In this document: one piece after another, positions 1 to 64,000 of the stretch
Position numbering within the stretch: position 1 is the first letter of the stretch
Layout of the letters: every line of letters begins with the position of its first letter
DNA from: a virus
Direction: 5' to 3' (one strand)
Virus record (IMG/VR): IMGVR_UViG_3300010400_000006
Coordinates: 3,493-67,492 of that record
DNA: 64,000 nucleotides
Program-made: the position numbers and the translations under genes
Notes under the pieces: generated by a model
The model's database searches: none
The model's input: only the letters and a program-made list of their open reading frames with translations
Told to the model about the DNA's origin: nothing

Positions 1-206
1 AAAAAGTCCTGGATGCGCCGCCGGTACGTCTTCAGGAGGACATGATCCGTGTTCGTCCCGAGTGACGCTTGGCACGGCGCGAGAAAGCCGAGGGGCCGCC
101 CGACACTCGAACAGCCGTCGCCCATGAACTCCCGAGGCGTACCACCGGTCACAGTGAAGGTGTACTCGGTGCCGATTACCGTCTTCGTATGGATGTCGGG
201 CAGCAT
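1..206 (-). CDS. hypothetical protein, runs off the window edge
   Basis: ATG at 206 just after the stop of the upstream gene; frame open to position 1 (MLPDIHTKTVIGTEY...). Confidence 0.4.
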   Translation of the reverse strand, partial: MLPDIHTKTVIGTEYTFTVTGGTPREFMGDGCSSVGRPLGFLAPCQASLGTNTDHVLLKTYRRRIQDF

Positions 207-207
207 G

Positions 208-822
208 CTAGGCCTCGCTCCAGTCCGGCCGCTGGGATTCCAGCGACTTCCAGTCGTCGAACATCTCGGCACGCAGGTAGATGTCGTCGTCGTAGTCCCA
301 CGGCACCTTCTGGATCATCTTGACGTCGTAGCCGAGGAACCCCTTCGTGTCGTAGATGGCCTCGATGAACCGCTTCTTGTTCCGGACGCCGAGGTTGGTG
401 TGATCCGTGGTCACGAATCGGTGATACGGCAGGTAGCCGAACGCGAGTTCGTGTTCGCGGATCTCCCCCATGACGTCGTCGACGTACACCGACATGTGCG
501 AGATGAACGGAGCCGACGGCCGATCGTTCCCCGCCAGGGAGTGCCGCGAGGTACCCATGTGGTACGTCAGGAACTCGAGCTCCATCGGCTGGACCGTGTA
601 GTTGAACCACATCTCGGCCTGGACCGAGCTCTGGTACACGATGCCGGTCAGCGGGTTGGTGATGTAGCCGCGCAGCGTGGCTTGGTCCCCGATCCAATCG
701 AGGTGACCTCGGCTGCGCCAGTATCCCATGGCCTTCTGTGGGTCCTTGGTGTACATGGCGACCTGGTGGAACTGGTAGTCGAAGAACGATTCCCTCTCGT
801 TCGTCGGAATCGGAGCGGGCAC
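208..822 (-). CDS. VOC/glyoxalase-fold-like protein
   Basis: FHQVAMY...MELEFL...ISHMSVYVDD pattern resembles the VOC beta-alpha-beta repeats with H/E/H ligands; coupled to the SDR gene. Confidence 0.55.
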   Translation of the reverse strand: MPAPIPTNERESFFDYQFHQVAMYTKDPQKAMGYWRSRGHLDWIGDQATLRGYITNPLTGIVYQSSVQAEMWFNYTVQPMELEFLTYHMGTSRHSLAGNDRPSAPFISHMSVYVDDVMGEIREHELAFGYLPYHRFVTTDHTNLGVRNKKRFIEAIYDTKGFLGYDVKMIQKVPWDYDDDIYLRAEMFDDWKSLESQRPDWSEA

Positions 823-1541
823 TACTTGCCTCCTGAGATGTTGACGATGGATCCGGTCTGGTATGCCGGACCGGTGAGGACGTCGCGAACCACCTGCGAC
901 ACCTCGGCCTTGGTCACCCGCCTACCGAGCGGGAGCTGGGTGCGCTCGTACGCGGCGGCTTCCTCTCGCGTCCAACCGCGCACCGCGCCGATCTGGGCGT
1001 CGATCGAGTTCGACATGTTCGTGTGCGCGACCACGGCCGGGGCGACCCCGTTGATCCGCCAGCCGGTCCACTCCCGAGCCATAACCCGAATGGCCATCTC
1101 CTGGGCCGCCTTGCTGGAGCAGTACGCCACCGAGGTGCGCATGGGGTTGCGAGCCGCGTCGGACGTCAGCGCCACGGCGGAGAACACCTTCTCCGGCCAG
1201 AGCGTCTTGATTCGGCTGAGCAGCATAACCATGCCGCTGACGTTGACCTCGAAGTGCTCGCGCATGTGGTCGAAGGTCATGTCGTTCAGCCAACGGAGCT
1301 TGTTGACGCCCGCCGCGTACACGACGTAGTCGAACCCCTCGAAGTCGGCACGCGGGTTGTCCATGAGTCCGGCCTTAAGCAGCCAGCCTTCCAGCCCAGT
1401 CGGGTTGAGGACGTTCAGATCTTCGATCGGCGGCCGGTACCACATGACTTCCTGCAGCCGCCGGTCGACGTTGGCATCGCTCCAGACCTGCGCGCCGATC
1501 GATCCGACGCTGGCTCCGATGATCAGCCCCGCGCCCTTCAC
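822..1541 (-). CDS. SDR-family NAD(P)-dependent oxidoreductase
   Basis: GASVGSIG, YAAGV, NVSG, S...YCSSK, INGVAP motifs; GTG start overlaps the upstream TGA. Confidence 0.9.
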   Translation of the reverse strand: MKGAGLIIGASVGSIGAQVWSDANVDRRLQEVMWYRPPIEDLNVLNPTGLEGWLLKAGLMDNPRADFEGFDYVVYAAGVNKLRWLNDMTFDHMREHFEVNVSGMVMLLSRIKTLWPEKVFSAVALTSDAARNPMRTSVAYCSSKAAQEMAIRVMAREWTGWRINGVAPAVVAHTNMSNSIDAQIGAVRGWTREEAAAYERTQLPLGRRVTKAEVSQVVRDVLTGPAYQTGSIVNISGGK

Positions 1542-1837
1542 GGCTGCATGTCCGCGTGGCGCTTGGCGTCGTAGCCAGGGTCCTTGGAGTCGTCCTTGGC
1601 TCGCTCCTGCTCGGCTTCCCACTTGGCGCGGTCCCGCTGCATCTTGCGGGCCTTCTCCATGAGAAACTTCGAGGCGGCCCAGTAGGGCTTGATCACGTCG
1701 AGGTAGGACTTCGAGACGACCGGCCAGAGCAGCTCGGTGACGCTCTTGATCTTGTCAACGAACTCGTTGCCGAGGTCCTTCGCGTCCTTGATGATCGCTT
1801 CCTGGTCGATCTTCCACTGCGGATTTTCTTCGGTCAC
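1538..1837 (-). CDS. hypothetical protein
   Basis: 99 aa, 4-nt overlaps with both neighbours. Confidence 0.75.
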   Translation of the reverse strand: MTEENPQWKIDQEAIIKDAKDLGNEFVDKIKSVTELLWPVVSKSYLDVIKPYWAASKFLMEKARKMQRDRAKWEAEQERAKDDSKDPGYDAKRHADMQP

Positions 1838-2526
1838 TTGTCATCTCCCTTGATGACCTGGAAGAGCAACGTCTCGTTGCCCTCCTTGATGGCGAACTTG
1901 GAGGCCCATCCGAGCTTGATGTTGTTGGAAGGATGGTCCTTGGCGTAGTACGGGTTCTGCAGCAGGGACCGGAAGCTGTCCAGGACGAACGGCTTCTTGT
2001 GGTCGAGGTCCTGCGCGTACAGCGGCGAACGACCGTCCGGCACGAACACCGTGAACGGCGCACCCGGCGCGAGCACACGGCACACCTCCCAGATCAGCGG
2101 GCGCGGGTCCCACAGATGCTCCAGCAGGTTGATCGCGAACACCCCACCGACCGTGCCATCCTGGTACGGCAGGTGACCCCAGGTTCCGAGAATCGGCGTG
2201 CGCCGGTAGATCCGCTGTCCGAGCCGGTTCTCGCCCTGGTGCACGTGCTCGGACACCGGCTCGAAGTCGTACTTCGGCCAGTCGATGCGGACCGCTCCGG
2301 GGATCAGCTTGCGGCCTGGACCGAGGTCGAGCACCGGCTTCGAAAAGTCGGCCTGCACCCAATCGGGTAGCTCCCGGTCAAGCCCGAAGGCCATCAGACC
2401 GAGCGGGCTGTCCTCCTCGGGCAGCCACAGCGAGCGGAAGTACTCGACTTCGTCGCCGTTGTTCTCCACGAAGATCGCCGGCCGACTGCCCCGGTAGGAG
2501 CTGTCCTCGAAGTTGCCCTCACACAC
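1834..2526 (-). CDS. class I SAM-dependent methyltransferase
   Basis: VLDLGPG, LPYQDGTV, LLEHLWDP, RVLAPGA motifs. Confidence 0.85.
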   Translation of the reverse strand: MCEGNFEDSSYRGSRPAIFVENNGDEVEYFRSLWLPEEDSPLGLMAFGLDRELPDWVQADFSKPVLDLGPGRKLIPGAVRIDWPKYDFEPVSEHVHQGENRLGQRIYRRTPILGTWGHLPYQDGTVGGVFAINLLEHLWDPRPLIWEVCRVLAPGAPFTVFVPDGRSPLYAQDLDHKKPFVLDSFRSLLQNPYYAKDHPSNNIKLGWASKFAIKEGNETLLFQVIKGDDK

Positions 2527-3007
2527 CGGGCATCCCTGCCTTTCCGCCGAAGTTCTGCTGCTCCATGAGCTTGAGCGTCAGGAACAGATGTCCGATCAGG
2601 TCCAGAACCACCTCGCGGGGTGGCTCGCCAACGAGCGGATGGCCCTCCCACATGGCTCGCCGCAGCTTGATCATCTTCCGGCTGAGCTCGGCGTACTGGC
2701 CGGGCACACCCAGGTCGTCGGCGCGGTCGCCGTAATCCCGTTGTTTGTCCATGAACAACCAGGTCCACTCCTGGAGTAGGCCGGGGTCGTTCGTGCCGCC
2801 GATGAAGATGCGTTCAGCGGTCTTGGTCAACTCCTCGACCTGTGTGCCGAGGTTGATCGTGATCCGGACGTTGTTCGCGGCGTCGCGGTCGAAGTACGTC
2901 GGCCTCTGTGCCTGCTTCTCTGCCGCTGCGACGATTTCCTGCTCGAAATTGGTCGCGTCGTCGTCGAGGAAGCGCGGCTTACGGGAACTTCTTCCCTCGT
3001 TCGGCAT
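2519..3007 (-). CDS. nucleotide-modification-associated (Nmad1/DUF1599-like) protein
   Basis: FMDKQRDYG...LGVPGQYAELSRKMIKL...E..REVVLDLIGH pattern. Confidence 0.65.
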   Translation of the reverse strand: MPNEGRSSRKPRFLDDDATNFEQEIVAAAEKQAQRPTYFDRDAANNVRITINLGTQVEELTKTAERIFIGGTNDPGLLQEWTWLFMDKQRDYGDRADDLGVPGQYAELSRKMIKLRRAMWEGHPLVGEPPREVVLDLIGHLFLTLKLMEQQNFGGKAGMPGV

Positions 3008-3626
3008 GCCATTTCTCCAACAGTCCATAGAAGATGGTCTCTGCTTGCTGCAGAGTCTGTACCCGGTGAATGTGATCGAACGGTCGGTGCAGACCCACAT
3101 TGTATGGCTGATTCATCATGAGTGCCGACAACCCGAGCCCCTCAGCCTGCTCGATCATTCTCGGCAGGTCATCGAGCACGCCAACGATGCGTTCTCCGCC
3201 GTAGAGCCGGACCAGATCAATGTACTTGCGCTCGCCCCAAATCAGGTTGTCGTGCTGTACCCGGTTGCGCAACAGCCAGTGCCGGGTGTCCGGGTCGACC
3301 GGACCCAGTTGCAAGTACGGCCGAGAGGTGCAAATCACCACCTCGGCTCCCCATGATCGGAGAGTCCTGGATAGGTCGTCTGCCCCAGAATAGGCGGGAA
3401 GCGACCGCTTCAGGCCACCTTGCCGATACGCCAGCTTGATCTTGCGGTAGGTGGTCTTGCTGACACCCATGAACTTGTGCAGCGGGACGCCGGGGTTGAT
3501 CTTGGTTGGCGGCGGCATTTCTCTTCCCAGCCAGCCCGCCGCGAACCTGAGGAAGTGCCCGTGATAGTCGGCCAGACTGCCGTCAATGTCCAGGCCGATG
3601 ACCGGGCCTTCCCCATTCATCCTCAT
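2979..3626 (-). CDS. HAD-family phosphatase / 5'-nucleotidase-like
   Basis: LDIDG motif I, CTSR motif II, K motif III, LDDLP motif IV. Confidence 0.85.
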   Translation of the reverse strand: MRMNGEGPVIGLDIDGSLADYHGHFLRFAAGWLGREMPPPTKINPGVPLHKFMGVSKTTYRKIKLAYRQGGLKRSLPAYSGADDLSRTLRSWGAEVVICTSRPYLQLGPVDPDTRHWLLRNRVQHDNLIWGERKYIDLVRLYGGERIVGVLDDLPRMIEQAEGLGLSALMMNQPYNVGLHRPFDHIHRVQTLQQAETIFYGLLEKWHAERGKKFP

Positions 3627-4411
3627 GCCATGAGCTCCTTCAGGACCTCGTTGAAGGCCTCGTGGCTCAGCACGCCCTTCTGCCACTTGCCGTAGCGGCC
3701 GACGTGGAACACCTGCGGCCAGCAGTTGCAGTTGGTGCCGATGGGCTTCACGATCTTCGAGATGCCCTCGATCGGCGGCTTCTTGCCGCGCAGGTTCGGG
3801 TACTCCAGGGAGTTGTACCCGTAGATCCTGGAAGCCCGGTACCAGGCCGTGTCCGGATCGCCGTTGTAGACGACCGTGTTGTTGTTCGGCAGCGAGTACG
3901 GCGTGAAGATGCCGCGTTCCGGCGCGTCGCCGATGCCCCAGACCTCACGCGAATCGAACTTGTGCTCCGGCATACCGCACAGCAGGTAGCGCGGCATGGT
4001 GTTGATCACCAGGTCCGAGCTGGCCACCAACATGGCGATCCCGCTCTGGTCAGAGCGTTGGAACTCGGTGCTCTTGACTTGGTAGCCGTAGACGTCCCAG
4101 AGCCAGCTGTACGCCGCACGGATGTCCCAGGCCGGATGCGCTTCGACGTACCTCTCTGCCGACACCGGTCCAGCGTATTCCGGGCCGTACACCTTGCGGC
4201 GGTAGGCCCCCGTGTCGCCGACGTGGGCGTAGTGCACCGTTACCGGATCCGCCAGCGGGATGCCCGGAATGCTCTCGTGCAGATACATCGCACCGAACAT
4301 CTCGGACTTGCGCTTCTTGGAGAAGATGGCAACATCCGCTCCAGCAAACCGGTCTGCCGCGTACGCGGCCAGTAACCCGGTTGGTCCGCAACCAAGCACC
4401 GCTACCCTCAC
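3623..4411 (-). CDS. FAD-dependent oxidoreductase
   Basis: N-terminal VAVLGCGPTG Rossmann motif; C-terminal VGRYGKW. Confidence 0.85.
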   Translation of the reverse strand: MRVAVLGCGPTGLLAAYAADRFAGADVAIFSKKRKSEMFGAMYLHESIPGIPLADPVTVHYAHVGDTGAYRRKVYGPEYAGPVSAERYVEAHPAWDIRAAYSWLWDVYGYQVKSTEFQRSDQSGIAMLVASSDLVINTMPRYLLCGMPEHKFDSREVWGIGDAPERGIFTPYSLPNNNTVVYNGDPDTAWYRASRIYGYNSLEYPNLRGKKPPIEGISKIVKPIGTNCNCWPQVFHVGRYGKWQKGVLSHEAFNEVLKELMA

Positions 4412-4590
4412 TTGACCCCACCCTCTCGCAACATCAGTTCGGGCTCGATGACGAGCCCCTGCCCCTGCATCCCGAGCTCAACTATCTTGGCCGCGCAGGC
4501 CTTCCCTGCCTCGAGCCGTGAAGCGCCAGTGAACAGCTCGGTAATCCAGTTCTCGCCGTCCCACCGGATCCAGAGGAATGCCGGAGTCAC
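4408..4590 (-). CDS. hypothetical protein
   Basis: GTGA overlaps at both ends, 60 aa. Confidence 0.6.
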   Translation of the reverse strand: MTPAFLWIRWDGENWITELFTGASRLEAGKACAAKIVELGMQGQGLVIEPELMLREGGVK

Positions 4591-4853
4591 TTGGGCTTGT
4601 CCTCCGACTCCCTGAACTCGACCCGGAAGCTCTCGACCTTCGAGGGCCGGACGTAGAGCAGCTCGTCCTCGTAGTCCCTGCACGGGAATCCGACGAACTT
4701 CAATCCTTCCAGGTCCGGTGCGAACGGTCCAGTGTCAATCTGGAACGGGTCGAACGGCGCTTCGTCCGATATGGTGTGCGCGGTCTCCTGCCAGTCCGTG
4801 GTGACAACGTCACCGCTGTCCATGGAGAATGTGATCTGCAGCCATTTCTTCAT
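4587..4853 (-). CDS. hypothetical protein
   Basis: 88 aa, ATGA overlap. Confidence 0.7.
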   Translation of the reverse strand: MKKWLQITFSMDSGDVVTTDWQETAHTISDEAPFDPFQIDTGPFAPDLEGLKFVGFPCRDYEDELLYVRPSKVESFRVEFRESEDKPK

Positions 4854-5389
4854 GACTCGTGAACCTCCAGATAGTTATCATACCACAATTCCTGTGGCAT
4901 TCGGTAGACACCCTTTTCGACCAGGTGCTTGTGCTTCGGCGTGATGAACAGCCGGTAGCCCCGGCTGTCGGCGTCATCGATCCTGGGCCAGATCAACGGC
5001 TGCGCGATCGCCTGTTCCGGCCACAGTTCACTGTAGTGGTCGTAATTCAACTGGACGAGCCGGTTCCTGTGCGAACGATGCATCCACGGGTCGCCGAGCC
5101 ACGGCGGGTTCCCCGCCCTGGGGGCGAGGCCGTTGAACGCCCCGATCTCTTTCCAGGGAGCCCACTTGCCGGCGATTGACTTGCCCCGTTCGGTGTGGGC
5201 GATCAGACAGTGGACGAGCCCGTAGCTAACCAGCTCGTACAGATGTCCGCGCCACATCCCAGGGATCGGGGTGTCGTTGTACTTCCCGTGCAGAATGCTT
5301 TCGACGACCTCGCACTGCTTCAGCAGGTGCATGTCCGTCAGGCAGCTCGCCGATTGAACTGCGCTCTTGTAGGGGAAGAGGGTGACCAT
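4850..5389 (-). CDS. pyrimidine-dimer DNA glycosylase-like (MSMEG_6728/endonuclease V family), divergent
   Basis: MVTLFPY...LLKQ...MWRG...YGL...PPWLGD..HRSHR..L...HY...WP family pattern. Confidence 0.7.
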   Translation of the reverse strand: MVTLFPYKSAVQSASCLTDMHLLKQCEVVESILHGKYNDTPIPGMWRGHLYELVSYGLVHCLIAHTERGKSIAGKWAPWKEIGAFNGLAPRAGNPPWLGDPWMHRSHRNRLVQLNYDHYSELWPEQAIAQPLIWPRIDDADSRGYRLFITPKHKHLVEKGVYRMPQELWYDNYLEVHES

Positions 5390-5492
5390 CTTGACCTCCG
5401 AGAAAGGGGCCCGCCGGTGAATGCTTCCGCTCCTGTGCTTCCGCGCCCGGCGACTTGCGACCTGCTCATGCAGGTACCCCGTCGGTCACCGG

Positions 5493-6272
5493 CTAGAACG
5501 GCGGCTCGTCGTCCGCGACGTCCTGGACGTCGGCGGCCGTCTCCTCGGGCACTTCCGGCACCTGCTCGACGTACTCCTCCTCGTCCTCGTAGTCGTCGAC
5601 ATCGGAGGTGTCGCCGATGATGCCGTCGCCAGTCTCGCCCTCGTCCGGGATCTGCATCCCGTCCTCGGTCTCGGCGTCGCGAACGTACTCGCCCTCGTCG
5701 ATGGCGTCGGCGTCCACCACGATGATCTCGTCGCCGTCGTCCTCGTTGTCGAGGTCCGATTCCTCCGGAGCACCGTTCCGCATCAGGAACCGGTCGACGT
5801 CCAGCCGCTTCGTGCCGGTCTGGTCGGTGCCGTTGCGCAGCAGCGCGTGCGCGTACATGCCTTCAGGGTTGATCTTCAGCGGGCCGATGGCCAGGACGAC
5901 GGGCTTGAGCCTGTCCTCGGAGACCTTGACGCCCGACCCGCCCCAGAACTTGTCCTTGACCACCTGGCTGCCGCCGCTGAGCGCGTCGAGGAAGGCGTTG
6001 ATGCCTCGCGCACCCTTCTCGTTGACGTTCAGGTTGAACCAGCAGCCGTAGGCGTTGTACTTCGCCTTCGGCGACGTCGACGGCTCCGCGATCTCGCCGA
6101 CCGCGTTGAGCATCCAGTCCTGCTTGGAGTTCTTCCGGATGGTCAGCCGCTTGACGCGCAGCCGGTAGATGCCCTTCGGCGGGAGACCCAGCAGAGCCTC
6201 GTCGTACGCCTCGACGTCGTCGAGCTTGGACTTGGCCAGATGTGCCTGGCCTCCGAACGTGATCTTCGGCAC
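5493..6272 (-). CDS. ssDNA-binding-like protein with acidic tail
   Basis: PPKGIYRLRVK start, very acidic C-terminus ending DDEPPF; follows the ATPase. Confidence 0.65.
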   Translation of the reverse strand: MPKITFGGQAHLAKSKLDDVEAYDEALLGLPPKGIYRLRVKRLTIRKNSKQDWMLNAVGEIAEPSTSPKAKYNAYGCWFNLNVNEKGARGINAFLDALSGGSQVVKDKFWGGSGVKVSEDRLKPVVLAIGPLKINPEGMYAHALLRNGTDQTGTKRLDVDRFLMRNGAPEESDLDNEDDGDEIIVVDADAIDEGEYVRDAETEDGMQIPDEGETGDGIIGDTSDVDDYEDEEEYVEQVPEVPEETAADVQDVADDEPPF

Positions 6273-7306
6273 TAGCTGTTCTCCTCATCGTCATCGTCAA
6301 CGAGTGTCTCGGACTCGTCGACTCCAGGGGAACTGGGCCCCTTGACCTCGGCAGCCGGGGTGGCTGCCGTTTCCTGCTCCGGACCGCCGAGCTGCCTGTT
6401 CTCGATCGTGTCCGGGACCAAACCCGCCGGGGCCGCCGCTACCGGGGTAGCCGTTGCCGGCCCCGAGACCGACGCTACGGGCTTGCCGGCCTTGCCGGCG
6501 GGCCTTTTACCGGGCGCGGCTACCGGGCCGTAGGCGTTGGCCGGGGGTGGTGGCGCCATGATCTTCTGGTGGATCTTCCGCAGCGTGGGGTCGAGGAACT
6601 GCTTCCCGAGCACGTTGTAGCGGTCCTTGGCGAAGATCGTGCCGTCGTTCACCCAGCTGATCACCCGCGTTTCCCGGATGGTGCCCTTGTCGTCGGGGTC
6701 ACCCGAGGTGCCCTTGACACGGACCTTGATCACCTTCATGTAGCCCACCGCACTCATCTGTGCGCAGACCCACTGGGCAATCTGGAAGCCCTTGCCCTGG
6801 AACTCGGGCAGGACGATCGGGTCGCCCTCCTCGTTCTCCGTGTGCAACGGCAGCGCCGTGTAGAGCATGTTCACATCAAGATCATTGAACATCTTGATGA
6901 AGCGCTTGAACATGTTCTGCCACTTCTGGTGATCCTGAATTTCCGGGATGTCGAGATCCCGTTCCTTCTTGATCTTCTTGGCCTCCTCCAGGATCCAGCG
7001 CAGCGCCATCTGCTGCATCTCGGTCCCGGAGTCCATCGCCACCCACTTGTACGGGCAGCTGCCTTCGTCGGTGGAGGCCTTGAGGTACGCGTACGCGTTC
7101 CGCAGGTCCTGCCACTCCCGAATGGGCCAGAGCTTCGCCTTCGAGCCCATGCGCTTGGCGGATATCAGGCCCTTCTCGACTCCGAGGATGAGGTCACAGC
7201 CGCCCGCGAGCACAGTCTTGCCGACACCTGAGTCGGCGTAGACCATGATGTTGATCGACTCCTCGAAGTCCGACATGTCGATAATGTCGGCCGGTGGAGC
7301 TACCAC
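6272..7306 (-). CDS. AAA_24/RecA-like (Sak4-type) ATPase
   Basis: YADSGVGKT Walker A, VAMDSGTE Walker B, AKDR. Confidence 0.85.
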   Translation of the reverse strand: MVAPPADIIDMSDFEESINIMVYADSGVGKTVLAGGCDLILGVEKGLISAKRMGSKAKLWPIREWQDLRNAYAYLKASTDEGSCPYKWVAMDSGTEMQQMALRWILEEAKKIKKERDLDIPEIQDHQKWQNMFKRFIKMFNDLDVNMLYTALPLHTENEEGDPIVLPEFQGKGFQIAQWVCAQMSAVGYMKVIKVRVKGTSGDPDDKGTIRETRVISWVNDGTIFAKDRYNVLGKQFLDPTLRKIHQKIMAPPPPANAYGPVAAPGKRPAGKAGKPVASVSGPATATPVAAAPAGLVPDTIENRQLGGPEQETAATPAAEVKGPSSPGVDESETLVDDDDEENS

Positions 7307-7320
7307 GCAACCTCCTGTTG

Positions 7321-8478
7321 CTATCCTACCGCGTTCACGCGGTGGTCTTCGTACCGGTCCACGACGTGAAAGAACTGCTTCGCGAGCTCCTCCCAGTCCC
7401 CTCCAGCCTCGTGGACCTCACACATCTCGAAGAAGTCACAGAACCGCTTGCAGTCGTACCGCGGACTCTTGTAGATCAAGTCCGGGTTCTCCCGCATGAA
7501 GTCGATGTGAATCGCTTCCGCGCCGATCCGGTAAATCTGCCCCTTGCGCTCCAACTTGGTGCGCGGAACATCCTCTCGGTGGAAATACGGCGCAGGCTGC
7601 ACCTTCGAGACATCTCCCAACACCGTCAGCCCGTACTTATCGGCGGAAGCCTGGAGCTGTGCGGTGTTCAGCTTGGCGAGCTTGGCGTGCGTCATGTCGT
7701 GCTCTTCGAACGCCCGGTGCAGCCCAACGTTTACCGCCGAGGCCGTCCAGAGCGCGTCGATGTAGTGCGTCTTGGTCGGCTTGTTGGTGGCCTCACCGTT
7801 CGCGTTCATCGGGCGACTGTCGAGCTCGGCCTTCCGCAGGAAGTTGTAGGTGATGCCGTCGAGCACTTCCTTCGGACCGATCAACCCCATCTGGCGGAGA
7901 ACGTGTGTGGCTACCGCCCAGTAGGTACCCGCCTGATCATCGATCGTCAGGTGACCAGTCTGGATAGAAGCCGCCGTCTTGGTCTCTAGCAGACGCAGTG
8001 ATGGCCGGCTCTCCGCCAGGTCGCGGTAGACTCCGTCGAACGTTCCGACGAGTTTCACCACGGGCTTCTTGGTACGCGGGTGTGGGATCAGCACCGAAAA
8101 GGCCTGCTCCGGCGCGATGAACTCCCAGGACTCGTCGAGTCCGTAGGTGTTCATGTAGTTGTCGAGCACCGCCGCGCCGAGGTCGATGGCCTTGTGCCAC
8201 AGCTCAAGTTCCTCGACGTGCATCTTGGGCTTGTCGGCCTTGGCCTGGATCAGCTCGGCCATAGTCCACGACGCCCAGGTCTCGCGCGGATCAATGCCGC
8301 GCTTCAGACCGGGGATGTAGTGGTAGGCCAGCGCCAGGTGCACGCCGGTACCGAACCACAGCGATTCCGGTCCGATCTCGTTCTTCTTGAGGCCCATGTG
8401 CCAGCCCCAGTACCAGGCCAACGGGCACTTCTTGAACGTGCCCCGCTCGCTCTGGCGGAGCATGTGGACTTCGGTCAC
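7321..8478 (-). CDS. Cas4/AddB-like PD-(D/E)XK exonuclease
   Basis: QSE..FKKCP, FGTGVH, E-Q-F, GTFDG, ETKT, Q...Y, C-terminal CKRFCDFFEMC. Confidence 0.85.
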   Translation of the reverse strand: MTEVHMLRQSERGTFKKCPLAWYWGWHMGLKKNEIGPESLWFGTGVHLALAYHYIPGLKRGIDPRETWASWTMAELIQAKADKPKMHVEELELWHKAIDLGAAVLDNYMNTYGLDESWEFIAPEQAFSVLIPHPRTKKPVVKLVGTFDGVYRDLAESRPSLRLLETKTAASIQTGHLTIDDQAGTYWAVATHVLRQMGLIGPKEVLDGITYNFLRKAELDSRPMNANGEATNKPTKTHYIDALWTASAVNVGLHRAFEEHDMTHAKLAKLNTAQLQASADKYGLTVLGDVSKVQPAPYFHREDVPRTKLERKGQIYRIGAEAIHIDFMRENPDLIYKSPRYDCKRFCDFFEMCEVHEAGGDWEELAKQFFHVVDRYEDHRVNAVG

Positions 8479-8636
8479 GGGATGGGCAACCTTCCGAATG
8501 CGGCCATGATGATAAGTTCGATCCCGAGGAACAGGAGCACCGGGACGGCGTTCCAGCAGAAGTCCCGGATCAGCCACCAAGTAGCTTCGAGATCGTCGGC
8601 GGCTTCCTTCTTCAGCTCTTTCCACCGGGCGCTCAC
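8475..8636 (-). CDS. small membrane protein
   Basis: one hydrophobic segment; GTGA overlaps. Confidence 0.6.
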   Translation of the reverse strand: MSARWKELKKEAADDLEATWWLIRDFCWNAVPVLLFLGIELIIMAAFGRLPIP

Positions 8637-8806
8637 AGGATCTGCCGCCAACTCTTCAGGCCACTGGTCGGGTATTTGAAGACGACATAATTGCTGCCGC
8701 ACTCACACTGCCAGATCGATCCGACCTTGATCCACAACCAGATGAACGGCTGGTGGCAGATGTGGCCGTGCCGCCGGATACTGACGATGCGTTTCTTCCA
8801 GGGCAT
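8633..8806 (-). CDS. 57-aa hypothetical protein (HxC...CxC)
   Basis: hand-translated MPWKKRIVSIRRHGHICHQP...WQCECG; fills the gap with overlapping start/stop. Confidence 0.55.
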   Translation of the reverse strand: MPWKKRIVSIRRHGHICHQPFIWLWIKVGSIWQCECGSNYVVFKYPTSGLKSWRQIL

Positions 8807-9075
8807 CAGGGTCTCCAGTCGCCATGGACCAGGTGCGGTCTTCCCTGCGACTCGCGGACGGCCTGCGTCACGCTCTGTCCGAGAGCCTGGTGCACGTGGG
8901 TGCGAACCGCCTCCCGGATCACGCTGGCGTTTCCCGCCGGTACCGAGATCGGTTCGGGGTTGGGATCGATCTGCTTGCAGACCTGACAGACCAGCAGGAT
9001 ACCGCCGGCACCGGCCACCTCGGGGATATCCTGCACCGCATCGAACTTGAAGTCGTAAAAAGAAGCCATTGCCAT
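8806..9075 (-). CDS. small putative Zn-binding protein
   Basis: CQVC...HVH. Confidence 0.6.
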   Translation of the reverse strand: MAMASFYDFKFDAVQDIPEVAGAGGILLVCQVCKQIDPNPEPISVPAGNASVIREAVRTHVHQALGQSVTQAVRESQGRPHLVHGDWRP

Positions 9076-9094
9076 TCCTCCGATTGGCTCAGAC

Positions 9095-9337
9095 CTACTT
9101 GGACTTGTTATACTTCACTTCCATGCCGTGCAACGCATTTGCATCCTTACACGGCTGGCAGCGGCAGTACCAGTTGTTGTACACGTTCCATTCACCGTGT
9201 TGATCGGGCGGAATGTGAGTCGCATACCAAAACCAACCCAGTGGGTACATTTTACTGCGCTGGACGGACACCTTGACGCGCATAGCTTTGCGCTCCGCCA
9301 TGCGCTTCGAATTGTTCGGCATCCATCCTCCCGTCAC
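9095..9337 (-). CDS. small putative Zn-finger protein
   Basis: HG....Y....CRC..C motif. Confidence 0.6.
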   Translation of the reverse strand: MTGGWMPNNSKRMAERKAMRVKVSVQRSKMYPLGWFWYATHIPPDQHGEWNVYNNWYCRCQPCKDANALHGMEVKYNKSK

Positions 9338-9458
9338 TCCGGGAGCAGCCAGTGTTCGTGAGCCGAGCTTCCAGGCGAACCCGTTCCGTATTCACGAAAA
9401 CTGACTGCTTCCGCAGTGGCCGGCCCCTTTACGCGAGGCCGGCAACCGGGGCCGGGGT

Positions 9459-9944
9459 CTAGAAGGGGGCTTCGACGCCGACCTTGACCTTGGCGGCGGT
9501 CTTCGCGGCGGGCTTGGCCTTCGCGGTCTTCGGGGCGTCGTCCGCACCCTCAGCCGCGTCCGCCTTGGCCTTCGCCGCTTCGGCCTTCTCGGCCTTGGCC
9601 TTGGCCGCCTCCTGGAGCTTCGCCTCGCGCTCGGCCTCCTTCTCGGCCTTGGCCTTGGACCTGGCCTCCTTGGCCTCCGCCTCGCGCGCCTCCTTGGCGT
9701 CGGCTTCAGCCGCCTTCTGGTCGCGCCGCTCCGGCGACCGCTGGAACGAGGCGTAGCAGACCACCGCGAGCTGGATGGACTTGATGAACGCGGTCCACTT
9801 CTCGCTGGGCTCTTCGCCCTCGGCGGGCGCGTCGGCGTCGACCGGGTAGCCGGTCTTCTCCTTCAGCCAGACGCCGTAGTTCTCGTGCAGGCTGGTGGGG
9901 TCCTTCTCGACCAGGGAAGCGTTGACCTTCTCGTCGACCGACAT
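9459..9944 (-). CDS. hypothetical protein with Ala/Lys-rich tail; paralogue of 21014..21733
   Basis: strong RBS AAGGAG; shared PTxLHExYxxWxxEKTG...QxAVxxYxxFQxSPE. Confidence 0.85.
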   Translation of the reverse strand: MSVDEKVNASLVEKDPTSLHENYGVWLKEKTGYPVDADAPAEGEEPSEKWTAFIKSIQLAVVCYASFQRSPERRDQKAAEADAKEAREAEAKEARSKAKAEKEAEREAKLQEAAKAKAEKAEAAKAKADAAEGADDAPKTAKAKPAAKTAAKVKVGVEAPF

Positions 9945-9978
9945 GACTCTCCTTTTGCTGTGTTCCGAACTACCTCAA

Positions 9979-9990
9979 ACCCTACCCTAC
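9979..9990 (-). promoter_or_regulatory. putative sigmaA/HrdB-type -10 (TAGGGT, tandem)
   Basis: GTAGGGTAGGGT ~35 nt upstream of the 9944 start; matches TANNNT. Confidence 0.5.
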
Positions 9991-10033
9991 GGGTAGGGGG
10001 TTAGCTAGCGTTTCGCCGAGGCAATTTTGGAAA

Positions 10034-10342
10034 TTACCGCTGCGGTTTCGGCGAACGCGAAACCCTCATCTTGTGGACTTTGATAGGCGGGCCCGCACCT
10101 TCCCTGGCGGGAAGCTTGCGCCCGGCGTCGTGCAGTTCCCGTTGTTTCCGCGTCAATCGGAGCGTGTCGGCAGTGGCCTTCCTGGCGTCCGCGGCCCTCC
10201 TTGCCGCAATTCGGTTCAGTTCCATCTTTCGGCGAGACTTGCGATCGCGCCTTCCCCGCAGGATCCATCCGATCGGAAATCCGATCATGACCCCTGCTAC
10301 CAGGCACCAAGCCAACATGAAAGCCCAGGTTTCGTCCATCAC
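10034..10342 (-). CDS. membrane-anchored basic protein
   Basis: N-terminal TM helix, Arg-rich tail. Confidence 0.7.
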   Translation of the reverse strand: MMDETWAFMLAWCLVAGVMIGFPIGWILRGRRDRKSRRKMELNRIAARRAADARKATADTLRLTRKQRELHDAGRKLPAREGAGPPIKVHKMRVSRSPKPQR

Positions 10343-12222
10343 TCCCCGTTCAACAACTGCTTGGCGAAGCTGACGCCCCGCGTACCGTCCATCAACATCT
10401 TCTGTATTTCCTCGCGGTCACCGTTGACCCTGCAGATGTGCTCCTCGATGGTGCCCTTCGACCGCAAGTAGTAGATCGTGACGTTGTGCATACGGCTCAC
10501 GCGGTGCGCGCGATCCTCGACCTGCTCCTGGTCGTCGGGGATCCACTTCTCATCGAGCATCACAACGTAGTCGGCCGCATCGAGTGTCAAAGACACGCCG
10601 CCTGCATCCGTGTTCAGGAAGAAGACGCGAGTGTGGTTCTGGTCCGACTGGAACTCGTGAACCTGCCGCTGGCGTTCCCTCGGCGTGACCTGGCCAGTGA
10701 TCCGAAAGCTCGGAATACCGAGATGCATCAGCTCGTGGGCGAAGAGGTTCACCAGCTTCGTCGACTGGCTCGCCACGATTACTTTTCCAGTTCCCGACGA
10801 ACTCCGCTCGATCCCAAGATCGCTCAGGAATTCCACCAGCCAGTCGAACTTGTTGCTCGGCAGGCACGGCTCCCACTCATCGTTAGTGTAGTTCCCCGCC
10901 GAGGACGCGATCTGCTTCGCACGCATCATCTCGGCCAGAGCACCATTGGCCATCATCGTGCCGCCATCGGTGGTGACCGCACCGTGCGTCTTGAGCTGCT
11001 TGTACATTCGTTTCTGTACCGCCGTCAGATCCAACCAGATGCCCGGCTGGTACTGCTTGTTCTGTCCGTCCAGCGCTTTGCCCGCGTACAGCTTCGGCGG
11101 CAAATCCGGAACCACCTCATCCTTCGTGCGTCGCAGCATCAACGTGGCCATTTCGTCGGCGAACTCGTCGAGTTTGGACTCGTCAATGCCGTCGATGATC
11201 CGACCTTCCTCGTGGCTGTCGTACACCACGAACCAGCGCTCGATCCACTTCCAGTACGACTTGTACAGATCAGGGCGGAGCCAGTTCAGAGTGCCCCACA
11301 GATTCTCGATCTTGCCTCGGTACGGCGTACCGCTCAGTGCGATTCGCAGACCGTGCGGCGGCAACTTGATGCTCGCCAGCCCCGCGCGCACTTGTGTGTG
11401 GTCCTTCAGAAAGGCCGAGTGCGTCACGAGCGCCTGATGGCTCTCGTCGCAAACAATGGCCTGCCACGGGATATCAAACAGATGCGGGTACGCCATCTGC
11501 TTGATGGTCTTGCCCTTGGCATCCTTCATGGCCTTGGTGTGGTCACGCGGATCACGTGGGATCTTGATCCGGGCCATGTCCATGTTGCAGATAAACCAAT
11601 GCCGCGCGCCGGTTACCAAGCCGTCCGCGAGATCGGCCATAAACCGACCGAGTTCATCCCTACGCTTGTTGCCGGGTAGATGGCTCACAACGGTGTAACC
11701 GTCGTTCGGCAACCAGCGGTCGAGCTCGTCGGGCCAGGTGGTGAGCGCTGCTGTCTTCGGAGCGAAGACCAGGATCGGTCCGCGGAGGCCGGCCTCTACC
11801 ACCGCACCCATCGTTTGAAGAGTCTTGCCCAGGCCCGGCTGGTCGCCAAGAATCGCATACCGGGTAGCCGCCATCCAAGCCGCGCCAACGGTCTGGTACG
11901 TCCTACTGGCCATGGCATCAGCCAGTACCGGGCTGGCCTTGGCCACCATCCCAATAGCCGCAGAGTTGCTTTTGGCAAGCTCCCGGATCCCCGCGAGCCG
12001 CGCCTTCTCTGTCCGTGCCCACGCCGTGAGTTTCGGTCCGACATCGAGCTCCTCTCCGAACGCTGCGCGGAGCTGTAGGCAAATCGAGAAGTCCAGCGGG
12101 AACTTCCGCAGCTTCTTGGCGGGAAGCCACCGGCCCCCGATCTCCCGCAACTTCCGGGCTGCATCCTCGTCGTACGGCGCTCGCGCCCAGATGTAGTTGG
12201 CGGACTTCTCGATCTCTATCAC
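10339..12222 (-). CDS. SNF2-family DNA helicase
   Basis: DQPGLGKT, DESH, LSGTP, LRRTK, GGVSLTL, QVEDRAHR. Confidence 0.93.
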   Translation of the reverse strand: MIEIEKSANYIWARAPYDEDAARKLREIGGRWLPAKKLRKFPLDFSICLQLRAAFGEELDVGPKLTAWARTEKARLAGIRELAKSNSAAIGMVAKASPVLADAMASRTYQTVGAAWMAATRYAILGDQPGLGKTLQTMGAVVEAGLRGPILVFAPKTAALTTWPDELDRWLPNDGYTVVSHLPGNKRRDELGRFMADLADGLVTGARHWFICNMDMARIKIPRDPRDHTKAMKDAKGKTIKQMAYPHLFDIPWQAIVCDESHQALVTHSAFLKDHTQVRAGLASIKLPPHGLRIALSGTPYRGKIENLWGTLNWLRPDLYKSYWKWIERWFVVYDSHEEGRIIDGIDESKLDEFADEMATLMLRRTKDEVVPDLPPKLYAGKALDGQNKQYQPGIWLDLTAVQKRMYKQLKTHGAVTTDGGTMMANGALAEMMRAKQIASSAGNYTNDEWEPCLPSNKFDWLVEFLSDLGIERSSSGTGKVIVASQSTKLVNLFAHELMHLGIPSFRITGQVTPRERQRQVHEFQSDQNHTRVFFLNTDAGGVSLTLDAADYVVMLDEKWIPDDQEQVEDRAHRVSRMHNVTIYYLRSKGTIEEHICRVNGDREEIQKMLMDGTRGVSFAKQLLNGE

Positions 12223-12728
12223 TCTCCCTCAGCCTCTTCCTCCGGGCTCAGCCCGAGTCGACGTGGCACCGCTGTCACCGGGCCGAGAGCGCTGAGCCCC
12301 TCGACACTCTCGGTCGTGCGAAGCCGACGCCGCTGTGCGGCCGTGTGCGTGTGCTCCGGAATGTTGCAGTCCTCGGAGTCGCCCTCCAGCTGATCCGGCT
12401 CGAACGAGTCGAGCCCCGGAGCCTTGTCACGCTTGCCGGCGTAGTTGTGGCACGACATCTCGGCGCACCACGAGGTGTCCTCGTACCGCTTGTGCCTGCA
12501 CGGGTTCTCGTCGAAGTACGGCTGAAGCAGCCTGGACGTCTCGTCCATGTACACGTTGCCCATCTTGGCGACCGCACCGATCAGATCGACCACCGGCACG
12601 AACGTGGCGTAGGGCCAGCCGCTCGAAGAAACGGATTTGATCACGACATCGCCCTCGATCCGGTTCGGATCGAACTCCAGCGTCACCGAACCGACGGCGA
12701 CCGTCTCGATTCTCTTCTCTCGTGCCAT
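12219..12728 (-). CDS. hypothetical protein
   Basis: 169 aa, coupled to neighbours. Confidence 0.7.
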   Translation of the reverse strand: MAREKRIETVAVGSVTLEFDPNRIEGDVVIKSVSSSGWPYATFVPVVDLIGAVAKMGNVYMDETSRLLQPYFDENPCRHKRYEDTSWCAEMSCHNYAGKRDKAPGLDSFEPDQLEGDSEDCNIPEHTHTAAQRRRLRTTESVEGLSALGPVTAVPRRLGLSPEEEAEGE

Positions 12729-13333
12729 CAGATCACCCTCAACAGTTGTTCTATCGCGAATGCGCGGTAGCCGGTGTTGCCGAGAAAGCTCACCACCCGA
12801 CGCCCCTTCGACGTCAGCTTGACGTGGTACTTCATCTTGTCCCAGTTCACACCGGGACGGATCGTGTCCTCCTCGAGTCCGTCGGTGATCCCATTGGTCC
12901 AGATCACCGTGCGGCCGTACAGCGCCTTGAGGAGGATCGGATCCTCCATGTCATCCGGGTTCCACGGCAAATCTCGAGCCAGCTTCGTCAAGTCGGAGTT
13001 CTCCGCCAGGAGCCCGCGCCGGACAGCCTTCTTCCTGGTTCGCAGCACTCGCTTCGCAGCGGGCTTCTCGGACATCTGTTGCAGCGCCGCTGAGGCGTTG
13101 CGCAACTTCGTCTCAACCCCCAGGAACGTGTAAACGGGCGCAACCGTGAGCTTTCCGTCCAGCCACCAGATGTAGATGCTCTCGTCGCCCCGCGCGACCC
13201 GGACAGAGATCCGAGTCAGCCCCTCTTCCTCGCCCTTGAGGTGCGCTATCTCCCAGCCCCACTCGGCTGCCTGGGCGGCGAACCGCCCGTATGCCCTGCG
13301 CATGTGGTTCAGCGCGTGCTCGCCGCTGGGCAA
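12728..13333 (-). CDS. hypothetical protein
   Basis: 201 aa, coupled. Confidence 0.75.
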   Translation of the reverse strand: MPSGEHALNHMRRAYGRFAAQAAEWGWEIAHLKGEEEGLTRISVRVARGDESIYIWWLDGKLTVAPVYTFLGVETKLRNASAALQQMSEKPAAKRVLRTRKKAVRRGLLAENSDLTKLARDLPWNPDDMEDPILLKALYGRTVIWTNGITDGLEEDTIRPGVNWDKMKYHVKLTSKGRRVVSFLGNTGYRAFAIEQLLRVI

Positions 13334-13334
13334 C

Positions 13335-13757
13335 TCAGATGCCCTCTCCGTGCTGGTGTGGGTCGGCGCGCGGACCGATGTATCGGGTCTCGCCGTGCTG
13401 CGGTTCGTCGTAGACGCGAAAGTCCATCATCTCCGGGTCGATGTTGACCGGCCTGTGGGTCTCGAACCTGGGCTCGTCAGCCCAGAGGCCCGGCAGAACA
13501 TCGAGATCACCGAGCTTCTCGGATTCCTTGCGGAATGCCTCGTCCTTTCCGTCCTCCTGCATGTCCCCGGCGTCTCGGTAGGACTGGATCGAGATCCAGA
13601 GAAGCGCCAGCGCCACTGACACCGATATTCCGATCGCCCAGACCGGATTGTTGGTGACGAGCGACATGATTCCGCCGCCGAGGATGAATGTCGAGGCCAC
13701 CGGGCCGGTGACCCAGATCATCTCCCGAGTCACGCGCGGCCTACTCTTGTTCTGCAA
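13335..13757 (-). CDS. membrane protein (2 TM)
   Basis: two hydrophobic segments; start uncertain. Confidence 0.7.
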   Translation of the reverse strand: MQNKSRPRVTREMIWVTGPVASTFILGGGIMSLVTNNPVWAIGISVSVALALLWISIQSYRDAGDMQEDGKDEAFRKESEKLGDLDVLPGLWADEPRFETHRPVNIDPEMMDFRVYDEPQHGETRYIGPRADPHQHGEGI

Positions 13758-14031
13758 CGTAGTTCTCCCATCTTTCCATGGCTTTCCGCCGAACAGCTTG
13801 GATGTCCGGTTCGGAAAGGTTGTCGATTTTCGCTATCGCTAGTGCGAGTCCGAGTGCCCGACCCTGCTCGTAACCGTAAAGGCGCCATCCCTCGTTGTGT
13901 TCCGTGAATTTCTTCTCGTCGGTGACATAGTCACCATCCGGAAATATGGACGGAACTCCATCAGTCATGAGGCGATAGACGCAGTCATCGAGGTCCGACC
14001 ACAACTCCCGGAGTATCACCTCTCTGTACAT
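13741..14031 (-). CDS. hypothetical protein
   Basis: 96 aa, RBS GGAGG. Confidence 0.7.
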   Translation of the reverse strand: MYREVILRELWSDLDDCVYRLMTDGVPSIFPDGDYVTDEKKFTEHNEGWRLYGYEQGRALGLALAIAKIDNLSEPDIQAVRRKAMERWENYVAEQE

Positions 14032-14118
14032 CTACCCTCCTATCCCCGTGTACCAGGCAAACCCCGTCGAAACGAAGACTGCGAGCGAGAGCAAGGCGAC
14101 GAATGCCCGGTAAATCAC
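14032..14118 (-). CDS. 28-aa hydrophobic microprotein
   Basis: GTGA overlap; VIYRAFVALLSLAVFVSTGFAWYTGIGG. Confidence 0.45.
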   Translation of the reverse strand: MIYRAFVALLSLAVFVSTGFAWYTGIGG

Positions 14119-14213
14119 GGGTGCATAACTCCTGTGTGAATAAGTGAAACTACAACAACGAGTTCGAACACGATCACGGTGAGCAGGGCGGCCACGGTTC
14201 GCAAGAACCACAT
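14115..14213 (-). CDS. 32-aa hydrophobic microprotein
   Basis: MWFLRTVAALLTVIVFELVVVVSLIHTGVMHP, RBS GGAGG. Confidence 0.45.
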   Translation of the reverse strand: MWFLRTVAALLTVIVFELVVVVSLIHTGVMHP

Positions 14214-14295
14214 GGCCACCGCTGCCACCTCCTACTGGATTGGTCCGTCCATGCCTTCGTCGCACAGACGGTCGTACTCTTCCTGGCCTTCGTCT

Positions 14296-14547
14296 TCAGA
14301 AGGGAAAGTCATCAATCCCCCAGTGGCTCGGGGCTACCGTCGGCCCCGGCTCGTCACAACCGTTGCCGCACTCGCACGGATCACCGTTGCAAACGCTCGG
14401 CTCCGGCGCGTCGTCCCGATCTTCGTTCCAGTCGTCTTCGAGATTCATGTCTTCGCCGGCCAACTCCGGGTGGTACCGGTCGTCGTACGACAAGTCGACT
14501 TCGTGCCGCTCCTCGTGCGCAGCTTCCAGGTGGCTATCGACGTCCAT
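14296..14547 (-). CDS. acidic hypothetical protein with Cys cluster
   Basis: 83 aa, CNGDPCECGNGC. Confidence 0.65.
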   Translation of the reverse strand: MDVDSHLEAAHEERHEVDLSYDDRYHPELAGEDMNLEDDWNEDRDDAPEPSVCNGDPCECGNGCDEPGPTVAPSHWGIDDFPF

Positions 14548-14734
14548 CTTCCGTCGCCTCCTTCAGAAGGCCGACGACCTCGGCGCAGATCTGATTCATG
14601 ACGAAGTCCTGGCGGCCGTCGTTGGACGACGTCACGGGCTTCGGCCAGAGCAGATCCACGGGCACGTCGATCTCCGCCTCGTAGGTGTCGTCGTTGGCGT
14701 GCAGCGTCAGTGTGAGTTGCCAGGTGTCAGTCAT
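14534..14734 (-). CDS. hypothetical protein
   Basis: 66 aa, RBS. Confidence 0.65.
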   Translation of the reverse strand: MTDTWQLTLTLHANDDTYEAEIDVPVDLLWPKPVTSSNDGRQDFVMNQICAEVVGLLKEATEDGRR

Positions 14735-14894
14735 CCCTCACCTCCTGGTATTTCAGGCGACACGGCACGCACCAGCCGAGGTGTGCTGCACGGTCCACCC
14801 GCAGAGCGTTCCACCAGTGCTGTCTGCGGTGTCGCTGCTGTGCCACCAGCGTCTTCGACTTCCTCCGGCGTTCCGGAACGATGCGGACGCTCAT
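14727..14894 (-). CDS. small basic protein (CxxC)
   Basis: TGATG coupling at 14894. Confidence 0.55.
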   Translation of the reverse strand: MSVRIVPERRRKSKTLVAQQRHRRQHWWNALRVDRAAHLGWCVPCRLKYQEVRDD

Positions 14895-15301
14895 CAGTCG
14901 CTGCCGATCTGTTCCCACTGGGTGGCGATGAAGCACTCCTCGTCGCCGATGAACTCGACGAGCTGGTCCCAGGTCCAGACGCGACTGGAATGCCGTACGC
15001 CGGACATGTACCAGCCCGCCTCGGTCCGCAGCGCGACGTACGAGTACGGCTTGGAGAACCCGGTCGGCTTGCTGTAGAAGGTGTGCTCGAACTGGAGCAC
15101 CGATCCGACCTCGGGCTCGAGGCCCAGCAGGCTGTGGAGCTCCGCCAGCTCCGAGTACTCCTTGGCAGCCTCCGCGGCCTTCTTCGCCAGGGCGGCGAGC
15201 TTCGGGGACTTGGGAAACTTAGTCGGCATGTCGCTCGGCTTGGCCCCACTATGTGGCTGATCGGCCGGATCGACCGCGCCGTGCTCGTTCATGTCGCCCA
15301 T
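14894..15301 (-). CDS. hypothetical protein
   Basis: 135 aa; YVALRTEAGWY...WDQL. Confidence 0.75.
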   Translation of the reverse strand: MGDMNEHGAVDPADQPHSGAKPSDMPTKFPKSPKLAALAKKAAEAAKEYSELAELHSLLGLEPEVGSVLQFEHTFYSKPTGFSKPYSYVALRTEAGWYMSGVRHSSRVWTWDQLVEFIGDEECFIATQWEQIGSD

Positions 15302-16383
15302 CAGACGATCTCCTTCTTTCCCTTGAGGTGGTTGGCCCCGCCGCTGAGGTCAACCTGGCTGGCGGCCCGCTGGCCGAGAGTGTAACCGTTCTCGTCGAAT
15401 CTTGACTTCGTCTCGCGGTCCCACTTGGCGTTCTCGCGGTCCATCCGACGCTCTTCCTTCGCCAGGAAGGCCGCGCGCTGCGCTTCGGTGAGGCTGTCCA
15501 GAAACTCCTCGCGCTCTTTGCGCTCCTGCGCGGCCTGCGCCTCGTGTTCGGCCCTGCGCTCGGCGAGCTCCTCTGGAGTGGCCGGCCGTAGGTGCGGAAA
15601 GAGTCGGTAGAACTCCTCGTTGACCCGTTCGCGCGAGTCCCGAACCGCAGGCAGGTTGCCGGCGATCACGCCAGAGACCTGCTCGGCGGCGTTGCGCATC
15701 GTCCACAGTCGACGATAGATCATCGACACGTAGCCGGTCGCGAACGTTGCGCGAAATGCCTCGTGCCGTTGGGTCTGGCGGGTCGGCGCAACGCCTAGAC
15801 GGACACACTCGCGCCGGTACGCGGCCTTGAGCCAGGCCCCGTCCGTCGTCGATCCGTCCATTCCGGTGCGCGGGTTACCGCCATGCTTGTTGGCCATCCT
15901 GGCGATCTCGACCCACTTGTACCCGGCCTCTTTGAAGGCACGGACGTTGTGGTCAAACACCGCCGGGCTTCCCGCCGAGCGCGGGTCCCAGGAGGGCGTG
16001 ATCTTCGAAGCGAAGTCGAGCATCGTCGTCGTGTACAGCATCTCGACGAAGTCGATGTCATCCGGGAACCCGACCATCGAGGTCACGAGCTTGCCGAATC
16101 CGAACCGCTTCGTCGCGATCCTGACGCCCCGGTGCTCAGCGAAGTACGACAGCATCGAGCGCATCTCGGTGGCGAACTCGCCAGTAGAACGCTCGATTTC
16201 GCGTGTGATGATCTCACGGCGCTCGCTCGGACGGCTCGCGTCCAACAGCGCACCGTCGATCTCGTGCTGCTGCATGAGCTGCTCGGCCTTGGCCAGAAAG
16301 GCGTCGCGCTCGGCGGGAAACTCGGTCGCATTGGCCTTGTCAATCAGACCGCGGATCTTGGAAAGCAGCTTTTCGTCAGCCAT
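15301..16383 (-). CDS. DUF2786-domain protein
   Basis: KLLSKIRGLIDKA..TEFPAERDAFLAKAEQLMQQHEID N-terminus. Confidence 0.8.
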   Translation of the reverse strand: MADEKLLSKIRGLIDKANATEFPAERDAFLAKAEQLMQQHEIDGALLDASRPSERREIITREIERSTGEFATEMRSMLSYFAEHRGVRIATKRFGFGKLVTSMVGFPDDIDFVEMLYTTTMLDFASKITPSWDPRSAGSPAVFDHNVRAFKEAGYKWVEIARMANKHGGNPRTGMDGSTTDGAWLKAAYRRECVRLGVAPTRQTQRHEAFRATFATGYVSMIYRRLWTMRNAAEQVSGVIAGNLPAVRDSRERVNEEFYRLFPHLRPATPEELAERRAEHEAQAAQERKEREEFLDSLTEAQRAAFLAKEERRMDRENAKWDRETKSRFDENGYTLGQRAASQVDLSGGANHLKGKKEIV

Positions 16384-16418
16384 GGGTCCTCCACCCTTCG
16401 GCGCGACACAATTGTAGC

Positions 16419-16742
16419 CTACAGCGGCGTGAGCCGGTAGACCGTTCCTTCCATGGACTTGGCGATGGGGAAGCCGTCGTCCGTCCTGCCGATGTAGACG
16501 TACAGCTTCTCCTGTACCCCCTCGGACCCCTCAATGCCTCCAGAGAGAATGTAGAACCTGCGGCGATTTGCCGACTTCTCGGAGAGCACGTGCTCCGGGA
16601 ACTTCCGCATGTAGTTCTTGAGCGAGCCGGTGACCTGGGTCGCGTCGAGTCCGATCGACTCGGCTATCTGGCTGCTACTCAGCCGTTGTGGTGCGAACCG
16701 CTCCAGATGAGCGATGATCGGGCCAATCACATCGGATGGCAT
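16419..16742 (-). CDS. winged-helix DNA-binding protein
   Basis: LSSSQIAESIGLDATQVTGSLKNY; RBS AGGAG. Confidence 0.65.
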   Translation of the reverse strand: MPSDVIGPIIAHLERFAPQRLSSSQIAESIGLDATQVTGSLKNYMRKFPEHVLSEKSANRRRFYILSGGIEGSEGVQEKLYVYIGRTDDGFPIAKSMEGTVYRLTPL

Positions 16743-16841
16743 TTCTTCTCCTTTCCTGGGAGCTAGGCGCGCTCGACCCGCCTGGTTCGACCCTGACGTG
16801 CAAGGATTAGTTGCGTTCAGTCCCGACGAGCCGAGCGCTTG

Positions 16842-16958
16842 TGCCCTGGAGCGGAATCGAACCGCCGTCCCCGAGTGCTCAGAGGGTTGCCCACCGCAGT
16901 ACGATCCTGCCGTCGCCAGTTCCCTTAACACGGTACTCTGCCGTTGAGCTACCAAGGC
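16842..16958 (-). ncRNA. tRNA-like RNA with an expanded anticodon arm
   Basis: acceptor GCCTTGG/CCAGGGC, U8A9, D arm GCTC-AACGGCA-GAGT, T arm GGCGG-TTCGATT-CCGCT; ~60 nt between D and T arms. Confidence 0.75.
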
Positions 16959-16983
16959 TCACCGCGCCGAGGCGCGGCTTCGA

Positions 16984-17106
16984 TCAGAAGGCGTTCTGGA
17001 ACGCCATGATGATGTTGTTTGCGAACTCGATGGCACTCGAGAGTGCGCCAGAGACGATCAGGAAGCCGAGGCCGATCAGTGCCAGGCCAGGAATGATGAA
17101 TCTCAC
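16984..17106 (-). CDS. 40-aa membrane microprotein
   Basis: GTGA overlap; VRFIIPGLALIGLGFLIVSGALSS... Confidence 0.55.
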   Translation of the reverse strand: MRFIIPGLALIGLGFLIVSGALSSAIEFANNIIMAFQNAF

Positions 17107-17360
17107 GGGTACTGGTCACCCACCTTGTACTTCGCAGCCGTCTCGGCAGAGACGCAGTTGTTGGCGATCTTGCCGTCCTTCTTCTGGACGCTGATCGACC
17201 AGTCGCCGGTGTCGCACTTCGTGGTGCCGCGCGTGGCCTCGGTGCCGTAGATGTTCAGCACCGTACCTGGTGTCTTGCCGTCGCACCCCGCCAGCATAGC
17301 CGTCAGGATGACAACCGGAAGCACCCACCTGGTGAGCTTGGCGTCCTTGAAACTGGTCAT
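17103..17360 (-). CDS. lipoprotein
   Basis: signal peptide with LAGC lipobox. Confidence 0.75.
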   Translation of the reverse strand: MTSFKDAKLTRWVLPVVILTAMLAGCDGKTPGTVLNIYGTEATRGTTKCDTGDWSISVQKKDGKIANNCVSAETAAKYKVGDQYP

Positions 17361-17367
17361 GCTCAAC

Positions 17368-17532
17368 TCAGTTGCCCCGTTCGTTTTCGCGGTCGTCGAT
17401 GACGATGAAGTTGTCCGCTCCACGCGGGGGCGGGGGCTGCTCGTTCTGGGTGTTGATCCTGCCAGCAGCTTCGCCCTTGGCGAGGGCTTCCCGGTTGGCA
17501 CCCTGGATTCCACGCTCCCATGGCATGGGCAT
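17368..17532 (-). CDS. 54-aa hypothetical protein
   Basis: hand-translated; RBS AAGGAGG; fills the gap. Confidence 0.5.
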   Translation of the reverse strand: MPMPWERGIQGANREALAKGEAAGRINTQNEQPPPPRGADNFIVIDDRENERGN

Positions 17533-17533
17533 G

Positions 17534-18166
17534 TCAGGCCTCCTTCTTGTCGTCGATCACAGCCTCGATGGACGTGGTCTGCTCGACCGGCAGTTCCGGC
17601 GGAGCGAGCTTGATCTTACCGTGCGGGTCGTTCGGAACTGCCCCGACCACCCTGGCGCGCTGCGGCTTGGGCTTGCCGGGCTTGCGGACCGGCTCGACGA
17701 GCATGTCGCCCTCGGGGTCGATGTGGTTCTCGTTGTCGAACTTCTCGCCCTCCGAGACCGGCACCGACTTGCGCAGATCCTCGGCCGTCACGACGACCGG
17801 CCGGTCCGCGTCGCTGTAGGCCTGGTCGCGTCCCGCCTGCTCCTCGAGCCAGCGCTCGTGCGCCGTCTTGGGGCCGGGAACCGGCTGCGGCTTGCGCTGC
17901 GGCAGCTTGGCGAAGTACTCCGGAGCCGGCACCCTCGGCTGGCTGAAGGTCCGATCGATGGCCTCCTCACGAGCCTTCCGCTGGAAGCGAGCGATCAGCG
18001 ACGATTCACTCACTCCGAACTCGTTGCAGAGGAGCTGGAATCGGTCCAGCTCCACGTCGGTGAGCGGCGTGGTGGAACGCGCCCACTCCTCGGCGAGCTG
18101 GGCCAACTCGTGCACCCGCTCGACGAACTCGACCTTCTGGTCGCGGTTCAACAGATCGATGTCCAT
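17534..18166 (-). CDS. hypothetical protein
   Basis: TGATG coupling; RBS GGAGGAG. Confidence 0.75.
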   Translation of the reverse strand: MDIDLLNRDQKVEFVERVHELAQLAEEWARSTTPLTDVELDRFQLLCNEFGVSESSLIARFQRKAREEAIDRTFSQPRVPAPEYFAKLPQRKPQPVPGPKTAHERWLEEQAGRDQAYSDADRPVVVTAEDLRKSVPVSEGEKFDNENHIDPEGDMLVEPVRKPGKPKPQRARVVGAVPNDPHGKIKLAPPELPVEQTTSIEAVIDDKKEA

Positions 18167-18501
18167 CAGTTCTCCTCCTGGCCCCAGGGCCAGCCGTTGT
18201 TGGCTGCGCAGATCGGACCGTAGCCAGCCTGCGTCGATCTCGGGTCGTTCAGGCTCTGTCCGCAGTTGCAGCACTTACCGTGCTCCCCGCCGAAGGCCGA
18301 GGCCTGCTCGGCGGTCATCTTGTTGACCGCGCTGATCTCGTTGATCAGGCCGGGCGCGTACATGAACGACCACTTCTCGGTGAGCGGGTCCTGGCGGAGA
18401 ACCTTGGCGTAGACGCGGGTCTTGCTGCGGTTCTCCACCACCTTCGCGACAGCCTTGGCTTCCGGCAACCAGTACAGACCGGGCTTGGCGATCTCCGACA
18501 T
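18166..18501 (-). CDS. DUF6011-like Zn-binding protein
   Basis: CCNCGQSLNDPRS...GYGPIC motif. Confidence 0.75.
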   Translation of the reverse strand: MSEIAKPGLYWLPEAKAVAKVVENRSKTRVYAKVLRQDPLTEKWSFMYAPGLINEISAVNKMTAEQASAFGGEHGKCCNCGQSLNDPRSTQAGYGPICAANNGWPWGQEEN

Positions 18502-18506
18502 GCTGG

Positions 18507-18593
18507 TCACTGGTGCCCACAGCCAAGCGTGCCCTTGAAGCAGCCACAGATGTAGCACCAGCCGGGCGAGGGAATCCTCCAGAACTTCATCAT
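18507..18593 (-). CDS. 28-aa Cys-rich microprotein
   Basis: ATGA overlap; MMKFWRIPSPGWCYICGCFKGTLGCGHQ. Confidence 0.45.
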   Translation of the reverse strand: MMKFWRIPSPGWCYICGCFKGTLGCGHQ

Positions 18594-18865
18594 GCCGCCA
18601 CCTTCTTCGATCCGACCTTCATGGGCAGGGCCCGCTTGATGTTGCCCTTCGGGACGTACCCGAAGCCCCGCACCGCCTGCGCCACGAGCTGCTCGAGCGC
18701 CTGCTTGCGCTGGCGCGTCTTCGGGTCGACCCAGCCGAGGGCCTTGGCGTGCTGGAAGAAGTTGATCTTGGTGCGCAGGCCGGTATTGATCTCCAGCGCC
18801 AGCGCGTGGATCAGCTGCAGCATCTGCATGCGGTGTCGCATGTCACGCGGATTGAACTCGGTCAT
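18590..18865 (-). CDS. hypothetical protein
   Basis: 91 aa, coupled. Confidence 0.75.
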   Translation of the reverse strand: MTEFNPRDMRHRMQMLQLIHALALEINTGLRTKINFFQHAKALGWVDPKTRQRKQALEQLVAQAVRGFGYVPKGNIKRALPMKVGSKKVAA

Positions 18866-18957
18866 TTGGATTCCCCTTCGCTCGTGAGCTCGGAAACAAT
18901 CAGGATCACAGACCAGATCACGAAGATCGCGATAGTCCGGAAGTCACTTTTGTGCAC
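18862..18957 (-). CDS. 31-aa membrane microprotein
   Basis: RBS GAAAGGA, GTG start, ATGA overlap. Confidence 0.5.
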   Translation of the reverse strand: MHKSDFRTIAIFVIWSVILIVSELTSEGESK

Positions 18958-18970
18958 TGGGCGTCCTTTC

Positions 18971-19021
18971 GGCCATCCTCAGGCAGCGCATCACGCTGCG
19001 ACGCCTCCCGGCGTTTCGGCC
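18971..19021 (-). ncRNA. type II hammerhead ribozyme
   Basis: GGCC-GAAA-CGCC(GGGA)GGCG-UC-GCAGCG(UGAUG)CGCUGC-CUGAGGA-U-GGCC: complete core, three stems, GUC site. Confidence 0.85.
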
Positions 19022-19023
19022 TG

Positions 19024-19311
19024 TCAGCTGAGGTCCTCGTACTCCCCGAGGATCAGCGACCGCGCGGCCGTGATGCTGATCAACCGGTGCGACTTGCCGT
19101 GTAGCAGCGCCTGGATGTCTCCTGCGACCGCCTCGAGCGTGAGGCCGTCCATCTCGAGGTAGTCGTCGGCCAGGTGCGGACCGGTGGCGAGCTCGACGGT
19201 CACCGAGAAGGTGACGACGTCACCCTTCTGCAGGTTGTCGGGGTTGGCGAGCGCGTCGCCCTCCTCGTTGAGGCGGTTGTCGACGTTGTGGACGAGCGCG
19301 TACTGTGCCAT
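19024..19311 (-). CDS. hypothetical protein
   Basis: 95 aa, RBS AGGAG. Confidence 0.75.
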   Translation of the reverse strand: MAQYALVHNVDNRLNEEGDALANPDNLQKGDVVTFSVTVELATGPHLADDYLEMDGLTLEAVAGDIQALLHGKSHRLISITAARSLILGEYEDLS

Positions 19312-19396
19312 GCTGACTCCTACTTGGTTCCGGCCCCGGTGTTACCGGGGTCCTTCTGGGGGTCGTACTCGTTGCCCTGCTGGTCCTTCTCCATGC

Positions 19397-19609
19397 TCAC
19401 CTCCTCAGAGTTGATTCGGGCTGGCCGTCGACCCGGTGAACTCGGACGGTGTCGAGCACCAGCATGAAGTCGAGGTTCACTCCGCAGATCGACAGCGCGC
19501 CGTTGCACATTGTGCCGTCCGACCGGTGCCGAGCGATCGGAGCATCTCCGATGATGCCAGGATTGAGGACGACGACCCTCCGACCGCCGTCACACTTCAG
19601 ATGTGCCAT
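19397..19609 (-). CDS. hypothetical protein
   Basis: 70 aa, RBS GGAGG. Confidence 0.65.
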   Translation of the reverse strand: MAHLKCDGGRRVVVLNPGIIGDAPIARHRSDGTMCNGALSICGVNLDFMLVLDTVRVHRVDGQPESTLRR

Positions 19610-19847
19610 GGAGCCTCCTGTTGATCTTCCGGGATGTTTCCGACACAGCCAGGGCGTAGCGCGCGGCCTGCTCCTCTGTGGCGAAGTAACTGTGTCCGGA
19701 CGTAGCTACGCCCTGGACGTCGAACGTCGGAGCCATCTCGCCCCGCGTGTGGATAGGAGCCAGCTTGCCGTCGTCGAACCGCACCTCGTAGGCTTCAGTT
19801 CCGGGGCGACCCCGGCTAGCCGCCAGTGTGACCTTAACGACCTGCAT
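19590..19847 (-). CDS. hypothetical protein
   Basis: TGATG coupling at 19847. Confidence 0.65.
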   Translation of the reverse strand: MQVVKVTLAASRGRPGTEAYEVRFDDGKLAPIHTRGEMAPTFDVQGVATSGHSYFATEEQAARYALAVSETSRKINRRLHGTSEV

Positions 19848-20179
19848 CAGTCCTCGACCTTCCCATCCGGGAAGTAGAAGACCGTGTACGACTCCTCGCC
19901 TCGGCCGTACTTCGGGAAGGCGTCGAGGTGCCACTTGGACCATCCCTCGGATTCCACCTCGTCGTCGGACGATGAACATATCTCGGCGTACCCCTGGGCC
20001 ACGGCACCGAGCGAGACGTAGAACTCGGCCAGCTTGGATGCGGCCTCCTCGAAGGGCTTGTCGACCCTGAGGGCGAAGCACCGGGAAGCGTGGCCCCAAG
20101 GAGCGTAGTCCCAGATCACGTTCTCCTGGACGTCCAAATCGGCGAAGTCCAGGATTTCCAGCAGGTGTTTCTTCAGCAT
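19847..20179 (-). CDS. hypothetical protein
   Basis: 110 aa. Confidence 0.75.
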   Translation of the reverse strand: MLKKHLLEILDFADLDVQENVIWDYAPWGHASRCFALRVDKPFEEAASKLAEFYVSLGAVAQGYAEICSSSDDEVESEGWSKWHLDAFPKYGRGEESYTVFYFPDGKVED

Positions 20180-20191
20180 CCTATGTCCTCT

Positions 20192-20509
20192 CTAAGCGAG
20201 CTCGAGGCCCGCGTCCTCGCCGCACTGGCCGTGCGCCGAGACCGTTTCGACGTCGTCGGGAGTTCGGGCCGAGATGAACTGTCCCAACGGGTCCTTCATG
20301 ATGTCCTCGGGCTCGCCGCAGATCTCGCAGTCCTCGGGCTCGTCCTCGACGACGAACGGACGCTCCGGGTTCGAGTCGACGAACATCTCCTGTCTGGCCT
20401 CGGCCAGCTCCTCGGCGATCTCGTCGATTTCGTGCAGCGGGTACGGGCGCTGCGGGAACACGTCGCTCGGCACTGCCCCGCCGGTGCTGAGGTGGTGGAG
20501 GTAGCTCAT
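20192..20509 (-). CDS. hypothetical protein (CxxC...HxxC)
   Basis: 105 aa, RBS. Confidence 0.75.
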   Translation of the reverse strand: MSYLHHLSTGGAVPSDVFPQRPYPLHEIDEIAEELAEARQEMFVDSNPERPFVVEDEPEDCEICGEPEDIMKDPLGQFISARTPDDVETVSAHGQCGEDAGLELA

Positions 20510-20510
20510 G

Positions 20511-20843
20511 TCAGTCCTCCTCGTGGAAGGCGGGGCCGCCTTCAGAGATGAAGAGTGCGATCTCGGGGCCGATGCGCTCGCGCAGGAAGCTCGCGAGGTG
20601 CTCGTGGCCGTTTCTGCAGTGCACCAGAGGTGCAGAGATGATCTCCAGCGTTCCGGACTCGTGGTTCATTCGAGCCGCGAAGGTCGTTTCCTGGGAGTCG
20701 ACGAACATCCAGTAGATGATGTTTTCGTTGTCGATGACGATGGTGCCGTCCCATCCGATGTCGTGGATGGTATCTGCTTCCTCGTCAGCCTCGCGCAGAG
20801 TGTCAAGCAGCTCCTGCGAAGGCTGCAGAATTCCGAACTGCAT
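20511..20843 (-). CDS. hypothetical protein
   Basis: RBS GGAGG before ATG 20843. Confidence 0.7.
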   Translation of the reverse strand: MQFGILQPSQELLDTLREADEEADTIHDIGWDGTIVIDNENIIYWMFVDSQETTFAARMNHESGTLEIISAPLVHCRNGHEHLASFLRERIGPEIALFISEGGPAFHEED

Positions 20844-21013
20844 GGCCCTCCGATCTGGAAGTTGCGGGTTGAAGTGCCCCGGTGCCGATCCGCGAGCGCA
20901 CACCGGGGCTGGCCTAGCTCTGATACTTACACGGGCAGTCGGACTCTTCGCAGGTGACGATCAGCAGGGGCTCCAAGAGCTCCCCGCTGAACGTCGGGTC
21001 GAGGTGGTGCATG

Positions 21014-21733
21014 TCAGGCGTCGACCTTCTTGGCGGGCACCTTGGCGGTCTTCGGGGCGCGGCGGGCCGGAACCCTGCTCGGCTTCGACTGCGCGGCCTT
21101 CTCCGAGGCGAAGTCGGTGTTCATCGCGTCCAGCTCCGGGCTGGACTCCTGGACCTTGGGGTTCGGGGCCGGGTTGGCCTCCAGCTCTGCGACGAGAGCC
21201 TCGTCGTCCTCGACGGTGTCGTTGGTGCCGATGACCGGCTCCGGGTCGTCACCGAGTTCGACGAGAGCGCGCTCGTTGACGAACGACTCCGGGTCGGCCG
21301 GAGTCTCGACGACCGCGCCAGCCTCGACGACCGGGTTGCCGGGCAGCTCGACCGCCGAGGCGACGTGCTTCCGGAGCGCAACGAGCGCGGGGTTCTGCCC
21401 CTCCAGACCGGAGGTGTCGATGCCGGCGGCCTTCAGAGCCTCCAGGGCGTCCGCGATCTTCTTCGCCTCACGCTCGGCCTTAGTGGTGCCAGGCTTCTTG
21501 CCGACCTTGGCGGCCAACTTGGCGGCGTCGGCCTCGGCCCGGAGGCGGTCGCGCTCGGCGATCCACTCGGGGGACTTCTGGAAGTCGCCGTACAGGTTGA
21601 CGGCGATCTGCACAGCCTTCAGGTCCGGCTCGAAGCCGGTCTTCTCGGCGATCCAGCCCGCGTAGAACTCGTGCAGGGGCGTGGGCGCCTTGGTGACGTA
21701 GGCGGTGTAGTTCTTGGCGGTGGACTCGGCCAT
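21014..21733 (-). CDS. hypothetical protein; paralogue of 9459..9944
   Basis: RBS GAGGAG; shared N-terminal domain; basic C-terminus. Confidence 0.85.
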   Translation of the reverse strand: MAESTAKNYTAYVTKAPTPLHEFYAGWIAEKTGFEPDLKAVQIAVNLYGDFQKSPEWIAERDRLRAEADAAKLAAKVGKKPGTTKAEREAKKIADALEALKAAGIDTSGLEGQNPALVALRKHVASAVELPGNPVVEAGAVVETPADPESFVNERALVELGDDPEPVIGTNDTVEDDEALVAELEANPAPNPKVQESSPELDAMNTDFASEKAAQSKPSRVPARRAPKTAKVPAKKVDA

Positions 21734-21866
21734 TTCGACTCCTCGGTTGACACGACTGGCATTGATGGTACTCCAGTCGAGGTGGTTGCACGAGCGGGCG
21801 CTCGGAAAGCGCGCAGTAGGTCGGCTACTGCACGCCATCCCAGCGTCCGGCGCTGGTCCTAGCAGA

Positions 21867-22052
21867 TCAGAGCTGGCCCCCGTTGAACGCCCATTCCAGC
21901 TTGTCCAGCTCGGTGTCGTACTCGCCGTAGTCGACGTCAGAGTCGTCGACCGGCAGCGAGGGGTCGAACACGGTCACGAGCGGGTCAACGGACGCGCCGA
22001 GGGACTCGGACACGATTGCGCCGAAGATTTCACCGAGCTTCAGAAAGTCCAC
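21867..22052 (-). CDS. acidic hypothetical protein
   Basis: RBS GGGAG, GTG start, 61 aa. Confidence 0.6.
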   Translation of the reverse strand: MDFLKLGEIFGAIVSESLGASVDPLVTVFDPSLPVDDSDVDYGEYDTELDKLEWAFNGGQL

Positions 22053-22220
22053 AGAATGCTCCCTAGTACGCGGGCGTATCTGCCGCAGGCAGATGGCCCT
22101 TACCGAAGGTAAGTCCAAGTTCGAGAGTGCGCCCCTAGTCGCGGGAGTGCGCGCGTTAGTACGCGAAGGCGAGCGCGTAGGCTCCGAGGGTACCCCGAAG
22201 GGTACCCTACGCAGGTCAGA

Positions 22221-22496
22221 CTAGTCCCAGCACTGGTTACAGCGACCCGCCAGGGGCAGAGCAATGCCGCAACCGGGGCAGGGCTTACCGTGCCGCGCAG
22301 GGCGGACTGCGGCCTTCTTACGGAATACCGGCGGGTCACCCGGCAGAGCAGAGTTCACCCCGTAGTAACCGGAATTACGGGCCCGGAAGTCAGTTGCGAT
22401 AGGGGTAGCCGAGGTACCGACTACGTAGCGGTTACCCTTAGTCAGACTGCCGCCCCGAGGGACAGTAACCCGCACCTTACGCTGCGCCTCAAACAT
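22221..22496 (-). CDS. small basic protein with C-terminal Zn ribbon
   Basis: CPGC...CNQC; first ORF after the control region. Confidence 0.6.
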   Translation of the reverse strand: MFEAQRKVRVTVPRGGSLTKGNRYVVGTSATPIATDFRARNSGYYGVNSALPGDPPVFRKKAAVRPARHGKPCPGCGIALPLAGRCNQCWD

Positions 22497-22581
22497 TATA
22501 CTTCACCCTTAGCAAGTAGAGCTACCCCCTAGCCGACCTAGCGGGCCCTAACCCCCGGAGTACCGGGGCCTTACCGTTACT

Positions 22582-22610
22582 ACCCTACCCTAGCGGGCCG
22601 GTAAAGTAAA
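22582..22610 (-). promoter_or_regulatory. putative early promoter
   Basis: TTTACT-17 nt-TAGGGT on minus strand; more GTAGGGTA copies near 22672 and 22736. Confidence 0.5.
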
Positions 22611-22939
22611 GCCGGCCAGTTTTACGGTACAGCTAGTAGGCTTACCGGGCCGGGTACGCGCCTTACGCCTTTACCCTACCCCGGTAATACCGACCGCGCC
22701 CCGTTAGGGGCCGCCGGACTAACCCGGTAAAACAGTACCCTACCCTACTTAGCGGCGGGGCGCTACCCCCTACCTAGCGGGGCCGGGGGCCGCGCCCCCT
22801 TTTTGGTATAGCACTAACCTACCCGCCGGGCGGGCCCCCGTATACCGCCGAATGGGTTAACTCGTATCCACGCGCGTAGTACGGAACCGCGTCAGCGGGC
22901 GCGCGGTTCCTCTCCCCCGCGTCGCTCGTAGGCGCTACG

Positions 22940-22992
22940 CGCGGTTCCTAACCGCGACCCGCGACGTACGCGGTTCCTAACCGCGACCCGCG
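22940..22992. repeat. 24-bp direct repeat x2, each with a CGCGGTT-N3-AACCGCG palindrome
   Basis: CGCGGTTCCTAACCGCGACCCGCG at 22940-22963 and 22969-22992. Confidence 0.9.
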
Positions 22993-23572
22993 CGGGCCTA
23001 CGCCTACGCCCCGATTGGAAAGTACGGAACCGCGCCCGGTTAGAAGAACGCGCAACGCGCGCAGCGCTGGCGCCCGAGAGAGTGGATCGCGCGCTGTGCC
23101 TATTCTTCGCGCGCGGGACCCGGCGCGGTACCTTCCTTGTCGGGCGCGCGAGGCGCTAAGCTCCCCCGCCGTGGGCGCGTACGCGAGCGGATCCGCGCGA
23201 AAGACGCGCCCGCGCGCCGATTCGTGCGGGCGCGCGGTAGGCGCTCGGTCGCACATTCGCGCGATTCAGCCAAGACGCGCGCACACCCGAGCTCGATCCT
23301 TAGACAACGAGCGCGTAGAGAAGGAACCGCGACGCGCGGGTTTTCGTTCGCGTATGCGGCTAAATAGCGCGCACGACGCGTTACCCCCACCCCACCCCTA
23401 AAGCCCCTCCCCTCCCCCTTTTACGGGCGCGGAGTAGGTACCTGGCGCGCGGTTAAGCCGCGTGCGCGTACGCGGAAACATAGGAACGCGCGCAATAGTT
23501 AACCCGCGCGACTCGCGATACGCGCGCCCGGAACGCGTACAGATCAGCGAAGCTGATCCATCCCGAACGCGA

Positions 23573-23623
23573 ATCAGCCCTGCTGGAGGGGCGGAGGATC
23601 CCCTTGATTCCAGCAGGGCTGAT
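23573..23623 (-). terminator. 15-bp stem hairpin ending the late/lysis operon
   Basis: ATCAGCCCTGCTGGA / TCCAGCAGGGCTGAT downstream of the last lysis gene; weak U tract. Confidence 0.5.
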
Positions 23624-23686
23624 CAGTTCGATGCGACGCGTGGCCTAGCTTCCCAAGCTCATCGTACCCTAAGCGCGGCCTGCGCG

Positions 23687-24028
23687 CTAGTACGAACCTG
23701 GCGGAGACAGATTCGGATTCGTTCCGCCTTCACCGACGATCGGGAGCACCGCGTTTCCCGCCACCTGCGGGCGCTGGACGTGCGTGGCCTTCCAGCCGGC
23801 CCACCAGGTCAACGCGCCGACGATGCCGGCCAGCAGGATATCGGTCAGGATCTGTCCCAGCCAGTCCTGCAAGAACGGCATGATGCCGGCCATCACGGGC
23901 ACGGTCTTGAGCAGGAAGGCCGCCACCAGCGAGACCAGGAAGGCCGCGATTCGCGCAGCCGCCACCTTCGGCTCGATCGGGTACTCGCCGTCCACATTGG
24001 GCTCTTGTACCTGCGCCTGATCGTTCAT
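23687..24028 (-). CDS. holin-like membrane protein
   Basis: IEPKVAAA, two TM segments, GWKATH..RP end. Confidence 0.65.
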   Translation of the reverse strand: MNDQAQVQEPNVDGEYPIEPKVAAARIAAFLVSLVAAFLLKTVPVMAGIMPFLQDWLGQILTDILLAGIVGALTWWAGWKATHVQRPQVAGNAVLPIVGEGGTNPNLSPPGSY

Positions 24029-24084
24029 GATTCTAACCTGCCTTCTCGAGATCCAATCGGACACAGGGGTAGTTTAGCGTATGC

Positions 24085-25530
24085 CTAGTACAGCCCGATG
24101 AAGTTCGTCTGGCCAGAATCAGAGCCAGTGCTCACAGGATTGATCGAGGCCCAGGAAGTGATGCCGGTCGCATAGAAGCAGCGCCGATTGGCTACTCCCA
24201 CGCCTCCATTCATTGGGCCCGCGGAAGTGGACATTCCGGAGAACGTCGGAGCCCCACCCAAGTTCGACACGAATGCTACCCAGACAAAACGCGGGTCTGT
24301 TTGCGACGCGACCGGCGCGGAAAGTGCCTTCGGACGCCATCCTGTGGAAGTGAACAAGGCGTTGTCGGTCGGAGTTGAACCAACCAGCGTTCCGTCGTCC
24401 TCGAACACCGAGTAGCCCTGGATGCCACCGCCAGGGGTGTTGCCTGCAATGGTGGCGTACATGACTGCGCCAACAATGGGTTTCCCGCCAGGGACCCGGA
24501 CACGCTGCCACACCGCCACGCCTGCACCAGGGGCACCTGCACCCGTGGCGCTTTCTGGGTCCATGCTCGCTGCGATCAGGCCGTACCCGGAGAGCGGATA
24601 GTTCGCCTCTGATGCAGCCCCTCCGCCACCAGCGGGCGTGGACCACACCAGGCTACCACCGGAAACGCCCAGGAACGTGCCATCAGCACCCTTGGTGAGC
24701 TTCGTTGCAGCGTCATTTGCGGTGCCAGCAATCAGATCACCGGCTGCGTCGAAGATGGTGAACGGGATCTTGGCCGATGCGTTTTCCAGCGCAGTAACGC
24801 GACCATCGATCGCAGTGACCGAAGCGGCGCTGGCTTTTCCGCCGAGGGCCGTCATGATCGTCGTCGAGAAGTTCACATCATCATCGATAGCCTGGGCTAG
24901 TTCGTCCAAAGTGTCCAGAGCCGCCGGGGCAGCTCCAACCCAGGCTGCGATGCCGGCCGTAACGCGCGCGTCTGCTGCAGCAGCGAAGTCGGTGATCTGA
25001 GAAGCCGTGTGCGTGTGGACTGTCGCAGCCTTGCCTGCCAAGCCCGGAACTGTCGGGGCACTGGCAGTGCCGCCGAGGTCTCCTGCAAGTTGGAGCTTGC
25101 CCTTGAGGACCGCTGTGGCGTCTGGCGTGGATCCGCCCGAGCCCGCTACCTCGACGTCGCCGGTCACCGGGTCCGGTGCGATGCCATTCACGGTTCGAAC
25201 CGTGGTGAACACCTCAGGCACTGGTTCGACCGCTGCGATGTCCTCGTAGTTGATGTTGCTTGGCGCTCCGAGCGGCAGCGCGAAGTTCCAAGGGTTCTCG
25301 GGCTGGTTGTCGATCAGCTCGGTGACGTGATAAGTGCCAACCGGCAGCCTGACCAAGGTGATCTCGCCGACGCCCTCCACGATGCTGACGGAAACTTGGC
25401 GCGGCGAGAGCACCGTGGTGCCGATTGTTTGCCGGGGCGGCTGGAAAAGAATCCGGCCCGAGGAGTTCGTGCCCTGGGCTCTGGTGAAGTCGATGGAAAT
25501 GACGGTGGTTGCAGCAGAGCCCAGAGGCAC
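24085..25530 (-). CDS. tail fibre / virion structural protein
   Basis: KGKLQLAGDLGGTA, HTHTASQITDF and APAALDTLDELA..IDDD fibre motifs. Confidence 0.75.
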   Translation of the reverse strand: MPLGSAATTVISIDFTRAQGTNSSGRILFQPPRQTIGTTVLSPRQVSVSIVEGVGEITLVRLPVGTYHVTELIDNQPENPWNFALPLGAPSNINYEDIAAVEPVPEVFTTVRTVNGIAPDPVTGDVEVAGSGGSTPDATAVLKGKLQLAGDLGGTASAPTVPGLAGKAATVHTHTASQITDFAAAADARVTAGIAAWVGAAPAALDTLDELAQAIDDDVNFSTTIMTALGGKASAASVTAIDGRVTALENASAKIPFTIFDAAGDLIAGTANDAATKLTKGADGTFLGVSGGSLVWSTPAGGGGAASEANYPLSGYGLIAASMDPESATGAGAPGAGVAVWQRVRVPGGKPIVGAVMYATIAGNTPGGGIQGYSVFEDDGTLVGSTPTDNALFTSTGWRPKALSAPVASQTDPRFVWVAFVSNLGGAPTFSGMSTSAGPMNGGVGVANRRCFYATGITSWASINPVSTGSDSGQTNFIGLY

Positions 25531-25569
25531 GATGTCTCCTAGGTGTTCGGCGGAGAACTCAGGAGTAGA

Positions 25570-26451
25570 TCAGCCGCCGGTCGGACGCGACTGGTAGGTC
25601 ATGGTGCCCTGGAGCCCCTTCATGGCGTTGATCACCTTCTGGGTGTCGACACCCTCCGGCAGTTCGGCCGCCAGCTCCTTGGCGAAGGCCTTGCGGTCCG
25701 CGTCGGACATGCCGCCGGAAGCGTCGCGCGCGTCGATGCGATTCACGACCGTCTCGATGTTGGCGATGGCAACGCGATCGATGCGCTGGGCTTCGATCTG
25801 CTTGTCCTGCCACCCGGCCACGCGCTGTACGGTGTCCTGCACGGTCTCCTTGTTGCCGGGGCCACCGCCGACGATCGGCGCGTTGTCGGTATCCCACAGA
25901 GCCGACCAGACCGCGCGCGTCTTGGTCAGCAGCTCGGTCTGCTCTTCGGGGGTGAGTCCAGCCATGAAGTTTTCCTCTTCCTTGGGCTCGTCGACGCCGG
26001 GCCAGTAGTCGGCCACGGCGCTCAGGTCGTAGTGCTTGCCGATCTGCGGCGGGTGCATGTACTGCTTCGCCACGGCTCCGGCCGGGATGTTCCCCAGTTG
26101 GTCGTACTTGGCCACCCACCAGTGCGGCTCCGGCTCACCGGCGTGAGCAAACTCAGCCGCAACCCACTGCCAGTCGTTCTGCTGGTTGCAGTAGATGGTC
26201 GGGTCATACCCGTCCGCACGGGCCCGGCGAACCCATCCGACCGCGTTCTCGGGCGGCCAGATGCATCCCTTCTCCACGTCCCCGACCGGAGCGGTGTTGA
26301 CGCCGATAGCAGAGATGGGAACCTTGACCGCGTTCGGGAACAGGTTGATCCAGGCCTGTGACCACTTGTAGATGCCGTCGACGTAGTACGCCACCATCTC
26401 TGCGTCGCGCGGAATGTCGTCCGGGCTGGTCGAGTCGTACATCTTGCGCAT
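25570..26451 (-). CDS. endolysin (GH25-like muramidase N-terminal domain)
   Basis: MYDS..., DVEKG, PTIYC, WWVAKYD, AVAKQY, YDLS; next to holins. Confidence 0.8.
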   Translation of the reverse strand: MRKMYDSTSPDDIPRDAEMVAYYVDGIYKWSQAWINLFPNAVKVPISAIGVNTAPVGDVEKGCIWPPENAVGWVRRARADGYDPTIYCNQQNDWQWVAAEFAHAGEPEPHWWVAKYDQLGNIPAGAVAKQYMHPPQIGKHYDLSAVADYWPGVDEPKEEENFMAGLTPEEQTELLTKTRAVWSALWDTDNAPIVGGGPGNKETVQDTVQRVAGWQDKQIEAQRIDRVAIANIETVVNRIDARDASGGMSDADRKAFAKELAAELPEGVDTQKVINAMKGLQGTMTYQSRPTGG

Positions 26452-26462
26452 GGATCCTCCTT

Positions 26463-26807
26463 TCAGTGATCTTCTTTTGCCTTGTCGAACTCGGCCTTTT
26501 CCCAGGCCAAGATGGATCTTGACCTTCGAAGTCCGTCTCGACGGAACGCCAGGTATCCCAGAAAGGTGATCCAGGAGACCAGAGAGGCAATCGAGACGAA
26601 CACAAGTCTTACGATGTCCTTGCCAACTCCGTCTGGGACCAACAAATACACAGCCGTAGCCGCGTACAACATGAAGGTCGGCAGAGCCATCGCGAAGAAG
26701 ACTCGACCTTCGCTGTGCTTCCACCACCTTGCAGTGATAGTATAAACTACCGGAAAGGCCAGGGCCGCTGGAGCACCGATCAGGTAGATGATCTGAATTG
26801 CATTCAC
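26463..26807 (-). CDS. holin-like protein (3 TM)
   Basis: ARWWKHSEGR motif, three hydrophobic segments. Confidence 0.7.
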   Translation of the reverse strand: MNAIQIIYLIGAPAALAFPVVYTITARWWKHSEGRVFFAMALPTFMLYAATAVYLLVPDGVGKDIVRLVFVSIASLVSWITFLGYLAFRRDGLRRSRSILAWEKAEFDKAKEDH

Positions 26808-27028
26808 TCTCGCAACCCCTTATGGATGCCCTGCGTCAATCGCGCCGCGAAGTGGTTTCTTCGCTGTAGCTCCCTTAGTCTACCCGCTAGGTCGAAAGCC
26901 TCCTTTTCTTGCTGGTTGGCCTTGTCCACCTCAATCCTGGATTCCAAAAGGATCTTTTCGGCCTTTTGAATCTGGACCTTAGCGTCTTCGATCTGGATCT
27001 TAGTCCTGCTCCAAGGCCATTTCCTCAT
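26804..27028 (-). CDS. lysis-cassette small coiled-coil protein
   Basis: MRKWPW...RRNHFA pattern. Confidence 0.65.
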   Translation of the reverse strand: MRKWPWSRTKIQIEDAKVQIQKAEKILLESRIEVDKANQQEKEAFDLAGRLRELQRRNHFAARLTQGIHKGLRE

Positions 27029-27312
27029 GTCTCACCTTCCGAGGTGTCGACAGTCGGCAAGGCGCGCACCATTTGCTCTACGGTTTTCGCCGATTCTATT
27101 TGTGCTGCAGTAGCGGATTTTCCTGTCTTCAGTGCCGATGCCAAGTTGGTGATCGTCTCCTCCTGCATGGAGATGATCTTGTCTCTGTCGGCCAGCCTGT
27201 CATTCATCGTTCTTCGGGGAATCAGTCTTCCCATGACGATCAACAACACGATGAATGTCAGTACACTCGCAGGACCCCAGTCCTTGACGAAGGGGAGTAG
27301 AGTGGGATCCAT
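27025..27312 (-). CDS. lysis-cassette membrane protein
   Basis: N-terminal TM then GRLIPRRT and coiled coil. Confidence 0.7.
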   Translation of the reverse strand: MDPTLLPFVKDWGPASVLTFIVLLIVMGRLIPRRTMNDRLADRDKIISMQEETITNLASALKTGKSATAAQIESAKTVEQMVRALPTVDTSEGET

Positions 27313-27330
27313 GTTTCCTCTTCCGAGTTA

Positions 27331-27582
27331 CTAAGCCAACTCGACCGTGCAGTTGTGCTCCGAGAAGTACGCGAGATTGTTGATGGCCCAGGAACCTGGC
27401 GAGTCCTTCGCCTCTGGACCAGCACAACTCATCAGCCAATCGCCAGTCACCCAGCCGCCGTACTCCTCGTCGGAGTCGGCCTGGTGCAACTGGTGTAGCA
27501 TGGTAGGGCTACCACTGTTGAGCCTGACCATCTGCCCCACCCAAGGTGCAACCTTGACGCGAAGTTCCTCCATTGTCGCCAT
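27331..27582 (-). CDS. hypothetical protein
   Basis: RBS AGGAG, 83 aa. Confidence 0.65.
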   Translation of the reverse strand: MATMEELRVKVAPWVGQMVRLNSGSPTMLHQLHQADSDEEYGGWVTGDWLMSCAGPEAKDSPGSWAINNLAYFSEHNCTVELA

Positions 27583-27589
27583 CTCGCTC

Positions 27590-28477
27590 CTAACCAAACA
27601 GGGGCTTGACGCTCAGGGATCGGAAGTCGAAGTTTCCAGTTCCCGAACCGATGCTGTGCTGCATGGTCACGGTCACCGAGGTTCCGACATTCAAGCCTGT
27701 CGCGATCCAGCTCAGTCCACGACGGTCCGTCGTGGTGTCAGAGACAGACAATGCCCGTTCATATGCCGATGCCACCGTGTTCCCGCCAGAAATCCGAGCG
27801 CTTGTCTGGGCCACCTGTCCTGCAGTGGTCGGGTACATGCGGCAAGCGATCGTGATCTCTAGCTTACCCGAAGGCGGAACTGTGCATGTAATTGCCAACG
27901 CGCTACCGGTAGCCAGAGTGTCCGTGAAAGTAGTTGACGTCGTGGTCCGGTTAGCAGCGTCAACAGCCTGCTGCGCGATCATGGTTGCGCTCTTGGAGTA
28001 GAACGCGTGATCCGTGGCCAGAGTCCCGATAAGATCACGGTACAAGTTGGTGTCCGGGGCGCTCGCTCCTCCCGGACCCCATTGCATCTTGCCGTCGAAG
28101 TCGATCTGGAAACCAGGATTTGCAGCTCCAGCCAGACGCGCATCGAGCAGGCGGTTTCCCGCCAGGGTCGCCGAGTTCACCAGCTCGGAACGCAGCAGGG
28201 CAGTGCTGCCGTTCGCAGTTTCAACGAGCATCGGACGCAGGCCCACCAACTGAGGCCGCCAACCGGTGCCCGTGATGTACGCGAAGAACGTGTCGGTGTC
28301 GGTCTGGTAGATGAGCTGGCCGTCCCACGGCGTGCCGGGGCGCGTAGCGAGCGTGCACGCGGTAACCTGGATATGCGTGTCGACGGTGTCAGCATTGAAG
28401 TTGGCATCGGCGATGTCGTAGAAGTCTGCGACGTTCGGCTTCCGCAGCCCGAGCTTCGTGGTGTATGTGGGTGCCAT
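27590..28477 (-). CDS. minor tail/fibre protein
   Basis: TTKLGLRKP, RPGTPWDGQLIYQTDT, WGPG..DTNLYR motifs. Confidence 0.8.
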   Translation of the reverse strand: MAPTYTTKLGLRKPNVADFYDIADANFNADTVDTHIQVTACTLATRPGTPWDGQLIYQTDTDTFFAYITGTGWRPQLVGLRPMLVETANGSTALLRSELVNSATLAGNRLLDARLAGAANPGFQIDFDGKMQWGPGGASAPDTNLYRDLIGTLATDHAFYSKSATMIAQQAVDAANRTTTSTTFTDTLATGSALAITCTVPPSGKLEITIACRMYPTTAGQVAQTSARISGGNTVASAYERALSVSDTTTDRRGLSWIATGLNVGTSVTVTMQHSIGSGTGNFDFRSLSVKPLFG

Positions 28478-29124
28478 TACCTCGAGTACCCTTCGGTGCT
28501 GACGGAGTTGTCCGTGTTGGGGTCTGCAGCCAGGGCGCGTTCCATGTTGACCAACGCCTGGGCCACGTGCGGATCTTGAGACTGCACGCCCTCGCGGTGC
28601 CGGTGCAGAATTACCTGCATGGACTTGAGCGCCAGATCTGCAGGATGCAGGTCAGTAAGTACTCGCATGGGATCAGCCGGATGCGGCTTTTTCCCGGAAG
28701 GCCGCGTACTCAATCGAAGCGCCAACTTGATACGAACGATCTCGGCCAGGTACCGCTTGCGCGCGATCTCCACGGTGTCTGCGTTCCAGAGATTCGGACC
28801 GTCGTGCCACCATTGCCGAGAGATGTATCCCTCGCACACCACGATGTCGATCAGCGTGTTGAGGTCGTCCCGAGGAATTCCGTACTCAGCCGCACGCCAG
28901 GCGAAACTGTCGATGGGCCTGATGATGATCACGTCACGCTCGTGGCCAACAGTCTCCATGAATGCCTCACGAACGCCATTCACCATCCGATAGGCCTCGC
29001 GTAGTTCATCCCCTTCCTCCAGGATCTCCCGGATGGCAATACGCCAGACTCCGTCCTTTTCTTCCCTGGTCGCGCTGTCGATGATTACCTTCACGAGAGG
29101 CTCCTTTCTTGTCCTGAATTGCAT
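28477..29124 (-). CDS. hypothetical tail-region protein
   Basis: 215 aa between minor tail genes; start uncertain. Confidence 0.7.
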   Translation of the reverse strand: MQFRTRKEPLVKVIIDSATREEKDGVWRIAIREILEEGDELREAYRMVNGVREAFMETVGHERDVIIIRPIDSFAWRAAEYGIPRDDLNTLIDIVVCEGYISRQWWHDGPNLWNADTVEIARKRYLAEIVRIKLALRLSTRPSGKKPHPADPMRVLTDLHPADLALKSMQVILHRHREGVQSQDPHVAQALVNMERALAADPNTDNSVSTEGYSR

Positions 29125-29139
29125 CGGATAGTTCCGGCC

Positions 29140-31977
29140 TCACAGATGACGGAACACCCAGTACCCATAGTGACCGTTTCGTGCGGCTGTGCCGTTTCCG
29201 ATAGTGAATCCGGTGAACGTGTCGTTATAGACGTTCACGACCGTGCCCGCCAACCAGCCCGTGTAGTCCGTCCACTGGGCGATCACCGTCATGTTAGACT
29301 GCATTGTTGCACCATATCCGATAACCGCAGCGCCACCGCCAGCTACGGCCCGGCCGACGTACAGCGCGCTGGCTCCGCCCTCATTGGCGTCCTTCTGGAA
29401 GTAGCCCTTCAGTGTGATCTCAGTGTTGGTGGTGATGCGAATGTACGCGTCGCTCCCAGACGGGAGGGAAATCCCGCACCACCAGTCAGTGTTCCTGTTC
29501 CATGTGAATCCACCGCTGCGGTCTCCGTTGGTGTCCAAACGCTCGGAGTTGGCGTTGTTGACGTCGGCGTTGAACCAGCCGCCCTTCATGTTACCCGTGC
29601 CGACTTCCGAGTACCCCAGGCGAGCTTGAGTATCGAACAGCCACAACGTAGTCTGTCGCGTTCCGCCTGTGGTCGTTCCGCTGTTGATGCCGATGGTCGG
29701 AGTTGCGGCGTTCGGAGCGTTGATGTAGGAGTACGCTGTGCCTGAGGTGGGGAAGAAGCGAATCTCCGGGATGTAACTGCCACCGGAAGCCTGGTTGATG
29801 ATCACACGGTTGCTTGACAGACCAGATTGCACCTGGCCCACAAACAGGGCGTCGGCTCCGTGGATGAAAGACTGCAGCACATTGCTGGCATCGTACTGTT
29901 CGATGCCCGTGTTGTTGATCTCAACGCGCTGGCCGGTCAGTGCCGTGGTGATTCTGGCCGCCATCAGAATCGCAGCACTGATCGTGCCAGCCGTGATCTT
30001 GCTAGCCGTCAGATCCGAGATGTGTGCACTATCCACCAACAGCGCAGTTGAGGAGACCGCCGTGCTCGGGCCGCTGGCATTGCCGGCATTGTCGACAGCG
30101 ATAACCTTGAAGTACACAGGACTGGCGTTGTCCAGATTGAATGTTCCAACAGCAGGAATCGAACCGAGGATCATGCCGGCGTTGGCGGGCAACCTGCCGA
30201 TCAGCGTGGTGTTATCGGGCGCGAAGATGCTAGTTGCGCCACCGTGCACCTCTAGGTGATGCAGGTCTAGGTCCAGATTGAATGTGCCGCCGCCAGAAAC
30301 ACCCAGATCATGTCGAACCTGCACAGCCAGTGTGCTAGCTGCTACGGACGGCGGAGCCGGAACGCTCGGCGGCAACGTGTCACCAGAGGTCTGGAAAACC
30401 TCGGTGGCACTCCAAGCACTGACGTTCGGCGGAACAGCCGCGTCAATCGCTCGAATCTGTGCCTCGTATGGCATGTTCGGAGGCAGATCCTGTAGCAGGT
30501 ATTCCAGCTGGTCCCAGCCGACCTGCATGTACTGCCAGTTGCCTGGGATGTAAGTGATAGGGGCACCATACGTGCCCGCAGCCAGTTGGGTGTGCGTGTA
30601 TCCCGCCATCGCGGCGTGCGTGACCGGAAACAACGGAGTGGCCGACGACCGGTACCTGAGCTCGAAGTGGTCGCCATCCAGGATCGTAGATCCATCAGTG
30701 TTGTCTGGACGGTCCCACGCCAACTGCACTTGTGCACGACTTTCGCCGTGGTCTGACTGGTACACCGCATAGCTGAACGGCGGGTTCCAAGTCGGCGCGG
30801 CTGGCACAGATGTGTCCGCAACCGGCCTGCTTCCGGCCGGACCGCCGTCTGCTGGGCCCACAAGCGCCCGGTTGTAGCCGCCAACCGTGAGCGTCGTGCT
30901 GCCGCCTTCGGGCAGCACATAGTCTGTCAGGTCGTACCAGACACCATCATTGTCCCGGAACGCCGCACTCATGCCGCCGCTAACCGGCCAGTTCAGCTCG
31001 GTCAGCTTGAGCTGCATGGGATACAGAACTTCGCCGTTGAAGTACACTTCATTCAGCGAGTTGATGACGCCGATCTCAGGGTCATACACATTGACATAGT
31101 CCCCGACCTCGACATCTCCGCTCACGTCGTATTCGGAAGTAGACAGCGTGATAGCATCGCGCGAACCGCTGAACCGGTTCAACTGGAGCTGTGCGCGTGC
31201 ATCTGCGTTCGTTGCGTCCGTAGTGGACTCAGAGATGATTCGAGTCCGCTTGACCGCATTGCCCCGGATGTCCTTGAACGGGTTGACCAGGATGTCCTTG
31301 GTGGCCGTAACCGTTGCAGCCTGCTCGCCCTCCGCCAAGAGCATGACACGCGATGTGAAGTCGTCTACGTCTGACTGCGTCCCCATGTCTCCCGCCAGGG
31401 CGCGGGCGAACATCTCCTGGCCAGAGCGGTTACGCAGCACATAGACCTTGGGGATCACGGTGAACAGGTCCGATTCGAGACCGGCGTCCAACGTGGCGTC
31501 ACCATTCACGCGCCATACGGCATCCAGTGTCTGGCAGACGTAGTCGATGGCCTTGCGACGAGTGACGTACTGGAAGCTTCCAGTGAATGTCTTGGCCAGG
31601 TTGAAGATGGTGCCCTCGGCCACAGCTCCGCCGACACCTGCGTTCGGAAGCAGAGTGCGAATCGTGTTCTGGAAGCTGGTGCCAGCGAAGGTCACCGGGG
31701 TCTCGAGAATGTCGCCCTTGTCCTCGGAATCTCCCAGCCAGACCGCCATTCCCTGGCCAGAGATGGCGTACGAGTCGGCCCCGTTGTCCCTGCCGAGATA
31801 AACGCCGGTATAACGGCCGGACCGAAGTAGCGCATCCCCGTGCGCAATGTTGAGACGACCCGTGTGGATAACAACGTGACCGAAGAACTTGAGTGCATCA
31901 AGGATGGACTTGGGTGTCGCAGGCGAAAGTGACAGACCCCAGGAGCCGAGCCCGCGGAGTGTCTCAACTACTGCCAT
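29140..31977 (-). CDS. large minor tail protein (Tal/host-specificity-like, FN3-like segments)
   Basis: 945 aa, second gene after tape measure; YEAQIRAID / YFKVIAVDNAGNAS, HISDLTASKITAGTI. Confidence 0.85.
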   Translation of the reverse strand: MAVVETLRGLGSWGLSLSPATPKSILDALKFFGHVVIHTGRLNIAHGDALLRSGRYTGVYLGRDNGADSYAISGQGMAVWLGDSEDKGDILETPVTFAGTSFQNTIRTLLPNAGVGGAVAEGTIFNLAKTFTGSFQYVTRRKAIDYVCQTLDAVWRVNGDATLDAGLESDLFTVIPKVYVLRNRSGQEMFARALAGDMGTQSDVDDFTSRVMLLAEGEQAATVTATKDILVNPFKDIRGNAVKRTRIISESTTDATNADARAQLQLNRFSGSRDAITLSTSEYDVSGDVEVGDYVNVYDPEIGVINSLNEVYFNGEVLYPMQLKLTELNWPVSGGMSAAFRDNDGVWYDLTDYVLPEGGSTTLTVGGYNRALVGPADGGPAGSRPVADTSVPAAPTWNPPFSYAVYQSDHGESRAQVQLAWDRPDNTDGSTILDGDHFELRYRSSATPLFPVTHAAMAGYTHTQLAAGTYGAPITYIPGNWQYMQVGWDQLEYLLQDLPPNMPYEAQIRAIDAAVPPNVSAWSATEVFQTSGDTLPPSVPAPPSVAASTLAVQVRHDLGVSGGGTFNLDLDLHHLEVHGGATSIFAPDNTTLIGRLPANAGMILGSIPAVGTFNLDNASPVYFKVIAVDNAGNASGPSTAVSSTALLVDSAHISDLTASKITAGTISAAILMAARITTALTGQRVEINNTGIEQYDASNVLQSFIHGADALFVGQVQSGLSSNRVIINQASGGSYIPEIRFFPTSGTAYSYINAPNAATPTIGINSGTTTGGTRQTTLWLFDTQARLGYSEVGTGNMKGGWFNADVNNANSERLDTNGDRSGGFTWNRNTDWWCGISLPSGSDAYIRITTNTEITLKGYFQKDANEGGASALYVGRAVAGGGAAVIGYGATMQSNMTVIAQWTDYTGWLAGTVVNVYNDTFTGFTIGNGTAARNGHYGYWVFRHL

Positions 31978-33182
31978 CAGCGTCGCACCCCCTGCACCAT
32001 TTCAGACGGAGTTCCTAGGTACTGCTTGAACAGCTCCAGACCGGTGTCACCAGTTGGAGCGCCAGTAATCTGGACGCCAATGAACGCATCCAAAACCGCT
32101 GTCGCTGCCTTGCTGATACCACCTCCGACGTTGTCGGCGGTAAACGACTTGGCCGAGCCGATCACGAACTTGTTGCCGGCACCGTCCGCTGCGGTCGCTG
32201 TCAGATATCCTGTGCTAGCCATGCTGGCCTCAGCGGCACTACGGACCAGCTTCAGCGTGGTTCCGAACAGGTGCTGCACGTAGATTTCCAGAAACCTGGA
32301 TCCACGGCGAAGAGAGAAGTCCACGGTGACGCGGCCGGGCGTCAACGTCCTGGTGATTCGGACCGTGATCATCTCGAAGTCATTTCGAACTACTCGTGCG
32401 TAGTCCGGCACTCCTAGGCTGACTGCCGGTCCGGTGCTGTGGAACAATTCCCACAGCTTGGACTGCCAGGCTCCGCCGGTCCAGGCCGAGATGTTGAACA
32501 GTCCGGTGGTGCTGTCGATGGACATCTTGACCAGTCCGTTATCGATGGACCAGCCATTGGGCGTGAGATTGAAGCTGGCGGCCGAGCGCTCGAAGCCGTT
32601 GGTGTCAACGATCCTGCACCGTCCTGCCAGATACCCAGCCACACTAGACCCCCAGCGAGGATTGGTGGTGAGTCCGATTCCCCGATAGACGGTTTGTGCT
32701 CCGTAGCTGCCGGTGCGAGTGACGATGGTTGGAGCCGAGTTTCCCGCCCAGTAGGCATTGTGGCCGACAGCTGGTGCATGCCAGCGCTCTCCTGTCTGGG
32801 AGTGGTCATTCACGCGGGTCAGCGGGCCGGAAAGTCGCGACTCGACGTCGATCTCGGAAGCGTACCCGGCGCGCGTCAGCATCATGTGCCACGGCATCAC
32901 ACCGAGGTTCTCTGGCATCCAGACGTCGTATGAGCAGTCGGCGCTGTCCACGAAGTAGAACCCGTCCAGCTCTGGCTTGTGGCTGAACTGGCACGGGAGC
33001 ATCTGGCCGATCAGGCCAATCGTGTCATCGCGCCGAATCGACAATGCCTCACGGGTCACGCGCGGCATTGACTCCTGTCCAGACAAGTCCAGGGATGTCC
33101 CGAAACTGCTCGGCGAGATCCCCACCGAGGAATCCTCTCGGAAGGCTAGGCGGCCAATCTGGATTTGGCCGAACGCTGCCAT
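31977..33182 (-). CDS. minor tail protein (distal-tail position)
   Basis: directly after tape measure. Confidence 0.75.
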   Translation of the reverse strand: MAAFGQIQIGRLAFREDSSVGISPSSFGTSLDLSGQESMPRVTREALSIRRDDTIGLIGQMLPCQFSHKPELDGFYFVDSADCSYDVWMPENLGVMPWHMMLTRAGYASEIDVESRLSGPLTRVNDHSQTGERWHAPAVGHNAYWAGNSAPTIVTRTGSYGAQTVYRGIGLTTNPRWGSSVAGYLAGRCRIVDTNGFERSAASFNLTPNGWSIDNGLVKMSIDSTTGLFNISAWTGGAWQSKLWELFHSTGPAVSLGVPDYARVVRNDFEMITVRITRTLTPGRVTVDFSLRRGSRFLEIYVQHLFGTTLKLVRSAAEASMASTGYLTATAADGAGNKFVIGSAKSFTADNVGGGISKAATAVLDAFIGVQITGAPTGDTGLELFKQYLGTPSEMVQGVRR

Positions 33183-36100
33183 CAGGCACTCTCCTTGTCC
33201 ACCGAAGCGATACCGTCCTTGACAGCAACCATAGTCTTCCGCCAGGCCACCGGGTCGGTCGGGTCAAGGTTCGAGTTGATGGGCACTTCAACCTTCTCAA
33301 TATTAACCACGGTACCGCCCGCGCTACCCCCGCTAGCGACGGCCGTTGCCGGGGCTGTAGGGGCTGCTAGGCCCGTTGCCGGGTCAGTTACGGCGGAAGC
33401 CGCGTTCGTAATAACGCCAACGTTCGTCGAGGTGCTCAGGGCACTGGAGGCGCTCGCGATCTCCTTGCCGGCCACGTCAATTCCGTTGGCGATCTGGGTG
33501 GTCAGACCCTGCATGAATCCGATGATCACCGAGCGCTTGGACTCGAGACCAACAAGCAGACCACCGATGATGGCCTCGCCAGCCGGGATCAGCAGTCGCC
33601 TGTCATAGGGGATCGGACCCTTGTTGGCCTTGATCCAGTCGGTGACGCCACCAACAAAGTTCTCTACTGCCTTCCACTTCTCCTGTAGTCCGTTGAGGAA
33701 GCCTTGGATGATCGCCCGGCCTGCATCGGCCAGCAAGTTCCAGACGTCACCGAGCGCACCCAGGATCTTTCCGGGCAGAGATCCGAACCAGTCCTTGATC
33801 GCATTGACGCCATCGCTGATGGTGCTGTTGATGGAATTCCACAGGTCATTCCACCACCCGATGATGGGGTCGAACAGTTCGTGGAATGCCTGCACCGCAA
33901 GGTTGACGCCCCACATCACCTTTTCGGTGATTGCATTCCATGCATCAGAAGCCACACCAGAGATGCTATCCCAAATACCGGACCACCAGTCGGAAGCAAC
34001 GGTGATGACGGAGTTCCAGTATTCCACGAATGCGTCCAGCTTCTGCTGGAACCAATCGGTGAATAGCGTCCAGGCCGTGGTGGCGGCGTCAGATATCCCA
34101 CCCCAGAATCCATTCCACCATTCGATGATGGGATCGAAGATCATGTGGATTCCGATGACGAATCGGTTCCAGATGTCTGTGATCCAGGCCAAGAAGCCTT
34201 CCCAGATCAGCTTCCCCAGGGCCACCAGGCTTTCGAACATGTCCTTGAAGAACTTGTAGATCACGAAAATCCACGTCGTGAACACGTCGTAGACGATGTT
34301 CCAGATGCTCTTGAAGATCTCGACAATGGGCTCCCAGATGAACCGGGTAGCCTCAACAATCGAGTTCCAGATTCCCGACAGGAAGTCGACAATCTTGTTC
34401 CAGGCGCCCTTGGTGAACGCCACAATCTCATCCCAGTACTGAATGATCAGACCAGGCACAGAGAAGTTCATGAACACCCAGACGATGGCGTCCCACACGC
34501 CCTTGAGGAAGTCCAGGATCCAGTCCCAGGCAGTCTTGAATGCATCCACCACAGCATCCCAGATGCCCGTGAAGAACTCCGTAATCGAGTTCCAGACCTT
34601 CTCGGCCGTCTCCTTGATCCAGGCCCACACCTTTCCTAGGAACTCGCTGATCTTATCCCAGTTGGCGATGATCAGGATAACCAGAAGAATGACCGCTGCA
34701 ATGATGATGGTCCACGGGCTGACCGCGAACACAAACTGCAGGATCTTCCAGGCTGTGGTCACGATCGTGATCGCGGTCCGGAACAGCGTGAAAACTCCGA
34801 CCAGAAGCTTGACGCCACCGATGATCGGTCCAATGATGAACATCAGAGCCTTGCCGGCAATGCCAAGACCGAGGAAGAACCCGACGATCGGGCCAAGCAC
34901 CGGCCCCAGATCGTGCAGTACTTCCGCGACGCCCCGGATGATCGGAGCCAGAATCTTAATGGCTCCCACCAGTGTGTCGCCGATGGCATTCGCGATCTCT
35001 ACCAGAACCGGCTGCAGTTCCTTCAGGATCGGCAGCAGCTCAACGATAGCGGTGCCCAGGACGTTCTTGAACATGTCCGACAGGACAGTCAAGGTGTCGA
35101 CCAGAGTGTGCAGAATATCCTGGCCCTCGGCGGACTTCAGGAAGTCACGAACCGCGTCTGCCGCCAGGTTGAGCGTCAGCAGGACATTGCCGCCCTCTTC
35201 ACCGCTGAAGGCATCGAAGATGATTCCGAGGCTCTGTCCGACCGAAACCAGCAAGCCGATGAACAACTTGAAGCCTGCGATGCCGTTTTCGATCCAGGCC
35301 AACATGGAGCCGTCTTCGCGCATGCGCGTAGTGATGTCAGCGAAGCTCTGCGCGAACATGGCAGAGCCGTCTGTGAGGTTCGTGAATGCCTGTGTGGCCA
35401 CAACAGCGATGTTCAACAGGCCCGTCAAGAATGGCTGCACCGAAGCTTTGAGGTTCGATAGCCACTGCGCGGTCAACTGGAACAGTGTGTTGATGTCTGC
35501 GATAGTCTTTTCGGTGCCGAGGAACCCGGCGAACTCACGGACGATCCCATTCAGCTCACCGGCAACCAGAACCAGACCGTTACGCAGGACCGGAATGTAC
35601 TTAGCTCCGAGGTCCTTGACGTCTCCCGCCAGATCCTGGAAGAGCCGCTCCTGGACCGCCTTCTGCATCTCCTTGAGAGCAGGGATAAGCGTGCGAACCT
35701 CTCGCAGCGTCTGCTGTGCAGCAGGAGCGAGGTTCGCGATCGCCTTCTCGAACTTTTCAGTGTCCTCACCGAGCGCCTTGATGCCTTCCTTGATGCCCTT
35801 CAGTCCGACCTGCAGCGTGATGGCTGCGATGCCGAAAGCCACCAGAGCACCTGGCAGCACGCCGACGACCCCGAGCATTTCCTTCAGCGCCGCAAGTAGA
35901 ATGCCGACGACCTTGACCACGCCGAGGATCGCGAACGAGCCCGCGCCGATCTTCAGGATGCCGGCTGCAAGAGCGAATGCCACCTTGACGCCGCTGCGAA
36001 CGGTGGAAATCAGCACACCGATTCCAAGCGCGATCCTGGCGATACGATGGATCGGATCTCCGAGCCGGTCTACAGACTCCCCAACCTGCCGAATGCTCGG

Positions 36101-36652
36101 AATGAAGCCGGCCAGCCGCTGCAGTTGTCCTGCCAGGCTGGGGAAGGTGGCCGCCAGACGCTGCACAATTGCGGTGCTACCTACGAACCGTCCGATCGCC
36201 ACGAACACCGAGTTCAGCAACTTGCTGCTGCCCGCGAAGATGGTGATGGCGGAAGACAGCAGGATAATCTGCTTGATGATGTTCGGGAATCCCTGTACGC
36301 TCTTCGGTAGTCCGCCGAGGGTCAGCGACAACGCTCCCAGGATTCCTGACGAACCTCGCAGGGCAAAGATGCCTCCCGCCAAGGTTCCGGTGGCGCGCGA
36401 GAGCCCCAGCAGAATCGCGCTGCCACCAGCCATGATGGCGAAGGTCTTCGAGTACTGGCCGGCACTCTCACCGAACGAACGACTGTTGCTAGAGATGGCC
36501 GTGGTCAGTCGACCCAGCATGCCGATCAGGGCCTTGGCGTGCCCCTCCAGACTCTCCATGTCCTTCTGGGAAGCCTTGGCGCCCTTGTCGTCGTACTCCA
36601 GTACGATCTTGCCGTGCGCCCTGCCCAGGTCATAGTCGGCTATCGGACCCAC
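33182..36652 (-). CDS. tape measure protein
   Basis: 1156 aa, Ala/Gly-rich helices, periodic W/F repeats, KGPIPYDRRLLIPAG. Confidence 0.93.
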   Translation of the reverse strand: MGPIADYDLGRAHGKIVLEYDDKGAKASQKDMESLEGHAKALIGMLGRLTTAISSNSRSFGESAGQYSKTFAIMAGGSAILLGLSRATGTLAGGIFALRGSSGILGALSLTLGGLPKSVQGFPNIIKQIILLSSAITIFAGSSKLLNSVFVAIGRFVGSTAIVQRLAATFPSLAGQLQRLAGFIPSIRQVGESVDRLGDPIHRIARIALGIGVLISTVRSGVKVAFALAAGILKIGAGSFAILGVVKVVGILLAALKEMLGVVGVLPGALVAFGIAAITLQVGLKGIKEGIKALGEDTEKFEKAIANLAPAAQQTLREVRTLIPALKEMQKAVQERLFQDLAGDVKDLGAKYIPVLRNGLVLVAGELNGIVREFAGFLGTEKTIADINTLFQLTAQWLSNLKASVQPFLTGLLNIAVVATQAFTNLTDGSAMFAQSFADITTRMREDGSMLAWIENGIAGFKLFIGLLVSVGQSLGIIFDAFSGEEGGNVLLTLNLAADAVRDFLKSAEGQDILHTLVDTLTVLSDMFKNVLGTAIVELLPILKELQPVLVEIANAIGDTLVGAIKILAPIIRGVAEVLHDLGPVLGPIVGFFLGLGIAGKALMFIIGPIIGGVKLLVGVFTLFRTAITIVTTAWKILQFVFAVSPWTIIIAAVILLVILIIANWDKISEFLGKVWAWIKETAEKVWNSITEFFTGIWDAVVDAFKTAWDWILDFLKGVWDAIVWVFMNFSVPGLIIQYWDEIVAFTKGAWNKIVDFLSGIWNSIVEATRFIWEPIVEIFKSIWNIVYDVFTTWIFVIYKFFKDMFESLVALGKLIWEGFLAWITDIWNRFVIGIHMIFDPIIEWWNGFWGGISDAATTAWTLFTDWFQQKLDAFVEYWNSVITVASDWWSGIWDSISGVASDAWNAITEKVMWGVNLAVQAFHELFDPIIGWWNDLWNSINSTISDGVNAIKDWFGSLPGKILGALGDVWNLLADAGRAIIQGFLNGLQEKWKAVENFVGGVTDWIKANKGPIPYDRRLLIPAGEAIIGGLLVGLESKRSVIIGFMQGLTTQIANGIDVAGKEIASASSALSTSTNVGVITNAASAVTDPATGLAAPTAPATAVASGGSAGGTVVNIEKVEVPINSNLDPTDPVAWRKTMVAVKDGIASVDKESA

Positions 36653-36658
36653 CCCCTT

Positions 36659-36937
36659 CTATCTGGCTCCAGCGGGGTCCCGGTAGAAGCCCTTGGCGCT
36701 GGGTGTTGCAAGCCATCTTGCGAGAACCATCTGACGTTTGTTGGCTGCGACCTTGGGATTCTTGACGCCTTCGCCAGCTCGCTCGATCTCGCCCTGGAGG
36801 GTTGATCCGAAAGTCCAAACTGCCTTGTCGAAATAGTACCGGCGGATGGTGCCGGTCACTTCCATCAGGTCACTCGGCCTCGTCCTCAGATCCTGGCTCA
36901 TCTGCCACAGCTGCCAGACCCTCGGAGCGCTCCTCAC
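36659..36937 (-). CDS. tail assembly chaperone, downstream (frameshift) ORF
   Basis: overlaps the chaperone 3' end in the +1 frame; precedes tape measure. Confidence 0.75.
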   Translation of the reverse strand: MRSAPRVWQLWQMSQDLRTRPSDLMEVTGTIRRYYFDKAVWTFGSTLQGEIERAGEGVKNPKVAANKRQMVLARWLATPSAKGFYRDPAGAR

Positions 36938-37493
36938 GAAACGATTCGAGACCCTCCACCCCCTTGAAGACCTCTTCGAAGACGGACATCTTGTCGGCGA
37001 AGGGCACCTTGTCGGAATACCGCGCGTCCGGAAGGCGCTCGTGACGCGCGAGCTTGCGCTCGCCCTTGTTGAGGTCCTCGGGGTCGATAGGCACCCAGGG
37101 GCTCTCGATCACCGGCTCCAACACGGTGACGGAGATGACCTTGTCCAGCATTCTGCTGAGCGATGCGAACTGGACCTTGTCCTTCATCAGCGCCTTGGTC
37201 GCAGCATCGATCTCGGCCTGCTTCTCAGCATTGATCTTGGCCTGCTGCGCCTTGGTGGGCTTCCGGGCCGCACGGTCGGCGGGCTTCTTGCCCTGCACCC
37301 GATCGATGTGCTCCGTCTGAACGATGGATCCGAGCGAATCCATCTCGTCCAGAAGACCGAGCTCGACGATGTCGTCGAACTCCAGATCCCTGATTCGGCA
37401 CACAGCGCCCGAGGGGCAGATGTGATCACGATCAGTCTCAATGCCCCAGACCTCAGCGGCGGGGCGGGGTGCGCGGGAGTTGGTGGACGGCAT
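36870..37493 (-). CDS. tail assembly chaperone
   Basis: between major tail and tape measure. Confidence 0.8.
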   Translation of the reverse strand: MPSTNSRAPRPAAEVWGIETDRDHICPSGAVCRIRDLEFDDIVELGLLDEMDSLGSIVQTEHIDRVQGKKPADRAARKPTKAQQAKINAEKQAEIDAATKALMKDKVQFASLSRMLDKVISVTVLEPVIESPWVPIDPEDLNKGERKLARHERLPDARYSDKVPFADKMSVFEEVFKGVEGLESFREERSEGLAAVADEPGSEDEAE

Positions 37494-37520
37494 CTGGTGC
37501 TCCTTGTCCGACTAACCGGA

Positions 37521-38375
37521 TCAGCTGGTGGTGATGTCGATGGTGTTGGAGTAGCCCGAGGTCGAGTTCGGAGTCTTCTTCGCGACAGCCTTGTAGTGGT
37601 ACGCCGTCGCCGTGGTCAGGCCGGTGATCGTGGTCGTCGCGACCGCCGCAGGCTGCCCGCCACGGGCCGCCGAGACCGCGTTCCAGGTCGTGCCAGCGCC
37701 GACCTTCTCGTAGATCTGGTAGCTGGTAGCCGTTGGTACGGCCGTCCAGTTGATGATCTGCGTGGTGGCCGCCGTGGTGCCGGCGGTGATCACCGGCGCA
37801 GGCAGCAGCGACGGGTTGGCGACCGGCGTGGTCGGGATGGCCGTCGCCGTCTCGTTCTGGATGAAGTCGTAGAGCAGGTCGAAGTCCGCATCGAGCAGCG
37901 GCAGACCGAGGAACGACGCCGACGTGATGAAGAACTCACCGTCCGCGAACGAGCCCTCGATGGAGTCGTTGCAGCGGCACCGGTACAGAATGGTGTGGAT
38001 GTCACCGCCGGAGTCCGAGATGGCCTGGCCCTCGACCCGGAAGTAGCCGCGCGCTGCCGTCGAGAACTTGCGCATGATCACGCGCCGGTTCGGGGTGAGC
38101 CCCTCCTCGATGACGAGGCCGCCGGTGAACACCGACCACACCTCGAGCGAGATGCCGCCCGCTTCGATGGAGCCGTCGATCTGCGCGCCCTTGCCGCGCG
38201 TGGTGATGACGCGGTCGTCACCGCGAAGCTCCTGGAACTCCTCCGCCTCGGAGAAGGAGTAGGTCTGCATGTTGGGGACGTCCAGCGAGTAGTCCGCCAG
38301 GACCGACCCGCCCGCGTCCGCGTACGGCGTGACCTTGCAGTCACGAATGCCGTATGGGAGGGCTGTCTGGAGCAT
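37521..38375 (-). CDS. major tail protein with C-terminal FN3/Ig-like domain
   Basis: LPYGIRDCKVTPY...ELRGDD; C-terminal WTAVP..Y..ITGLTTATAYHY. Confidence 0.85.
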   Translation of the reverse strand: MLQTALPYGIRDCKVTPYADAGGSVLADYSLDVPNMQTYSFSEAEEFQELRGDDRVITTRGKGAQIDGSIEAGGISLEVWSVFTGGLVIEEGLTPNRRVIMRKFSTAARGYFRVEGQAISDSGGDIHTILYRCRCNDSIEGSFADGEFFITSASFLGLPLLDADFDLLYDFIQNETATAIPTTPVANPSLLPAPVITAGTTAATTQIINWTAVPTATSYQIYEKVGAGTTWNAVSAARGGQPAAVATTTITGLTTATAYHYKAVAKKTPNSTSGYSNTIDITTS

Positions 38376-38550
38376 GAGCGATCCTCCTTGGATCCTTGAA
38401 CTTTTTGGTCTTCACGAGTTCACCCTGGTGGGTGAAGTAGTGGAGGACCACTACCCCCGGACCGGCCCCGCATCTGCTAGAGCTGCACTTGATCTCGATC
38501 AAGCCATCGCGGAGGACCGCGAACAACTTGTGCGGGCAGCGCAGATCCAC
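38341..38550 (-). CDS. Com-like Zn-ribbon protein
   Basis: DLRCPHKLF...IEIKCSSSRC. Confidence 0.55.
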   Translation of the reverse strand: MDLRCPHKLFAVLRDGLIEIKCSSSRCGAGPGVVVLHYFTHQGELVKTKKFKDPRRIAHAPDSPPIRHS

Positions 38551-38853
38551 TTACTCGACGGCCGGAATCGCGAAGCTGCCGTCGGTGCGCAATGCGTCCA
38601 GGGCTTCCGGAGTGAAGTGGGAAGCACGAACACGATGGCTGTTGTTGGCGTCCCAGGTGACCTCGGACATGCCGTCGATGCCGGCCAGCTCCCAGTCCGC
38701 AGCGGTGATGGTTCGCCGCCCCGCGCGGCCGTGGTACTCGACGAACTTCGCGTCGGCTTCCAGCTCCTGCACCTCCTCGAGCGGCTTGAGCGCCTCGAAC
38801 ACGCCCGGCTCGTTGGTGATGTTGTTGTCGCCGTCCTCGATCTTCTTGGCCAT
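38551..38853 (-). CDS. hypothetical virion-region protein
   Basis: RBS GAGGAG; RRTITAADW...WDANN. Confidence 0.75.
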   Translation of the reverse strand: MAKKIEDGDNNITNEPGVFEALKPLEEVQELEADAKFVEYHGRAGRRTITAADWELAGIDGMSEVTWDANNSHRVRASHFTPEALDALRTDGSFAIPAVE

Positions 38854-38885
38854 CGAACGTCTCCTCATTATGTGCCGGGCTCGGG

Positions 38886-38897
38886 CTATCTTACCCT
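38886..38897 (-). promoter_or_regulatory. putative late promoter AGGGTAAGATAG
   Basis: near-identical 12-mers at 43431 and 50906, each upstream of a structural gene block. Confidence 0.6.
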
Positions 38898-39322
38898 GTA
38901 AGCCGCTCTCCAGACAAAACCTTGAATGCTGCATACTTGGTTATGGTCTGGTACCCTTGGTCGTTGAAGTCCCCGCCCATGCCCTCGTATTTGCACTGGG
39001 TCATCTTGTCACCGTTCGATCCGACAATGTGCACGGCCGCCGTCATGATTGTGATGACTCTGACCAGTGCTGCACGCAACGGCAGGAAGTCCGTAGACTT
39101 CGACATGCTCCTGTGGATCCACACCGACAGGGTCGTCACGGTGCCGGGGCCTGGCGCCTCTTCCTCCCACCGCAGGATTCCGAAGTACCCGTCAGCGTTG
39201 GAGGACGGCTGCCTAGTGCCGTCCAACTGGTATGTTGGATGCCAGTGGTTCGCCAGATTGTACGGCGCAGCACTGAGAATCGGGTCGGCCTGCAATAGCT
39301 CAAGGACTGCTGCACGGCTCAC
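38891..39322 (-). CDS. tail terminator-like protein
   Basis: synteny and size. Confidence 0.65.
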   Translation of the reverse strand: MSRAAVLELLQADPILSAAPYNLANHWHPTYQLDGTRQPSSNADGYFGILRWEEEAPGPGTVTTLSVWIHRSMSKSTDFLPLRAALVRVITIMTAAVHIVGSNGDKMTQCKYEGMGGDFNDQGYQTITKYAAFKVLSGERLTG

Positions 39323-39672
39323 TTCATCCTCCCGAACAGTCCGTCGAGCTGCTGCATGGTATCCCGCCCGATGACGCGAATGGTTGGCAGGATCACGGCA
39401 TCCCTGCCCGAGAACTTGACTTCCAGCCAGATGCCGTATGGCACCGAGTGCGAGAAGATGATTTCGTGTCGAACCCGGTAGATGTGGAGGGCCGTCGTGA
39501 ACAGGCCATTTCGAGCTGCGCTGGTACGGTCGGTCCAGGGAGCGGTGGTCTTCATGTGGGCTTCGCCGCGAGCCGCCTGGTATTCCGTGATGGCGGCAAC
39601 ATTCATGTCGACCTTGATCGGGAGCTCCTTGAGCCCCAGAGCCAACGGCTTACCGTCCCACTTGAAGCTCAT
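39319..39672 (-). CDS. HK97 gp10-like neck protein
   Basis: APWTDRTSAARNGL, VPYGIWLE. Confidence 0.8.
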   Translation of the reverse strand: MSFKWDGKPLALGLKELPIKVDMNVAAITEYQAARGEAHMKTTAPWTDRTSAARNGLFTTALHIYRVRHEIIFSHSVPYGIWLEVKFSGRDAVILPTIRVIGRDTMQQLDGLFGRMK

Positions 39673-40079
39673 CAGCCGCCCTCGACCTGCTTGCCGAATG
39701 CCGAAGCGGTAGCCCGCCGCTCGTATTCGTTGTTGGGGATGAATCCAGTGATCTCCCAGCGGTTTCCCGCCGAGTCAGTCCAGTAGTCGCCGACCTCGCA
39801 GACCATGTCCCACATGCCCACAACAACATAGTCGTATCGACGCTCCCGGCCATCTGTGGTGACCTGGACGCCCTCCTGGCCGGCCACGCCCCGTGCAGAA
39901 CCCGTGTACACCAGCTTCACCGTTTGCGGCGCACGCGGCGTACCCGCCACCATTTCGACGCCGCCGCCAGGACGGGTCTCCGCCACGCGCGGCACCAGCG
40001 TGATGATGAACGGGTCGTCGTCAATGAACCACTTCGTCTGCTTGCGCAGCGACCTGAGTGCTGTCGGGTTCTGTGGCAT
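39672..40079 (-). CDS. head-to-tail stopper-like protein
   Basis: synteny; VGDYW..G.RWEI. Confidence 0.65.
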   Translation of the reverse strand: MPQNPTALRSLRKQTKWFIDDDPFIITLVPRVAETRPGGGVEMVAGTPRAPQTVKLVYTGSARGVAGQEGVQVTTDGRERRYDYVVVGMWDMVCEVGDYWTDSAGNRWEITGFIPNNEYERRATASAFGKQVEGG

Positions 40080-40405
40080 CAGACCCTCGTCATCCGGTGC
40101 GACTTGATGCCGGCTCGGGTCGCTACCGGCGGGGTCACCTCGAGATCTGCACGACCCCGATACATCGCAGCCAGGTCCTTGGCGTTCTTGGTCACAGCGG
40201 AGAGCCCACGACTTGACCCCGACTCGCTGATGTCGATCAGCTCAGCGGTCAGCGCGTAGCGCTTCTCCCAGTAGGTGGCGGCGATCGAGTTGTCGCTGAT
40301 CCCGGCGTCCAGCAGCTCGTTGATCCGCGCTTCGTCGTACCCATTCGAACTCGGGTCATCACCGAGCATGTCCAGAACAGCCTGGATTTCTTCGACGGTG
40401 GCCAT
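40079..40405 (-). CDS. head-to-tail adaptor-like protein
   Basis: AA.YWE...DISESGSSR. Confidence 0.7.
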   Translation of the reverse strand: MATVEEIQAVLDMLGDDPSSNGYDEARINELLDAGISDNSIAATYWEKRYALTAELIDISESGSSRGLSAVTKNAKDLAAMYRGRADLEVTPPVATRAGIKSHRMTRV

Positions 40406-40426
40406 GCTTTTCCCTTCTAAGCGAAT

Positions 40427-40465
40427 GGGGCGGATCTGAAGGTCGGTAGCCCCCAGATCCGCCCC
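40427..40465 (-). terminator. GC-rich hairpin after the capsid block
   Basis: GGGGCGGATCTG / CAGATCCGCCCC 12-bp stem. Confidence 0.55.
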
Positions 40466-40477
40466 GCCCGGTCACCG

Positions 40478-40876
40478 TCAGTCGTCGGCGAGCTGCTCGT
40501 CTTCCTCGGCCGCGCGGATCTCGCGCAGCTTGTCGAGCACGCGCCGCTGAAGCTCCGGCTTCTTGCCGCTGGCATCGAGCGGCGGGACCTGCTCCTTCAG
40601 CCACTTCTGGAGCTGGTCGTACTTCAGCTCCTGGACCGCCAGAACGTCGTCCGGGTCGTCCTCCGGGTCGGCGTCCTCCGGCACGAACTCCTGGCCCTTG
40701 GCCTCGGCCTCCTTGCGCGCGGCCTCGAGCTCGTCGGTCTTGCGCTTGTCCTCGGCAGCCTTCGTGCCGTAGTGGAGGTCGTTGGCCTCGATCTCGGCGG
40801 TCCTGTTTCGAGCCTCCAGGTACGCCCGGTCGTCGTCGGTCAACGGACCGTCGAAGATGTCGATTTCGCGACCCAT
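40478..40876 (-). CDS. protein with C-terminal SAP/HeH-like motif
   Basis: LKYDQLQKWLKE...SGKKPELQRRV. Confidence 0.7.
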   Translation of the reverse strand: MGREIDIFDGPLTDDDRAYLEARNRTAEIEANDLHYGTKAAEDKRKTDELEAARKEAEAKGQEFVPEDADPEDDPDDVLAVQELKYDQLQKWLKEQVPPLDASGKKPELQRRVLDKLREIRAAEEDEQLADD

Positions 40877-42147
40877 CAGAGAAGCCCTCCGCCCCTGGTG
40901 TAGGCGGTCGGGATGTCGTACGAACCCGACGCCTTGATCTGGACCACGGATGCACCCGCGCGCTGGCGAATGCCGGTGCCGAACGCCCGCGAGTAGTACG
41001 AGTCGACCAGCGGGTAGCGCTGCTGGTTGCCCGGCAGCAGCCGCAGGCCCCGGTACGCCGTGTTGGCGTGCTCCCGCAGGCCCACAGGGTTCTGCAGGTT
41101 GCCGGTGCCGCCCGACCCCAGGACCAGCAGGTAGCCCGGCGGGATGTAGTCCTCCTCGACGAGGAGAGCGTTCTTGTAGGAGCCGACGACCGGCAGGCCG
41201 TTCCAGCTGTTCGGCGGCCGGACACCGATCAGGCCCTCGGCGTTCGGGACGAACAACGCGGGCTGGTTCGGCGCGGGGATGAAGTCGTAGTTGCAGACCG
41301 CACCGTTGATGGTGGCACCCGCGCGGAACGTGCGAGCGACCGCCATCTGGGCCGAGTTCATAAGCACGACGAAGGTCGTGCCCTGCTCCTGGCCGTAGCC
41401 GTGCTCGGCGATCAGGTTGATGCCGTCTTCGATGTCGATCGACTGGAATGCCGCCGCGCCGGAGACCAGGTAGTGGTCGTGGGTGCTCAAGAACGTGGTG
41501 TTCTTGTACGTCGGCGGGATCGTGCCGTCGTTGTTGTACAGCGCGTACACGTTGTACGGCTGGTTCCGGATGTCCGCCGTGCGGTTCCGGTTGTCGAAGA
41601 TGGCTTCCATGACCTTGCGGAAGACCAGCCGGTTGTCCGCCGTCAAGATGGCGTTGTGGACGGCCTGGACCGCGCGGGCGTCGGCATCCCTGAGGTACTT
41701 CCAGGTATACCGAGTCGCCAGGTCGTAGTCCTTGAAGTCGTACGCCATCTGGAAGTAGTCCTGGCGGATGCCGACGGCCTTGGGGATGCCGTACTCGGAC
41801 GCTTCCTCGAACTCGACGTCGCCGACCTGCGGAACCGTCTCGATCAGCTGGGTGACCGGGTAGGTCATCAGCGACACGATGGTCTGGCGGCGAGCGTTGA
41901 AGATCTCCAGCGTCTGCTGGAACTCAGCCCAGAGCGCGTTCGGATCGACACCGTCCGCCAGGGCGTACAGAATGTCGCCCTGGTTCTGGTAGCCGCCCTC
42001 GGCCCCGAGGATTTCGGCGAACAGGCCCAACTCGTCCAGATTGACGAGTTCGCGGCCGCCGGTCGCTTCGCTGGCGAACGGAGCCTGGATCAGCATCGGG
42101 TCGAACAGCGGGTTGCTGCGACCGCGCGAGATCGTGGATGTGGTCAC
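40876..42147 (-). CDS. major capsid protein
   Basis: 423 aa from GTG with RBS GAGG; FEEASEYG; strongly biased codons; follows scaffold and decoration genes. Confidence 0.85.
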   Translation of the reverse strand: MTTSTISRGRSNPLFDPMLIQAPFASEATGGRELVNLDELGLFAEILGAEGGYQNQGDILYALADGVDPNALWAEFQQTLEIFNARRQTIVSLMTYPVTQLIETVPQVGDVEFEEASEYGIPKAVGIRQDYFQMAYDFKDYDLATRYTWKYLRDADARAVQAVHNAILTADNRLVFRKVMEAIFDNRNRTADIRNQPYNVYALYNNDGTIPPTYKNTTFLSTHDHYLVSGAAAFQSIDIEDGINLIAEHGYGQEQGTTFVVLMNSAQMAVARTFRAGATINGAVCNYDFIPAPNQPALFVPNAEGLIGVRPPNSWNGLPVVGSYKNALLVEEDYIPPGYLLVLGSGGTGNLQNPVGLREHANTAYRGLRLLPGNQQRYPLVDSYYSRAFGTGIRQRAGASVVQIKASGSYDIPTAYTRGGGLL

Positions 42148-42160
42148 TGGTTGCCTCCTC

Positions 42161-42619
42161 TCAGGCCGAAGCGGGGATCTTGGCGTAGCGGCAGATGAAC
42201 CGCGCGCCGGTCTTCGTGCTGACCTGCGCGGTGTAGCCCAGCGGCACCGAACCCGAAGGCTGCGTGGCGCCACCAGTGCCCGTACCGGCGATGATCAGGC
42301 CGGTGGCTGCGGTGACGTAGTACTGGAACGCCGCAACCCCCAGCACGCCTGCCGAGGTGATCCAGTCGATGACGTCGCCCTTGGACATGACGTCCACGAT
42401 GTCGCCGGCCTTCCACTTCGCGGTGGAAAGCTGCGCCGACTGGTTCAGGATCAGCAGACCGATGATGCCAGTCTGGCCGGCACCCTTCACGATCTGCCCG
42501 GAGGCGTTCAGGCCCACGCCGTACGGCACACCAGCAACGGCGTCAGCCCGAGGCCAGTCCGCCGCGAGCGGGTGCCGCTCACCATTCGCGTAGGGCTCGT
42601 ACTTGTCGTACTTCGCCAC
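42161..42619 (-). CDS. capsid decoration-like protein
   Basis: AKYDKYEP...GVGLNASGQIVKGAG...AGDIVDVM. Confidence 0.7.
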   Translation of the reverse strand: MAKYDKYEPYANGERHPLAADWPRADAVAGVPYGVGLNASGQIVKGAGQTGIIGLLILNQSAQLSTAKWKAGDIVDVMSKGDVIDWITSAGVLGVAAFQYYVTAATGLIIAGTGTGGATQPSGSVPLGYTAQVSTKTGARFICRYAKIPASA

Positions 42620-42640
42620 TGTGGCTACCTTCCTTCCATG

Positions 42641-43408
42641 CTATTGAACTGGGACTCCCTGGTTCAAGACCGGGTAGTCGACCAGCAACTTGTTGCGCGT
42701 CGCCGTCTCTTTTCCTTCCGACTTCCTGGCTCCGGATGCACCACCAGAAGCTCCCTTGCGAACGGGCGGCTTCTTGTCGGCACCATCACCATCGTCGTCG
42801 TTGGCGTTCACCAGCAGGAACGGCTTGTCCTTGGCCAATTCCTTGATGGCTGCTGCCAGCCCCTCCACGGAACCGTCGTCGCCGATCTCGAGCTCGTACT
42901 TGGAATTCAGGATGTCAAGCACGAGATCCGGGTCCTGCCACTCGTACTTCTTCTTGCCATCCGTGAACTTCAGGAACGCGTTCTCGACCTTCGCGGCCAG
43001 CAAGTCCTCCGAGACCTTCTCGTACTTGGCCTTGAAGTCCTTGGCGTCGCGAGTTGCGACTTCCAGATCCGACTTGTCCTTGTCGGACCGCTCCCTGAGC
43101 TGGGCTTCCAGAGCCTCCGCTGCCTCGCGCCGTTCCTTGTTCTCGGCGTTCAACCGCTTGATCTTCTGGGTGTCCGTCTCGTTGGCCGGCGCACGACGCT
43201 TCAGCTTCGGAGGCTTCTCCTCCTTGGGCTTTTCGCCCTCGGGATCTTCCTCTTCTTCCTCGTCGTCCTCACCGCCACCGTTCTCGTCCTTTTCCGGATC
43301 GTCTTCACGACCCTGGATGGAGTAGAACGGGGAGCCATCCTCGAAAAGACCGAGGGGCTTGATGGAGCTAATCAGGCTCTGCCTGACGACTCCGCGCTTC
43401 CTGCGCAT
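42641..43408 (-). CDS. scaffolding protein
   Basis: acidic N-region, E.K.RR coiled coil, LAKDKPFL. Confidence 0.8.
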   Translation of the reverse strand: MRRKRGVVRQSLISSIKPLGLFEDGSPFYSIQGREDDPEKDENGGGEDDEEEEEDPEGEKPKEEKPPKLKRRAPANETDTQKIKRLNAENKERREAAEALEAQLRERSDKDKSDLEVATRDAKDFKAKYEKVSEDLLAAKVENAFLKFTDGKKKYEWQDPDLVLDILNSKYELEIGDDGSVEGLAAAIKELAKDKPFLLVNANDDDGDGADKKPPVRKGASGGASGARKSEGKETATRNKLLVDYPVLNQGVPVQ

Positions 43409-43430
43409 GGAACGAACCTCCGGTTCGGGA

Positions 43431-43442
43431 CTATCTTAGCCT
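43431..43442 (-). promoter_or_regulatory. putative late promoter AGGCTAAGATAG
   Basis: intergenic, upstream of scaffold. Confidence 0.6.
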
Positions 43443-43492
43443 ATAACCCGGAAGCATACCCTGAGAAGTTTACTGCGCCGTTCGATCCACAA

Positions 43493-44440
43493 TTACGCGT
43501 GGTATGTGGAATTCAGATAGTCCGAGAACTGGCCCTGTTCGAAGGCCTGCTGAAACTGATCTGCGTCCATGGTCTTCGGCGTCACATAGCACAGACACTG
43601 CGGATGTGGCTTCTTCGGCACCTGTTCCTTGGGGAATACCCCTGGGCCTAGGCCGAACTCGGCTCGCGCGTATAGATCGCATTGATCGGGTTTCCCGCCG
43701 GGGTGCGACTTGCTGAGGTTCCAGTCCATGCCTAGATTCCAGGGCTTGTCCTCATTATGCACTATGGCCTGTGCATGGTACGTGTTGTTCAGTTCAGTGC
43801 GTGCGAGTCGACGAGCCGCGTACGCCACGCCACCACGGACGTCCGGCTGGATGTGCTGTCTGACTGCTTTGGCCAGCTCGGCGGGCGACGCTCCCCGCCC
43901 GAGGGCCGAGTTGATCGTCGTCTCCATCCATCCCTTGCTGAGCGCAGCCGAACGGTACACTTGCCTGCTCAATGGAATGGCCTCGCTGAATACCCGCCGG
44001 AGCATGGCGTCCACGTTCCGGTCAGCGCTAGACAGCATAGCGTCTCGCATTGCCGCGCGATCTTCCGGATCCGGATATGCTCGACGCAGCAATGTCTCGT
44101 CCCAGTCGAAGCTGTTGTTCAGCGCCAGCAACTGCGCCTCAATGCGACCGGCCCGCACGGTCTGTCCGGTGAGGTTCCAGAAGTTCTGCAGAACTCTTCC
44201 TAGCGCGGTGCGTGCCCCGATGATCTGCCCCAGCCGAACCTGTGCGCCGATCTTCCCAGTGTCCCCGGCGAACAGTGCTTCGATAGCAGCGTCCGCGTCC
44301 TTGGCGGCCTGCTCCAGGATCAAATTGATCTTCATGTCAAAGTGTTGCTGGAGCTCGATGTAACTGGTCAACCAGTTACGTGGCGCAGGTCGTGCGGTGG
44401 ACCTGGACGGGCGAGCTGCCACTGGGGAACTCCCACTCAA
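43493..44440 (-). CDS. MuF-like minor head protein
   Basis: ARRLARTE, W..S..H...CD, PHPQCLC; start uncertain. Confidence 0.8.
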   Translation of the reverse strand: MSGSSPVAARPSRSTARPAPRNWLTSYIELQQHFDMKINLILEQAAKDADAAIEALFAGDTGKIGAQVRLGQIIGARTALGRVLQNFWNLTGQTVRAGRIEAQLLALNNSFDWDETLLRRAYPDPEDRAAMRDAMLSSADRNVDAMLRRVFSEAIPLSRQVYRSAALSKGWMETTINSALGRGASPAELAKAVRQHIQPDVRGGVAYAARRLARTELNNTYHAQAIVHNEDKPWNLGMDWNLSKSHPGGKPDQCDLYARAEFGLGPGVFPKEQVPKKPHPQCLCYVTPKTMDADQFQQAFEQGQFSDYLNSTYHA

Positions 44441-44756
44441 CTACTGCGTCACTGGTGATGATCCAGTAACGGAATCCAACAGGGGCAAACGTCTCGTCTT
44501 CGTCACTCGGATGCTCCAGGCCACCAGGATGGCTGTGGTACACGCCGATGATCTGGTCGAAATGGTGCCGGTACACCGCCAGCTGCTCACCTGGATCCAT
44601 CTTGAACTGCCTGCTACCTGCAGCGACGTTCGGGACCTGCCAGATGTCCGGCCCATGCTGTAGCTGTACGACAAACCCGCAGATCTCCTTGTCTGGAGAC
44701 CTGCGGGCTATCGTGACCAACCTTACCGCGACATCCCTGTCGAGTGGATCAGTCAT
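44376..44756 (-). CDS. JAB/MPN+ (Mov34) metallopeptidase
   Basis: EICG...YHSHP......S..D complete JAMM motif. Confidence 0.88.
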   Translation of the reverse strand: MTDPLDRDVAVRLVTIARRSPDKEICGFVVQLQHGPDIWQVPNVAAGSRQFKMDPGEQLAVYRHHFDQIIGVYHSHPGGLEHPSDEDETFAPVGFRYWIITSDAVVEWEFPSGSSPVQVHRTTCAT

Positions 44757-44827
44757 CTCTTCTTCTTCTTGCCCTTGTTGCGCTTGAGGCGCTTGTCCTT
44801 TCCGGTGCCTCTGCTGGTGCCTGCCAT
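44753..44827 (-). CDS. 24-aa very basic microprotein
   Basis: RBS AGGAGG; MAGTSRGTGKDKRLKRNKGKKKKR; ATGA overlap with JAB. Confidence 0.6.
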   Translation of the reverse strand: MAGTSRGTGKDKRLKRNKGKKKKR

Positions 44828-44834
44828 GTTCCTC

Positions 44835-45284
44835 CTAACCTCCGACCGGTCGTCTACGCGCCTGCCGGGGCGCACGGGGCTGTCGAACCTTACGCCCATG
44901 CGTTGCAGCCCTGGCACTACTCACCCTTAGCTGCGGTGCACGCCGCCGCGCTCCCTGCCGGTTGACGCTCAACCCACCGACCGATGCTTGCTTGTCCCGC
45001 AGAAGTCCGGAGGCGAACTTGCCCACCTTGTTCTGAGGAATTCTATCGACGAGCTTGTCGATGCCCGCCGAGACCTTCTTCTCGAGGAAACTCTGGCGAT
45101 CCCCCGCCTTCTCCACGCGAGCCAGTGCGCCGACGTAGATGTTCACCTTGCCCGGAATCAGCGGAAAGGTGCGCCCGTACTGCAGGGTTGCGCTGCGCAG
45201 GGAAACCCGGCCGGTCAGCTTGCCCTTGCTGGTCCAACGCCCCTTGCTGTCACGAGGATGTAGCGAGGGATTGTACTTGACCAT
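44835..45284 (-). CDS. basic protein with RDxxGRW N-terminal motif
   Basis: MVKYNPSLHPRDSKGRWTSKG. Confidence 0.8.
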   Translation of the reverse strand: MVKYNPSLHPRDSKGRWTSKGKLTGRVSLRSATLQYGRTFPLIPGKVNIYVGALARVEKAGDRQSFLEKKVSAGIDKLVDRIPQNKVGKFASGLLRDKQASVGGLSVNRQGARRRAPQLRVSSARAATHGRKVRQPRAPRQARRRPVGG

Positions 45285-45287
45285 CGC

Positions 45288-45542
45288 TCACCTCTTTTTC
45301 TTCTTGGGGTTCTTTCGGATCGCGATTCCTGCACCTGCCGCAGCACCGGCGATCGCCCCGACAGGACTTCCGAGCGTGGCGAAGAATCCAAGTCCTCCGC
45401 CGATGAGTGCGGCGCTTCGGACTCGCTTCCGATTGTTCTTGCTGGTCCTGGACCCGCTTTTCGAAGCGGCGCCACCACCCTTGGTCCACTTCCCGTTGCG
45501 GTCACGCTTCTGGTTCTTGTTGAACCTGCCGAACCGGGCCAT
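45288..45542 (-). CDS. basic Gly-zipper protein with RDxxGKW motif
   Basis: MARFGRFNKNQKRDRNGKWTKGG; TGATG coupling. Confidence 0.8.
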   Translation of the reverse strand: MARFGRFNKNQKRDRNGKWTKGGGAASKSGSRTSKNNRKRVRSAALIGGGLGFFATLGSPVGAIAGAAAGAGIAIRKNPKKKKR

Positions 45543-45886
45543 CAGCCTCTCCGTCCACGTCGAAGTGCGGCTTCCGCGGCGGCGATACGCCTCTTGGAAA
45601 CCCTCTTGTCGATGCTGTTTCCAACGAGGCTGCCGGCAAGAACTCCGACTGCAGCACCGCCGAAGGGTTGCCCGATCGGGGCTCCCAGCACAGCTCCGAG
45701 CACCCCTCCGACCTTGGTGCCCCTCTTGCTGTACTTGTTGGGGTCCTTGGTCGTGAGAAGAATGGCGCCGTTGGAAAGCCTGCCCTTCTTGTTCAGCTTC
45801 TTGCGGGCCGAGGAGGCGCTGCCGCTCGTCCACCTTCCGTTCTTGTCGCGCTTCTGGCGCGGATTGAATCTGCCGAAGCGCCCCAT
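45542..45886 (-). CDS. basic Gly-zipper protein with RDxxGRW motif
   Basis: MGRFGRFNPRQKRDKNGRWTSGS. Confidence 0.8.
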   Translation of the reverse strand: MGRFGRFNPRQKRDKNGRWTSGSASSARKKLNKKGRLSNGAILLTTKDPNKYSKRGTKVGGVLGAVLGAPIGQPFGGAAVGVLAGSLVGNSIDKRVSKRRIAAAEAALRRGRRG

Positions 45887-46320
45887 CAGACCTTCCTGCC
45901 GCTCATCGAGGAGATGTTGTACACGCCACCGCGCTTCTTCGCGAAATTGGCCGGCGCTCTCTTGGCCACACTGATTCCGAATGTGGCTGCTCGCCTGGCG
46001 CGCTCGTAGTTCTTCTGGTTGGAGGTGATCTTCTGCTGTGTCAGGAATTGCAGTCTGCTGTCCAGGCTGCTGAGTGCCCCGCCGAGGGCCGGGAGTGCCA
46101 GGGGCGCCAGTGCAACAGCGACGGTCAATGCCACCTGCTTGTTGCTCAGCGGCTTGCCGGTCCTGCTGTTAACCGGCCTCTTGGGCACGAACAGAGCCTT
46201 GCCGATCGCCTTGGCGCGAACTCCGGCACGACTGCCCCTGCTCCCTGCCGAGGAACCGCCGCTGGTCCATCGACCGTGGCTGTCCCGCTTCTGGTTGGGA
46301 TTGAACCTGCGACGTGCCAT
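45886..46320 (-). CDS. basic protein with RDxxGRW motif and hydrophobic segment
   Basis: MARRRFNPNQKRDSHGRWTSGG. Confidence 0.8.
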   Translation of the reverse strand: MARRRFNPNQKRDSHGRWTSGGSSAGSRGSRAGVRAKAIGKALFVPKRPVNSRTGKPLSNKQVALTVAVALAPLALPALGGALSSLDSRLQFLTQQKITSNQKNYERARRAATFGISVAKRAPANFAKKRGGVYNISSMSGRKV

Positions 46321-46502
46321 CAGCGAACCCTCCTTCCCTTCACTCCCGAGTGCTTCGACTCAGGCAACCTGCGAAACCGCGTCACCTTGCCGCCTGCGGT
46401 CTTGTGAGCCTTCTCGTGGGCCCAGGGCTGCTTGGTTGCGAAGGCCCATCTCCACTGCTTCTTGGATTTGAACCCTCGGTAGCTGCCGCGCTTCTTCGCC
46501 AT
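46320..46502 (-). CDS. 60-aa basic protein
   Basis: FKSKKQWRWAFA...WAHE.AHKT. Confidence 0.75.
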   Translation of the reverse strand: MAKKRGSYRGFKSKKQWRWAFATKQPWAHEKAHKTAGGKVTRFRRLPESKHSGVKGRRVR

Positions 46503-46506
46503 GGGC

Positions 46507-46770
46507 TCACTTGCCCTTCTTGCCGAGTTTGCCCTTCTTGATCTTCAGGCCGGTGGTGACCTCGGCAGCACCCTCCTTGTAATTCTTGGAGGCTGCCTTG
46601 GTCGCATCCACCCCTGCGATGTTTCCACCAGAGGAAATCGCCGAGGTCTTCCTGCCAGACTGTCCACGAGCACCAAGACCTCGAGTGCCTTGCCTTGCCT
46701 TGACCCTTGCGCGCCCGCGCGAGCGGAAGCGCCCCAGAGAATCTCTCTCCTGGCTCTTGTTGAACGCCAT
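46507..46770 (-). CDS. basic protein with RDxxGRF motif
   Basis: MAFNKSQERDSLGRFRSRG; RBS GAGGAG. Confidence 0.8.
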   Translation of the reverse strand: MAFNKSQERDSLGRFRSRGRARVKARQGTRGLGARGQSGRKTSAISSGGNIAGVDATKAASKNYKEGAAEVTTGLKIKKGKLGKKGK

Positions 46771-46805
46771 ATACGCTCCTCGCCCGGTCCTAGCCGAATC
46801 CTACC

Positions 46806-48371
46806 TTATTCGGCCTGGTTGTCGGGATTGGATCCTGAGCCAGCGTTGTTCTCGGCGGCGGCACGCGTACCGTCCGGATCCAAGAGTACCTCTTGGGCCT
46901 TCGAGGCTGCCTCTAGCAGCTTGTCCTTGGCGCCGGGCGGATATTCGTAGCCTAGGTTGGCAACGGCGTCGAAGGCCATCTCGGGCGTGATCAGTGCAAC
47001 TGATCCAGGGCCCGCCGGGGTCACCAGCAGGATGATCTCGTTGATCTTGGCTTCCCTGTTGACCGGCTTCGGGTCACCTACGCTCACCGTGGCGCGTGCG
47101 GCTGTGTTGTACTCCTCGAAGGCGGGGAACCAGTACACCACGATGTCGTATAGCATCTGGTTCAGCACGCCCAGCAGGATCCGCTCTTTCTCGCGGTTCT
47201 CCGCCAGGAGCGGGGCCATCTTCAGCTCGAGCGAAATGCCCGACTCGGCCAACGCCACATCCACGATGCCGGTCGCGATGTCCGGCGTTCCACTGCCTTG
47301 CTGCAGCTCGGTCATCATGGACTTGATGTGGTCCTGCATCGGCGCCACACTCGACACACCGTTCAGCCGGCCGATGGTGTTGCCGTCCGGGACCTCCAGG
47401 ATGACTCCTGGCGAGATCTCGAGCGCGGTCTCGTTGCCGGCCGCGTCTGTGGGCGGACCTGCGTTGGTCCAGTACACCCCGAGCCCCTGCATGACCAGCG
47501 TGATGTCCTCATCGGACAGACTCTGGTTCATCGCAGCAACCAACGACTCGAAGCCCTTCAGCTCCGATACGCCGTACGCGAATCCACTCATCCGCAGGTT
47601 CGGAATCGGGTACACCGGCAGGGCGTGGATGCCCTCCAGCACCTTCTGCGGGATCTCCACCAGTTCCGCGTGCCGATAAGGCTTGAGCTCCTTGGCATCC
47701 AGCACTCGGTCGTCCCAGGCGTCCAGTTGCCAGTAGGTCAGTTCAGTGGTGATTTCCTGCAGACCATCCTCGCCGATGTCGCCCTTGCGGTACGTCTGGC
47801 GCTTGATGACCTGCTTGCCCTTTTTGTCGGCCGGGTCCTTGATCAGCTCGGCAATGTGACAACCCAGGATCTTGTCTGGGTCATTCTCGTCAGTGATGGC
47901 GAAGTAGTTCGCCGGGTCCACCTCGATGATCGACAGCCGGTGCTCGGCAGGCTTGTCGTCATCCGCCAGGAGGTGCCAGACCTGGTCACCCTTCACCATC
48001 CCAAAGCGCTTCTGGTTGTCGAACTTGGTGTACACCAGCTCGCGCTTGAACAGGTCACCCAGTCGACGCTGGAGCTCTGCCTGTTCCCCGCCGGAGCCGA
48101 GCTTCGGGTCTACCAGGAAGTCGAAGTCCACTGCAAGAAATCGGGACTTGGCGTTCACGATCTTCCGCACAGAGGGGATCATGATCTCTGTGGGGTCCTC
48201 GCCGCGCTTCACCAGGGTGAAGGTGCCTGGCTCGTTCCAGTACATCCGCTCGTACAGATCGTACGCGCGCAGTCGAGCCTGGTCCTCCTTCTGCACCACA
48301 TGCGCAGGTACCGACCCCTGCAGGTACTTGGTGGTGGACGACCATGGAGTGAGTGGTTCCGGGCTTGTCAC
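46806..48371 (-). CDS. portal protein
   Basis: 521 aa after TerL; G.SEL, ESGISLELKMAPL. Confidence 0.88.
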   Translation of the reverse strand: MTSPEPLTPWSSTTKYLQGSVPAHVVQKEDQARLRAYDLYERMYWNEPGTFTLVKRGEDPTEIMIPSVRKIVNAKSRFLAVDFDFLVDPKLGSGGEQAELQRRLGDLFKRELVYTKFDNQKRFGMVKGDQVWHLLADDDKPAEHRLSIIEVDPANYFAITDENDPDKILGCHIAELIKDPADKKGKQVIKRQTYRKGDIGEDGLQEITTELTYWQLDAWDDRVLDAKELKPYRHAELVEIPQKVLEGIHALPVYPIPNLRMSGFAYGVSELKGFESLVAAMNQSLSDEDITLVMQGLGVYWTNAGPPTDAAGNETALEISPGVILEVPDGNTIGRLNGVSSVAPMQDHIKSMMTELQQGSGTPDIATGIVDVALAESGISLELKMAPLLAENREKERILLGVLNQMLYDIVVYWFPAFEEYNTAARATVSVGDPKPVNREAKINEIILLVTPAGPGSVALITPEMAFDAVANLGYEYPPGAKDKLLEAASKAQEVLLDPDGTRAAAENNAGSGSNPDNQAE

Positions 48372-48398
48372 TAGTCCCCTCCGGGGCGTCGAGTGGGC

Positions 48399-49913
48399 TT
48401 AGCGCCCGTACCTGACCGGTCGCTTGCGAAGTCGTTGGGCTTGCTGTGCCGGGGTCAAGAAGAAGCCCTTGTAGAACCGCCCCAGTGCCTCGGGGAAGTG
48501 GTCGTCCTTCTTGAGTGGCAGCTCGTGAGCTAGTGTAGCCGGTTTGTCACCTGCATCCGGGTACCGGTAGTTCTGCATGTCCCGAATTCCGTTCTTGCAA
48601 CAGCGATTGATCAGCAGATTCGGGACTCGCTCCGGATGTCCGAACTCCAGATGCGGGTTCTTGTACTTCAGGTCCTTGCGAATGGCGTCCACGCGATGCT
48701 TGACTTCTCCACCAGTGGACGAGATCGCAGTCTTCTTCAGGATCTGCTCAAGCTGTCGCGTGGAACCGGGGTCAGCTGGGTCTGGATAGAAGTTCTTGAG
48801 GTTGGCGGGGCACAGACCGCGCGCTTTGATCTCTTCGGCGAACTCGCTGGCGGTCAGTCCGGGCTCATATACCTCGTCGAGCACATGCACGTCACCCCAG
48901 GGGCCCACCTGGATCAGCAACCACACGTTCGGGTTGGTGTATCCATAGTCCACTGCTCCGAAAGTCTGCCAGGCCGGGTTGAATTGCAGGTCTGCGACGT
49001 GCACTTCCTCGTCGAAGTCCTTGAACACCCGACCCACGAACTCCGTGAAGTCCGCACCGATCTCCTGATTGAACGATTCCTCGCTCATATCGGACATCAG
49101 CGACAGGATCTCCCTGTCGATGGTCAGCCCATAGCGCTTAGCGATGTCAGCATGACTACGCTTCCCGCGCTGGAGCCGAAACAGGCGTTGCAGCTGTGTG
49201 ACGTGCTCGTCTACAGTGGGCGTCTTGTAGACGTACGGGTTACGCCAGGCCGGCATCCGCCAGGATCGCCAGTCGGGGTGTTTCGGATCTTGGCCACGCG
49301 CCCAGTTCTCGTAGAACCAGTTCCTGCCCTCGGGCGTGCTCGTATGCAGCGACCAACCGTCGAAGTCCGCCAAGGTGGGACGAATGTATTTCAGCCACAC
49401 TCGTTCCTTGAGCTTGGCCGCCTCCGACAGCACCACTCCGCGGAGCCCCTCGCCCACCAGCGTGTCGGGGTACTTCGCGGACTTGCCGTGGACCTGGTAC
49501 GCCCCGCCCCACAGCGAGATGTGCAAGTTGCCATTGATGGGGTCGTTGTAGGTGCCCGGTCGATCGAATGGCACCTCGAGCTTCGACAGGTTGTTGTATA
49601 GGACCCGGAACTCCTTCTCGGCGTCCGAGTACTCTGGCCCCACGATCCAGAACTCACGGCGCTTGCCCTCTTCCTTGAGCTGCGCGCGCTGTGAGTGGGC
49701 GATGAATGCTTCCGGGAGCAGATCGTGCCCGCCGAGATCCGACTTTCCGAAACGACGTCCAGCAGCAACCACCTTGTTGCGAACATCAGTTTCTGCGATG
49801 ATCTCTTGGCCAGGGTGTGGGTCCCATCCGACGCTGTCCTGGATCTCCCAGTAGTCCAGGCTGCCCTCGAGGTCTTCCCATGTGTCCTGGGGCCTGTCGT
49901 CGGTCACCGTCAT
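48399..49913 (-). CDS. terminase large subunit
   Basis: AAGRRFGKS, VVLSEAA, STPEGRNWFY, AVDYGYTNP, DDHFPEAL. Confidence 0.95.
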   Translation of the reverse strand: MTVTDDRPQDTWEDLEGSLDYWEIQDSVGWDPHPGQEIIAETDVRNKVVAAGRRFGKSDLGGHDLLPEAFIAHSQRAQLKEEGKRREFWIVGPEYSDAEKEFRVLYNNLSKLEVPFDRPGTYNDPINGNLHISLWGGAYQVHGKSAKYPDTLVGEGLRGVVLSEAAKLKERVWLKYIRPTLADFDGWSLHTSTPEGRNWFYENWARGQDPKHPDWRSWRMPAWRNPYVYKTPTVDEHVTQLQRLFRLQRGKRSHADIAKRYGLTIDREILSLMSDMSEESFNQEIGADFTEFVGRVFKDFDEEVHVADLQFNPAWQTFGAVDYGYTNPNVWLLIQVGPWGDVHVLDEVYEPGLTASEFAEEIKARGLCPANLKNFYPDPADPGSTRQLEQILKKTAISSTGGEVKHRVDAIRKDLKYKNPHLEFGHPERVPNLLINRCCKNGIRDMQNYRYPDAGDKPATLAHELPLKKDDHFPEALGRFYKGFFLTPAQQAQRLRKRPVRYGR

Positions 49914-49924
49914 GTTCGTATCCT

Positions 49925-50595
49925 ACCTTGGATGCGCCACTGCCCCGCCTAGCTGACCGAAGTCCGTGCCGGCGGGGCAGTGGTTGCTCATCCTGAGTGA
50001 CCATGGGCTCGTCGAGTCCAGAGTTGCAGGCGTCTGTGTCCGTGTGGACCTGGTCGACCTGCTGGCCTCTGGGAAACGAGGTCTGCACGAGGTGTCGAGG
50101 ATGTTGATCCAGTGGCCCGCACCGTCGGGGGTAGGGGCTCGGGCCACTGGGGCTATGTGGCCCTGGGAGCCACCACTCGCATCTTCGGGGAGGCGAGTGG
50201 GTCGGCTAGCTCCCAGGGCCGATCTGAGTGGGGCGAGCACTCAGGCTGGACGACGACGAGGTGACCATCACTCGCATCTCCGGTGGTGGCCGGCGCTCTT
50301 TTAAGTGGGAGCGAGCTTCCGCACTCGGGTGTTTGAGCTACGTCGTGTTGGTCCTGCAGCGGCGTCTTGCTTTGAACTACGACTCTGCATGCCACGGTCA
50401 AATGGCTGTCGAGGGGTCGCTAAGCCCCACTTCCGCTGCCAGGAGTTGGTATCCTCCCCTGCCCGTGAACAAGAAAGACGAGCAAGGGAGGAAGTGGTCC
50501 CGCCAGGATCAGCCCTAGAACGCCATCGGCCTAGGAGAGCAGGGAACAATTCCCGTCTGCTGGGCTCTGCGATTCGGGTCACACCTGGCGGAAGT
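49925..50595 (-). ncRNA. candidate large structured non-coding RNA
   Basis: ~670 nt without a credible ORF and at least seven 7-13-bp stems; strand tentative. Confidence 0.55.
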
Positions 50596-50598
50596 CGG

Positions 50599-50862
50599 TT
50601 ACAGGAACTTGAAGTTCCCCTTGGGCTCGAACGAGCCTCCGCGGATCGTCATCCCGCCGGACACCTGGTTTCCCGCCAGGGCCGGAGCGATGCCGCCTCC
50701 ACCAGCAGCACCTGCCGCCGGCAGGGGGATTCTCCCGAGCGTCGAGTCGTTGTGGAGCGCCAGGATCCGGGCCGCCTCGAAGCTCGACGTGCTGGCCGGC
50801 TCGAACTGGATCGGACGCAGCGCCTTACCGTGTGGCGTGTTGATGGGGGTTGCGACTCCCAT
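50599..50862 (-). CDS. hypothetical protein
   Basis: RBS GGAGGAGG, GC3-rich codons. Confidence 0.75.
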   Translation of the reverse strand: MGVATPINTPHGKALRPIQFEPASTSSFEAARILALHNDSTLGRIPLPAAGAAGGGGIAPALAGNQVSGGMTIRGGSFEPKGNFKFL

Positions 50863-50905
50863 GATTCCTCCTCCACTGGCCGGGCCGACGTCCGGCTCGC
50901 TAGCG

Positions 50906-50917
50906 CTAGCTTACCCT
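50906..50917 (-). promoter_or_regulatory. putative late promoter AGGGTAAGCTAG
   Basis: third copy of the 12-mer. Confidence 0.6.
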
Positions 50918-51584
50918 ACTCAACGTTTGCAGTTTCCACAATCTCTGCGTCCAGTGGCTCATTGCTATCTACGGTGCCGTCCGGACGCATCTTTCCTGTA
51001 GGCGGCAGCTCCCGCATCCGGCGCGATTCCGCTCGCTTGCCCCTGGAAATGTTAGTGAGCACTGTCTCGAAGGGCTTGTCCTGTGTGTGGACCACGATCT
51101 CGGGGGTCTTCCCCATCGTGCGTTCCACGATCCAGGTTGCGGCCTTCATCGCGTCCTTGTCCTCAGACGCAGGACTGGTCGCGATCTCCACTATCTTGTT
51201 GATCGCATCGATCACGCTACCCTGGAGCAGATCGCTCGCTCGCGAGAGCAGCACCTTCTTCATCAGGTTCTGAGTGGATATGTTGATGCGAGTCCGGTCG
51301 TACGCTGCAGTGATGCTGAACTTCCCGTCGTCACACTTCGTGACGCCGTACTGCAGCTCCTCGTTGTCCATGGTCTGCACGAAGTTCTTGAGCTGCTCGC
51401 CCCGATATGTGGTGAGGTACATGTAGCGCGTGTTGATGGGATCGAGATCGCCGAATCCCGCGTAGTGCTTGGACCTGTAGCGCTTGCGACCAGTGGGAAC
51501 CCGGTACCCACCATACACACTGATGGCCCCACTAGGGTCCAGGATCGCTTCCCTCTTGGCGGGGTTCTGGTCCACCAGTGTCAT
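50916..51584 (-). CDS. terminase small subunit (probable)
   Basis: MDNEELQYG..D.GKF, KAATWIVERTMGKTP; upstream of TerL; RBS GGAGG. Confidence 0.7.
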   Translation of the reverse strand: MTLVDQNPAKREAILDPSGAISVYGGYRVPTGRKRYRSKHYAGFGDLDPINTRYMYLTTYRGEQLKNFVQTMDNEELQYGVTKCDDGKFSITAAYDRTRINISTQNLMKKVLLSRASDLLQGSVIDAINKIVEIATSPASEDKDAMKAATWIVERTMGKTPEIVVHTQDKPFETVLTNISRGKRAESRRMRELPPTGKMRPDGTVDSNEPLDAEIVETANVE

Positions 51585-51618
51585 TTCGCCTCCACTCACG
51601 AGTTTCCCGCCGGAGACA

Positions 51619-52119
51619 TCATACCTTGCCGATGGGCCAGTAGCGCGCTCCCGAGCGTCTGTCTTGTTCCACTGCTTGCCTGGGCTTGCCGATGTCATCT
51701 CGAAGCACACCCCAGCGTGAGTGGACGTACAGCTCATTTCCCACGCCATCAAACTGGACCACGATGTAATCCTGCGCCCACTCCATCATGTGCTCGTGGA
51801 ACTGGCGATCGGTCTCGCGCGTTCCTTCGCGAAGAGATGGCCATTTGAGTAGAGCACCCGCGACCTCCGCGGATCGGCGTTCCTTCAGCTCCTCGAGCAG
51901 TGGGTTGCTCCACATTCCGCGGGCAACTGCATACGCGCTACCCGGCGCCACGCGCTCGTCCTCTATCAACCCTGGGATCAGCCCATATGGGTTGCGATGG
52001 AACTCGTCGTTGATGGAGTTCACATGCCTCTTCAGATCCTCCCAGATCTGTGCGTCGCTCTTGCGCCGGGGCCGCCCTGTGCCGACCTCACGAGCGAACT
52101 TGGGATAATCGCCTTCCAC
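51619..52119 (-). CDS. hypothetical protein
   Basis: 166 aa. Confidence 0.65.
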   Translation of the reverse strand: MEGDYPKFAREVGTGRPRRKSDAQIWEDLKRHVNSINDEFHRNPYGLIPGLIEDERVAPGSAYAVARGMWSNPLLEELKERRSAEVAGALLKWPSLREGTRETDRQFHEHMMEWAQDYIVVQFDGVGNELYVHSRWGVLRDDIGKPRQAVEQDRRSGARYWPIGKV

Positions 52120-52124
52120 TCACA

Positions 52125-52385
52125 TCACCTCTTCTGGTAGAACCCACACTGCCGACACACACGATCCTGGAAGCGCCCGAGGTCCTGCATTGTCCAGCCA
52201 TCAGGACGACCCAGATCGCCAAGAACCCATGTGTCGACCTTTTGGATGCCAGCCATGGCCTGCTCGGCAGTCATGTTCTCGACGAACCTGGGTCGGTACT
52301 CCTTGTGGTCGCACCAGTAGCCCTTGGCGATTCGGAACTTCCACTCAGACAGCTGAGCCTTGAGCCACCTCATCTTGTGTTTCAC
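52125..52385 (-). CDS. hypothetical protein (CDH...CRQCG)
   Basis: 86 aa; start uncertain. Confidence 0.6.
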   Translation of the reverse strand: MKHKMRWLKAQLSEWKFRIAKGYWCDHKEYRPRFVENMTAEQAMAGIQKVDTWVLGDLGRPDGWTMQDLGRFQDRVCRQCGFYQKR

Positions 52386-52506
52386 AGTCCACCCCCGGAC
52401 ACCACCAGATGTACAGACCCGTCCAGCAGTGCTCTGGATGCACGTCCTTGCGCTCGCACCAACCTCTGTTCTCCTGCTTCCACTGCTCGCTGTGTTCGTG
52501 CTTCAC
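52345..52506 (-). CDS. small Cys/His protein
   Basis: GTGA overlap; C....H..H.W.....WCPG. Confidence 0.55.
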   Translation of the reverse strand: MKHEHSEQWKQENRGWCERKDVHPEHCWTGLYIWWCPGVDCETQDEVAQGSAV

Positions 52507-52613
52507 ATTGGCCACCCTGCGAGCATCTGGGAGATCACGAACACCCACACCACTGCGATGAATGTGAAGATCTCCTTGGACCACTTGATCCACCACTGCA
52601 CGAGGCCCCTCAT
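52503..52613 (-). CDS. 36-aa membrane microprotein
   Basis: ATGA overlap; one TM. Confidence 0.55.
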   Translation of the reverse strand: MRGLVQWWIKWSKEIFTFIAVVWVFVISQMLAGWPM

Positions 52614-52852
52614 CGTGGGCTGCACAGGTGCGAGATGAGTTTGCTTCCTGCCAGGGCCCTGTGCGCAAACTCCTGGGGCAGTGGTCGCTCCTTGCTCCTG
52701 GGCTGGATGTTCCAGTGGCAGCTGGCCACATCCCAGCTGTCGAATTCCGCGTGAGTGCCTCCGATCCACTCACCCTGCTCGTTCACATCACATATCAGCA
52801 CATCTCCAGTGGGCCAGCGATATGCGATGTACCTCTTGGCCGGAATGCTCAC
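52610..52852 (-). CDS. hypothetical protein
   Basis: RBS AAGGAGG, GTG. Confidence 0.65.
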   Translation of the reverse strand: MSIPAKRYIAYRWPTGDVLICDVNEQGEWIGGTHAEFDSWDVASCHWNIQPRSKERPLPQEFAHRALAGSKLISHLCSPR

Positions 52853-52909
52853 AGTTACCTCCTTCTGTCGTCTATCCACTTGCGCAACTGGAAGTACCAC
52901 CAGATCACG

Positions 52910-53251
52910 TTACCTCCAAATCGCCAATGCCACTCCCACGAGCGCCACCAGGATGCCAATTCCTGCTGACCATCGTGTGAGTGGAGACCAACCCTTGTTG
53001 TTTGCATCATCTGCAACAGACTTGGCGTCCTTCAGTGCTGCCGCAGTGGTCACCACTGTCTTCTCACTGGCCTCGAACTTGTCTTCCAGTCGCTGGATGC
53101 CCCGCATGACCTGTCGAACCTCGAGCACCAGTGCGTCAATGGATACATTGATCCTGGCGAAGTGGTCATCGTGCCCCTCGAGTCGCGCGTCCACCTTGCC
53201 TGCTATCTCACCACGAGCATATGCCTCCCTCGACTCTTCAGAGAGTGGCAC
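52910..53251 (-). CDS. coiled-coil protein with C-terminal TM
   Basis: 113 aa. Confidence 0.7.
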   Translation of the reverse strand: MPLSEESREAYARGEIAGKVDARLEGHDDHFARINVSIDALVLEVRQVMRGIQRLEDKFEASEKTVVTTAAALKDAKSVADDANNKGWSPLTRWSAGIGILVALVGVALAIWR

Positions 53252-53253
53252 TG

Positions 53254-53523
53254 CTACTCACGCACCCAGTTGGTCTCAGTGGTGTTGTCGATGGTTCCTG
53301 GTGCAGCGTCGTACTTCGCAGTGGAACCCGCGTACGCCGAGTCCGTGCGCTGGATCGCCTTGGCCTGCTCGTACACACTGGGCTGCCATGGCCCATCAGC
53401 ATCGATGGGATCCACGTACTGGCCTCGCTGTGGCCCACTCGCCATCAGCCCCTTGCCATGCGAGAACTCCGACTCGCCCGGCTCCTGGAAGGGGCTCATC
53501 ACACCTGTTGCCATTCCACTCAC
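53254..53523 (-). CDS. hypothetical protein
   Basis: 89 aa. Confidence 0.65.
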   Translation of the reverse strand: MSGMATGVMSPFQEPGESEFSHGKGLMASGPQRGQYVDPIDADGPWQPSVYEQAKAIQRTDSAYAGSTAKYDAAPGTIDNTTETNWVRE

Positions 53524-53849
53524 TCCTCGATGTAGTAGTGGCTGTCTGCACGTGCGACGTCGATGCTCAGCAGTCTCTTGGGTTTCCCGCCGGGCACTGC
53601 GACATCGACCAATAGTCCATTACGCTGCATGCTCAGCAACGTCTGTGACACACAAGCGTAGTGGCCCCACACAGCCCGAAAGCACTCAGTCACTGTGAAT
53701 GGTTCACTCTGGGCCTCAGCGAACTCAAACACGCGCTCGATCACTTCCATTGTACGCTGCGTGTGGCTGCGTTGCACGTAGTCCTCGAAGTCCACAGTGA
53801 TCGTCACTCTGAGTGGAAGCAGCATAGGACAGCTAGGGTCGTGGGCCAT
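53520..53849 (-). CDS. possible winged-helix protein
   Basis: TAATG coupling; FTVTECF...VSQTLLSMQRNGLL. Confidence 0.55.
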   Translation of the reverse strand: MAHDPSCPMLLPLRVTITVDFEDYVQRSHTQRTMEVIERVFEFAEAQSEPFTVTECFRAVWGHYACVSQTLLSMQRNGLLVDVAVPGGKPKRLLSIDVARADSHYYIEE

Positions 53850-54046
53850 TACCGGATGAGCTTCCACTTGGAAGTGGACGGTCCGGAAATCAGGTCGCAC
53901 AGCTTGCCTTGCTTGTCCAGGTAGACCGGACTCAAGTTTGTACGAATCAGGAACCAGCCGACCAGTGGGTGCTGGAATGTGTTCCCCTCGAACACCACGT
54001 GCCACCTGTTGCCGCCGTCTGCAATGAAGGTGGTTTCGTTCGCCAT
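53849..54046 (-). CDS. hypothetical protein
   Basis: RBS GGAAAGG; TATAAT at 54078-54083 upstream. Confidence 0.6.
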   Translation of the reverse strand: MANETTFIADGGNRWHVVFEGNTFQHPLVGWFLIRTNLSPVYLDKQGKLCDLISGPSTSKWKLIR

Positions 54047-54250
54047 GATCGCCCTTTCCAGAATGCCAACGAGTTCCATTATACGCCACGAAATAGTTAG
54101 CTTGGCTAACGGGGCTCAAGGGGTCGCTTTGTCGCAGATTTCGCTGGCGCGGCGGCGCGCGCTCGTACGAGGGGCGAATAGCGTATGCATATGCATAATG
54201 ACCCTTCCTAAAACAACTAGATCGCTCGCCTATAGCGGAATATCTTCCAA

Positions 54251-54499
54251 AGAAGAGACCCTTCCGACCCCTTGAGGTCCGTTTCCCCTGGTCAAGTAGG
54301 GGTCCTCACCCAAAAACAAAACGACCTCAAGGGGTTACTTCTAAGACCCCTAGGGTACTGCTCGACCTATTCTTAAAAAGAAGCGACCCTTCCGACCCCC
54401 AAAACTTTCCGGAAAGTTGCTGTTTCTATTCCCCGTGCGAAGCGACCCTAACGACCCCTGGTGAAACTATTCCTAAATAGAAGCGACCCTAGCGACCCC
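54251..54499. repeat. iteron-like repeats (putative replication origin)
   Basis: GAAG(C/A)GACCCT-N2-CGACCCC in 21-mers starting 54251, 54379, 54438, 54479; AT-rich; next to the primase-helicase. Confidence 0.8.
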
Positions 54500-54584
54500 T
54501 TGCGGTAACTCCAGGGGTCGTTTCTAGCCCTTCCGGGGGTCTTTACTTACCGTCAATGAGGCCCCCGTTTTCGGCTACCCTGAG

Positions 54585-57488
54585 TTACCTTAGCCGAATA
54601 ATACGTGTTCCATCCCCGTCCACATCTCCGTCCCCATCACCATCGATCCTGTCGTCCAGACGGTCATCAGCCCCATCTCCAACCCCATAACCATGGCCCC
54701 CGGCATGGTATTCCTTGAGGGTCATGCCGCCCTTTCCACCCTCACGAGGAACCTGAACCAGACCAGAACCGGCGATCAGGCCGCCATACTCACCCGTGTC
54801 CATCTGGCGGAGAACGAAGCCCATGATGTAATAGACCTTGTTTTGCGTTCCAGGTCGCTTGAACTTTTGGATGTCGTATCCATTGGCCCTGCACTTCTCT
54901 GGCATCGAATGCCCCTTGACCCGACTCCTCCGTTCGATACCGTTCATTTCGCACCAGGACTCGTACTGCCTGTACACATCAGAAGTTTCGACCCGAGCGC
55001 CTTCGATTGGCAGAAGCTGCTGATTCATGAACGTGTGCCACTCCGAAACCCCGCCTCGGAACTCCTGGATAGCATCGACCACGACAGCAGGCAGGTCATC
55101 AATGCCCTCACGGACATATCCGATGTACCCCTCGACCAACCAGCTGAGTACCGCCGTACGAGCTCCGACGTCCGTCTGCAGCACCACCGAGGCGTTCTTT
55201 TTCTGGTTGCCATCGAGCATCTGGACATTGAATGGCACCACAATAACGCGCTGCCAGAGCGCGCTGTCCGCTCCGGCGATCGTGGGCGAGGAGTTGGTTG
55301 CCACGAATGGCACGAAGGCAGGTGCCCGCTCCAGGAACACGTTGCTGTGCAGGTTGCGGGCCTTGATCTGGTCGACGCCGCCGACCATCCGCTTGATGGT
55401 GTCCGCATGCAGGTGCCATTCGGCGTCACCCTCAGTTGCAGTGATGATGCGCCGGGTGAGCGCCTCCACGATGTCCGGGCGGGGAGCCTCGGTCATGGAC
55501 TCCCGGAACATGCTCAAGTTGAAGCTCTTGGCGTATCGGCCGAGCGCCGCCGAGACAGCCTCGAGGATTGTGGACTTGCCGGTACTGGTCAGGCCCTGCA
55601 GGAACACGATTTTTCGCTCGGGGTTCGCACCCATCAACGAGTAGCCGAACAAGCGTTGGATGAACCAGCGCAACTCGAGGTTCGGAATGAAGGTGTCGAG
55701 ATAGTCTTCCCAGACAGCCCGACCATGCACATAGGCTGCGCCGAGACCGCCGGGAACGAGTGTGTCCCAGGGGAAGTACTCCAGGCCGGTGTAGTTCAGC
55801 GAGTAGTCCTCTAGTTCACTGCCGCGCTCACGAACTCCCAGATGCAAGCCATCAGGTCCGAAGTGCTCGGCCAGTTTAGTGCCACGTGGCAGGAGCTCCA
55901 GGGTGCTGCCGAGACAGGTCAACAGGTACGGATTGGCATCGAACTTGTCCATCGGAACGCTGACCTTAGCGAAAGAACGGGCCACCGAGAGCATGCCGTT
56001 GATGCGAGCGATGTTCCCGGTCTGCACCGCGAAGTCCCGCATGCGGTCAGCCTTGCGTGTGGCCTTGTCCTTCTCGTCGCCGTCCTCCATGCCCTTTGCA
56101 CTCGCGAACAGCTTGCCGGCCGCACGATCCAAGCGCGGTCCGATCAGCCGCGCCTTGCCGACAGCCATGCTGGTGTCGTCCAGCCGCCAGACGTTGGCGC
56201 CGTCCTCCATGTCCCAGACCAGCCACTTTTCGTAGCCGCTGCCCCAGATCATCTGGCCGTTGACCATTTCGATCAGGTGCTCAGCATTGCCCGTGTCATT
56301 GAGCGCGTACGTTGCCGGATCACGTTCGGACCCTTCCGCCCCGTCACCGTCGGCAGCGGCGTCCCAACACGCACAGGGGGCCGTAGCGGGGTCCGGACGG
56401 GCCGCCGCGCGCTCAACCGCGCCCCGGTATTCACGGAACCATTCATTCTGTGCAGCAGAGTGCGAGCGCCGACCTTGCACCTCATCGAAGAACGCGACCT
56501 GTAGCTCATGGACGGCTGTGCGCAGCCCGATGTGGCCCTCGGCCGCAAGGTGGAACATCTCCATGAGCCGGTCACGCGAGGCGTCGTGCGCGCCGTTCGG
56601 CAGGTCCTCCAGGGCGCGGTCGATGACCTTGCGCATTATCTGGCAGGGCTCGCCGTTGACGTCCGGCCGGCCATCAATCCAGGACCCGGCCGCATCATCG
56701 TCCAGGTCAACGCGCGGTGTGTCCTTGTAGGCGGAGAACCCGCGCGTCAGATAGTCCACCCATGCGTCCGGCAGGTACGGCAGGTCCTCGACGCTGGGCA
56801 CGAATGGTGCGTCGTGACGTATCCCGCCGAGGTCGATCCATTCCTGCTTATCAGCCCAGACTCGACCCTCGCCATCAACACCACCATGTCCGCTGAGTCC
56901 GCGCGGCGTCAACCAGCGGTAAACCTCTCCGAGCCGACCATTCATGCTGGGCCAGACCACCGAGTACCGGTGCCCCCAGCGCACGATTTCGATGTGCGGA
57001 CCGGGCTTGTCGTCCCAGTCCAGGAGCTTCGGTGACTGCTCAGGCTTGATGCGGAAGAACCGCTGACCGCTCGGGTTGTCCCAGCCGCGCGCGGTTGACC
57101 GCCAGGTGTCCGGCAGCGGACCGAGCACCTCTTCAAGCGCTGCGAGGGATTCGCCACCCCGCTTGCGCTTGGTCTCACCAGTCTTCTTGTCGACGTAGTC
57201 GTAGTCATCGACGTCAACAGCGAGCGTCAGTTCGTTGTGCACGATGGCGATATTGCCGGTGCCCTGCTTCTGGCGCGCAACCCGGTCCAACCATGCAATG
57301 TACTGGTCCTTCTTGGGCACGGTTGGATTCCGGCCGGAGAAGCCGGTCGGTGGCGGGTCCTGCTTGCCGTATGGTAGCGGGATAACAGACTTCCAACCCG
57401 CCCGCTTGTAATTGTTCACTCGCGGCACCGAAAACGGTGGCAAGTCCCGTTCACCATCGAACGGGTACGGCAGGTCAATGACTGTCAC
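54585..57488 (-). CDS. primase-polymerase (AEP) / D5-like SF3 helicase fusion
   Basis: GNIAI..AVDVD, STARG, YSVVWPS; NDTGNA; GLTSTGKST, ATNSSP, DSALWQRV. Confidence 0.92.
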   Translation of the reverse strand: MTVIDLPYPFDGERDLPPFSVPRVNNYKRAGWKSVIPLPYGKQDPPPTGFSGRNPTVPKKDQYIAWLDRVARQKQGTGNIAIVHNELTLAVDVDDYDYVDKKTGETKRKRGGESLAALEEVLGPLPDTWRSTARGWDNPSGQRFFRIKPEQSPKLLDWDDKPGPHIEIVRWGHRYSVVWPSMNGRLGEVYRWLTPRGLSGHGGVDGEGRVWADKQEWIDLGGIRHDAPFVPSVEDLPYLPDAWVDYLTRGFSAYKDTPRVDLDDDAAGSWIDGRPDVNGEPCQIMRKVIDRALEDLPNGAHDASRDRLMEMFHLAAEGHIGLRTAVHELQVAFFDEVQGRRSHSAAQNEWFREYRGAVERAAARPDPATAPCACWDAAADGDGAEGSERDPATYALNDTGNAEHLIEMVNGQMIWGSGYEKWLVWDMEDGANVWRLDDTSMAVGKARLIGPRLDRAAGKLFASAKGMEDGDEKDKATRKADRMRDFAVQTGNIARINGMLSVARSFAKVSVPMDKFDANPYLLTCLGSTLELLPRGTKLAEHFGPDGLHLGVRERGSELEDYSLNYTGLEYFPWDTLVPGGLGAAYVHGRAVWEDYLDTFIPNLELRWFIQRLFGYSLMGANPERKIVFLQGLTSTGKSTILEAVSAALGRYAKSFNLSMFRESMTEAPRPDIVEALTRRIITATEGDAEWHLHADTIKRMVGGVDQIKARNLHSNVFLERAPAFVPFVATNSSPTIAGADSALWQRVIVVPFNVQMLDGNQKKNASVVLQTDVGARTAVLSWLVEGYIGYVREGIDDLPAVVVDAIQEFRGGVSEWHTFMNQQLLPIEGARVETSDVYRQYESWCEMNGIERRSRVKGHSMPEKCRANGYDIQKFKRPGTQNKVYYIMGFVLRQMDTGEYGGLIAGSGLVQVPREGGKGGMTLKEYHAGGHGYGVGDGADDRLDDRIDGDGDGDVDGDGTRIIRLR

Positions 57489-57741
57489 TTGCAGATCTCC
57501 GTTCCAACTGGAAACCCGCAAGGGGCTCCAATGTGCTTGAGCCCTGAAACAATCGTCTTGCGTACCGCGCGCGACCGGCTACGTACCGGTATACTAGGCA
57601 CCGATCAGCCACCTCTCGTGATCGACGACGGCCCGGCCAGGAAAGTCGTCAGATAGATAGCGGTGCCCCGACTCCCTCGTATCCGCGTAGCGCTCACGGC
57701 GGAAAACTTGGGAGCCGGGGCACCCCTAGTCTAGCCTCCAG

Positions 57742-58455
57742 CTAACTGGCCCTAGAAGGCCTTCGAGGCGGCTGGTAATACGGGCCCTGCACGACCTGGC
57801 CACCGACGACGATCTCGCCGAAAAGATGCGGCCAGGCCTGTGCACGAAGCGCGCGGCCCTTCTCGCCGGACTTGCACTTCCGTAGGAACGTGAGGTTGTG
57901 TCGGTCCGCATCACGGGCGTGCACTTGGCTGCCCTCGGACCTGTAGAAGTTCCAGGCCTTCAACCGCGCGTCGGTGACGGTGGTCTTGGCCTCCGATGGC
58001 TGTTGCCTGAACGAAGACATGAATCTCAGATACAGCCCGTAGTCAATGCCCGCCGTGACGCGGACCGGTGACAGGAATGCTCGGGACTGGTCGTACCGCC
58101 GGACCACGAAGTCCTCAATCCCGACCATCGTGCCCGGCCAGACATCGACCAGTTCCAAGCATTCGTGCACACCAGCTGCCTCGCCAGAGATCGAGACGCC
58201 GTTGCCGAATTCGTCCTCGGAAGCTTCCGCGGCCGAAACCCCGGCATTACCGCGCGTCGCCCCACAGTCAATCTGTCCGTGCGACCAACTCTCGATGTTC
58301 TCAAGGATCTTGATGGTCGGGTCCGCCAAGGCTTCCGGATGCACCTGCATGATGCTCCATCCGGTCGTTTCGCCTGGGTCGAACCACATCGAGACCGCCG
58401 AGTCTGACATCTCCCGCAACTTGAGCGGTTGGAGCCGGTTAACTCTGTGGCCCAT
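57742..58455 (-). CDS. RuvC-like Holliday junction resolvase
   Basis: WFDPGETTGW, IEDF, HARDADRH. Confidence 0.75.
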   Translation of the reverse strand: MGHRVNRLQPLKLREMSDSAVSMWFDPGETTGWSIMQVHPEALADPTIKILENIESWSHGQIDCGATRGNAGVSAAEASEDEFGNGVSISGEAAGVHECLELVDVWPGTMVGIEDFVVRRYDQSRAFLSPVRVTAGIDYGLYLRFMSSFRQQPSEAKTTVTDARLKAWNFYRSEGSQVHARDADRHNLTFLRKCKSGEKGRALRAQAWPHLFGEIVVGGQVVQGPYYQPPRRPSRAS

Positions 58456-58948
58456 CGATCACCTCCTTGGCAATCGCCGTGACGCCCGGCATGCGGTACT
58501 CGTTGTCGATCTTGACCGTGAGATCGATGTGCTCCGCCACACTCTGGCGGAGAGCCGCCTTCTCCTCGGAGCTCCGATCCTCCCAGGCCTTGTTGGCGTC
58601 GGCGATCGGAGTATCAGACCGGTATGGCGGCTTGTCCTCGTCTCCAGCCCGGGAGCGCGGCTTGAGCTGGTTGTTGCCCTCCTCGACCTCGCAGGCCTCG
58701 CCCCAGCCTTCCTTGTGGCCGATGAGGTAGGCCTCGACCCGACCCTGCACCGAGTCCTCCATGGCCTCCTTCCGGATGCGCTCGATGGCCGCGAGGATCT
58801 GCTTGGCCGCCGTACCCCGGCGACCATTCTGTGCCATCGTGATGGCGTTGTAGATCACCGACCATTCACCAGGGTTGGTGAGGTACGCCGGCACCTCGAC
58901 ATCGACCAGATGCTCCTTGGACACGATGTCGGTCATGTTGAACTTCAT
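58439..58948 (-). CDS. hypothetical protein
   Basis: 169 aa. Confidence 0.7.
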   Translation of the reverse strand: MKFNMTDIVSKEHLVDVEVPAYLTNPGEWSVIYNAITMAQNGRRGTAAKQILAAIERIRKEAMEDSVQGRVEAYLIGHKEGWGEACEVEEGNNQLKPRSRAGDEDKPPYRSDTPIADANKAWEDRSSEEKAALRQSVAEHIDLTVKIDNEYRMPGVTAIAKEVIDGPQS

Positions 58949-59118
58949 AGTGCTGTTCCTCCTTCGTCTTCCCAGACATCCGTGTCGACGTCGATCTCGA
59001 CCTTCTCCACTGCTGCCTGGCGGAGAGCCGACCCGATTCGACGCTCCTCGATCTCGCTCACGTGCCCCTCCAACGTCTCGATCTCGGCTGCTCGCTCGGA
59101 GTCGTACCTGTTACACAT
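58945..59118 (-). CDS. hypothetical protein
   Basis: 57 aa from ATG 59118. Confidence 0.55.
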   Translation of the reverse strand: MCNRYDSERAAEIETLEGHVSEIEERRIGSALRQAAVEKVEIDVDTDVWEDEGGTAL

Positions 59119-59128
59119 GACGCTCCGA

Positions 59129-59632
59129 TCAGCCGAGATTGATGTCGTGCTCCAGATCAGCAATGATCCGTTCGATGTCCGTGGACATGTGTGAAAGCAG
59201 CAGGTCACGGGTCATCTGCTTGTTGCCGACCTGCCCGACGAACTTCGGGGTTTCGCGAGCCTGCCTCTTGAAGACAGTTCGGAGCACGTACCGCATGGCG
59301 TAAACGTACGCATCCCGCTCGACGCGAGCCGCGAGCTCTCGGGCCACCTGCAGCCGGTCCTCGTGCTCCTGGCCCGCGTCGCCGGTGTCGAGCTCTGCCA
59401 GCAGCCGTCGCAGCCGCTGTGTGTTCGACTCCTCGACGACCTCGGCCTGCACGACCTCGGGTGCCGGCACGATCAGCCCGGCGGGCGTCGTGGTCTCGGA
59501 CTCGATCAACTCTCGGTGATCGAACTTGGCCGATCCCATGTCCTGGATCATCGGGATCGCTCGGCGATCCACCTTCATCGGAACCAGATTGTCTGCGAAA
59601 TGCGGAAGATCCGGCAATTCCTTATTCGGCAT
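59129..59632 (-). CDS. hypothetical protein
   Basis: 167 aa, TAATG coupling. Confidence 0.7.
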   Translation of the reverse strand: MPNKELPDLPHFADNLVPMKVDRRAIPMIQDMGSAKFDHRELIESETTTPAGLIVPAPEVVQAEVVEESNTQRLRRLLAELDTGDAGQEHEDRLQVARELAARVERDAYVYAMRYVLRTVFKRQARETPKFVGQVGNKQMTRDLLLSHMSTDIERIIADLEHDINLG

Positions 59633-59916
59633 TACACCACCCTGTTCAGTTCGGCCACAATCAGATTGATCTGGTCATGTGCATCGCGGCCATCTCGGCC
59701 ACCGTACCCGACGCCATCCAGGAATCGGGAGCTCTCCGCCAGCAGCAGGACGCGCTCGAGGCCATCGTGGAGCCGAGTCAGGCGCTGCTCGTACTCGGCG
59801 AGCTGCGCACCCTGCTCGGCCAGCAGGCGTTCCTGCAGAGCCGCAGCTGTAGCTCCGATCTGCTCTGGAACACAAGCCTGGCCGAACAGGCGCGGTGGCT
59901 CTACGCGTCCTCCCAT
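59632..59916 (-). CDS. coiled-coil hypothetical protein
   Basis: RBS GGAGG. Confidence 0.6.
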   Translation of the reverse strand: MGGRVEPPRLFGQACVPEQIGATAAALQERLLAEQGAQLAEYEQRLTRLHDGLERVLLLAESSRFLDGVGYGGRDGRDAHDQINLIVAELNRVV

Positions 59917-60341
59917 GCCCCTCCGTTCAGTTCGATCAGCCGACGGAGCAACCGCGCGTTGTAGAACGGCACCGACCTCCAGTCGTACAGGTCGTTCTCG
60001 ATCTCGATCTGTCGGTCGGACTTGGGACCGGTGACGTAGATCCAACGCACCGGACCGACGGCCTGTGCCGTCTGCGAGTTGTCCGGGTAGTCGCCGACGA
60101 CCTGGCATCCGTTCGACATCCAGAAGGAGCCGCAGTGCTTGCAGCCCCAACCGGAACCAGGCCCAGCGTCACGCGGGTAGACCTCCGGCGGAAAACACAT
60201 GTGCGACAGCGGCACGATGCTGACCCAGCCGCCGACGTTCGAGACGGTCTTCTTGAACTCGACCGCCTGTTCTTCGCGCTCGGCGAGCGCACCGCCGACC
60301 CAGGCCGCCTGGGTCTGGCGTCTTCCGAATTTGCCCATCAC
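59901..60341 (-). CDS. hypothetical protein (HxC...CxxC)
   Basis: 146 aa. Confidence 0.7.
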   Translation of the reverse strand: MMGKFGRRQTQAAWVGGALAEREEQAVEFKKTVSNVGGWVSIVPLSHMCFPPEVYPRDAGPGSGWGCKHCGSFWMSNGCQVVGDYPDNSQTAQAVGPVRWIYVTGPKSDRQIEIENDLYDWRSVPFYNARLLRRLIELNGGAWEDA

Positions 60342-60871
60342 TTATTCTCCCTCTTGGTCTTGCCGGGCTTGCCGGACATAGCCGTCGGGTTTACGCCCAC
60401 GGACCCCGGCAACGCGTAGGCGTCGGTGCCAGGGGCTTGCAAAAGGCCGTCAACGTCGGCGGGCTTGAGGTAGCCGACGGCCCCGGCGTCCTTGAAGATC
60501 TTGTAGTTGCCGAGCAACTCGATCGCCATACCGATGCTGCTGGCGTGATCGGTGGGCCACATGTCCGGCCAATTCTCCGCCAGGTGGTCCGCCAGCTTGC
60601 CGAGCTCGGTCCGGTATGCCTCGCAGGAGGCAGTCAGCGACTTGATATCGGCATGCAGCTCGACCTCGTTCTGCTCGTGCTTGATGATGCGCTGGATCTC
60701 GTCCTGGCCGACGTCGAGCTGCTCCTTGTAGAGCCGCCAGATCTCGATCTCCTGCGCAGTGGCTGGACGCTTGGCCCGCACGCCTCCGGACGGCTCCAGG
60801 AAGCACACGTGCTCGCCCTCGACCCGCCAGTTGAGCTGATTGAACGCGGGCCTAGCGTTGTGTTCGGTCAT
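60338..60871 (-). CDS. hypothetical protein
   Basis: RBS GAGGAG. Confidence 0.7.
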   Translation of the reverse strand: MTEHNARPAFNQLNWRVEGEHVCFLEPSGGVRAKRPATAQEIEIWRLYKEQLDVGQDEIQRIIKHEQNEVELHADIKSLTASCEAYRTELGKLADHLAENWPDMWPTDHASSIGMAIELLGNYKIFKDAGAVGYLKPADVDGLLQAPGTDAYALPGSVGVNPTAMSGKPGKTKRENK

Positions 60872-61244
60872 CGTTCTCCTCTGCTGCATAGTAGACGTGC
60901 GTCCAGCGGTGCTCACGCTTGCCCCAGGTGGTGAGGCGGGTGTACCGCATCCACCAGCGCCCACAGGGCTTGCAATCCCAGAGCCCGTGGAACTTCTCGC
61001 CCTCCGCCAGGAACCTGTTGACCAGATCCATGTCGGGCTCGATGATCTCTACGAGATCATCTCGACCCATGTTGAGGTGGCAGGACCGCTTCAGCGACGG
61101 CTTGTCGACGTCGTCTCGGCTCGGGCAGTGCGGGAACTTGGGCTTGACCGGTCGGTTGATCTTGTGGTAGTTGTTGGTCGGCTTCGCGCGCTCCGGACCA
61201 GCCTGCCGGGTTGCAGCCGAGAAGTTGGTCCGCACGCCGCTCAC
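60852..61244 (-). CDS. hypothetical protein (CxxC)
   Basis: GTGA overlap with the ThyX stop. Confidence 0.65.
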   Translation of the reverse strand: MSGVRTNFSAATRQAGPERAKPTNNYHKINRPVKPKFPHCPSRDDVDKPSLKRSCHLNMGRDDLVEIIEPDMDLVNRFLAEGEKFHGLWDCKPCGRWWMRYTRLTTWGKREHRWTHVYYAAEENDDRTQR

Positions 61245-62488
61245 CGCGCTGCCCCCGGATCGGCCAGCCATTCACGGGCCTGGATGGCGCCGATGAAGAC
61301 CGGCTTTCCGTTCGGAGTTGTGACCACCGACTGTGCACCAACACCGGCCACGATCGGGTTGCCCTCGACCACGTCATACTCCTCGATCCACTCGGCGGAA
61401 GACCGGCCGATCTTGGCGTTGGCATCGACTCGGTTCCGAATGCTGCAGGCCCGGTCGAAGTCCGCCTTCATCACGCAGGAACCGACCTGGTAGCACACCG
61501 GCCGCAGCAGGTCCGCCAGCGCATCGAACTGCCAGGCCGAAGACCTGTCCTCGGTCCAACTGCCGCCGGTTCCGTCCTTCGTCCGAACCTCGTAGGTCTT
61601 CTTCTGGCCGTAGGCCCGAATCGCCTCGGCCATCTTGGCCAGCACCAACCGCCATTCGAACTGCGCCTGCGTGCAGAGCCGGTTGCCAGCATGGTCGAGC
61701 AGACCGCGGAAGTTCGTGACGTAGTTCAGCCGCGTTGCGATGTTCGTGGGGAGCAAACCCCGCGCGTCCTCGGCCGGCATGCCGTCGTCAACCAGGTGCT
61801 TGTAGGTCCGCTCGAGAACATTCAGAGCTGCGTCCCACTTCTGGCGCCACTTGTCCTTCTTGTCGATCCGACCCATGGCGTCCTGCAGCGCCCGGTACTT
61901 CGGGTCGTTGTCATCCGTGGTCCATTCGATCAGTCCGGTGGAGTCCCGGTACGCCACCCTCCAGGCTTCCTGGGCCTCTTCGACAGCGTGCGGGTCGCTC
62001 CCCGCCAGGGACGGTGGAAGTACCACCCGGTCCGCGAACGAGTCCTCGACGACGGCGAACCGCATCGACTCCTGGGCGTACGCCGCTGTGCGCTGCCGAA
62101 CCATCTGGTGCGTGAAGCCGCGCGTCACACCCTCCAGCATGAAGTGCATCTGGACAGCCTCCAGCGGCATCTTCAGCTTGGTGTTCTGCATCTGCTCCAG
62201 GTAGTGGTGCCGCTCCGCGTCGGTGATGTCCGCGAGGTCTCGAACCACCTCGCCGAGGTACATCTTGGCGCAGGCTGCGATGCTCCCCAACGGATCACTC
62301 GGGGCCGAGAGGAGGGTCGCGGTCGGGCCGGACTGCGTCGTGAGCGTCTCCGAAGCGAACATCGCTTGGTCGGCCCACTTCTGTACCGCCGTAGTTGGGC
62401 CAGGCGTCGTCGGGGTCGCGCGGGGTGGCGATGTCTCCGGTGTGATGGAATCCGACGGGCGGCTGTGCGCTGATTCCTGGTCCATCAT
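61241..62488 (-). CDS. thyX: ThyX-like flavin-dependent thymidylate synthase
   Basis: EGVTRGFTHQMVRQR...QESMRF, EDARGLLP, RLCTQAQFEWR; start uncertain. Confidence 0.85.
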   Translation of the reverse strand: MMDQESAHSRPSDSITPETSPPRATPTTPGPTTAVQKWADQAMFASETLTTQSGPTATLLSAPSDPLGSIAACAKMYLGEVVRDLADITDAERHHYLEQMQNTKLKMPLEAVQMHFMLEGVTRGFTHQMVRQRTAAYAQESMRFAVVEDSFADRVVLPPSLAGSDPHAVEEAQEAWRVAYRDSTGLIEWTTDDNDPKYRALQDAMGRIDKKDKWRQKWDAALNVLERTYKHLVDDGMPAEDARGLLPTNIATRLNYVTNFRGLLDHAGNRLCTQAQFEWRLVLAKMAEAIRAYGQKKTYEVRTKDGTGGSWTEDRSSAWQFDALADLLRPVCYQVGSCVMKADFDRACSIRNRVDANAKIGRSSAEWIEEYDVVEGNPIVAGVGAQSVVTTPNGKPVFIGAIQAREWLADPGAAR

Positions 62489-62867
62489 TCTCCTTCTTGA
62501 TCTTCTCGGTGGCCAAACGCAGTTCTTCGTTGATCTGCTCGACCAACTCGACCTCCGGAGCGCCCAGCAGACTCATGTCGCCCTGGTGCTTGCCCTGCGC
62601 CTCGCAGGCCGTCCGCGAGCCGTGCTCCGGGCAGGTGTTCGGGTAGTCGACGTGGTAGCTCTTCATCGAGAGCCACGGGAACACCGTACGCCCGGTGCTC
62701 TTGCCGTTCTCGTCGACACGGTGGACGTACAGTCCGCCCGCCCGCAGGCTGATGTGCTCACCGTGCTGAAGCTGGACCTCGGTCCATTCACCGTTGTTGT
62801 GGTAGATCGTGTAGGTCGGTGTGTCCACAGCTGCAATCATCTCCGTCCGCATCTCCGCACACGCCAC
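62295..62867 (-). CDS. hypothetical protein overlapping the ThyX 5' end
   Basis: GC3-rich frame; start uncertain. Confidence 0.6.
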   Translation of the reverse strand: MACAEMRTEMIAAVDTPTYTIYHNNGEWTEVQLQHGEHISLRAGGLYVHRVDENGKSTGRTVFPWLSMKSYHVDYPNTCPEHGSRTACEAQGKHQGDMSLLGAPEVELVEQINEELRLATEKIKKENDGPGISAQPPVGFHHTGDIATPRDPDDAWPNYGGTEVGRPSDVRFGDAHDAVRPDRDPPLGPE

Positions 62868-62931
62868 ACGGCGTGATCACTTCGTCGTCCTCGTCGTGTG
62901 TCGGGAAGTCACTGGGGAAATCAACTGTCAT
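62788..62931 (-). CDS. 47-aa acidic Cys-rich protein
   Basis: ATGA overlap; CGVC.....CSCGH. Confidence 0.5.
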   Translation of the reverse strand: MTVDFPSDFPTHDEDDEVITPCGVCGDADGDDCSCGHTDLHDLPQQR

Positions 62932-63041
62932 TCCGGTGACCGTCCGGTGACATGGGCTACCAGCCACACCAGGCCCGCCAAAGCGACAACGGCCACGATC
63001 ACGATCGCCCAGAGCCACCACGGCACCGGGTAGTCAGGCAT
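62928..63041 (-). CDS. 37-aa membrane microprotein
   Basis: MPDYPVPWWLWAIVIVAVVALAGLVWLVAH... Confidence 0.55.
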   Translation of the reverse strand: MPDYPVPWWLWAIVIVAVVALAGLVWLVAHVTGRSPE

Positions 63042-63435
63042 CGCGCAGATTTCCCTTCGTGATGGGGTCGATGATCTCGTCGTCCTCGACCAGGTCGAGG
63101 CGCTGGGTGACCCGGTGCTTCAGAGTGTCCAGCTCCTCGGCACGCAGGTTGAAGGCCTCGACCATCGTGACCTTGCGGGTGGCCTTGGTGCCGTCGTTGC
63201 CGTAGTTGCCGGGCTTCTCGGGAAACGCGTTCACCCGCTCGATGGTCAGCTTCGCGACGTAGTGCACATCGCCGTACTTGGCCTTCCGGGCGAGCTCCAG
63301 ACGCTCAGCGGCCTGCTCCGCACGTATCCTCTCGGTCTCGGCCAGCCGCGCCAGCTTCACCTGTTCAGCAGTCTTTCGCTCCGCGGCCGTGCCGTACTCG
63401 CCCGCTGCGTCCTGTTCCATCTCGCTGTATCCCAT
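63034..63435 (-). CDS. hypothetical protein
   Basis: ATG 63435 overlaps the upstream TGA. Confidence 0.7.
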   Translation of the reverse strand: MGYSEMEQDAAGEYGTAAERKTAEQVKLARLAETERIRAEQAAERLELARKAKYGDVHYVAKLTIERVNAFPEKPGNYGNDGTKATRKVTMVEAFNLRAEELDTLKHRVTQRLDLVEDDEIIDPITKGNLRDA

Positions 63436-63626
63436 CAGTTGCTCGCCCTGGTCAGTACGTGTCTGTTCTTCGTCGGTAGTTCCGGAGCCAACGGCATGCC
63501 CATAACCGTTTGCTGCCACCGATCGGCCTGTCCGATCTTGATGTTCTCCGCCCAGAGCCGTTCCTGGATCTTGTTGATCCTGTGCGCGATCCAGATCGCC
63601 AGGAGGACCGCGAGCCACTTCTGCAT
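63435..63626 (-). CDS. small protein with hydrophobic N-terminus
   Basis: RBS AGGAG. Confidence 0.55.
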   Translation of the reverse strand: MQKWLAVLLAIWIAHRINKIQERLWAENIKIGQADRWQQTVMGMPLAPELPTKNRHVLTRASN

Positions 63627-63740
63627 TTCGTCTCCTACAGCAGATTCTTGAGATTGCCCTGTACCTTCTTCTGGTCTGACTTATACTGCTGATACCTGCC
63701 ATACAGGTACGCAGCCAGTACCAGTCCGATGTACATCAGC

Positions 63741-64000
63741 TCAGTCAACCAACAGCTCCTCGTCGTCATCGTACTCATCATCTGGGTCGATGATGATGAT
63801 ATCAGACGCGTGGATGGAAATTCCGAAGTCGTCGCGCTTCTGGCCGACGATGATCACCACGTGCTTATCGGGCTCCAGAGATTCCAGTGCGTCCTTGAAC
63901 TTGGGGAAGGTCCAGCGGTTGAACCGCAGGTACACGTCCTCGTCGCCGTCGTCGTATCCATGCAGCACACAGGACGTCACCAGATGCGGATCCTTCATCC
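63741..64000 (-). CDS. dnaE: C-terminal OB-fold-like end of a DnaE-type DNA polymerase (truncated by window)
   Basis: YDDGDEDVYLRFNRWTFPKF...HVVIIVG.K..FG.SI; frame open at the edge; replication context. Confidence 0.55.
   Translation of the reverse strand, partial: MKDPHLVTSCVLHGYDDGDEDVYLRFNRWTFPKFKDALESLEPDKHVVIIVGQKRDDFGISIHASDIIIIDPDDEYDDDEELLVD

What the first reader, a model, noticed from the sequence alone, without database searches (positions are those of the whole stretch)
16842..16958. tRNA-shaped RNA whose anticodon arm is replaced by a ~60-nt branched domain
Seen: canonical acceptor, D and T arms. The anticodon stem extends (GTGTTAAG/CTGAGCAC) into a junction with CTG-GCGA-CGG and GG-GCAA-CC GNRA hairpins and CAG-GATCGTA-CTG; no canonical anticodon loop and no encoded CCA. 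Too short for tmRNA or a group I intron. Inference: a tRNA mimic (nuclease/toxin decoy, processing tag, or scaffold displaying a functional RNA domain).
Basis: partly seen in the sequence, partly recalled or inferred. Interest (0 to 1): 0.75.

Follow-up and report, generated by a model that had tools for sequence, protein, structure and literature searches.

The report
Phage tRNA-shaped gene, oversized anticodon arm
An uncultured soil phage of actinobacteria carries one gene for an RNA with a textbook tRNA outline but about 50 extra bases where the codon-reading loop should be; it probably cannot decode, and it joins a little-studied group of oversized tRNA-like phage RNAs of unknown function.

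Summary
On the minus strand (16958 to 16842) lies a 117-nt tRNA-shaped gene. Searched narrowly, Rfam's tRNA model scores 44.1 bits (cut-off 29) over the full model, with a 51-nt insert inside the anticodon loop. ARAGORN finds it only when introns are allowed, as the sole default-threshold hit in the window.

With the tRNA frame fixed, the middle folds into one long imperfect hairpin (-46.4 against -31 to -33 kcal/mol), and neither fold beats shuffled sequence (z about -1).

I found no homologue in any collection, so conservation and covariation of the insert remain untested.

The phage encodes no RtcB, EndA, RNA ligase or CCA-adding enzyme. The element sits between two hairpins inside a same-strand gene string.

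Best reading (0.4): a non-decoding tRNA-like RNA cut from the transcript by host tRNA-processing enzymes. Rivals are a dead tRNA gene, a protein-spliced tRNA-Leu and a defence decoy.

This scan noted similar oversized tRNA-shaped phage RNAs earlier on other DNA. Published precedents are phage T5 RNA1/RNA2 and the 'enigmatic' Lak phage tRNA introns.

The parts
16842..16958 (-). 117-nt tRNA-shaped RNA gene (whole element)
   Evidence: RF00005 44.1 bits, model 1-71. It is the only ARAGORN -i hit at the default threshold.
16952..16958 (-). acceptor stem, 5' strand (GCCUUGG)
   Evidence: pairs with 16843-16849 in 7 of 7 pairs including one U.G
16935..16949 (-). D arm (GCUC-AACGGCA-GAGU)
   Evidence: aligned to model positions 10-25; GG present in the loop
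16929..16933 (-). anticodon stem, 5' strand (CCGUG)
   Evidence: Rfam alignment pairs it with CUCGG at 16871-16875, with one U.U
16876..16928 (-). 53 nt between the anticodon-stem strands. It starts UUAAGG (5' half of an anticodon loop) and ends in A. It is predicted to extend the arm into a long imperfect hairpin capped by GAUCGUA.
   Evidence: Frame-constrained MFE -46.4 kcal/mol, pair probabilities 0.6-1.0. No Rfam family matches it. No other copy in the window.
16871..16875 (-). anticodon stem, 3' strand (CUCGG)
16867..16870 (-). 4-nt variable loop (GGAC)
   Evidence: alignment
16850..16866 (-). T arm (GGCGG-UUCGAUU-CCGCU)
   Evidence: Exact T-loop motif; alignment.
16842..16849 (-). acceptor stem 3' strand (CCAGGGC) plus discriminator A; next bases are CAA, so no CCA
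16962..16977 (-). G+C-rich hairpin. It begins 6 nt after the stop codon of the upstream 40-aa membrane-peptide ORF and ends 3 nt before the tRNA-like 5' end.
   Evidence: fold of 16959-16990: -15 kcal/mol, z -2.45, 3 of 200 shuffles as good
16769..16838 (-). long hairpin (about 14-bp closing stem) starting 3 nt after the discriminator and ending just before the ribosome-binding site of the next gene
   Evidence: fold of 16750-16841: -35.5 kcal/mol, z -1.59, 18 of 200 shuffles as good; weak on its own
16984..17106 (-). upstream ORF, 40-aa hydrophobic peptide (preceded by a lipoprotein-like ORF at 17103-17513)
   Evidence: Translations. High third-position G+C. No Pfam or PHROG hit.
16419..16742 (-). 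downstream ORF, 107 aa from the ATG after GGAAAGGAG; no family hit
   Evidence: translation

Best explanation
The element is a phage gene for a tRNA-shaped RNA that does not decode. It keeps what host tRNA-processing enzymes recognise: the acceptor stem, the D-loop/T-loop elbow and the T arm. The anticodon loop is replaced by, or extended into, a hairpin of about 50 nt.

It is read through as part of the minus-strand gene string. I infer that host RNase P cuts at its 5' end and a 3' tRNA-processing nuclease cuts at its 3' end. That would leave the upstream mRNA ending in a hairpin, the downstream mRNA starting with a hairpin, and a free, compact tRNA-like small RNA.

Shown: the tRNA frame, the oversized middle, the same-strand intergenic position and the flanking hairpins. 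Inferred: transcription, cleavage by RNase P and a 3' nuclease, stability, and any further role of the released RNA.
For: Frame: RF00005 scores 44.1 bits against a cut-off of 29 over the whole model, and U8, A14, G18 G19, A21 and the GGUUCGAUUCC T-loop are all in place.

No 7-nt anticodon loop: 53 nt lie between the stem strands.

No splicing or repair enzymes in a record rated 100% complete: 0 matches each for RtcB, tRNA_int_endo and RNA_ligase PF09414.

Position: same strand as nearly all of the 94 frames picked, between a stop codon and the next ribosome-binding site, flanked by hairpins.

Parallels in other actinophages:
- Gordonia phage VanLee has 13 of 13 unannotated mini tRNA-like units (acceptor plus D-like loop plus T arm, 44-48 nt in most). 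All lie in gaps between same-strand genes. All have nearly the same acceptor (GCCCYG/CRGGGC, with A then C in 11 of 13). By my reading's trailing sequences, 9 of 13 are followed by a hairpin. The reversed-motif control gave 0.
- Similar units occur in Mycobacterium phage LittleCherry and in IMG/VR locus L149.

Oversized tRNA-shaped genes are common in phage contigs. One contig, L095, carries three, with 38, 59 and 75 nt in the loop position.

Precedent: T5 RNA1 and RNA2 are annotated 'tRNA-like stable RNA with unknown functions'.
Against: - No homologue of this element was found, so there is no conservation or covariation evidence that any part is under selection.
- The fold is no more stable than shuffles. 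The downstream hairpin is weak (z -1.59).
- This phage has one such element, not an array. Its three closest named relatives by terminase (Lambovirus-type Gordonia phages, about 60% identity) have 0 T-loop motifs, so the element is not needed by that lineage.
- The retained UUAAGG...A loop halves are what a recently disrupted or intron-bearing tRNA would also show.
- The base before the predicted RNase P site is A and there is no CCA. Neither is ideal for bacterial RNase P (recalled knowledge).
- No expression data exist.
Confidence: 0.4

Rival explanations
1. A dead tRNA gene. A former class-I phage tRNA was inactivated by a 46-51-nt insertion in its anticodon loop and has not yet decayed or been deleted. 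It has no function.
For: - Single copy with no detectable relative in any collection searched.
- The nearest named phages have no tRNA-like motif.
- The insert folds no better than shuffled sequence.
- Both halves of the old anticodon loop are still recognisable.
- There are three G.U pairs, a U.U in the anticodon stem, and an A15/C48 pair instead of a standard Levitt pair (read).
Against: - Every arm and every elbow nucleotide is intact, and the score is 15 bits above the Rfam cut-off.
- Phage genomes are compact and shed useless DNA.
- The insert has no second copy in the window and no terminal duplication, so it is not an obvious mobile element.
- Oversized tRNA-shaped genes recur in many phages, several per genome, which argues that such genes are kept.
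Confidence: 0.25
2. An intron-containing tRNA. The insert is removed at the 37/38 position, or as ARAGORN draws it, by host or unknown proteins, and the halves are joined. The result is a leucine-reading tRNA with anticodon AAG, or UAA in ARAGORN's parse.
For: - The loop halves fit the canonical intron position: Y32 U33 NNN R37 | insert | A38. By my rough estimate this 5' signature arises by chance in about 5%.
- ARAGORN -i calls it tRNA-Leu(taa) with a 25-nt intron.
- Discriminator A and a GCC start are leucine-like (recalled identity rules).
- CTC, CTT and CTA make up 533 of 17,555 codons.
- Other phage tRNA genes of the same frame carry inserts that leave a good anticodon loop. Examples are L155 and L032 and L035 with GUG.
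- 'Enigmatic' introns in phage tRNAs are in print (PMC6784885, passages read).
Against: - No splicing endonuclease, RtcB or RNA ligase in the phage, and none is known for bacteria.
- In the canonical register the bulge-helix-bulge is poor: 3 of 4 central pairs and no inner helix, by my reading against the rule quoted in PMC4090602.
- Cutting at the bulges of the predicted fold would leave a 12-nt loop.
- At 51 nt it is far too small to self-splice.
- A34 would need deamination.
- The body is class I with a 4-nt variable loop. It resembles Thr-type phage tRNAs: 5 of 12 loci sharing its 5' half are tRNA-Thr.
- TTA is used 3 times in 17,555 codons, so a UAA anticodon has little to read.
- ARAGORN's parse lacks nucleotide 26 and scores -27.9 kcal/mol.
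Confidence: 0.15
3. A decoy or sponge. The released tRNA-like RNA binds a host tRNA-targeting defence nuclease, a tRNA-modifying enzyme or a synthetase through its intact top half. The altered anticodon arm makes it uncleavable or inert.
For: - The intact top half with an altered anticodon region is what such a decoy would need.
- Phage tRNAs that counter tRNA-cutting defences are in print (PMC11464382 and PMC11555353, search listing and abstract starts only).
- The gene lies in a region of small genes of unknown function.
Against: - The published cases use decoding tRNAs with small loop changes, not anticodon-less shells.
- The host and its defences are unknown.
- No linked anti-defence gene was recognised.
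- No conservation data exist.
Confidence: 0.1

Closest known systems
Phage T5 RNA1 and RNA2 (NC_005859 30501-30644 and 32959-33083), annotated 'tRNA-like stable RNA with unknown functions'
   Same: Phage-encoded RNAs of 125-144 nt with tRNA-like ends (acceptor pairing and a T arm) and a long non-tRNA middle. Function unknown.
   Different: - The T5 RNAs lie inside a tRNA gene cluster; this phage has no other tRNA.
- T5 RNA1 has a leucine-type D arm, whereas this one has a class-I D arm.
- No sequence similarity.
- RF00005 does not hit T5 RNA1 or RNA2 at E <= 0.01 but hits this element at 44 bits, so this one is much closer to a real tRNA.
'Enigmatic' introns in Lak megaphage tRNAs (Devoto et al. 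2019, PMC6784885)
   Same: Phage tRNA genes made oversized by short inserts in the anticodon region, with no Rfam class and no known removal mechanism (passages read).
   Different: - The Lak cases leave an assignable anticodon and are conserved between genomes, and one insert is itself tRNA-shaped.
- Here the product would be an odd class-I tRNA with a Leu anticodon, and no relative is known.
- Their Supplementary Table 6 could not be seen.
tRNA-like processing signals in mRNAs: plant mitochondrial t-elements (PMC1920247; search listing and abstract start only) and the tRNA punctuation of animal mitochondrial transcripts (recalled)
   Same: A tRNA-like fold between coding regions on the coding strand, proposed to be cut by RNase P and RNase Z to make mRNA ends. 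This is the mechanism I propose here.
   Different: Those are organellar and experimentally mapped. Nothing is mapped here, and I know of no printed description for phages.
Protein-spliced tRNA introns of archaea and eukaryotes (review PMC4090602)
   Same: Insert at the 37/38 position of the anticodon loop, pairing with loop nucleotides to lengthen the anticodon arm.
   Different: No proper bulge-helix-bulge in the register that would restore a 7-nt loop. No EndA, RtcB or ligase in the phage. The host is bacterial by phage kinship.
tmRNA and Y-RNA-like (YrlA) tRNA mimics
   Same: Bacterial or phage RNAs that keep a tRNA-like top half and replace the anticodon region.
   Different: - ARAGORN finds no tmRNA.
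- Rfam tmRNA models score 7.5-11 bits.
- No G3.U70, and no YrlA hit.
- In tmRNA the D stem is missing, whereas here it is intact.

Membership tests
tRNA (Rfam RF00005) | Cloverleaf frame scoring above the curated cut-off | tested here: met
   44.1 bits against 29, model 1-71, E 9.3e-9 in a 141-nt search. Missed by the whole-window runs, presumably by the speed filters.
tRNA (Rfam RF00005) | 7-nt anticodon loop with U33 and purine 37 closing a 5-bp stem | tested here: not met
   53 nt between the stem strands. The stem has 4 of 5 pairs. ARAGORN without introns finds nothing.
tRNA (Rfam RF00005) | 3' CCA (encoded or added) and aminoacylation | not testable with these tools
   No encoded CCA. No phage CCA-adding enzyme. 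Charging needs an assay.
Protein-spliced (BHB) tRNA intron | Two 3-nt bulges separated by a 4-bp helix, placed so that cutting restores a 7-nt loop | tested here: not met
   In the canonical register 3 of 4 central pairs form and there is no inner helix. The bulges of the predicted fold would leave a 12-nt loop. Rule taken from PMC4090602.
Protein-spliced (BHB) tRNA intron | Splicing endonuclease and RNA ligase available | tested here: not met
   0 matches in the complete phage record for PF01974, PF01139 and PF09414, with positive controls. The host is unknown.
Group I intron in a tRNA anticodon loop | Catalytic core of roughly 200 nt or more matching Rfam's group I model | tested here: not met
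   The insert is 46-53 nt. No such Rfam hit.
tmRNA | tRNA-like domain plus tag reading frame; detected by ARAGORN or Rfam | tested here: not met
   ARAGORN finds 0 tmRNA. beta_tmRNA 11 bits against 84, and tmRNA_permuted 7.5 against 47.
Phage tRNA-like stable RNAs (T5 RNA1/RNA2 type) | tRNA-like ends with a long non-tRNA middle | tested here: met
Phage tRNA-like stable RNAs (T5 RNA1/RNA2 type) | Sequence or model-level kinship to the T5 RNAs; location in a tRNA cluster | tested here: not met
   No blastn match. No other tRNA in the window. The T5 RNAs are not hit by RF00005.
Phage tRNA-like stable RNAs (T5 RNA1/RNA2 type) | Accumulates as a stable RNA in infected cells | not testable with these tools
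   Needs RNA from an infection.
tRNA-like mRNA processing elements (t-element type) | Lies between coding regions on the coding strand | tested here: met
tRNA-like mRNA processing elements (t-element type) | Cut by RNase P and RNase Z, giving mRNA ends at its borders | not testable with these tools
   Needs end mapping or an in-vitro cleavage assay.

The most novel reading that the evidence does not exclude
The element belongs to a broad, essentially undescribed class of phage RNAs in which a constant tRNA top half serves as a processing and stability handle for an exchangeable middle domain. In actinophages this handle, in full-size or mini form, is also used repeatedly to punctuate polycistronic transcripts. 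That would be a bacterial-virus counterpart of mitochondrial tRNA punctuation.
Probability: 0.2. Interest if true: 0.75.

Novelty: new variant of a known kind. Interest (0 to 1): 0.42.

Why it matters
If the RNA is made and processed as proposed, phages of high-G+C bacteria would be borrowing the host's tRNA-maturation enzymes to cut and stabilise their own transcripts, or to launch small non-decoding RNAs. Standard annotation misses this layer of phage gene expression entirely: default ARAGORN and whole-genome Rfam runs both missed this gene.

It also adds an actinophage, class-I-frame example to the oversized tRNA-shaped phage RNAs. No function has been found for those since the T5 and T4 'stable RNAs' were described. 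If it is instead a spliced tRNA, it would point to protein-dependent tRNA splicing in a bacterial system, which is not known.

As it stands the case rests on one sequence without relatives, so its value is mainly as a lead.

Tried and rejected
Searches for relatives, all blank for this element:
- blastn of 401 nt and of the 117 nt against 50,697 phage records. The only matches were 24-25-nt T-arm/acceptor similarities.
- A 28-nt insert pattern in IMG/VR.
- D-arm/T-loop gap patterns in IMG/VR and in JGI metagenomes. The two metagenome hits, L163 and L164, belong to other insert families.
- The 5' 23-mer in IMG/VR (12 loci, ordinary tRNAs, mostly Thr) and in 185,579 genomes (9 hits, all archaeal MAG records, none actinobacterial).
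- The neighbour protein (DUF2786) in IMG/VR as a single sequence (none), in IMG/VR as an alignment (two 39%-identity loci, no full-size element), and in genomes (none).
- Syntenic regions of phages Wollypog, Hawkeye and P3.1, which have no tRNA-like motif.

Sequencing runs: 4 runs listed and no RNA holder listed. Of those laid, only the probable source run covers the element, so there is no variant or expression information.

Other analyses:
- The insert has no second copy and no convincing antisense target in the window. It has no match among the other fetched loci beyond 10-13-nt chance hits.
- tRNA-Leu(UAA) reading: ARAGORN's parse is rejected as primary. It lacks nucleotide 26, has a 26-nt largely unpaired variable region, scores -27.9 kcal/mol, and TTA is 3 of 17,555 codons.
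- tmRNA, Y-RNA, 5S and hammerhead readings of the element are rejected on Rfam scores.
- attP remnant is rejected. There is no tyrosine integrase and the tRNA frame is complete.
- I did not build a covariance model, because no second sequence exists for this element.
- Literature searches found no paper describing tRNA-like intergenic units in actinophages. That holds only for those four searches of the held library.
- Supplementary files (for example Devoto Table S6) are closed and may list comparable genes.

Full report
What is there. The window is nearly all of a 67,492-bp virus record with direct terminal repeats, rated 100% complete. Its terminase is about 60% identical to Gordonia phages of the Lambovirus type. 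Other proteins match Arthrobacter, Mycobacterium, Microbacterium and Nocardia phages, so it is an actinobacteriophage. Runs holding it are soil and rhizosphere metagenomes. G+C is about 62%, and nearly all frames with coding-type third-position G+C lie on the minus strand.

The finding lies on that strand, 16958 to 16842. It has:
- a 7-bp acceptor stem;
- U8 A9;
- a 4-bp D stem with loop AACGGCA;
- A26;
- stem strands CCGUG and CUCGG separated by 53 nt;
- a 4-nt variable loop GGAC;
- a 5-bp T stem with loop UUCGAUU;
- discriminator A, followed by CAA.

Is it more than chance? Searched in a 141-nt slice, Rfam's tRNA model RF00005 aligns end to end (positions 1-71) at 44.1 bits, against a cut-off of 29, E 9.3e-9. 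It places a 51-nt insert in the anticodon loop. The whole-window Rfam run and an 801-nt run missed it, presumably through the speed filters. Default ARAGORN also missed it. ARAGORN with introns allowed reports exactly one gene in 64 kb on both strands, this one. Lowering its threshold gives 49 calls, plainly noise. Four exact copies of the T-loop motif lie on the minus strand. The other three (24371, 30155, 46464) fall inside long ORFs. The tRNA frame is therefore real.

The middle. With the three tRNA arms fixed, however, ViennaRNA prefers one long imperfect hairpin:
- the anticodon stem continues through GUGUU/GAGCAC and AGGG/CCCU;
- then comes a run of pairs interrupted by three G-G mismatches;
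- the 7-nt loop GAUCGUA caps it;
- the energy is -46.4 kcal/mol, with pair probabilities of 0.6-1.0.

Neither the whole RNA (z -1.07) nor the middle alone (z about -1) is more stable than shuffles, so the fold gives no evidence of selection. The middle matches no Rfam family (best 12.2 bits to 5S rRNA, E 4.2). It has no second copy or convincing antisense partner in the window.

The 53 nt begin with UUAAGG and end with A. This is the 5' half of a normal anticodon loop (Y32 U33 NNN R37) plus a position-38 A, so the extra 46 nt sit at the classical 37/38 intron position.

Relatives. I found none. The following were all blank for this element:
- blastn against 50,697 phage records;
- exact and degenerate patterns in IMG/VR;
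- patterns in JGI metagenomes;
- a pattern scan of one genome per species;
- protein-guided searches with the neighbouring DUF2786 gene.

Proteins 91% and 66% identical to that neighbour exist only in Logan assemblies. Of the runs laid, only the probable source run covers the element. The three Lambovirus-type records have no T-loop motif at all. The exact 5' 23-mer occurs only in nine archaeal MAG records, so the frame is not a fresh copy of a host tRNA in the species held. Among IMG/VR tRNAs sharing a degenerate version of that 5' half, 5 of 12 are tRNA-Thr. The body is therefore an ordinary class-I type, not leucine type.

Context in other phages. Three observations bear on the reading.
- Oversized tRNA-shaped genes are common in phage contigs. 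RF00005 scores many above its cut-off with inserts in the same place. One G+C-rich contig, L095, has three within 2.7 kb, with 38, 59 and 75 nt in the loop position. In a crude parse of 99 sequences (98 plus this one), 38 have at least 4 of 5 anticodon-stem pairs in the standard register. Of those 38, 5 keep a 5' loop half (including this one and one false case, L050), 10 have a whole loop at the 3' end of the insert, and 23 have neither. Several insert families with their own conserved motifs recur.
- Actinophages carry unannotated mini tRNA-like units made of an acceptor, a D-like loop and a T arm, with no anticodon arm. Gordonia phage VanLee has 15 T-loop motifs on one strand, against 0 for the reversed control. 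Thirteen of these lie between 71.5 and 82 kb, and all 13 fall in gaps between same-strand genes. Their acceptor is nearly the one seen here. By my reading's trailing sequences, 9 of 13 are followed by a hairpin and a shared motif before the next gene. Similar units occur in Mycobacterium phage LittleCherry and in L149, a distant relative by the DUF2786 gene.
- Phage T5 RNA1 and RNA2 are annotated 'tRNA-like stable RNA with unknown functions'. Their sequences show tRNA-like ends and long middles, although RF00005 does not reach them at E <= 0.01. Earlier notes of this scan pointed me to T5 and to Devoto et al. 2019. In that paper I read the passages on 'enigmatic' introns in Lak phage tRNAs.

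Local context. The element starts 3 nt after a G+C-rich hairpin (z -2.45). That hairpin follows the stop codon of a 40-aa hydrophobic ORF, itself preceded by a lipoprotein-like ORF. Three nt after the discriminator a long hairpin begins (z -1.59, weak). It ends at the ribosome-binding site of a 107-aa ORF, followed by the DUF2786 gene. No sigma-70-type promoter or U-tailed terminator was found on the minus strand nearby. The phage has no match to RtcB, tRNA splicing endonuclease, RNA ligase PF09414, tyrosine integrase or CCA-adding enzyme, each search with positive controls.

How it most likely works. I commit, at 0.4, to a non-decoding tRNA-like RNA. The gene string is transcribed through the element. 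Host RNase P recognises the acceptor/T-arm helix and the elbow and cuts before G at 16958. A 3' tRNA nuclease cuts after 16842, and CCA may then be added. The products would be an upstream mRNA ending in a hairpin, a downstream mRNA starting with one, and a compact 117-nt RNA whose long arm cannot enter the ribosomal decoding site as a tRNA does. The frame, the position and the hairpins are shown; every enzymatic step is inferred. Whether the released RNA has a job of its own (decoy, sponge, scaffold) is open.

Rivals.
- A dead tRNA gene (0.25) explains the lack of relatives, the unremarkable fold energy and the surviving loop halves. It sits badly with the perfectly kept arms and with the abundance of such genes in other phages.
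- A spliced tRNA-Leu (0.15) is suggested by the 37/38 position and by ARAGORN. But there is no enzyme, no proper bulge-helix-bulge in the register that restores a loop (rule from PMC4090602), and a class-I body with an A34 leucine anticodon. There is almost no TTA to read (3 of 17,555 codons), although CTC, CTT and CTA are used 533 times.
- A defence decoy (0.1) is possible but has no specific support.

Novelty and verdict. The kind is known only thinly in print: T5 and T4 stable RNAs (T4 recalled, not checked here) and the Lak introns. This scan has noted it repeatedly on other DNA. This is an actinophage example with a class-I frame and a rod-like insert, so I call it a new variant of a known kind. 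Without a single relative or any RNA data, interest is moderate (0.42). The boldest reading still open is a general 'tRNA handle' system that phages use to process transcripts and to launch cargo RNAs, at about 0.2.

Noticed in passing
L030 (Gordonia phage VanLee NC_073474.1, 71500-82000), minus strand: Thirteen unannotated mini tRNA-like units (acceptor GCCCYG/CRGGGC, a short D-like loop with GG, a T arm, then A followed by C in 11 of 13). Most are 44-48 nt. Each lies in a gap between small same-strand genes. By my reading's trailing sequences, 9 of 13 are followed by a hairpin and the shared motif CACGGCACCCAA. It looks like a repeated transcript-processing module.
   Followed up: partly
L002 about 385-428 (Mycobacterium phage LittleCherry NC_022086.1 near 49,930); L149 about 1905-1965 (IMG/VR contig): Single unannotated acceptor-plus-T-arm mini tRNA-like units in intergenic DNA of two other actinophages. 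LittleCherry has a further T-loop motif at 47,076 that I did not inspect.
   Followed up: no
Rfam Hammerhead_II scores 16.9 bits against a cut-off of 37, E 0.41 in a 201-nt search. CGAAAC, GUC and CUGAGGA are all aligned. Suggestive but below threshold. If real, it would be a second RNA-processing element in the same gene string.
   Followed up: partly
L031-L148 (IMG/VR contigs): The oversized tRNA-shaped genes fall into recurring insert families with their own motifs: a hairpin then ACAGCAA; GTTCCTA; GGTTAYC just before an anticodon hairpin; GCCAGTTAAGCC. Some inserts contain a T-arm-like hairpin (L032, L035). Several ordinary tRNAs are followed directly by a mini T-arm unit (L050, L064, L099, L106).
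   Followed up: partly
L095 4478-4597, 4695-4833, 6136-6239 (IMG/VR contig, 53 kb, G+C about 60%): Three oversized tRNA-shaped genes (59, 75 and 38 nt in the loop position) plus one near-normal tRNA within 2.7 kb, all above the RF00005 cut-off. For the first two I could not restore a U33 loop by any single excision.
   Followed up: partly
L094 1803-2092, minus strand (IMG/VR contig): A permuted tmRNA (RF04321, 66.6 bits against a cut-off of 47) encoded on a phage contig next to tRNA genes.
   Followed up: no
window 17103-17513 and 16984-17106, minus strand: A lipoprotein-like ORF (signal peptide ending LAGC) and a 40-aa hydrophobic ORF directly upstream of the element. This is a pair typical of membrane-acting or exclusion-type phage genes. 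No family hit.
   Followed up: no

Follow-up and report, generated by a model that had tools for sequence, protein, structure and literature searches.

A tract of about 300 bp in a soil-phage genome, located 5' of the replication genes, does not contain a single T followed by C or G on its plus strand (22504-22803). The reading that we prefer, with a probability of about 0.5, is that this tract is the core of the region that controls the replication-gene operon, and that the ban stems from the needs of transcription initiation or early expression and not from the avoidance of DNA modification. The ban is real and it is unexplained; nothing known in the genome accounts for it. All positions refer to the window, i.e. 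the whole stretch of 64,000 nucleotides that was analysed.

Within 22505-22803 (299 nt), the plus strand comprises 51 T, 56 A, 112 C and 80 G, and its dinucleotides include 35 TA, 15 TT, 4 CA, 5 GA and a single AT, with TC and TG entirely missing. These counts agree with an earlier note, made from the letters alone, which had described a tract without TC or TG and had put the A preceded by C or G at about 10 of about 56 (the recount gave 9 of 56). The T[CG]-free gap spans 22503-22804 (301 bp; plus strand), and, taken singly, TC is missing over 359 bp (22503-22862) and TG over 321 bp (22483-22804). The next such gap in length is one of 53 bp, whether the window or all 67,492 bp of the genome are considered, and the longest T[CG]-free gap in 200 first-order Markov simulations of the genome had a mean of 50.4 and a maximum of 79. 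The observation of the earlier note is confirmed. The probability of 51 T, none of them followed by S (C or G), is 3e-28 at the genome rate of 0.71, 6e-27 at 0.69 (1011 of 1457 T, pooled over all other uncovered stretches of at least 80 nt) and 2e-23 given the base composition of the tract itself. Among the T of the tract that lack a following A, the next base is T in 15/15 cases and never S (P = 7e-11), and thus the tract exceeds mere TA enrichment. That enrichment is nevertheless strong, with an observed/expected TA ratio of 3.66 versus 0.53 genome-wide, the latter being in line with the scarcity of TA elsewhere that had been claimed before. Five of the nine copies of TACCCTA in the genome and four of the seven copies of TACCCTAC are located within the tract.

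The entire stretch was found in a single 67,399-bp contig of metagenome run X1 with 0 letters different, so the tract is not a local assembly patchwork; this run may be where the stretch came from. Run X2 contained identical fragments, none covering the tract, and no RNA run was listed as containing this sequence. Genome-wide, neither TC (observed/expected 1.21) nor TG (1.08) is depleted. The observed/expected ratios in 22804-23560 are 0.40 for TG, 0.42 for CA, 1.65 for CG and 2.12 for TA, and those of the entire 1.2-kb non-coding region are 0.37 (TG), 0.40 (CA) and 2.4 (TA). In other promoter- or iteron-bearing gaps the T-to-C/G fraction equals 0.35-0.44, versus 0.69 in the pooled uncovered stretches of at least 80 nt.

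Nearly all credible ORFs are encoded on the minus strand, and the plus-strand ban is equivalent to the absence of A after C/G on this (gene) strand. A and T are confined there to T-then-A islands (TA x19, TAA x7, T x9, TTA x2, TTTA x2 and others), none of which begins with A after C/G. The tract is placed between the end of the late operon (its last gene and a hairpin) and the replication-gene operon, and the 22-kb run past it includes genes for a helicase, an exonuclease, an AAA_24 protein and methyltransferases (Table 1). The 15-bp inverted repeat is presumed to be the terminator of the structural operon; in the relative G001 (see below) a hairpin is also present at the equivalent late-operon end, with another sequence. 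The tract itself was rejected as a replication origin, since an iteron array adjoins the primase gene at 54080-54584. The hairpin at the upstream edge of the tract, with its 6-bp G/C stem, 3-nt loop and T5, fits the pattern of a predicted intrinsic terminator, and in the gene-strand direction an A5 tract comes first and the hairpin next.

Table 1. Features in and around the T[CG]-free tract (window coordinates).
Feature	Position	Strand	Remark
UUCG hairpin, GGGTACCC-UUCG-GGGTACCC	22188..22207	-	directly after small ORF, read from sequence
Small ORF, 91-aa basic protein	22221..22496	-	first gene after tract, head of replication-gene operon
PB, -35-like TTTACT, 17-nt spacer, doubled box and AGTAAC	22581..22610	-	predicted promoter
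PC, single box TAGGGTA, CGGTATTACCGGGG before box	22672..22678	-	predicted promoter
PA, doubled box TAGGGTAGGGTA, GGGGGTAGC before box	22736..22747	-	predicted promoter
Terminator-like hairpin, GGGGGCCGCGCCCCC and T5	22785..22804	+	strand opposite genes, upstream edge of tract
P0, -10-like TAGGTT	22816..22821	-	predicted promoter, just upstream of tract
CG-rich half of 1.2-kb non-coding region, GGAACCGCG repeats	22860..23540		CA/TG-poor, TA/CG-rich
15-bp perfect inverted repeat (I11)	23573..23623	-	after last late-operon gene 23687-24028

The tract carries a series of promoter-like modules, for which one relative (G001) was usable in a comparison of control regions. Of the doubled box TAGGGTAGGGT this genome has 3 copies and G001 has 5, in 8/8 cases on the gene strand and in 8/8 within non-coding gaps before gene starts, while neither phage contains the reversed control pattern (0 copies). 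At the solitary internal sites (w9989 in this genome, 7454 and 13927 in G001) a start codon follows about 35-55 nt downstream (hand count), and the base after the doubled box is A in 6/8 cases and T in 2/8. On the gene strand, upstream of gene starts, TAGGGT and TAGGTT fit TANNNT. At their -35 positions the 12 sites that were aligned vary (2 have TTTACT at 17 nt, 4 have TAGCNN/TAGACC, 1 has TTGTGG and the rest nothing recognisable), and a scan of 22000-24200 for promoters of the E. coli consensus gave 0 sites.

The candidate promoters have counterparts in G001. P0 lies within a 20-nt segment that is 80% identical to module PA (direct repeat D12), and its TAGGTT is aligned with GTAAGGTT of G001. 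In PA the proximal -10-like TAGGGT is at 22742-22737, GGGGGTAGC is conserved, and the block is retained in G001 (L008 316-327; alignment A2). PC resembles the G001 module GGGTAACCGGGGTAGGGTAGGGTA (L008 510-532). PB has TTTACT at 22610-22605 and its proximal TAGGGT at 22587-22582; the G001 module at L008 473 has the same TTTACT, 17-nt spacing, TAGGGT, AGTAAC and TAGGGTAGGGTAGTAAC, with different letters in the spacer. The conserved blocks of alignment A2 are GGGGGTAGC...GTAGGGTAGGGTAC and CTTTACTT...TAGGGTAGGGTAGTAAC.G.AAGGCC. Elements that are kept while the 17-nt spacer between them diverges are what a promoter should show, as seen with one relative, and the claim of the earlier note that this is an early promoter region with TAGGGT -10 boxes thus probably holds, judging by the strand bias and the retained PB layout. 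The statistics, the location of the tract and the strand bias and conservation of its motifs are direct observations.

The modules and the ban can be separated. The homologous 290-nt core of G001 has 22 TA, 1 AT and 8 sense T-C/G steps versus 35, 1 and 9 in this phage (the background of TA is about 5.6 per 300 nt), and it contains 24 sense C/G-A (template T-C/G) steps that are absent in this phage, several of them within promoter spacers. Equivalent modules without the ban indicate that the modules do not require it. Megablast and blastn searches of the tract against a phage collection gave no match, and the membrane-protein alignment A3 used as a query found G001 again and nothing else. Eight further loci with a 16-nt motif (34-49% G+C, unrelated surroundings) were taken as chance. 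The late/early junction of Gordonia phage Lambo (about 61% capsid identity) carries nothing comparable, and the 114-bp T-C/G-free gap of this phage is a Pro-Ala repeat nearly devoid of T. In G002-G004 the doubled box is absent, and the parts examined hold no TA-rich tract. A literature search for TAGGGT promoters in phages gave nothing relevant.

The ban concerns one strand and reaches into the first gene; on the plus strand, CA and GA are depleted without being lost. On the sense strand of the tract there are 0 C/G-A steps versus 9 T-C/G steps (binomial p = 0.004). In the small ORF 14 sense C/G-A steps were observed (i.e. 14 template-strand T-C/G steps per 276 nt) versus about 41 expected from the genome frequency, and 33 sense T-C/G steps versus about 34.5 expected. 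The T-to-C/G fraction, 0 in the tract, is 0.2-0.5 over about 22100 to 22500. A codon starting with A is preceded by a codon ending with T in 11/17 cases in the small ORF and in 183/3557 (5.1%) across 50 other genes, the highest single gene reaching 0.15; within the small ORF this codon-junction bias is significant (Fisher's exact test, p = 0.0006). The first ORF keeps up the rule at its synonymous sites, which indicates that selection acts on the sequence itself. The first sense GA after the tract occurs at 22504-22503, 8 nt 5' of the ATG. On the other side, sense C/G-A is absent for 45 nt upstream of a lone exception at 22805, across the P0 promoter.

At its C terminus the product of the small ORF bears a CPGC...CxxC zinc ribbon. 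The start codon of the ORF is located inside a perfect TATAAT (22500-22495), with AAGGG 10 nt upstream. The protein has three homologues (58-72% identity, 42 invariant columns), encoded on contigs of 47 kb, 40 kb and 2.3 kb, and no match was found in Pfam, PHROG or PDB (the latter by profile search), nor by tblastn. Queries with the small ORF, with its alignment A1 or with the 274-aa neighbour yielded no relative among viral, metagenome and genome contigs. In the Atlas the protein matched only unnamed actinobacterial clusters with a low recognition score, and its AlphaFold model, with a mean pLDDT of 49, was set aside. Another TAGGGTA precedes the UUCG hairpin that follows the gene, and more UUCG hairpins are present down to 22052.

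According to the preferred reading, four promoter-like modules would be arranged in tandem on the gene strand, with -10-type elements TAGGTT or TAGGGT(A), two of them doubled, and the tract would serve also as the untranslated leader of the small conserved zinc-ribbon gene. The lack of T-C/G may then be an extreme form of a compositional rule of the control regions of this lineage, in which A/T stands almost wholly in T-then-A islands on a G+C background, CA/TG, TC/GA and AT steps would be purged, and TA and CG enriched. Selection would hold this rule, and its reason may be the dense packing of TpA-led -10-like elements on DNA clamped by G+C. Promoter function, the early timing of the operon and the reason for the compositional rule are what we infer. 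That the ban is complete is not truly accounted for by the promoter model. The four modules, at about 45 nt each, cover by our estimate at most about half of the 300 nt, so that zero T-C/G in the spacers and a near-absence of AT are not predicted by promoter function; and since the ban is strand-specific, its asymmetry is not predicted by arguments from DNA flexibility or melting. A 10-11-bp periodicity of TA steps was looked for in the tract and was absent, and a DNA-wrapping model was dropped for this reason. Avoidance of restriction sites was rejected as well, because CTAG and GTAC are not unusually dense in the tract and it has 0 6-bp TA-centred palindromes. Near the boxes of this phage and of G001 no four short-loop G-tracts, as in a G-quadruplex, were seen (sequence read by eye).

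A different cause would be that T before C/G is marked by the phage or the host, or attacked, and that the template strand of the first transcription unit, made up of leader and first gene, is kept clean so that the unmodified host RNA polymerase can read the incoming DNA. The location of the ban on the template strand, its strand specificity, its weakening over the small ORF and the hairpin region and its extension to synonymous sites all suit this idea, as does the A or T that follows the -10 box T in all eight doubled boxes. T contexts defined by the next base are real: Pbunavirus F8 and 14-1 are reported to carry a hypermodified T in a TG motif, amounting to about a quarter of T (PMC12191111), and post-replicative phage T-dioxygenases prefer NTC or NTG (PMC13229309). 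A term search of the main text of PMC8989533 gave no next-base context for thymidine hypermodification. The genome also encodes a divergent ThyX of 415 aa (61241-62488; Thy1, E = 4e-31) and a cluster of enzymes without an assigned role (208-4411), to which the earlier note had linked its reading of the tract as a modification footprint, either of T in TS or of A in SA. For this phage the modification idea is unsupported. The cluster comprises an SDR, a SAM methyltransferase, an NT5C/HAD-like protein and proteins without assignment, and no named hypermodification gene; PDB searches with three of its proteins gave no match, and G001 has homologues of 3/3 tested cluster genes (48-51% identity) yet lacks the ban. 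Tet/JBP (PF12851) and ParB (PF02195) had 0 matches in the genome, and no annotated 5-hmdU DNA kinase, glycosyltransferase or GNAT was present among about 60 ORFs scanned (PHROG, Pfam), many of which have no family, which speaks against hypermodification of T in TS and Mom-type modification of A in SA alike. The latter is also at odds with the nine C/G-A steps that remain on the plus strand, 8/9 of them C/G-A-C/G (sequence read by eye). Moreover, TC and TG show no genome-wide depletion, the surroundings and leader of w9989, the other doubled-box promoter of this genome, contain C/G-A steps, and the 22 kb downstream have an ordinary T-C/G density though they also need to be transcribed. We therefore consider a clean template of this kind unlikely, and we give little credence to its fuller version, in which T before C/G would be marked in the virion or attacked by the host and the zinc-ribbon protein would let the marked genome be read.

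The rule may also act on RNA, the first early transcript (leader, small ORF and UUCG hairpin) avoiding GA and CA, and thereby escaping an endoribonuclease or an RNA-binding factor that reads A after G/C, or being free of SD-like GGAG/AGGA and of ACA sites. This would suit a ban that is limited to the sense strand, sets in a few nt past the predicted P0 start, reaches as far as the ribosome-binding site, is still seen at synonymous positions within the ORF and fades past the hairpin after it. It sits badly with the 24 C/G-A steps per 290 nt of the G001 leader and with the C/G-A-free 45 nt over the P0 promoter, a stretch that a rule on RNA need not cover. Neither strand folded with a better energy than shuffled sequences (z = -0.58 and -0.10), and the Rfam search of the tract gave nothing above threshold (best E-value 0.34, far below the gathering threshold). 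We know of no RNase with G/C-A specificity, and the major mycobacterial cleavage motif has a C at +1 (PMC6448022). On balance we hold such an RNA rule to be quite improbable. An antisense non-coding RNA gene of about 290 nt on the plus strand, running from a TATACT -10-like box (22499-22504) to the terminator-like hairpin, would account for the coincidence of both ends of the T-C/G-free gap with these two signals, for a hairpin followed by T5 in a genome of 67 kb with only 7 TTTTT, and, TG being 0, for the lack of an NTG start codon on the plus strand of the tract. Such a gene is very improbable in view of the 8/8 doubled boxes on the opposite strand, a T-run that is not kept in G001, the same lack of an Rfam match, a plus-strand folding z of -0.10, and a codon-junction bias in the neighbouring ORF that would lie outside this RNA. 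Equally hard to credit is a mutational footprint, i.e. a context-dependent deamination or repair bias (RIP-like, CA to TA and TC to TT) in a region that is often single-stranded and heavily transcribed. The tract does have a RIP-like signature (TA/AT = 35/1, (CA+TG)/(AC+GT) = 4/39), and the low TG and CA and high TA of the 1.2-kb non-coding region agree with it. Against it, GA and CA are both removed and 29 CG are left, which is not the work of one chemical process, GA to TA being a transversion; the change in the ORF is a choice of the preceding synonymous base in a protein conserved in 4 homologues, which points to selection, and no deaminase gene was found among the ORFs scanned.

That two dinucleotides are completely banned from one strand over 300 bp (chance <1e-20), and that the ban continues into synonymous codons, is a strong sign of selection, and the implied selector would be something that reads DNA or RNA two letters per step. 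Should a DNA mark or a defence nuclease turn out to be this reader, clean early cassettes could predict modification contexts from sequence and, in the same case, the earliest-expressed genes of uncultured phages. If only promoter design is involved, actinophage-like soil viruses of a lineage not studied before would still gain an operon map and a defined type of promoter (TAGGGTAGGGT).

Among known systems, phage T7 has tandem strong early promoters (A1, A2 and A3) at the head of its early operon, and the present arrangement is similar in that same-strand, host-type promoters would be located in about 300 bp 5' of the first early gene; it differs in that the promoters are predicted and their boxes are of the TAGGGT type, in the actinobacterial TANNNT style. 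To our knowledge, no dinucleotide ban has been described for the A1/A2/A3 region. Fungal RIP, a eukaryotic, repeat-triggered mutational process, likewise produces a high TA/AT and a low (CA+TG)/(AC+GT) as in the tract, which is distinguished from it by the synonymous-site evidence for selection and by the purging of TC/GA as well. Pbunavirus F8 and 14-1 and the T-dioxygenases mark T by the next base, and contexts of this kind are what the tract lacks. The genome of this phage has no homologous enzyme, and the available parts of PMC12191111 and PMC13229309 report no unmodified promoter islands, whereas here both TC and TG are gone, from one strand only. The Mom system of phage Mu converts A in SAS/SASNY of double-stranded DNA to N6-carbamoylmethyl-adenine (PMC13219725); its context, A after C/G, is the gene-strand view of the ban, but Mom acts on both strands of the duplex, and the plus strand of the tract keeps such steps in a genome without a GNAT among the ORFs scanned. 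The doubled form of TAGGGTAGGGT, exclusive to this phage pair, does not appear in the available parts of PMC4895711 and PMC6448022. The boxes resemble the actinobacterial SigA/HrdB-type promoters described there: TANNNT is the -10 motif at 80.4% of the transcription starts of S. coelicolor (PMC4895711), SigA of M. smegmatis prefers a TANNNT -10, which is stronger than VANNNT (PMC6448022), and TAGGGT and TAGGTT share with these promoters the fit to TANNNT and the stronger T at the first position, and perhaps also a weakly conserved -35.

The plus-strand tract at 22505-22803 (299 nt: T 51, A 56, C 112, G 80) contains 35 TA, 15 TT, 4 CA, 5 GA and a single AT dinucleotide, and neither TC nor TG (0 each), just as the earlier note had read it. 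The gap free of T followed by C or G (T[CG]) spans 301 bp (22503-22804), and no other such gap exceeds 53 bp, either in the window or anywhere else in the 67,492-bp genome. Under the null model (200 first-order Markov simulations of the genome), the longest gap had a mean of 50 and a maximum of 79. With the genome rate (0.71), the probability of 51 T residues with no C or G next is 3e-28; pooling the other uncovered stretches (rate 0.69) raises it to 6e-27, and taking the tract's own composition to 2e-23. The pattern is genuine, and chance falls far short of explaining it; the whole stretch lies, without differences, in a single 67,399-bp contig of one sequencing run. All T residues not followed by A (15/15) precede another T, which argues for a ban and not for TA enrichment alone. 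On the gene (minus) strand, the rule is that G or C never precedes A. The other counts of the earlier note also held: C/G precedes A in 9 of 56 cases, TA is scarce genome-wide (observed/expected 0.53) and the box is repeated in the tract (TACCCTA, five copies).

The viral record is complete, its ends overlapping by 123 bp, and the whole genome is present in a soil-metagenome run. Its capsid protein shares 59-61% identity with Gordonia phage capsids, and among the 162 phage records with a match, those of Mycobacterium (72), Gordonia (46) and Microbacterium (38) phages predominate. Credible ORFs lie nearly all on the minus strand, and the tract is the quarter of a non-coding region nearest the genes. 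This region is poor in CA and TG (observed/expected 0.40 and 0.37) and rich in TA and CG (2.4 and 1.43). A similar bias is seen in other gaps with predicted promoters or iterons, but not across uncovered stretches as a whole. The tract represents the most extreme case of a control-DNA style common to the lineage.

Features around the tract, in gene direction
Feature	Position	Strand	Remark
Late genes: small terminase, large terminase, portal, capsid, tape measure, tail fibre		minus	first
Small membrane protein	24028-23687	minus	after tail fibre
15-bp perfect hairpin	23623-23573		after membrane protein gene
Non-coding region (1.2 kb)			between hairpin and 91-aa ORF
Fourth predicted promoter-like module, TAGGTT	22821-22816		80% copy of first module (22736-22747)
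Predicted promoter-like module, doubled box	22736-22747	gene strand	
Predicted promoter-like module, single box	22672-22678	gene strand	
Predicted promoter-like module, doubled box	22581-22592	gene strand	
91-aa ORF	22496-22221	minus	after non-coding region
Helicase, exonuclease, AAA_24 protein, two methyltransferases, SDR, NT5C-like protein			within ~22 kb after 91-aa ORF
DnaE-type polymerase, ThyX, primase			after ~22-kb run
Iteron array	54080-54584	minus	last, after primase

The CG-rich half of the non-coding region (22860-23540) carries GCGCGGTTCCT and CGCGGTTCCTAACCGCGACCCGCG repeats (4 and 2 copies); the corresponding position of a related record, G001, is likewise occupied by a CG-rich block. 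On the gene strand at 23383-23418 (18689-18730 in locus L004), at least six successive G4-5 tracts, GGGGGAGGGGAGGGG...GGGGTGGGGTGGGGG, form a candidate G-quadruplex element upstream of the predicted promoter array; their position is conserved in G001, whose contig ends there in a poly-G run. The four iterons (GGGGTCG..AGGGTC.CTTC, then T/A-rich segments of the AATAG type) are spaced by ~60 nt directly downstream of the primase gene and are probably the replication origin; they are TA-rich (33 in 505 nt), with AT ordinary at 18. The predicted ThyX-family protein (61241-62488, minus; 415 aa; Thy1 match, E = 4e-31) extends far beyond the 191-position domain, and a changed signature motif had been reported for it. 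The DnaE-type DNA polymerase III alpha (2-3184 of the phage genome L003, minus) has PHP, pol3_alpha, finger and HHH domains, and its ORF is still open at the end of the terminally overlapping record.

A search with a tail protein found four related viral records, of which G001 alone has the region in common with the phage (67,161 bp; 51% identity in the tail protein and 71% in the membrane protein). There, the membrane gene is likewise present, and with it a TAGGGTA, a hairpin that differs in sequence and a CG-rich and G-rich block; a TA-rich non-coding kilobase follows, ahead of the first gene. The small ORF is absent from this region. In the homologous 290-nt core, gene strand, the phage has TA 35, AT 1, T-C/G 9 and C/G-A 0, and G001 has 22, 1, 8 and 24, respectively. 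Rich TA, poor AT and few T-C/G are common to both phages, despite half of the tail-protein residues being different, which argues for function. The absence of gene-strand C/G-A (that is, of plus-strand T-C/G) is seen in the phage and not in G001.

TAGGGTA occurs nine times on the gene strand of the genome, six of them within 22150-22860, and the others (9983, 23665 and 50912) are also in intergenic gaps. The doubled box TAGGGTAGGGT was found three times in the phage and five times in G001, always on the gene strand and in non-coding gaps (8/8 for both), and its reversed control pattern occurs in neither record. By manual count, the three solitary internal doubled boxes have a start codon ~35-55 nt downstream. 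Pairwise alignment of the two phages revealed two conserved blocks, one of which comprises, in both, TTTACT and TAGGGT separated by exactly 17 nt and followed by AGTAAC; the spacer letters differ, and conserved elements around a divergent spacer have the look of a promoter. The gene at 9459-9944 has its own doubled box 45 nt upstream, and G001 has one (13927) about equally far into its operon. This gene and that at 21014-21838 (both minus) are probable paralogues, judging from shared matches to two PHROG families without a known function (phrog_34140 and phrog_20596).

Three homologues of the 91-aa zinc-ribbon ORF (58-72% identity), with 42 invariant columns including CPGCG...C..C, indicate that this ORF is real. 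Pfam, PHROG and PDB searches gave no match, and the structure model was too poor for use. Its ATG sits in a perfect TATAAT (gene strand, 22495-22500; TATACT on the other strand). A T-ending codon precedes 11 of its 17 A-starting codons; the figure for 50 other genes is 183/3557 (5.1%), with a single-gene maximum of at most 0.15. Within the ORF, T-ending codons stand before A in 11/17 cases versus 15/74 before other bases (Fisher p = 0.0006). The sense strand has 14 C/G-A in 276 nt versus ~41 expected from the genome frequency, and 33 T-C/G versus ~34.5, so the constraint is strand-specific. It works at synonymous positions and fades past the UUCG hairpin 3' of the ORF. Mutation alone cannot explain this bias, because the protein is conserved and it is the preceding synonymous base choice that changes. 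Three hairpins (22052-22220, minus) separate the small ORF from the next gene, two of them UUCG-looped (GGGTACCC-UUCG-GGGTACCC and CUUACC-UUCG-GGUAAG); the start of that gene is more likely GTG 22051, which has AGGGAG upstream, than TTG 22118, as listed.

The main rival explanation, proposed in the earlier note, is a footprint of context-specific DNA modification. Marks on T and A specific to the next base exist, according to three reports: Pbunavirus F8 and 14-1 carry hypermodified T in TG motifs (PMC12191111), T-dioxygenases prefer NTC or NTG (PMC13229309) and Mom acts at SAS (PMC13219725). In favour of this explanation, the ban sits on the template strand and extends to synonymous sites, and in all eight doubled boxes A or T comes after the T that ends the -10 box. 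Against this, no Tet/JBP or ParB domain was found in the genome, none of the ~60 scanned ORFs has a recognised hypermodification annotation, and the genome as a whole shows no depletion of TC or TG; for a Mom-like mark, nine C/G-A steps are left on the plus strand. The 208-4411 cluster, to which modification had been tied, encodes an SDR, a SAM methyltransferase, an NT5C/HAD-like protein and unknowns, and three of its proteins had no match in PDB searches. Nor does the ban follow this cluster: G001 has homologues of all three cluster genes tested, yet it contains the forbidden steps, some within predicted promoter spacers. The link to modification is unsupported and weakened by the one available relative, and we consider this explanation unlikely.

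A rule at the RNA level, by which the first transcript avoids GA or CA, fits the strand and extent of the ban; however, it is not kept in G001, the ban also spans the predicted promoter P0 (TAGGTT), and we know of no reader of such a rule. A plus-strand small RNA across the tract is suggested by the TATACT box and the clean hairpin with T5 at the two gap ends, but has no other support. The ratios TA/AT = 35/1 and (CA+TG)/(AC+GT) = 4/39 fit a RIP-like mutational footprint, although such a process could neither remove GA nor work via synonymous choice.

The region is best read as an early promoter array and leader, in which the tract would comprise tandem early promoters and the leader of the first gene. 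The early promoter region with TAGGGT -10 boxes of the earlier note is retained in this form, given the orientation and non-coding location of the boxes and the conserved 17-nt spacing, and the modification offered as its cause is not. Besides the conserved boxes around a divergent spacer, this reading draws on their resemblance to TANNNT, described in two reports as the -10 motif of high-G+C actinobacteria, in which T at the first position gives stronger promoters (PMC4895711, PMC6448022).
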